From Candidatus Rifleibacteriota bacterium (GTDB lineage: Bacteria; Muiribacteriota; Ozemobacteria; Ozemobacterales; Ozemobacteraceae), in contig JBNJGH010000060.1 of the NCBI GenBank assembly GCA_051747585.1, positions 1 through 21,265 on the forward strand: a stretch of DNA of 21,265 bases, in the 5' to 3' direction. The notes beneath the pieces were generated by a model. That model made no database searches, had not been told where the DNA came from, and was given only the letters and a program-made list of their open reading frames with translations. Both the position numbers and the translations under genes were made by a program. Positions 1 through 21,265 of this stretch are shown here, one piece after another (within the stretch, counting starts at the first letter, position 1; every line of letters begins with the position of its first letter).

Positions 1-57
1 AAGAGCTGCTTCAACTCTTTTATTACGGGGCAGATCTACACCTGCTATTCGAGCCAT
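1..57 (-). CDS. rpsM: 30S ribosomal protein uS13, 5' part only (runs off the window)
   Basis: Not in ORF track. Manual translation from ATG at 57 gives MARIAGVDLPRNKRVEAAL, the canonical S13 N-terminus. An AGGAGG SD lies upstream and the gene follows rpmJ as expected. Confidence 0.97.
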   Translation of the reverse strand, partial: MARIAGVDLPRNKRVEAAL

Positions 58-74
58 ACTTTTCCTCCTGAATT

Positions 75-188
75 TTAACCCTGTCGCTGCTTATGACGGG
101 GATTGTCGCAAATTACACGAATAATTCCACGACGCTTAATAACTTTACATTTTTCACAAATCTTTTTTACTGATGCCCTAACTCGCAT
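75..188 (-). CDS. rpmJ: 50S ribosomal protein bL36 (Zn-ribbon, C+ type)
   Basis: Below ORF-track cutoff. Manual translation gives [37 protein letters not shown] (37 aa) with CxxC..C..H. AGGAGG SD upstream. Confidence 0.98.
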
Positions 189-224
189 TTTTTTCCTCCT
201 GGAAAATTCTTCCGCTCACAGGGA

Positions 225-443
225 TCATTTGAAGCGGTAAACAATTCGCCCACGGGTCAAATCATAGGGTGTCAATTCAACGGTGACCTTATCTCCTGGT
301 AGGATGCGAATATAGTGCATTCTCATCTTACCAGAGATGTGAGCGAGAATAACGTGACCATTTTCAAGTTCTACCTTGAACATGGCATTAGGAAGAGGTT
401 CTATAACCTTTCCATTAACCTGAATGGTATCACTTTTGCTCAT
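225..443 (-). CDS. infA: Translation initiation factor IF-1
   Basis: 72 aa with [29 protein letters not shown] and YDLTRGRI motifs; expected position. Confidence 0.98.
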
Positions 444-466
444 ATATAGACTATTGCCCTTTCTTT

Positions 467-1231
467 TTAACCCGCCTGGCAGGTTGAGGTTAGTATCTTT
501 GGTCCGCTTTCTGTAACAGCAACCATGTGCTCGAAATGGGCCGAGAGACCTCCATCGCGGGTGATTGCTGTCCAGCCGTCATCTTTAATAATAACGTCCG
601 GACTACCTGTTGTAGCTATTGGTTCAATTGCAAGCACCATTCCAATTTCGAGCCGCGGCCCCTGATTTTCAGAGCCGAAATTAGGGATAGGCGGTTTTTC
701 ATGCAACTTTTTACCAATACCATGCCCAACAAATCTTCGGACTACTGACAAACCATTTTCATTAACCGTTTTTTCAATACTATGTGAAATTTTTCCCAAA
801 GTGTTGCCTGCAACCGCATTTTGGATTCCTATGTACAAAGCCTTTTGGGTAGCGGCAATAAGATTATCCAATTCGGCAGGAACATTATCGCCTAAGAATA
901 CGGTTTGCGCCATATCAGCAAAGTAGCCGTTTTTTTTTATTCCGATGTCAATGGTTAAGAGATCTTTTTCTTGAAGAACTCTACTTTTTGCGGGAATTCC
1001 GTGTACGACTTCTTCGTTGATGCTGGCGCATATATAACCCGGGAACCCTCTGTAGCCGAGAAATGCAGCTTTGCATTTCTCTTTTTCCATTAAGTCTCGG
1101 GCATAATCTGCCAGGTCCTGGGTAGAAACACCGGGTTTGGCCTGATGCTTTACCTTATCAAGAATGACCGATAGTATTCGGCCATTCTCCTGCATTATTT
1201 CTATTTCCTGTTGTGTTTTTAAGGAAATCAA
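467..1231 (-). CDS. map: Methionine aminopeptidase type I
   Basis: [12 protein letters not shown]...D, GHGIG..LHE, AIEP and SAHFEH metal-ligand motifs. TTG start overlaps the adk TGA stop (TTGA). Confidence 0.96.
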
Positions 1232-1896
1232 GGCGAATTTAGATTTTCAATTATATCACAGATTTCCTTAAAAATCATGTCAATTTTTTTATCGCCGTCA
1301 ACTCTGTGTAACAGGCCTTTTTCCTGATAAAATTGAATCAGAGGTGATGTCTGATCGTGATAAACTTTAAGGCGATTTAAAATAACTTCTTTAGAATCAT
1401 CTTTTCTCTGATAAAGCTTACTGCCGCATTTATCGCAGATTCCCTCTTTTTTTGGCTTAAGAAACTCGAGATGATAACTTGCGCCGCATTCAGAACAAAT
1501 TCTTCTGGCAGTCAATCTACTGGTTAAAACTTCGTCAGGAACTTCAATGCAAATAACTCCGCTGAGGGGAGCATTTTTTTTCTCTAGAAGTTTTTCCAGG
1601 TCTTTTGCCTGAGCAATAGTTCTGGGGAAACCGTCAAGAAGGAAACCATTCTGACAATCATCCTTGCTTATTCTTTTTAAGAGTATATCGAGAACGAGTT
1701 CATCCGGGACAAGAGCTCCGGCTGACATGTAGCTTTTGAGTTTTTGCGCAAGTTCATCACCTGAAGCTACCGTGGCCCTGATTAAATCTCCGGTAGAAAT
1801 CTGGGGAATACGGTATTTTTCGACAACCCTCTGAGCCTGGGTGCCTTTACCGGCACCCGGTGGCCCTAAGAATATCAGGTTGAGGTCTTTACTCAT
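1228..1896 (-). CDS. adk: Adenylate kinase with 4-Cys zinc lid
   Basis: GPPGAGKGTQA P-loop, LLDGFPRT, lid CSEC...CDKC. ATGA overlap with the secY stop. Confidence 0.98.
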   Translation of the reverse strand: MSKDLNLIFLGPPGAGKGTQAQRVVEKYRIPQISTGDLIRATVASGDELAQKLKSYMSAGALVPDELVLDILLKRISKDDCQNGFLLDGFPRTIAQAKDLEKLLEKKNAPLSGVICIEVPDEVLTSRLTARRICSECGASYHLEFLKPKKEGICDKCGSKLYQRKDDSKEVILNRLKVYHDQTSPLIQFYQEKGLLHRVDGDKKIDMIFKEICDIIENLNSP

Positions 1897-3200
1897 CGCA
1901 GCCCCTTCTTCTTCATGAAGCCTTCATAATGTCTGGTAACCAGATGAGACTCAAGCTGTCTCATAGTGTCAAGAGCAACACCAACGACGATCAGCAAAGC
2001 TGTTCCCCCAAAATAAAAGCTTACATTCATGAAACCTATTAGAAAGTTCGGAATAACAGCTACAATGGAGAGAAAAACACCGCCGGCAAGAGTAACTCTG
2101 GATACTGTTCTTTCCAGGAATTCTACGGTTTTCTGCCCGGCTCTAATACCGGGAATAAAGCCACCATACTTTTTCATATTGTCGGCAAGATCTTGTACGT
2201 TGAAGGTAATTGCCGTGTAGAAGTAGGTAAAGAATATAATCAGAGCTACATAAATAATTATATAAGAAGCGGTATTGTAATTAAAGATATTAAGAACCCA
2301 GAACACGATCGGGTTTTTAATAGCTTCCTGCATTGATTCAAGACTCTGAATCCAGTTAAACACCATTGAAGGGAACATCAATATGGAGCTTGCAAAGATA
2401 ACGGGAATAACTCCGGCCTGATTAACACGCAACGGGATATAAGTATTCTGTCCGCCATAAACTCGGCGACCAACGACTCTTTTTGCATATTGAACCGGAA
2501 TCTTGCGCACGCCATCCTGAACATAAACGATAGCCATAATAGTAATAACTACAAATAACAACAAGAAGATTGTCTTTACTACATCATTAGCATCGCCTGA
2601 AAACAGAGCGATCTGCTGGACAATTGCTTCAGGGAGGGAAGCAAGAATCCCGGCGGTAATCAAGATCGAGATACCGTTACCTATTCCGCGGCTTGTCATC
2701 TGCTCACCCAGCCACATAATAAACGCGGTTCCTGCGGTTAAGGTTATAACAGCCATAAGCTTGAAACCAATACCAGGATTTGGAACAACCTGGTATCTTT
2801 CAAGCATAAAGCTGATGCCTAATGCCTGCAATGCACCTATGAGAACTGTTCCATACCGAGTATACTGACTGATCAGTTTACGGCCCTCTTCGCCCTCTTC
2901 TTTGGAAAGATGTTCAAAATAAGGAATAACATATACAAGCAACTGCATAATGATTGATGCGTTGATGTAAGGTGCGATTCCGAGTGCGAATACTGAGAAT
3001 CTTCTCAATGCACCACCTGAGAACATGTTCAGGAAACTGAACAATTCAGATGATGGCAGGTTCTGGGTCAGAAGCTTGGCATCTACTCCGGGAGTCGGAA
3101 TATGAGTTCCGATCCTGAATACGAGAATCATACCAAGGGTGAAAAGGATTCGATTCCGCAATTCCGGAATCTTCATGGAGTTCGACAGGCTCTGCAGCAA
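1893..3200 (-). CDS. secY: Preprotein translocase subunit SecY
   Basis: Multi-TM protein with FALGIAPYINASII, WLGEQMT..GIGNGIS, AGVIPVIFA, IPGIRAG and GGTALLIVVGV. TTG start abuts the rplO stop. Confidence 0.98.
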   Translation of the reverse strand: MLQSLSNSMKIPELRNRILFTLGMILVFRIGTHIPTPGVDAKLLTQNLPSSELFSFLNMFSGGALRRFSVFALGIAPYINASIIMQLLVYVIPYFEHLSKEEGEEGRKLISQYTRYGTVLIGALQALGISFMLERYQVVPNPGIGFKLMAVITLTAGTAFIMWLGEQMTSRGIGNGISILITAGILASLPEAIVQQIALFSGDANDVVKTIFLLLFVVITIMAIVYVQDGVRKIPVQYAKRVVGRRVYGGQNTYIPLRVNQAGVIPVIFASSILMFPSMVFNWIQSLESMQEAIKNPIVFWVLNIFNYNTASYIIIYVALIIFFTYFYTAITFNVQDLADNMKKYGGFIPGIRAGQKTVEFLERTVSRVTLAGGVFLSIVAVIPNFLIGFMNVSFYFGGTALLIVVGVALDTMRQLESHLVTRHYEGFMKKKGLR

Positions 3201-3650
3201 TTAGATCACCTCCGCTTTTCCACCAGCTTTTTCAATTTTATCTTTGGCGGAATTGGAAAACCTATGGGCTTTAACATTAAGGACCTTGTTAATTTCGCCC
3301 CGGGCCAGAATTTTAACTGGTTGTTTAAGATTTTTTACTAATCCTTTTTCGGCCATCAATTCGATTGTTACATCAGTATTGGCTTCAAAAGCTTTATCAA
3401 GGTCTGCAAGGTTTACCAGGCTGTAAACAACTTTGCGATATGGAGCAAAACCGCGTTTTGGAAGAATACGAACGAGACGCATCTGTCCGCCTTCAAAACC
3501 AGAGTATGGATGGGGTTTTCCTGAGCGGGCTAATTGTCCGCCCTGGCCAGCAGTGGCCTGGTTACCCATACCGGACCCTTTACCGCGCCCTACTCTTCTT
3601 CGCTTAGTGGTAGACCCATTAGCCTTTCTAAGATTGCCAAGATTTAACAT
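3201..3650 (-). CDS. rplO: 50S ribosomal protein uL15
   Basis: RVGRG, GFEGGQM..RILPKRGF, VKILARG and AKDKIEKAGG motifs; position before secY. Confidence 0.96.
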   Translation of the reverse strand: MLNLGNLRKANGSTTKRRRVGRGKGSGMGNQATAGQGGQLARSGKPHPYSGFEGGQMRLVRILPKRGFAPYRKVVYSLVNLADLDKAFEANTDVTIELMAEKGLVKNLKQPVKILARGEINKVLNVKAHRFSNSAKDKIEKAGGKAEVI

Positions 3651-3662
3651 TTCAAGGTCTCC

Positions 3663-3842
3663 TTACTTAACTTCAACCCAGCGCTGAACCTTATTGATCA
3701 TGCCAAGAATCTGAGGAGTAGCCTTCTGGCTTACTTCCTGCTGCATCTTGCGCAGACCCAACGCTTTAAGGGTTTCTCTCTGACGCCCGTTGGCGCCAAT
3801 AAAGCTTTTTACGAGCTTAATTGTCACTTCTTTTTCTGCCAT
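3663..3842 (-). CDS. rpmD: 50S ribosomal protein uL30
   Basis: Below ORF-track cutoff. Manual translation gives MAEKEVTIKLVKSFIGANGRQRETLKALGLRKMQQEVSQKATPQILGMINKVQRWVEVK (59 aa). AAGGAG SD; lies between rpsE and rplO. Confidence 0.96.
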   Translation of the reverse strand: MAEKEVTIKLVKSFIGANGRQRETLKALGLRKMQQEVSQKATPQILGMINKVQRWVEVK

Positions 3843-3853
3843 AGTGCTTCTCC

Positions 3854-4393
3854 TTAGCCGTTAATGACCTGTGCAGGCGGAATACCGCGCTGCTTGGACA
3901 CTATTTCAACTCCGCGCATTTCACGAAGTGCGTTCATAGTAGCCTTGGCCATATTCACCGGATTTTTACTTCCAACGCGCTTGGCAAGGACATCTTTCAC
4001 ACCAAGAGCTTCAAATATAGCTCTTACGGCACCACCGGCAATAACACCGGTTCCGGGTGCTGCAGGTCTTAATACTACCTGAGCTGAACCGAATTTGCCA
4101 ATGTAAGGGTGAGTGATAGTGTCTTTGTTCATTGGAACGGTAATCAAGTTTTTACGAGCCTGTTGCAGGCCTTTTCTAACCGCATCTGGAACACCTTTTG
4201 CTTTACCTATGGCAATACCAACCTTGCCCTTCTGGTCGCCAATGCAAACCAGAACGGAAAAACCAAATGTGCGTCCACCTTTAACGGTTTTACTAACACG
4301 ATTTACAGCAATTATTTTTTCGGTATATTCGTTTTCTTCCTGTTCACGGCCGCGACCGCCACGTCGAAAACGAGGATTTCCACTTCTATTCAT
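3854..4393 (-). CDS. rpsE: 30S ribosomal protein uS5
   Basis: NRVSKTVKGGR and PAAPGTGVIAGGAVRA motifs. Confidence 0.98.
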   Translation of the reverse strand: MNRSGNPRFRRGGRGREQEENEYTEKIIAVNRVSKTVKGGRTFGFSVLVCIGDQKGKVGIAIGKAKGVPDAVRKGLQQARKNLITVPMNKDTITHPYIGKFGSAQVVLRPAAPGTGVIAGGAVRAIFEALGVKDVLAKRVGSKNPVNMAKATMNALREMRGVEIVSKQRGIPPAQVING

Positions 4394-4402
4394 CGGTTCC
4401 TC

Positions 4403-4762
4403 CTAGAATTTCAAGCCAGCGGATCTGGCACCTTCAGCCAGTTCCTTGACGCGACCATGATATTTGAATCCACCTTTATCAAATACCACAGCGGTTATGC
4501 CTTGTTCTTTAGCTCTTTCGGCTACCTTCTGGCCAACCTGTTTTGCGCCATCTTTGTTGCCACCACTAACAGAACCGCGCAGATCTTTATCCAGCGAACT
4601 GGCCATTACCAGAGTCTTGCCACTTTCATCGTCGATGATCTGGGCATAGATATGCTTAAGACTTCTGAATACTGCCAGTCGAGGTTTCTGGGCAGTTCCG
4701 GACAAATAAAATCTGCTGCGATAATGACGTCGTTGACGCATATCTTTTTTATTTAATTTCAT
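4403..4762 (-). CDS. rplR: 50S ribosomal protein uL18
   Basis: [32 protein letters not shown]-terminal GLKF. Confidence 0.98.
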
Positions 4763-4783
4763 ATTCTACCTTCCTTTACTGCC

Positions 4784-5329
4784 TTAGGCTGCAAGCTTTT
4801 TACCAACCTTGATGCGAACATTCTCGCCAAGGTATCTGATACCAGCGCCATCCTTATAATGCTTAGGAGGTCTGACTTTACGGATTTCTGCTGCAGTCTG
4901 TCCAATAGCTTCTTTATCTACGCCTTCAACAAAGACCTTATTGCCTTCAACTTTAAGAGCTACGCCTTCGGGTGCTTCATAAACGACCGGGTGGGAATAA
5001 CCAACATTGAGTTGAATTTTGCTCGGACCCTGACTTTGGGCCTTATAACCAACCCCGATTATTTCGAGACCAATTTTAAAGCCTTCGCTGGTGCCAATAA
5101 CCATATTGTTTATCAAACTTCTAACCAGGCCAAATTTAGACCTGATAGGTTTATTACTGTTTTCAGGAATTGAACAAACGATTTTGTCTTCCACTTGCTC
5201 AAATTTAACGCCTTCGGGCATAGTTTTACTTATTAAACCCTTAGGGCCTTTTACTGAAATAGAAAGACCATCTATTTTAACTTCAACTCCCTTGGGAACT
5301 TTTACAGGTGTTTTTCCAATTCGTGACAT
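4784..5329 (-). CDS. rplF: 50S ribosomal protein uL6
   Basis: MSRIGKTPV, VKGPKG, GVGYKA and GYSHPV motifs. Confidence 0.98.
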   Translation of the reverse strand: MSRIGKTPVKVPKGVEVKIDGLSISVKGPKGLISKTMPEGVKFEQVEDKIVCSIPENSNKPIRSKFGLVRSLINNMVIGTSEGFKIGLEIIGVGYKAQSQGPSKIQLNVGYSHPVVYEAPEGVALKVEGNKVFVEGVDKEAIGQTAAEIRKVRPPKHYKDGAGIRYLGENVRIKVGKKLAA

Positions 5330-5344
5330 TTAATTTCCTCCTGA

Positions 5345-5743
5345 CTACCAGACGCGGCAGATAATTTCTCCGCCGACTCCGGCCTTTCGGGCTTCTTTAT
5401 CAGTCATGATGCCCTTGGAAGTTGAGAGAATAGCTACCCCCAGGCCACCAAGAACTTTAGGGATCTCGGTTTTGCCGGAGTATCTTCTAAGACCGGGTTT
5501 TGAAACTCTTTCAATACCCATTATAGTGGCAGCACTCTTTTCTCCGTATTTCAAAAACACTTTTAAATTAAATTTATTCTGGAACTTGTAATATCTGAAA
5601 TCCCGGATATACCCTTCTTTTTTGAGGATCTTTGCAATTTCGATCTTCATTTTAGAAGAAGGCATTTCTACACTTTCATGCCTTACAGAGTTGGCATTCC
5701 GGATTCGAGTCAGCATATCACCAATAGGATCTGTCATACTCAT
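5345..5743 (-). CDS. rpsH: 30S ribosomal protein uS8
   Basis: [35 protein letters not shown] motifs. Confidence 0.98.
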
Positions 5744-5759
5744 AATCTAATTCTCCTTC

Positions 5760-5945
5760 TTACCAACTTGATTTTGTAACGCCCGGGATTCTTCCTATTG
5801 AAGCAAGGTCCCTGAAACAGATGCGACACATCTGAAAATCTCTCATATAACCGCGAGGCCGACCACAAATATTGCAGCGGTTGTAGCGGCGGGTAGAAAA
5901 CTTGGGAGTTTTCATCCATTTTTTCACTAATGCTTTCTTTGCCAT
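5760..5945 (-). CDS. rpsN: 30S ribosomal protein uS14, short zinc-binding (type Z) form
   Basis: 61 aa; [10 protein letters not shown]...MCRICFR...IPGVTKSSW. Confidence 0.97.
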
Positions 5946-5959
5946 AACAACTCCTTTTC

Positions 5960-6550
5960 TTACTGCTTCTTCGTGGGTTTTCTAAACGGCATGCCCATCA
6001 TTTCGAGAAGCTCCCTGGCTTCACCATCGTTTTGAGCGGTGGTAACTAATGTAATGTTCATACCCTGAACTCTATCAACTGAATCATAATTGATTTCAGG
6101 GAAAACCAGCTGTTCCTGCAAACCGAGGCTGTAATTACCTCTTCCGTCAAAAGCTTTCGGAGAAAGACCACGAAAGTCTCTTATACGAGGAATAACAACG
6201 GTAAATAGTTTATCCAGGAAATAAAATGACCTATCACCCCGAAGTGTTACGCGACAACCGATTGGTACGCCTGCGCGCAATTTAAAATTAGAAATAGATT
6301 TTCTAGCGCGAGTAACAACAGGCTTTTGCCCTGCAATCATAGTTAACTCTCTCGTAGCTGCTTCAAGAAGTTTAGCGTTCTGAGTAGCCTGTCCGACGCC
6401 CATATTAATAACCACTTTGGTAACTTTGGGTACTCGCATCGGATTACCGAACTTGGACACCAATTTCGGAGCGATTTCTTTCAGATACTTCTCTTTCAGC
6501 CTTGGGAGAGACTTTGTTCCTTGTTCGGAACCTTTTTCTGTCTTTGCCAT
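5960..6550 (-). CDS. rplE: 50S ribosomal protein uL5
   Basis: [30 protein letters not shown] and FDGRGNY motifs; short N-terminal extension. Confidence 0.98.
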
Positions 6551-6591
6551 GCCGAATCTCCTTTATTTTTTCCTGATGGACATCAGGTTAA

Positions 6592-6945
6592 TTACTTACG
6601 GCCAAGAGGCTCGTCAGTTTTAGCACATACGCGGTTTTTTTCGCCGCCCTGGGTAACGATTTTTGCTTTTGTAAGGCCTTTTCCGTCAGGAGTAAGCAAA
6701 CCAAGATTGCTTATGGCAACGGGGCCTTCTTTATCGATGATCCCGCCCTTACCAAGACTTTTACTTGGTCGGGTGTGTCTCTTTACGATATTAACGCCTT
6801 CCACATAGGCCTGGCCCTTTTCTGCATTTACAGTAAGAACCCTGCCCTTTTTACCTTTGTCTTCACCGCTGAGAACAACTACCATATCATCTTTTTTGAT
6901 GTGAGGTTTTGCTACAGCGCGTCTAGCTTTAACTTTTTTATGCAT
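6592..6945 (-). CDS. rplX: 50S ribosomal protein uL24
   Basis: KOW motif IKKDDMVVVLSGEDKGKKG, VEGVNIVKRH, GGIIDKEGP..SN. Confidence 0.96.
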   Translation of the reverse strand: MHKKVKARRAVAKPHIKKDDMVVVLSGEDKGKKGRVLTVNAEKGQAYVEGVNIVKRHTRPSKSLGKGGIIDKEGPVAISNLGLLTPDGKGLTKAKIVTQGGEKNRVCAKTDEPLGRK

Positions 6946-6955
6946 TATATGCCCC

Positions 6956-7324
6956 CTAGATAACTTCTGGTGCCAGGGAAACGATTTTCATGAACTGTTT
7001 TTCACGAAGCTCTCTGGCAACCGGCCCGAATATACGGGTTCCACGTGGGTTATTATCATCGTTAATAACAACTGCCGCATTATCATCGAAGCGAATAAAG
7101 CTTCCGTCTAAGCGACGGTGCTCTTTTTTGGTACGAACGATAACAGCTTTTACCACTTCCTTCTTTTTAACGGTCCCATCAGGGATGGCATCTTTAACCG
7201 AAGCAATGATAATATCACCAACACCGCCGTAATTACGCTTACTGCCACCGGTTACCCGGATACAGAGCAGTTTTTTGGCACCGGAGTTGTCAGCAACTTT
7301 AAGTACGCTTTCCTGTTGAATCAT
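6956..7324 (-). CDS. rplN: 50S ribosomal protein uL14
   Basis: [34 protein letters not shown] motifs. Confidence 0.99.
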
Positions 7325-7335
7325 TACTGGACTCC

Positions 7336-7608
7336 TTACTCTACGATAGAACCGGCGGATTTAACTACTTCGCGCACGATCCATTTTTTGGTCTTACTGA
7401 TTGGTCTGCACTCTTCGACACGAACCATATCACCGACTTTACATTCTTCTTCGGGGTCATGCACCAGAAATCTGGTATGACGCTTAATGTATTTTTTAAA
7501 CCGAGGATGCTGAACAATACCTTCTATTTCAACTTTAATAGTTTTTTTTGTGCTGTCAGCAATTACTTTACCGACTCGGCTTCTTCGAATCTTTTTGGTT
7601 TTTTCCAT
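7336..7608 (-). CDS. rpsQ: 30S ribosomal protein uS17
   Basis: KTIKV, HP..KKY, HD..GD.V...[11 protein letters not shown] motifs. Confidence 0.97.
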
Positions 7609-7621
7609 GATTTCCTCCTAA

Positions 7622-8254
7622 TTAAAAGGGAAGCCGGCCTGCGGTCAGTTCGCGCTGCAGAGCTCGAATATTTTCGAGTTCACGCAGTTTGGCACGCTTG
7701 GTTTCCTTAAGATTAGCAATTTGAGAAGCTTCATTTAATCCCATTTCAGACAATTTGTCAAGGAACTTCTTTCTAATTGTACATTTTGGGTCTTTTAATC
7801 TTTTAGAAACGGCTCTAAGCTGGACTTCTTCTTTACCTTTTGAATTTCTAAGTTTTTTAGAAACTTCACTTCTGATTGTTTTAATCAGCTCAGCAACTTT
7901 TTTATCGCAACTGGTGCGGATTTCCTTATCAACCATTTTAGCTTTTCTGGTAAGGCGACTTTTAAGCTGGGAAATTTTTTCACGAAGTGGTGTCTTCATT
8001 GAATCAATTTTCTCTTCCTTAAGCAAAGCATCATATTCATCTTTAAGCATCTGATGAAGTTTAGCCTTTTCCATTCTGGTCAGATAGGTTTTTACGCGAG
8101 CTATGTTGCGGCGCACAATGCTTATCCTCGAGGGATTAGACAACTGACCTGTTACCGCCTGAAATCTCAGGTTGAACAGTTCTTCTTTGTAATGTTTATA
8201 TTTTAGTTCGAGTTCCTGCTCGTTCAGTTCAGAAAAATCTTCTCGACTCTTCAT
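7622..8254 (-). CDS. rpmC: 50S ribosomal protein uL29 with ~147-aa C-terminal extension
   Basis: Residues 1-63 match L29 ([30 protein letters not shown]). The frame continues to 210 aa and ends 13 nt before rpsQ. Position between rplP and rpsQ. Confidence 0.93.
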
Positions 8255-8269
8255 GTTTCACCTTCCTAC

Positions 8270-8680
8270 TTACATTTTGCCGGATACTACCTGACAGCGA
8301 ATCGGTAATTTATTAGCTGCCTGGCTGAGAGATTTGATAGCAACACTTTCAGGTACGCCTTCGAGTTCGAACAGAATACGACCTGGTTTAACGACTGCTA
8401 CCCAGAATTCAGGAGCGCCTTTACCCTTACCCATACGGGTTTCGAGAGGCTTTTTAGAAACAGGTTTATCGGGAAAAATTCTTATCCACATTTTACCTGA
8501 ACGTTTAACGGTTCTGGTAATTACCTTACGAGCTGCTTCGATCTGAGCACTTGTGATCCAATGAGGATCAAGAGCCTGAAGACCGTAGGACCCAAACGCG
8601 AGATATTTTCCGCCTTTAGCTTCGCCCTTCATTCTTCCACGATGCTGCTTTCTGAATTTTGTTCTGGCTGGAATCAACAT
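8270..8680 (-). CDS. rplP: 50S ribosomal protein uL16
   Basis: [23 protein letters not shown] and RMGKGKG motifs. Confidence 0.98.
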
Positions 8681-8695
8681 AGTTCGGGTTCCTCC

Positions 8696-9364
8696 TTACT
8701 TTTTAGCTTCGCGGCTTGCAAAGTTCTGTTTGCCAATCTTTTCGCCTTTAAAGATCCATACTTTCACACCAACACAACCAAAAGTTGTAATTGCAGTGTC
8801 TTTAGCATAGTCAATATCAGCACGAAGAGTATGCAATGGAACTCTGCCTTCGCGAACCCATTCGCATCTGGCAATTTCGGCGCCGTTCAGTCTACCTGAA
8901 CAGGTAACTTTGATACCCTGAGCACCGGCTCTCATGGCACGACCGATTGTCTGTTTAATCGCACGACGATGTGACACTCTGCGTTCGAGCTGCAAAGCTA
9001 TACTTTCAGCGATAAGCTTGGCTTCAGTATCAGGCGATTTGATTTCCTGAATATTCAGGAAAACAGACTTTCCAGTCATTTTTTCAAGTTCTTTTTTGAG
9101 TATTTCTACTCTTTCGCCACCACGGCCGATAATAACGCCGGGTTTGGCTGTATAAATAGTTACACGCAGTTTATTATTTGACTTACGTTCGATTTCAATA
9201 CTGCCGATTCCTTCGCGGCGGAACTGTTTGTTATCGATGAATTCACGGATCTTCACATCTTCATGAAGAAAAGTTGCATAGTCGCTGCGTTTGGCGAACC
9301 ATCTTGAATCCCAGGTTCGGGTAATACCAAGACGAATTCCAACAGGGTTTACTTTCTGTCCCAT
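8696..9364 (-). CDS. rpsC: 30S ribosomal protein uS3
   Basis: [51 protein letters not shown] overlap with the rplV stop. Confidence 0.98.
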
Positions 9365-10116
9365 TATTCTTTACCTCCCTGGGTTTTAGTAGTTTTTTTG
9401 CTGGTTTTATTTGCTTCAGCCTTTTTGGTAGCTGTTTTTTTGCTTTTTGCAGTACCCTTTTTAGCTGTAGCTTTGGTTGTGGTTTTCTTTTTGCCTTTAG
9501 CGGCAGTTTTCTTTGTGCTCTGTTTGTCATCTTCTACTTCAAATTTAGACATAGAGAATTTTTCACGCAGAACTATAGTTGCATGAGAGGTTCTTTTTAA
9601 GATGCGGCAGGCACGTCCACGAGCCCTGGCCATAAATCTTTTCATTACGGGGCCGCCGTCTACGGCGACTTTGGCAATATAAAGATCATCGGCTCTGAGG
9701 TCATGGTTATTACCAGCATTGGCAATAGCTGATTTCAGTAGCTTAAGCAGAATTGGAGAACCGCCTTTTGGGAGGAACTGCAAAATGTCGAGTGCTTCAT
9801 CAACACTTTTACCACGAATTTCGTCTGCTACCAGTCTTAATTTTTTAGGACTGATTCGAATGTTTCTTACTACAGCCCTTGGCATTTCAAGCTGTTCAAT
9901 CAATTTGGATTTTTGTTTCCAGCTGAGAGAACCAACTTTTGGATAAACTTTTTCAAGTTTGCCGTTTGGCTGTAACTGGCGTTTATAAAGACCAACCTTG
10001 GTCAGAATAGTTTCAATTTTAGCCCGGCTGTTTTTTGTATCAAGGCCCTTGATCATACGAAGGCCGTTATACAGATCTACATCATCGGGAATGGTTACAC
10101 CTACAAGTCGTAACAT
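9364..10116 (-). CDS. rplV: 50S ribosomal protein uL22 fused to an N-terminal uS13-like domain and a C-terminal Lys/Thr/Ala-rich tail
   Basis: Residues ~78-186 are L22 ([45 protein letters not shown]). AAGGAG SD precedes ATG at 10116; no SD before internal Met78. Confidence 0.93.
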
Positions 10117-10134
10117 TATTATTATCTCCTTCCC

Positions 10135-10404
10135 TTATCTGGCGGAAGCCGCTTTTTCGCCGGCGTGTCCACGGAAAGTTCTGGTGGGAGCAAATTCACC
10201 AAGCTTATGCCCAACCATGTTTTCAGTAATGAAAACGGGAACATGTTTTCTGCCATTATGAACTGCAATTGTGTGACCCACCATTTCGGGATAAACCGTT
10301 GAAGCTCTGGACCAGGTTTTAATCTGACGCTTTTCGCCTGCCTGGTTCATAGCATGAATTCTATTAAAGAGTCTTTCACAAACAAATGGAGCTTTTTTAG
10401 CCAT
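10135..10404 (-). CDS. rpsS: 30S ribosomal protein uS19
   Basis: [15 protein letters not shown] and [18 protein letters not shown] motifs. Confidence 0.98.
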
Positions 10405-10416
10405 TATTTCTCTCCC

Positions 10417-11244
10417 TTATCTTTTTCTTCTCGAAATGATGTATTTGCTGGAGTGCTTCTTTTTCTTTCTGGTTTTGTAACCTTGAGCTGGTTTACCCCA
10501 GAGTGAAACAGGTGGTCTACCACGGCTTGTAGCAGCTTCACCACCACCATGAGCATGGTCAACCGGGTTCATGGCCGAACCACGAACGAAGGGCCGACGA
10601 CCCATCCAACGTTTTCTACCGGCTTTACCGATGGTAACATTCATGTGATCTTTATTACCGATCGCGCCGATAACAGCACGACAATCCAGAGGCAGAAGTC
10701 TCATTTCGCCAGAAGGCATATGAATCTGAGCATGTTTTCCTTCTTTACCGACGAGCTGAGCATTTACTCCAGCAGAGCGTGCGATCTGTGCGCCCTTACC
10801 CGGCTTCATTTCGATTTGATTTACGGTTGAGCCAAGAGGGATGTTTCTGAGGGGAAGGCAGTTTCCGGGCATAATATCAGCTTCAGGACCACTTTCGATC
10901 TGATCGCCGACTTTAATGCCTTCATGTGCGAGGATATATCTTTTTTCACCATCAAGATATTTAATCAAAGCTATACGACAAGTTCTATTCGGATCATATT
11001 CTATAGTTGCCACGGTACCGGGTATACCGTCTTTATCACGTTTAAAATCGATAATACGATACATTCTTTTGTTACCCTGACCTCTATGACGGCAGGTTAC
11101 TCTGCCATAATGGTTGCGGCCGGCTTTGCGGTGCAGCCACTGACAAAGAGGTTTGTATGGTTTATCGGTAGTGATTTCTTCAAACGAGAAACCTGTGATA
11201 AAGCGGCGTGAGGGTGTGGTAGGGTTATAGACTTTAATACTCAT
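10417..11244 (-). CDS. rplB: 50S ribosomal protein uL2
   Basis: [41 protein letters not shown] motifs. Confidence 0.99.
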
Positions 11245-11268
11245 TTTTATCTCCTGTTCCTACTTTAC

Positions 11269-11559
11269 TCAGGCAATTCCTTCGAAGAAATCAATTGAAT
11301 CGCCTTCTTTAAGGGTAACAATGGCTTTCTTCCAAGTTGAAGTAAAACCACGGAAAACCCCACGTCGTTTGGGTTTACGTACTACATTAAGAGTATTAAC
11401 CTTGGTAACAGATACTTCAAAAAGCTCTTCAACAGCATTCTTAATTTGACTCTTGTTAGCATCACGGGCTACTTTGAACTGATATATGCCTTCGCCCATA
11501 CGGTCATAGCTTTTTTCTGAAACGATAGGTCTAATAACTATATCCTGAGCTGTTTTCAT
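11269..11559 (-). CDS. rplW: 50S ribosomal protein uL23
   Basis: RPIVSEKS, ANK.QIK.AVEELF.V.V..VNT, WKKAIVTL motifs. Confidence 0.98.
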   Translation of the reverse strand: MKTAQDIVIRPIVSEKSYDRMGEGIYQFKVARDANKSQIKNAVEELFEVSVTKVNTLNVVRKPKRRGVFRGFTSTWKKAIVTLKEGDSIDFFEGIA

Positions 11560-12176
11560 TTTACCAGGACCTCCTCAAGCATTTTGACTGCTTTGTCACT
11601 AATGGCTACCTGACCATATTTAAGCAGGTCAACAACATTAACATGCAATGGTGTCACAACCTTAACATCTTTAAGATTGGCAGTTGCGCGTCTGATATTT
11701 TCAGAAATTTCAGGAACAACAAACAGAGCTTTTTCGATTTTGTGATCTTTTAAGAAAGCACTTACATCGCGTGTTTTACCAGTCTCAAAATCGAGACCTT
11801 CAACAACTCTGATTGAACCAGTAGCAGCTTTGTCAGAAAGAACCCCCATTAAAGCCTTATCAACAACTTTTTTAGGTGGGCGATGGTCGAAATTTTTTGG
11901 TCTGGGACCAAAAGCAGTTCCTCCGCCAACATGGATAGGAGACTTAGCACTGCCCTGTCTTGCACGACCAGTACCTTTCTGACGATACAATTTTCTTGTG
12001 CTGGCGCGAACTTCACCTTTTTCTTTGGTGAAAGCGTTACCCTGTCGCTCATTATTTAATTGAGCTTTAACAACATCATTAATAGTCTGAGGGTTAACCT
12101 TCGCAGCAAAAATAGTATCATTAAGCTTAATCGAACCGTTTTCGGATCCATTCATTTTAAAAATTTTAGCTTCCAT
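11556..12176 (-). CDS. rplD: 50S ribosomal protein uL4
   Basis: RQKGTGRARQGS..SP..VGGG.AFGPRP motif. Confidence 0.98.
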   Translation of the reverse strand: MEAKIFKMNGSENGSIKLNDTIFAAKVNPQTINDVVKAQLNNERQGNAFTKEKGEVRASTRKLYRQKGTGRARQGSAKSPIHVGGGTAFGPRPKNFDHRPPKKVVDKALMGVLSDKAATGSIRVVEGLDFETGKTRDVSAFLKDHKIEKALFVVPEISENIRRATANLKDVKVVTPLHVNVVDLLKYGQVAISDKAVKMLEEVLVK

Positions 12177-12191
12177 TTTTTCCTCCGTTCC

Positions 12192-12815
12192 TTAAGCCTG
12201 GTGCTTAACAACGACCAGACCATTGGCGGCTCCAGGTATAGAACCTTTCACCAACAGAAGGTTTTTCTGCTCGTCAACTTTAACAACCTTCAGACCTTTT
12301 ACTGTGCTCTTCTTATTACCTAGCTGCCCTGGAAGTTTTTTACCTTTCCAGGTTCTGCTTGCGTTTGTACCAGAACCAACTGAACCAACGGCACGGCTAT
12401 AATCTGAAGCGCCATGAGTCATGGCCTGACGCTGAAAATGGTGTCTTTCGATAGCTCCTGAGAAGCCTTTACCCTTGCTGGTTCCAGTGACGCTAATAGT
12501 GTCACCTTCTTTAAACATTGAAACATTGATTTCGGTGTTCGGCTCAATGCCTTCAAGTTCGTCAGCGGGCAAGCTTCTTACAAAGCGGAACGGTTTCACA
12601 CCGGCTTTTTCAAAACTCATGCGCAATGGTTTGTTCAGAAGACGTTTAACCGCTTCTGGTCTAATTTCACGATAACCAACCTGAACGGCATTATCGCTTT
12701 TTCTTATAATAGTACAGGGACCTGCGCTAATTACGGTTACAGGAACCACGTTCCCATCATCTGTAAAAATTTGGGTCATACCAACTTTGGTGCCCAATAT
12801 TGCCTTAACGCCCAT
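12192..12815 (-). CDS. rplC: 50S ribosomal protein uL3
   Basis: KVGMTQIF, PVTVI, GTSKGKGF.G...RH and LLVKGSIPG motifs. Confidence 0.97.
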   Translation of the reverse strand: MGVKAILGTKVGMTQIFTDDGNVVPVTVISAGPCTIIRKSDNAVQVGYREIRPEAVKRLLNKPLRMSFEKAGVKPFRFVRSLPADELEGIEPNTEINVSMFKEGDTISVTGTSKGKGFSGAIERHHFQRQAMTHGASDYSRAVGSVGSGTNASRTWKGKKLPGQLGNKKSTVKGLKVVKVDEQKNLLLVKGSIPGAANGLVVVKHQA

Positions 12816-12842
12816 TATTTTCCTCCTTTATCCTTCCAGCAA

Positions 12843-13154
12843 TCAGAGCATCTTGATTTCGATGTTAACACCGGAGGGAAGGTCCATATTCATTAACGAA
12901 TCGACAGTTTGACCTGACGGATTAAAAAGATCGATATTTCTTTTGTGAATTCTCATTTCGAACTGCTCACGCGAGTCTTTGTTTACGAAAGGAGAACGCA
13001 GAACAGTATATTTCCGGATTTCGGTCGGCATAGGAATTGGACCGGAAATTTTTGTTCCAGTACGTTTTACGGTGTCGCAAATTCTGGCAACTGATTGATC
13101 AAGAAGGCGATGATCAAAAGCCTTTAAAGACAACCGCATCTTTTGCTTGGCCAT
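12843..13154 (-). CDS. rpsJ: 30S ribosomal protein uS10
   Basis: [35 protein letters not shown] motifs. Confidence 0.98.
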
Positions 13155-13197
13155 TTTAAAATCCTCCTTGTGGATTTCAATAAAAGTTGATAACCGT

Positions 13198-15327
13198 TTA
13201 GTTGTCGCCGGCTATCATCTGCTGGGGTGGCTGGCTGTAGCCAAACACACCGAGAATACGTTCAGTGACACTTTGTGGGACTTCATCATAATGAAGCAAT
13301 TCCATGGTAAAGGTTGCACGACCCTGCGAGAGAGATCTCAGCTGGGTTGAATAACCAAACATGTCAGAAAGTGGTGAATGACATTCAACGATTCTCATGT
13401 CATTACGCATTTCCATATTAATTACTTTTCCTCTTCTGGCATTAATATTGCCGATAATATCGCCCATATACTGTTCAGGCGTTTCAATTTCAACCCTCAT
13501 AAAGGGTTCGAGCAAAACGGGCCCGGCACAGCGCATTGCTGACTTCATAGCTTCATAAGTGGCAATTTTAAAGGCAATGTCATTACTGTCGCTTTCATTA
13601 TAAGAACCGCCGACCAGACGCACATCAACATCTACCACAGGGAACCCTGCGAGAATGCCATCGTTCATTGCGTCTCTGCATCCTTGATGAATAGATTCAA
13701 CATATTCTGCAGGAATTTCTTCGGCTTTTGCCTTATTAGTAAATCTGAAGCCTTTACCTCTTTCCAGGGGTTCAACTTCAATAACTACATGAGCATACTG
13801 ATTCTTGTTACCAAGAGTCTTTTCAAACAGATTTTCGCCTCTTCCCCTGGTGGTAATTCCTTCTTTATAAGCAACCTGAGGCTTGCCAACCGAAGCTTTA
13901 ACCTTAAATTCTCTAATAATTCGGTCAACAATTACTTCCAGATGTAGCTCCCCCATACCAGAGATAAGGGTTTCACCGGTATCTGGATCAATTTTTGCTT
14001 TAAAAGTAGGATCTTCATCCATCAGGGCTTCAAGAACATCACCGAGTTTAGATAAATCGGCCTGGGTTTGAGGCTCAATAGCAACTGAAATAACAGTTTC
14101 AGGAAACGTAATTTTTTCAAAAGTAACAAACCGGGGGTCAGTAGAAAGTGTTTCGCCGGTGGCAACTTTTTTAAGACCTATAGCTGCAACTATATCACCT
14201 GCTTCAACCCTTTGCAGGTCTTTGCGCTGATTAGCATGCATCTGTAAAAATCTGCCTATCCGTTCTTTTCTTCCTTCTTTACTGACATTGTAAACAACTT
14301 TTCCGGCGTCGAGTGCTCCGGAGTATACTCTAAGGTATGCAAGCTTACCAACATGGGTATCGGTTGCCACCTTAAAAACCAGAGCAGCAAATTCGGCTTC
14401 AGGGTCAGCAGGAACTTTAACTTCTTCTTCTTTTTCCAGGGTAAAACCTGTTGCCGCTGGAATATCCAATGGAGAAGGAAGATAATCAACAATGGCGTCA
14501 AGAAGGTCTTGAACACCTTTGTTTTTAAAGGCCGAACCGCACATAACCGGCACAACCTTATTGTTAACGACTGCTTTCCGCAGAACCCGGCGGATCAACA
14601 CTTCGGGAATTTCTTTTTCTTCGAGATAAAGCTCGAGAATCTCATCATTAAAGGAACTGAGAGTTTCCAGCATTTGTTCACGAGCCATTTCGACCTGATC
14701 TTGCAAATTTTGAGGAATTTCACACTTTTTGAATTCGGCCCCAAGAGACTTGTCCTCTTCGAGGTTCCAGATATGAGCCTTCATGGTAACCAGATCAACA
14801 TGACCGGCAAAACTATCTTCGCAACCAATCGGTAAAACGACAGGCAAAGGTTTAGATTTCAGTCTTTCTTTGATCTGGGTAACAACCCGCTCAAAATTGG
14901 CACCTACGCGGTCCATCTTGTTGACGAAAGCGATTCTTGGGACTCTGTAGTTTTCGGCCTGGCGCCAGACGGTTTCAGATTGAGGCTGAACTCCGGCAAC
15001 GGCACAGAATACAACTACAGCACCATCGAGAACTCTAAGCGATCTTTCCACTTCGGCAGTAAAATCCACGTGACCGGGCGTGTCTATAATATTAATGTCA
15101 CAATCGGCCCAATGGCATTTAGTTGCCGCGCTTGTTATGGTAATTCCTCGTTCCTGTTCTTGAACCATCCAGTCCATAACAGCTGTTCCTTCATGAACCT
15201 CGCCCATCTTATAGGCTTTACCGGTATAATAAAGAATACGCTCGGTGGTTGTGGTTTTTCCCGCATCAATGTGGGCCACAATACCGATATTCCTTATATT
15301 TTTCATTTTTGAACTACTGGTAGTCAT
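13198..15327 (-). CDS. fusA: Elongation factor G with divergent domain IV
   Basis: [46 protein letters not shown] and LRSLSQGRA motifs; follows rpsG. Confidence 0.96.
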
Positions 15328-15371
15328 GAGTAAACTTTCCTGTTAATGAGAATGATTATACTGATAATTAA

Positions 15372-15845
15372 TTAAACCCGGAAGTGAGAAAAAGCTTTAT
15401 TTGCATCGGCCATTTTATGAATTTCGTCACGTTTTTTCATAGTAGCGCCGTTATTACTGAGAATATCATCAAATTCAGCTGAGAGACGATCTGACATTGA
15501 TTTTTCTTTTCTTGCTCTGGAAAACTTGAGGATCCAGCGGAAAGTAAGAGCAATCGCACGGTCAGGTTTTACTTCGATAGGAACCTGATAGTTCGCCCCA
15601 CCAACTCTTTTGCTTCGTACTTCTACGAGAGGCTTGGCAGCTTCGACAACCTTCTTGAACAATTCAAGGGGATTATCTTCTTTTCTTTTTCTGGCAACTT
15701 TTTCAAGTGCATCGTAAAAAATACGACTGCCAATACTACGTTTTCCATCATACATCAAATTATTGATGAATCTGGTAACCAGCCTTGAGTTGTAGACTGA
15801 ATCAGGAGTTAATTCTCTTTTGGATATATGTCCACGTCGTGGCAT
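15372..15845 (-). CDS. rpsG: 30S ribosomal protein uS7
   Basis: MPRRG, MYDGK, RVGGANYQVP, HKMADANKAFSHF motifs. Confidence 0.98.
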   Translation of the reverse strand: MPRRGHISKRELTPDSVYNSRLVTRFINNLMYDGKRSIGSRIFYDALEKVARKRKEDNPLELFKKVVEAAKPLVEVRSKRVGGANYQVPIEVKPDRAIALTFRWILKFSRARKEKSMSDRLSAEFDDILSNNGATMKKRDEIHKMADANKAFSHFRV

Positions 15846-15858
15846 GAATCAATCCTCC

Positions 15859-16233
15859 TTATTTCTTGGGCCGTTTGGCACCATATTTAGAGCGTCCCTG
15901 CATGCGGTTGGCAACGCCAGCGCAGTCAAGTGCTCCGCGAATGATATGGTAACGAACACCGGGAAGGTCTTTTACACGACCGCCACGAATCAGAACCACT
16001 GAGTGTTCCTGTAGATTGTGGCCAATACCCGGAATATATGCCGTTACCTCAATTTTGTTGGTCAGCCTGACACGAGCTATTTTTCGAAGAGCGGAATTAG
16101 GCTTCTTCGGTGTGGTGGTTTTAACCACAGTACAAACACCACGGCGTTGAGGACAATTCTCAAGAGCCGGTGAGTCAGATTTGTACTTAACATCACGTCG
16201 GGCCTTTCTAATAAGTTGATTAATGGTAGGCAC
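15859..16233 (-). CDS. rpsL: 30S ribosomal protein uS12
   Basis: [30 protein letters not shown]. Start reassigned to GTG at 16233, which gives canonical MPTINQL with SD-like AGGAAGGTG 6 nt upstream. Confidence 0.98.
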
Positions 16234-16248
16234 AGCTAACACCTTCCT

Positions 16249-16305
16249 GATAAGTTATCCAGTCCCGCTAATAATGCAAGACTGCCACCCGATGAACCAA
16301 GGTGG
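16249..16305 (-). promoter_or_regulatory. Putative structured 5' leader of the str operon (abutting hairpins)
   Basis: Sense strand CCACC(U)..(G)GGUGG (16305-16285), CAGUCUUGC-auuauua-GCGGGACUG (16284-16260), and weak GAUA-acu-UAUC (16259-16249), directly before the SD. Function inferred only. Confidence 0.5.
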
Positions 16306-16312
16306 ATTGTAG

Positions 16313-16341
16313 ATGATAGCATAAGTTAAATATGCTGTCAA
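16313..16341 (-). promoter_or_regulatory. Sigma70/SigA promoter for the rpsL operon
   Basis: -35 TTGACA (16341-16336), 17-nt spacer, extended -10 TGcTATCAT (hexamer 16318-16313), AT-rich region upstream. Confidence 0.88.
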
Positions 16342-16374
16342 CGTACTTTTATTCAATAAAAGCGACTGTCAGAC

Positions 16375-16413
16375 AATAAAAAAGCCCCCCGCTAAGGGGG
16401 GCCATTTTTTATT
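16375..16413 (-). terminator. Intrinsic terminator after rpoC (possibly bidirectional)
   Basis: Minus strand GCCCCCC-TTAGC-GGGGGGC followed by TTTTTTATT, starting 16 nt after the rpoC stop. A T-tract is also present on the opposite strand. Confidence 0.9.
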
Positions 16414-16418
16414 TTTTA

Positions 16419-19400
16419 TCAGCCTTCGTCGGTTTCAGCTTTTTTCATGAAGAGGTCTTCTTCGAGCTGATCAAGATTGGCTTTATCGCTTGAGTCGACA
16501 AAAAGTTCGTCTGTTGGACCTTCGGCAGCTTCAATTTCAGCTGGAAGATTTTTGAACAAAATATCTTTCGATATGGAGATACCTGTTCCAGCCGGAATCA
16601 ATTTACCGATAATAAGGTTTTCTTTGAGACCTTTAAGATAATCGACTTTTGATTTAATTGCAGCCTTGGTAAGAACTCTGGTTGTTTCCTGGAAGGATGC
16701 GGCGGAAATAAAGCTATCTGTAGTCAGAGAAGCTTTGGTAATACCCTGAATCATAGGAACGCCGACAGGTGGTTTTTTACCTTTTTCGATCAGTTTATTA
16801 ACCTTTTCTTCAAACCTGCGAACATGTACTGATTCGTTAGGCAGAAATTCTGAATTACCAGATTCGGTAATTACAACTTTTCTAAGCATCTGACGAACAA
16901 TTATTTCGATATGCTTATCGTTAATGCTTACGCCCTGATCACGATAAACTCTTTGAATTTCATCCATCAGATAGCGTCTAACGAATGGCAGGCCAACAAC
17001 CTTAACAAGTTTTTTCGGGAAAACTTTACCATCAGTAAGAACGTCGCCAGCTTCGATATATTCGCCATCGTGAACTACCAGAGCGGTTGCACCAAACTGA
17101 ACCCTTACAGGTTTTTCGACACCGCTGTTGAAATCTCTGATCGCAACTGAGCTACCGGAGACATGAACAATGCCGGATTCTTCAGCAATAACTGCTTCTT
17201 TTTTGGGTTTTCTTACTTCAAACAATTCGGCTACACGTGGCAGACCCTGAATAATGTCTGTTGTTTTTCTTGCTGAGGCGCCCCATTTTGCAAGGATTTC
17301 ACCTTTTTTAACTTTTACGCCATCTTCAATTCTGAGTTCAGCGCCATCCATTATCTGGTGGGACTCACCCGGTTGAACGACAATGGTTTTGATTGTACTC
17401 TTAACCTTGCCTTCTTTTGATACATCGTGCTCAAGTAAAACAACACCTTTATTTTCGGCTTTTAATACTGCCAGAACATGACCTTGTTTGATCTTGTCAC
17501 CGTCTTCTACTCTTAAACAGCCTGCAGCTACCATGTCTTTGGTAATTGCATATTTTTTGTCTTTAATTACTTTCTGACAAATTCTAATGCCAACAGAGCC
17601 ATCGGAGTCTTCTACCTGTGAATAGGTCTGGAAAGGTATAGGTGCTATGGTCAGCTCACCGTCTTTTACGACAGTAGGAGGAAATTTCAAGCTCAAAGTA
17701 GCTGGATAACTGAATTCCACGCCACTATAAACCAGAATCTTTTCGATTATTTCTTCACAGATGATTTTGTTATAACCGTAGATATAGTTAACTTTACCAG
17801 CTATTTCAGAAGTCATAGGTTCAATGTCACTAACCAGTTTATCACCGGCTTTAACTACCTGACCATCTTCTACTACAACTGATGCGCCGGCTGGAACCGG
17901 ATACTGAACTTTAATATCATCTTCACCGATAATATTTACAGCTTCCTGTTCACCCTTAATTATATAAACTTCTCTGATTGAACCACGATTTTCTTCAAAC
18001 AAAGCAAACAGATCGTCATCAATTTCAGTGCCGCTTTCGGCCACAACTTCATCTGTTTCTTTATTGATTGCAGCTCTTGCCAGAGTGGCTCCTGGAAGCA
18101 CGTCTATATCGTCACTGATCAGATGTACCCTGGCCTCGGATTTAATGTCGGTAAGCTCGATAGTGCCATCGATTTCTGCTTGAATAACCAGTTTGGTAGT
18201 GAGTTCACCATCTTCTGCAACATCGCCACCATTAGGTATACGACAATTCTCTTTAGGCCTGAGAATTACGCCACGAGGAACCGGGTATTCGATTTCGTTT
18301 TTAACAATAACTCTTTTACGGTCAAGAGTTTTGTTGGCAGCGCTCTTTTCGTTAATTACTCTTACAACACCAGAGATTGGGGCTATAAGCGACAGGTTTT
18401 TATTCTGTTCATCTATGGCAGCAGCCATTTCGCCTTTGAATTCGTATTCTTCTTCAACTTCTTTAGCAATAGTAAGTTTAGCACCACCAGAAGACAGATT
18501 TAAGGTTCCTTCTACTTCAGAAACGATAGAGAGCATTTTCTGCCCCGGATATACCTCGTCACCATTTTTAACGTTCAATATGACACCAGAGGATTTAACC
18601 GTTCCGATTTTAGGTTCTTTAACGCTTTTTGGCATGTTGTATTCTTTGCGTTCGCCTTCTTTATCATCGGTTGGGAAAACAAAGATCATACCATTGTCGC
18701 TGATAACCTGTTTGTTTTTTATGCGAACCTTTTCAAGTTTTACTATACCATCGGTTCTGGCAATAGCAGCATGAGATTCTGCCGAAATTTCAGCCAGCAG
18801 GTTACCGGCATGTATAATTTCGTTATCTTCTACTTTTAAAGTTGCGCCCTGTGGTATTTTATAATCTTCGATAATGAAGTCTTTGGTAACAGGATCAAAA
18901 TCCTGGGTAAGTATTCTGATAATACCTTCATCAGAAACAACCATACCATCTTTCTGTTCGATGTCTTCGTAGATTACCTCACCAGTGTATCCTGAAACTA
19001 CGTTATTCGGATTGTATTCAGCAACAGCCTTACCCGGAGTTACTTTATCACCATCTTCTATACGCATTTCAGCGCCGACCGGAATATGGAGACGGTCTTT
19101 TCTGCCGCTTTTACTTTCGACCCCGAGGAAGCCACCAACAACAACTGTTTTGATATTGCTGCCAAATTCACTCTTATCAAAAGTTTCAATTCCTGAACCA
19201 ATTTCGAATTTCGCTCTATCTGAGACTTTAGCCAATTTAAGATTATCAAACCTTGCAAGGCCAGAGCTTCTTGCTTTTATATACGAACGTTGAGCCAGAG
19301 CAACACCACCAAGGTGGAATGTTCTCATTGTCAACTGAGTTCCCGGTTCACCGATCGACTGGGCTGCAATAATACCAACTGCTTCGCCGATATCTACAAC

Positions 19401-21231
19401 TTTGCCGGTCGCCAGATCTGATCCGTAGCACATCTGACAAATACCAACTTTAGAGCGGCAGGTAAGAGGTGAGCGCATTACAATTTTACTGCGAACTTTA
19501 ATTTCTGGAAATGCACCTTCGCCGAGTCTTTCAAGAACATATTCGTTAATTTCACGGTCGGGTCTAAGAATAATTCTGTTACTTCTGGGATCAATAAGCT
19601 GTTCGGCACAGATCATGCCGGGTTTCAGTTCATTGAAGGGAATTGGGAAATCACAATTTGACTCTATTTCACTTGCAATTTCATTGGTGCAGTATAGGCC
19701 TGCTTCAAGCTTAACCGTTTTCTTATTGACCTTAATAGAAAGGGTTCTACCGGTAGCTGGATTTACTATTGGTTTTGCCAGAACCCTTCCGGCTATCCTG
19801 TAACGAATCGGAACAACGATATCATCGATCATGATATTATTTGAAGTTCTGTTCTGACGAATTGGAGAGACTTCGACACCTAACTGACTTCCACAGTCCT
19901 GTTTAGTGATAACAACATCCTGAGCAACATCTACCAGTCTTCTGGTAAGGTAACCGGAGTCAGCTGTGCGCAGCGCTGTATCTACAAGACCTTTTCTTGC
20001 ACCGTATGTTGAAATGAAGTATTCAGACTGGTTCAATCCCTGGCGGAAATTTGATTTAATCGGGAAAGCAAGAATATCACCACGTGGATTCGACATCAGA
20101 CCACGCATAGCGGCCAGCTGTCGGATCTGTTGCATATTACCTCTCGCACCGGAGAACGCCATCATGTACACGGGATTAAATTCACCCAGATGAGCACTGG
20201 CTTCAAATTCCTGGAGAAGGTCATCGGTAACGTCTTCTGTTGCTTTTGTCCAGACATTAACTTCAGCCTGTTTTCTTTCATCACGACTGATTTCACCTTT
20301 GCCCCAACGTTCGCGTATCTTGACAACTTTTTTATCAGCCTGGTCAAGAATTTCATTTTTCTTGGGCGGATCAATCATATCAACAATAGAGATTGTAAGA
20401 CCGGAATAGGTAGCAAATTTAAAGCCAAGAGCTTTAAGTTTATCAAGAGTTTCACCAATTATTGAAAGTGAATACATGTCGAACAATCTCTTAATAAGAC
20501 TGGACACATTCCCTTTTTTAACCTGAAGATTCTGGAAAGGGAAACCGGAAGGCAGATTATCATTAAAAATAACTCTACCAATAGTAGTTCTTAAATAACT
20601 GTCTCTGACAGAATCTTTTTTGTCGTCTTCATCATACTGTTCAACCACCAGAGAATCTTTTTTGAGATATACCGGCCACTGAAGGCTGAACTGATTTGTT
20701 TCATAAGCATTCAGAGCTTCCTGCAGGCTATGGAATACAGGTGGGCGATAAACAATAATCTTATCTACTTTAGCTTTATTAAGCAGATTAATAGTTTCTT
20801 TTGAGTCCAGAACCGTTCCTGCAGGAAGATCGTCATCGACATCATCAGCCAGTTTAAAGTTAAACGGCCTGCCTTCGTTCAGCAGTAATTTTTCCCAGGT
20901 CAACCCCTTTTTGGTTTTGAGTTCAGTAACCGGATAACCATCGCCTTCAGGTTTTTCGATTGTCAGGTAGAACAAACCAATGGTCATATCCTGTGATGGG
21001 CTGGTAACTGGATTACCATCCGCTGGTTTTAGAATATTATTGCTGGAAAGCATGAGTAAACGTGCTTCGATCTGAGCATCAACCATAAGCGGAACATGCA
21101 CAGCCATCTGATCGCCATCAAAGTCAGCGTTATAAGCAGCACATACAAGAGGATGTATCTGAATCGCCTTACCTTCGATAAGAACGGGTTCGAATGCCTG
21201 GATGCCAAGTCTATGCAGTGTGGGAGCGCGG
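16419..21231 (-). CDS. rpoC: DNA-directed RNA polymerase beta-prime subunit, 5'-truncated, with very large trigger-loop insertion
   Basis: [13 protein letters not shown], catalytic [27 protein letters not shown], Zn site [58 protein letters not shown]. The N-terminal ~420 residues expected are not in the window. Confidence 0.97.
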
Positions 21232-21265
21232 CTGAAGGGGAAATGGGAGATAAGCATGTCGGGTT

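Follow-up and report, generated by a model that had tools for sequence, protein, structure and literature searches.

A probable uS13-derived domain on ribosomal protein uL22 accompanies enlarged uL29 and bL17 in one bacterial family

Why would a bacterial ribosome enlarge a few of its proteins so strongly, and do so around the polypeptide exit? The DNA that raises this question, hereafter the window, is a stretch of 21,265 nucleotides constituting the entire contig C60 of one genome (G000), and its minus strand carries the str-S10-spc operons. Among the 24 ribosomal proteins of the window, L22 and L29 exceed their NCBIfam model lengths by 147 and 154 aa, respectively, while none of the other 22 does so by more than ~23 aa, which bears out the initial annotation in naming these two as the only grossly enlarged ones. 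That annotation went further and proposed a coordinately built protein platform at the tunnel exit, comparable to the remodelled exit of mitochondrial ribosomes. The features on which our analysis draws are listed below with the basis of each assignment.

9364..10116, minus strand: rplV, encoding uL22 of 250 aa in a single ORF (Pfam/NCBIfam match, length versus model)
9886..10116, minus strand: uL22 residues 1-77, N-terminal domain very probably derived from the uS13 N-terminal H2TH domain (profile and fold comparison)
9946..9984, minus strand: uL22 residues 45-57, predicted beta-hairpin inserted in the S13-like domain (model and alignment)
9559..9885, minus strand: uL22 core, residues 78-186, with Pfam PF00237 at 81-184 (Pfam)
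9367..9558, minus strand: uL22 residues 187-250, K/T/A-rich tail, predicted disordered and poorly conserved (model and alignment)
10126..10131, minus strand: Shine-Dalgarno-like AAGGAG preceding the long rplV start (sequence)
7622..8254, minus strand: rpmC, encoding uL29 of 210 aa in a single ORF (Pfam/NCBIfam match, length versus model)
8069..8254, minus strand: uL29 core, residues 1-62 (Pfam and fold comparison)
7625..8068, minus strand: uL29 residues 63-210, extension that is basic and helical, predicted to form an antiparallel coiled-coil arm with helices 90-137 and 175-204 (model)
6910..6945, minus strand: short basic N-terminal segment of uL24, ~12 aa, ordinary for the phylum (family comparison)
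11269..11559, minus strand: uL23, 96 aa, normal length (NCBIfam length comparison)
1..57, minus strand: genuine rpsM (uS13), 5′ end only, with the full 120-aa gene on contig C135 of the same genome (profile match)

The identity of both enlarged proteins follows from their cores: uL22 scores 134 bits against a cut-off of 28 over residues 81-184 (PF00237, TIGR01044) and is located between S19 and S3, and uL29 scores 73.5 bits against 24.5 over residues 6-59 (PF00831, TIGR00012) at its S10-operon position. Automated annotation labels these proteins, and the enlarged bL17 described below, as plain L22, L29 and L17. An assembly error was rejected as the source of the additions because they are family-wide in f1, the uncultured family of this genome (f2-f11 denote the other families of the phylum), with codon changes that are mostly synonymous, and a frameshift or chimera is ruled out by conservation. 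Translation of L22 from the internal Met78 was likewise rejected, given that no Shine-Dalgarno-like site precedes it and the Met is not conserved. Compared with five and four same-genus genomes, respectively, the L22 and L29 additions show a ratio of synonymous to non-synonymous codon changes of ~3:1. Relative to the window sequence, the L22 N-domain averages 73% identity, the L22 core 78% and the L22 tail 30% (43 rows); the L29 arm averages 68% and the L29 core 82% (48 rows). The length of L29 in f1 is almost fixed at 210 aa. The L22 and L29 additions are under purifying selection.

The predicted structure of L22 is confident for residues 1-80 (pLDDT ~92) and disordered beyond residue 193 (pLDDT <50), a pattern that divides the gain into a 77-aa domain and a 64-aa K/T/A tail. 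The ~140-150 aa originally ascribed to L22 are thus correct in size and wrong as a single unit, since a folded N-domain and a disordered tail contribute separately. The tail consists of 66% K/T/A and has similar counterparts in other families. A short N-terminal extension of L24, also singled out at the outset, does exist (~12 aa), but it is in no way special: extensions as long or longer occur in f4, f7 and f9, and L5 and S5 of the window show an equal or greater excess. L24 was consequently rejected as a part of any system.

The folded domain of L22 is very probably a diverged copy of the N-terminal H2TH domain of uS13 (PF00416), as judged from profile and fold comparisons. In a fold search with the predicted L22 model as query, 27 uL22 rows came first, followed by seven uS13 chains (identified as such from chain ids and entry titles), all of the latter aligned over residues 1-78. 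The uS13 matches have Z scores of 7.3-8.4 and rmsd values of 1.2-2.0 Å over 59-62 residues; the best (Z 8.4, rmsd 1.6 Å, 61 residues) lies near the noise level stated for the tool. Other H2TH proteins rank below uS13 (Z ≤6.2), and SCO1480 and KsgA entries are also among the fold matches. The domain keeps R3 and G6 of the S13 N-terminal motif as well as G24, omits the C-terminal half of S13 and joins the L22 core at residue 78. In the G-I-G hairpin the first glycine is invariant (G24) and the second is replaced in 14 of 14 rows, a loss that may weaken RNA contact. The f1 domain has acquired a beta-hairpin (residues 45-57), variable in length within f1 and missing from f4 and f7, as well as invariant Y58, P59 and W66. 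Resembling its presumed parent in fold and N-terminal motif, the L22 copy differs in being fused to a large-subunit protein and, in f1, in carrying the inserted hairpin. All 36 f1 genomes examined, and G000 as well, have in addition an intact S13 of their own (two as partial matches).

When only f1 sequences are considered, their resemblance to S13 is weak. A Pfam scan of the window L22 gave no S13 match in the N-domain, and a PDB sequence search with this domain returned four matches at E up to 10, all of them uS13 at E ~1. An f1 profile searched against the PDB yielded three matches, two of which were uS13, with one unrelated protein ranked first. HHalign aligned the f1 domain to S13 with 65% probability (E 6e-5) and to the f4/f7 domain with 79% (E 1.5e-5). 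Scored with an S13 profile, the window sequence was reached by 0 of 200 shuffles, 14 of 17 f1 sequences by at most 3 of 200, and the other three f1 sequences and P0168 by 11-33 of 200. P0168 is a divergent uL22 of 216 aa with an f1-type N-domain in which the hairpin is present.

Much closer sequences were found in two other families. A Pfam S13 search of 61 genomes matched the L22 N-termini of G039 and G045 (f4) and G042 (f7), whose L22 proteins are 174 aa long with an S13-like domain aligning over ~62 residues. These domains match Pfam S13 at E 4e-5 to 7e-5, with 24 bits that lie below the whole-protein cut-off of 31; HHalign relates them to S13 at 98% (E 6e-14), their best PDB matches are all uS13 (E down to 2e-7), and their S13-profile scores were each reached by 0 of 200 shuffles. 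A 62-column tree, which carries a long-branch warning, places a branch (85/89) between 13 L22 domains and 12 S13 sequences. Less-diverged intermediates of the putative graft therefore appear to survive in f4 and f7. Extensions of ribosomal proteins are usually tails without a known origin; that of L22 would have a traceable source, a 30S protein domain reused on the 50S subunit.

The distribution of the two additions was then compared across the phylum. Among 37 f1 genomes searched, G000 included, the L22 extension is present in all 34 with an L22 match and the L29 extension in all 35 with an L29 match (two split at contig ends), and both occur together in all 33 genomes having both genes. Homologues of both extensions are named Ca. 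Riflebacteria, Ca. Rifleibacterium or Ca. Ozemobacter in their sources. A phylum-wide search gave a strong match in 42 of 51 f1 genomes; the nine others are 64-97% complete, with L22 itself unchecked in six. The outgroup sample comprised 24 genomes of other families, 23 of which yielded both L22 and L29. L29 is of normal length in all 23, and their 22 readable L22 N-termini fall into 3 that are S13-like (f4, f7), 12 without extension, 6 with an unrelated segment of ~45-50 aa (f3) and 1 with ~28 aa (f9). The f3 segment (L092, L098, L103, L106, L110, L111) showed no likeness to S13 in any of the six sequences. In the G046 assembly (L100) rplV is apparently interrupted in its 5′ part, leaving the N-terminus unreadable. 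Because an S13-like L22 domain occurs in the three f4/f7 genomes with a normal L29, the gains were not simultaneous; of the proposed coordination, co-occurrence stands (33/33 f1 genomes) and simultaneity does not. The pattern is nested, with the L22 domain gained earlier or more than once. Grouping f1, f4 and f7 as one clade has a p-AU of 0.055, and the deep branches of the family tree have 33-49% support.

Searches were also extended beyond the phylum. Screening 1.84 billion representatives with a profile produced 10 matches, consisting of f1 sequences or fragments, P0168, three S13 and three repeat artefacts. It found no S13-L22 fusion outside the phylum and missed the f4/f7 versions too, so its reach is limited. 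An f4 L22 query retrieved its own cluster only, and a genome scan for S13-L22 fusions returned only the two f4 loci already known. In an unrepresentative sample of 61 metagenomic loci, the domain was found in 0 of 58 unrelated L22 genes with a visible upstream stop, and a 40-aa extension in 0 of 31 complete L29 genes.

The 148-aa extension of L29 is a predicted antiparallel coiled-coil arm. Modelled with a mean pLDDT of 87, L29 consists of helices throughout, the long ones spanning 42-80, 90-137 and 175-204; residues 84-210 align to antiparallel helical hairpins in a fold search. The 48-residue helix, about 70 Å long, could span the ring or point outward. Searches for an origin were negative: a PDB sequence search gave no match, Foldseek nothing below E 0.001, and Atlas matches were all below 0.9, while the fold matches were generic helical hairpins with Z ≤8.6, below the tool's threshold for helical folds. 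Matches to eukaryotic uL29, extending weakly to position 105, were not accepted as homology. The arm has a net charge of +19, with K or R in at least 90% of 48 rows at 17 of 148 positions; the corresponding values for the L22 N-domain are +7 and 9 of 77 positions (43 rows).

An enlargement scan covering 50 ribosomal proteins against NCBIfam, plus L28, S20 and S21 (53 in all, S1 left out), revealed a third strongly enlarged protein. Only L29 (+154), L22 (+147) and L17 (+95) stand far above model length, the next being S2 (+51). On the next contig (C135:5181-5804, equivalent to L157:1492-2115), bL17 is 207 aa long with an internal insertion of ~90 aa. The insertion is present in all 28 readable f1 sequences from 31 loci tried (lengths 179-250 aa), is mildly basic (+6 over 100 aa) and matched no Pfam family. 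At the same site, f2 proteins have a different, shorter insertion in 6 of 6 cases (protein lengths 147-162 aa; L178-L181, L183, L185), basic, 30-45 aa long and independent of that of f1, and bL17 of f3-f9 has no insertion beyond a few residues. Among the families compared, the L29 arm and the f1-type L17 insertion are confined to f1. Two genomes, G013 and G024 (L194, L195), have a tandemly duplicated bL17 core module.

The six-protein exit ring listed in bioRxiv 10.1101/312850 includes L17, L22 and L29, so the claim that enlargements cluster at the exit gained an instance found after it was made. Given the first two, the chance that the third enlarged protein belongs to the ring is ~4/51 = 0.08; for all three it is 0.0009, a post hoc figure.

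We next consider whether the exit has been remodelled more broadly, as loss of exit factors and 23S indels would indicate. No factor tested was lost: trigger factor is present in 61 of 61 genomes, L32, PDF and Ffh in 5 of 5 f1 genomes tested, and a full SRP RNA of the large type (RF01854) in the same number, the G000 copy lying at C50:6127-6392 (L236). The window itself contains genes identified by sequence and position as SecY and MAP. Of the 61 genomes, 8 yielded 23S rRNA; with one fragmented f2 sequence left out, the alignment to E. coli held three full and one partial f1 sequences and three from f5/f6, with none from f4/f7. Within this comparison we found no large f1-specific indel and no compensating deletion that the additions would replace. 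Relative to f5/f6, the f1 sequences (L130, L133, L135, L136) gain ~10 nt at E. coli 1703-1771 and ~5 at 2781-2821, which we take to be H63 and H98, and 2 at 121-157. Compared with E. coli, all four f1 sequences have 3 nt more in this last segment, identified as H9 in PMC5071890, and segment 60-120 loses at most 1 nt.

An analogy with mitochondrial ribosomes is accordingly too strong. With TF, PDF, Ffh and SRP RNA retained and no large 23S indel, the f1 exit is not organelle-like, and the gains were not simultaneous; the one organelle-type feature present is the extension of several exit-ring proteins (L17, L22, L29), while loss of SRP RNA or factors and truncation of H7/H9 in domain I are missing. 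As described in PMC5694952 and PMC5071890, chloroplast ribosomes have a nearly doubled uL22c, a C-terminally extended uL29c, a truncated H7, a deleted H9, a replaced uL23 and no SRP RNA. The f1 ribosome shares the enlarged L22 and C-terminally extended L29, and differs in having no loss of H7/H9 or SRP RNA and a normal L23. The uL29c extension is placed at H9 (PMC5071890) and against uL23 (PMC5694952).

The closest precedent is Mycoplasma pneumoniae, in which, according to PMC9534751, L22 and L29 of a single bacterium are likewise extended by ordered helices, and these bind peripheral rRNA more than 30 Å from the exit. Its L23 is also extended, unlike the 96-aa L23 here, and its L22 addition is a long helix rather than an N-terminal globular domain; in f1, L29 is longer by 148 aa and L17 contains an insertion. 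M. pneumoniae L22 and L29 chains align to the f1 models over the cores only. NCBIfam fusions such as NF008917 (L22/unknown domain) and the 'sunset domain' models NF051448-NF051451 similarly append lineage-specific domains, but the scores here fall far below their cut-offs (107 versus 526 bits for NF008917, 74 versus 280 for NF051448) and matches are confined to cores and tail. Both Mycoplasma and organelles already provide examples of extended exit-ring proteins. The apparent novelty is that one family combines a uS13 graft on uL22, with living intermediates, with an L29 arm of 148 aa and an insertion in L17; our literature search, outside which most subscription papers lay, found no S13-L22 fusion and no study of the Riflebacteria ribosome.

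Overall, we consider there to be an even chance that the additions function as a pair of separate clamps, built into the ribosome, that hold peripheral 23S rRNA, and do not form one new platform. The 5′ half of rpsM would first have been duplicated and fused to rplV, an early event inasmuch as f4 and f7 have the domain too. Later gains, placed in the ancestor of f1, would be the beta-hairpin and the new conserved aromatics Y58 and W66 of the L22 domain, the insertion of L17 and the arm of L29. The L22 domain and the L17 insertion may lie together on the L17-L22-L32 side, beside the PDF/MAP dock, and the L29 arm may prolong the C-terminal helix of L29 across domain I close to H9, on the same side as L23. 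Their function would be to help assemble the 50S surface and keep it stable, any adjustment of PDF docking being secondary at most. Basic K/R surfaces, the nested distribution, the retained exit factors, the M. pneumoniae and chloroplast precedents, and contact networks of solved ribosomes favour the two-clamp reading over its rivals; these networks group L22 with L17/L32 and L29 with L23/L34/domain I (PMC7535068). Counting against it are the missing 23S deletion, the lost second glycine of the hairpin, the weak link of the f1 domain to S13, the only mild charge of the L17 insertion, the reach of the 48-residue L29 helix and the acidic PDF tails described below. Predicted complexes of L22 (1-187) with L17 and L29 scored 0.01 and 0.00, uninformative either way. 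If correct, the S13-L22 series provides a stepwise record of ribosome-surface growth in a bacterium from which none of the tested exit factors is missing.

A functional platform at the exit, the idea of the initial annotation with L17 added, is a less probable but still serious possibility; docking of PDF, MAP, SRP or the translocon would be reshaped jointly by the L22 domain and the L17 insertion, perhaps with the L29 arm as well. All three strongly enlarged proteins of the 53 belong to the exit ring, the enlargements co-occur throughout f1, and the uL29c extension of chloroplasts shields the SRP pocket of uL23c (PMC5694952). Tails of PDF beyond the basic helix hint at a factor-facing role: they are net acidic in all 10 main f1 PDFs and at -5 or lower in 7, a level reached in other families by just 1 of 19 PDFs with long tails, and they are basic in f3, f4 and f7 (PDF loci L149-L153, L238-L241, L244). 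This comparison is post hoc, draws on kin that are not independent and includes two loci that gave no motif, and the PDF tail of G000 itself is only -2. Further points against a platform are the nested rather than matched distribution of the L22 and L29 additions, retention of all tested factors together with the full large SRP RNA, and the normal L23. A more elaborate version, somewhat less probable again, joins the S13-like domain on L22, the L17 insertion and the 70-Å L29 arm into a three-part collar to which the acidic PDF tail has co-adapted for docking. Were it true, a free-living bacterial lineage would have re-engineered nascent-chain processing as organelles did, in datable steps.

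It is distinctly unlikely that the L29 arm or the S13-like domain reaches outward to the membrane or to a neighbouring ribosome (for example at L5/L31) in polysomes or resting dimers. The long predicted coiled-coil hairpin of L29 would be suited to such a contact, in solved ribosomes true S13 belongs to the same contact group as L5, S19 and L31 (PMC7535068), and the L22 domain keeps R3 and G6 of the S13 N-terminal motif; yet the strong net positive charge suits rRNA of the same particle, and the f1 domain is far diverged from S13. Ribosomal proteins commonly autoregulate, and the H2TH domain is a nucleic-acid-binding fold, as its SCO1480 and KsgA matches illustrate. Free L22 might on these grounds bind mRNA or pre-rRNA through its S13-like domain as an operon regulator or assembly chaperone, a role that we judge very improbable and that leaves L29 and L17 unexplained. 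Near-neutral accretion without a specific role is the least credible reading: extensions are common across bacteria (PMC9534751), the L22 tail is variable and unrelated enlargements of L22 and L17 occur in other families, but the additions are under purifying selection, their mean identities of 73% and 68% are near those of the cores (78% and 82%), and L29 is nearly fixed at 210 aa.

Several other genes also have unusual features. In the window, rpsJ comes immediately after fusA without an intervening tuf (13147-15327), a tuf gene being located on contig C19 beside rpmG and secE. The 3′ part of rpoC (16419-21265) by itself codes for more than 1600 aa, which implies that beta-prime carries a very large insertion within its C-terminal half. 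Elsewhere in the genome, a 103-aa gene lies between rplU and rpmA (C94:3184-3768); from its motif, its product is presumably similar to the Prp protease. L27 of G000 apparently starts without the N-terminal extension that Prp removes.

Follow-up and report, generated by a model that had tools for sequence, protein, structure and literature searches.

The minus strand of the window analysed here, a stretch of 21,265 nt from the 4.1-Mb genome of an uncultured bacterium, carries the ribosomal cluster rpoC-str-S10-spc-alpha. The gene for uL22, a large-subunit protein that lines the exit tunnel, is rplV; it lies in the S10 cluster, flanked by rpsS and rpsC, and is present as a single copy, as indicated by gene order and by the one match found genome-wide. 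Its open reading frame (9364-10116, minus strand) encodes 250 residues, comprising 77 extra N-terminal residues, a normal uL22 core and a low-complexity tail (Table 1). The presumed donor of the extra residues, rpsM, belongs to the same cluster and is located about 10 kb from rplV.

Upstream in the cluster, rpsJ directly follows fusA (13154-13198), and tuf is absent between them. The spacing is only 43 nt, so that no S10-type leader lies directly upstream. Contig C19 has an EF-Tu-like match, and another EF-G-like gene, the second, is located on contig C309. RpoC (16419-21265, minus strand) has at least 1614 residues, its 5' end being beyond the window, and its C-terminal half is interrupted by a very large insertion.

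Table 1. Position of the fused rplV gene elements and of related features in the window.
Feature	Position	Strand	Basis or remark
5' end of rpsM (uS13), presumed donor	1..57	-	Complete 120-aa uS13 on overlapping contig C135
uL29 C-terminal extension, about 145 aa, conserved	7625..8062	-	Within the uL29 gene, 7622-8254
Lys/Ala/Thr-rich low-complexity C-terminal tail of uL22, with stop codon	9364..9558	-	Mean pairwise identity 0.38
uL22 core, residues 78-186, tunnel hairpin intact	9559..9885	-	PF00237, TIGR01044, Foldseek
Junction Met78-Pro79	9880..9885	-	Pro conserved in all fused forms
uS13-derived N-terminal domain, residues 1-77	9886..10116	-	AF2 model, fold matches, profile chain
Basic beta-hairpin insertion, Riflebacteria-type, about residues 44-58	9943..9987	-	DSSP, alignments
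Shine-Dalgarno AAGGAG	10126..10131	-	Sequence; 9 nt ahead of the ATG at 10116

Anatomy of the fused protein

The protein is a member of the uL22 family both by score and by its position in the cluster. PF00237 matched residues 81-184 (E = 2.5e-39, 134 bits against a cut-off of 28), TIGR01044 gave 130 bits against a cut-off of 73.65, and the core was matched by Foldseek with an E-value of 1.2e-13. No core column hydrophobic only in fused forms was flagged apart from Pro79. C-terminal tails comparable to that of the fused protein are also found in unfused relatives.

In the AF2 model, the N-terminal domain consists of two short strands and three helices arranged in an H2TH-type fold, with a pLDDT of 83 for the domain alone and 89 in context. 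The copied part of uS13 covers residues 1 to about 62 and has the same endpoint in all fused forms, where x-Pro leads into the first uL22 strand. This proline was found in 24/24 long and 14/14 short forms; of 103 unfused database proteins, 96% have Ala instead, and in 20 unfused proteins of the phylum the three residues most often seen at this position do not include Pro. Compared with uS13, the long form has about 4 residues added after the turn and a basic hairpin of 12 or more residues. DSSP placed the hairpin strands at 45-48 and 54-57 of the predicted structure. According to the alignments, the hairpin varies in length (12 residues or longer), and neither uS13 nor the short fused forms have it. 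Its mean pairwise identity is 0.44.

Ancestry of the N-terminal domain

The original prediction of a uS13 N-domain fused to uL22 is supported by structure and profile matches. The best fold matches of the domain were uS13, and superposition on uS13 structures gave an rmsd of 1.1-1.8 Å over 58-61 residues. Foldseek with the domain alone returned no match at E≤0.001 (best 0.011). At the sequence level, no S13 family of Pfam or NCBIfam matched the fused protein at E≤10, and a phmmer search of the PDB gave 5 matches, all uS13, with E-values of 0.84-1.3. An S13-N profile scored the domain at 5.0 bits, a value reached by 19 of 2000 shuffles. The match of the single sequence is thus not significant in library searches, and significance rests on structure and on intermediate homologues. 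Through these intermediates, HHalign reached 98% and 93%, and the direct comparison 81% (E = 1.3e-5); the first alignment against full uS13 had given only 21%. The proposed S13/H2TH profile match therefore holds through intermediates, but not for the single sequence.

It had also been suggested that the start of the protein aligns with that of uS13 without gaps. This is correct for the first 25 residues or so (6 identities in the first 19), whereas the full match needs insertions of about 4 and 12 residues. The short forms scored 21-24 bits with PF00416, against a cut-off of 31, and covered model positions 1-73 only. The fused domain thus falls below uS13 membership by score, and the C-terminal basic half is absent. 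The fused protein is a variant of uL22 that falls outside the uS13 family.

As predicted, a separate rpsM has been kept, complete on the overlapping contig. A duplicate of roughly the first 62 codons of rpsM, its 5' half, has been joined in frame to rplV, with uS13 intact.

Translation start and conservation

A start giving an extension of 77-87 residues is present in 23/23 family genes of the first search, all of which match from residue 1, and purine-rich sites resembling Shine-Dalgarno sequences precede it in these genes. At position 78, the same genes have ATG (14), GTG (1) or one of ATT, ATC and ACG (8). In rplV, unlike the first ATG, Met78 has no ribosome-binding site ahead of it. Initiation of uL22 at Met78, which the original prediction had kept in view, is excluded for the family by these 8 codons and by the upstream start found in every gene. 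Nor is Met78 the ancestral start, since in alignments it falls on residue 2 of ordinary uL22, a position occupied by Glu in 84% of 103 unfused proteins.

The extension is about as constrained as the core. pN/pS was 0.14 for the extension and 0.16 for the core (9 gap-free genes), and mean identity over 23 sequences was 0.70 and 0.76, respectively, reaching 0.79 for residues 1-43. The fused product is therefore under purifying selection. The junction recurs in 42 genomes. It is also bridged with zero mismatches by one contig from a metatranscriptome library; this gives weak support, since DNA carry-over is possible.

Several public records of Riflebacteria-type uL22 (P0004, P0280-P0286) start at the internal Met78 or within the domain. 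These starts are probably miscalled, and may explain why the fusion escaped notice. They would also fit an untranslated extension (a Met78 start or an assembly artefact), just as the missing Pfam and NCBIfam S13 matches and the first HHalign value of 21% would fit descent from another H2TH protein or convergence. Both alternatives appear very improbable, and we regard derivation from uS13 and translation as a fusion as very likely.

Distribution and origin

The genome set comprised 87 genomes of the phylum, including 51 of the family. A uL22 match was obtained in 43 of these 51, and the domain was directly upstream in 42 of the 43. The exception (L171, on G046:C520) is the only uL22 of its genome; its contig, 1.9 kb long, branches outside the family and is probably contamination. 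The nearest named loci belong to Ca. Rifleibacterium, Ca. Ozemobacter and other Ca. Riflebacteria, with 62-85% identity over the fused protein. One further locus (L072), with 86% identity and a uL29 of 210 residues, is titled Ca. Methylomirabilis sp. and is probably a mislabelled Riflebacteria bin.

Outside the family, 32 genomes had uL22, and 3 of the 26 N-termini read carried the domain. These three short-form genomes have all retained a full uS13. Among the matches listed, in which most short forms bear no taxon name, no carrier was named outside the phylum, and the score dropped from 254 bits for fused to 170 bits for unfused proteins. In a Wallbacteria family (f3; L065-L067, L069), uL22 bears a different extension at its N-terminus, basic, about 41-48 residues long and conserved in 6/6 genomes read.

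The best trees require 3 changes for the fusion, and their deep branches are unresolved. When the carriers were held together, the AU test gave p = 0.157 for concatenated ribosomal proteins without the uL22 core and p = 0.056 for the uL22 core; on these alignments, monophyly of the carriers was not rejected. One origin followed by losses, or transfer, would best fit the shared junction, a single origin being favoured by the shared junction proline and the common breakpoint.

Other components of the exit side

Two other exit-side proteins are enlarged in the family. The host uL29 has 210 residues, with Pfam L29 matching at residues 6-59 only. Its length is 210-212 residues in 13/13 complete family loci, as compared with 61-87 in 24/24 loci of other families. 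The extension is family-specific and Lys/Glu-rich, and ends in a conserved G-R-L-P-F motif. Likewise, bL17 has 179-250 residues and an internal insertion in 22/22 family loci read; in the host (L239:1495-2115, G000:C135) this insertion is about 90 residues long with a conserved core. The core appears tandemly duplicated in one genome (G013, L282). In an unfused family (f2; L263-L267), bL17 matches of 381-426 nt, against 291 nt for the ordinary gene, correspond to a smaller insertion. Together with the fused uL22, the two enlarged proteins suggest a rebuilt ribosome surface. However, the three short-form genomes have uL29 of normal length and bL17 without insertion; therefore these partners cannot explain the origin of the fusion.

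Alignment of 10 23S rRNA sequences of the phylum (4 from the family, none full-length from short-form families) revealed no expansion specific to carriers. A 78-nt insertion at E. coli 260-300 was common to all 10. The H25 region measured 50-52 nt in 4/4 family genes, against 35 in E. coli, and was also long in two unfused families. Peptide deformylase, trigger factor, Ffh, SRP RNA, bL31 and bL32 were each present in 5/5 genomes tested, indicating that the domain does not replace a lost factor.

Possible role of the domain

The domain and uS13 have in common an N-terminal M-x-R-x-x-G-x-x-x-P pattern, the helix order and the hydrophobic core. Two features invariant in 22 uS13 sequences, K13-R14 and the final Gly of the Y-G-I-G turn, are replaced in the fused forms. 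We take K13-R14 and the GIG turn to be 16S rRNA contacts in uS13. The long forms have a net charge of +3 to +7 (mean +5.4) and invariant R3, K23, K56, K69 and W66; the net charge of the short forms is +1 to -6. Loss of the uS13 motifs and the neutral or acidic character of the short forms make it less likely that RNA is bound through the former uS13 face.

The fused protein would be expected to assemble as normal uL22. Given the position of the uL22 N-terminus on the 50S subunit, this would place the extra domain on the solvent face close to the tunnel exit, where its orientation relative to the uL22 body would probably be fixed. Having lost the 16S-binding face of uS13, the domain could act as a permanent structural cap or as a protein-docking surface, in an area where peptide deformylase and other nascent-chain factors would bind. 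Deformylase is reported to bind the groove formed by uL22, bL32 and rRNA (bioRxiv 10.1101/2022.04.20.488877). In Riflebacteria, the basic hairpin would have been gained later, and the domain would form a rebuilt exit-side platform with the enlarged bL17 and uL29. We give this cap or docking role within such a platform a probability of roughly 0.45. Against it stand the lack of a uL22 core column, other than Pro79, that is hydrophobic only in fused forms, the presence of every factor looked for, which leaves none to be replaced, and the ordinary uL29 and bL17 of the short-form genomes.

The main competitor is a clamp on rRNA, in which the H2TH fold (with the basic hairpin in Riflebacteria) would hold a 23S surface helix near uL22, such as the lengthened H25. 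The charge and invariant residues of the long forms and the 50-52 nt of family H25 agree with it, as does the plastid ribosome, where a uL22 extension supports an rRNA-stabilising helix (PMC5694952). Indeed, for the basic long forms, rRNA binding fits as well as a cap or docking surface and thus counts against the latter. However, the short forms are neutral or acidic, the 10 aligned 23S sequences show no expansion limited to fused lineages, and two unfused families likewise have a long H25. Such a clamp is therefore rather doubtful; since the RNA motifs have decayed and the short forms are acidic, the cap or docking role is preferred to it.

The fusion could also have been accidental and then kept because folding, stability or translation of uL22 came to depend on a domain with no partner of its own. 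Donor and acceptor lie close together in one cluster, the functional motifs of uS13 have decayed, and most families of the phylum do without the domain (3/26 non-family genes read). Nevertheless, residues 1-43, including apparently exposed charges, are conserved like the core, which exceeds the needs of stability, and such entrenchment is unlikely. Less probable still is mimicry of uS13, with the domain binding the partners of uS13 (uL5, bL31, uS19 or RNA of the 16S head), either within a second ribosome or as free proteins, or else an mRNA leader, and so causing disome contacts or autoregulation. The retained fold would allow it, bL31 is present and uS13 forms bridges with bL31 (PMC7530986), but identity to uS13 is low, the invariant residues are gone and the 43-nt fusA-rpsJ gap leaves no S10-type leader directly upstream.

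Beyond the preferred cap or docking role, the uL22 domain, the 145-aa uL29 extension and the bL17 module might together turn the exit face of the Riflebacteria 50S subunit into a protein-rich vestibule, which we consider a tentative and somewhat unlikely extension. Such a vestibule would change the access of deformylase, trigger factor and SRP to the nascent chain in a manner resembling mitoribosomes, yet in free-living bacteria, and the short fused forms of sister lineages would preserve the first step of this rebuilding.

Comparison with known systems

In bacteria, ribosomal proteins usually become larger through added tails or loops. Here, a folded domain has moved from the head of the small subunit to the exit of the large one, and a graded series from uS13 through the short fusion to the long fusion with its hairpin has survived. 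The fusion is thus a traceable example of ribosomes gaining protein mass and a marker for relationships between candidate lineages; it also exposes an annotation error, as public records starting at an internal Met conceal the domain. No description of a uS13-uL22 fusion was found in the full-text literature, judged by titles and the beginnings of abstracts; most subscription journals are outside this coverage, and supplementary tables of ribosomal-protein surveys could still mention it.

The domain resembles the uS13 N-terminal domain (PF00416, S13-like H2TH) in fold, N-terminal pattern, helix order and hydrophobic core, but it lacks the C-terminal half, has an altered K13-R14 and GIG turn and two insertions, and resides on a 50S protein. 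Extended uL22 proteins (plastid uL22c, PRK12279-type C-terminal fusions, Lys/Ala-rich tails) likewise combine a normal core with additional mass facing the solvent, and the plastid uL22 domain helps to position a helix of a neighbouring protein (PMC5694952). In contrast to these, the addition described here is a folded domain copied from a ribosomal protein of the opposite subunit. The protein fell short of the PRK12279 fusion family (NF008917), with 107 bits against a cut-off of 526 and a match from residue 80; in that family the extra domain is C-terminal, and here it is N-terminal.

Re-use of a duplicated small-subunit fold is also known from the mitoribosomal bS18m paralogues mL66 and mS40, mL66 being named as a large-subunit protein (bioRxiv 10.64898/2026.10.06.756942). 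Those are free-standing organellar proteins, whereas the fused domain is a partial duplicate on a universal protein of free-living bacteria. The joint enlargement of several exit-side proteins in Riflebacteria recalls chloroplasts, in which uL23c, uL24c, uL29c and bL32c are enlarged together at the exit site (PMC5694952). Chloroplast remodelling accompanies SRP RNA loss and rRNA truncation, but the genomes tested here have SRP RNA, Ffh and trigger factor. The nearest precedents are thus the plastid uL22 and uL29 extensions and the mitoribosomal bS18 paralogue mL66.
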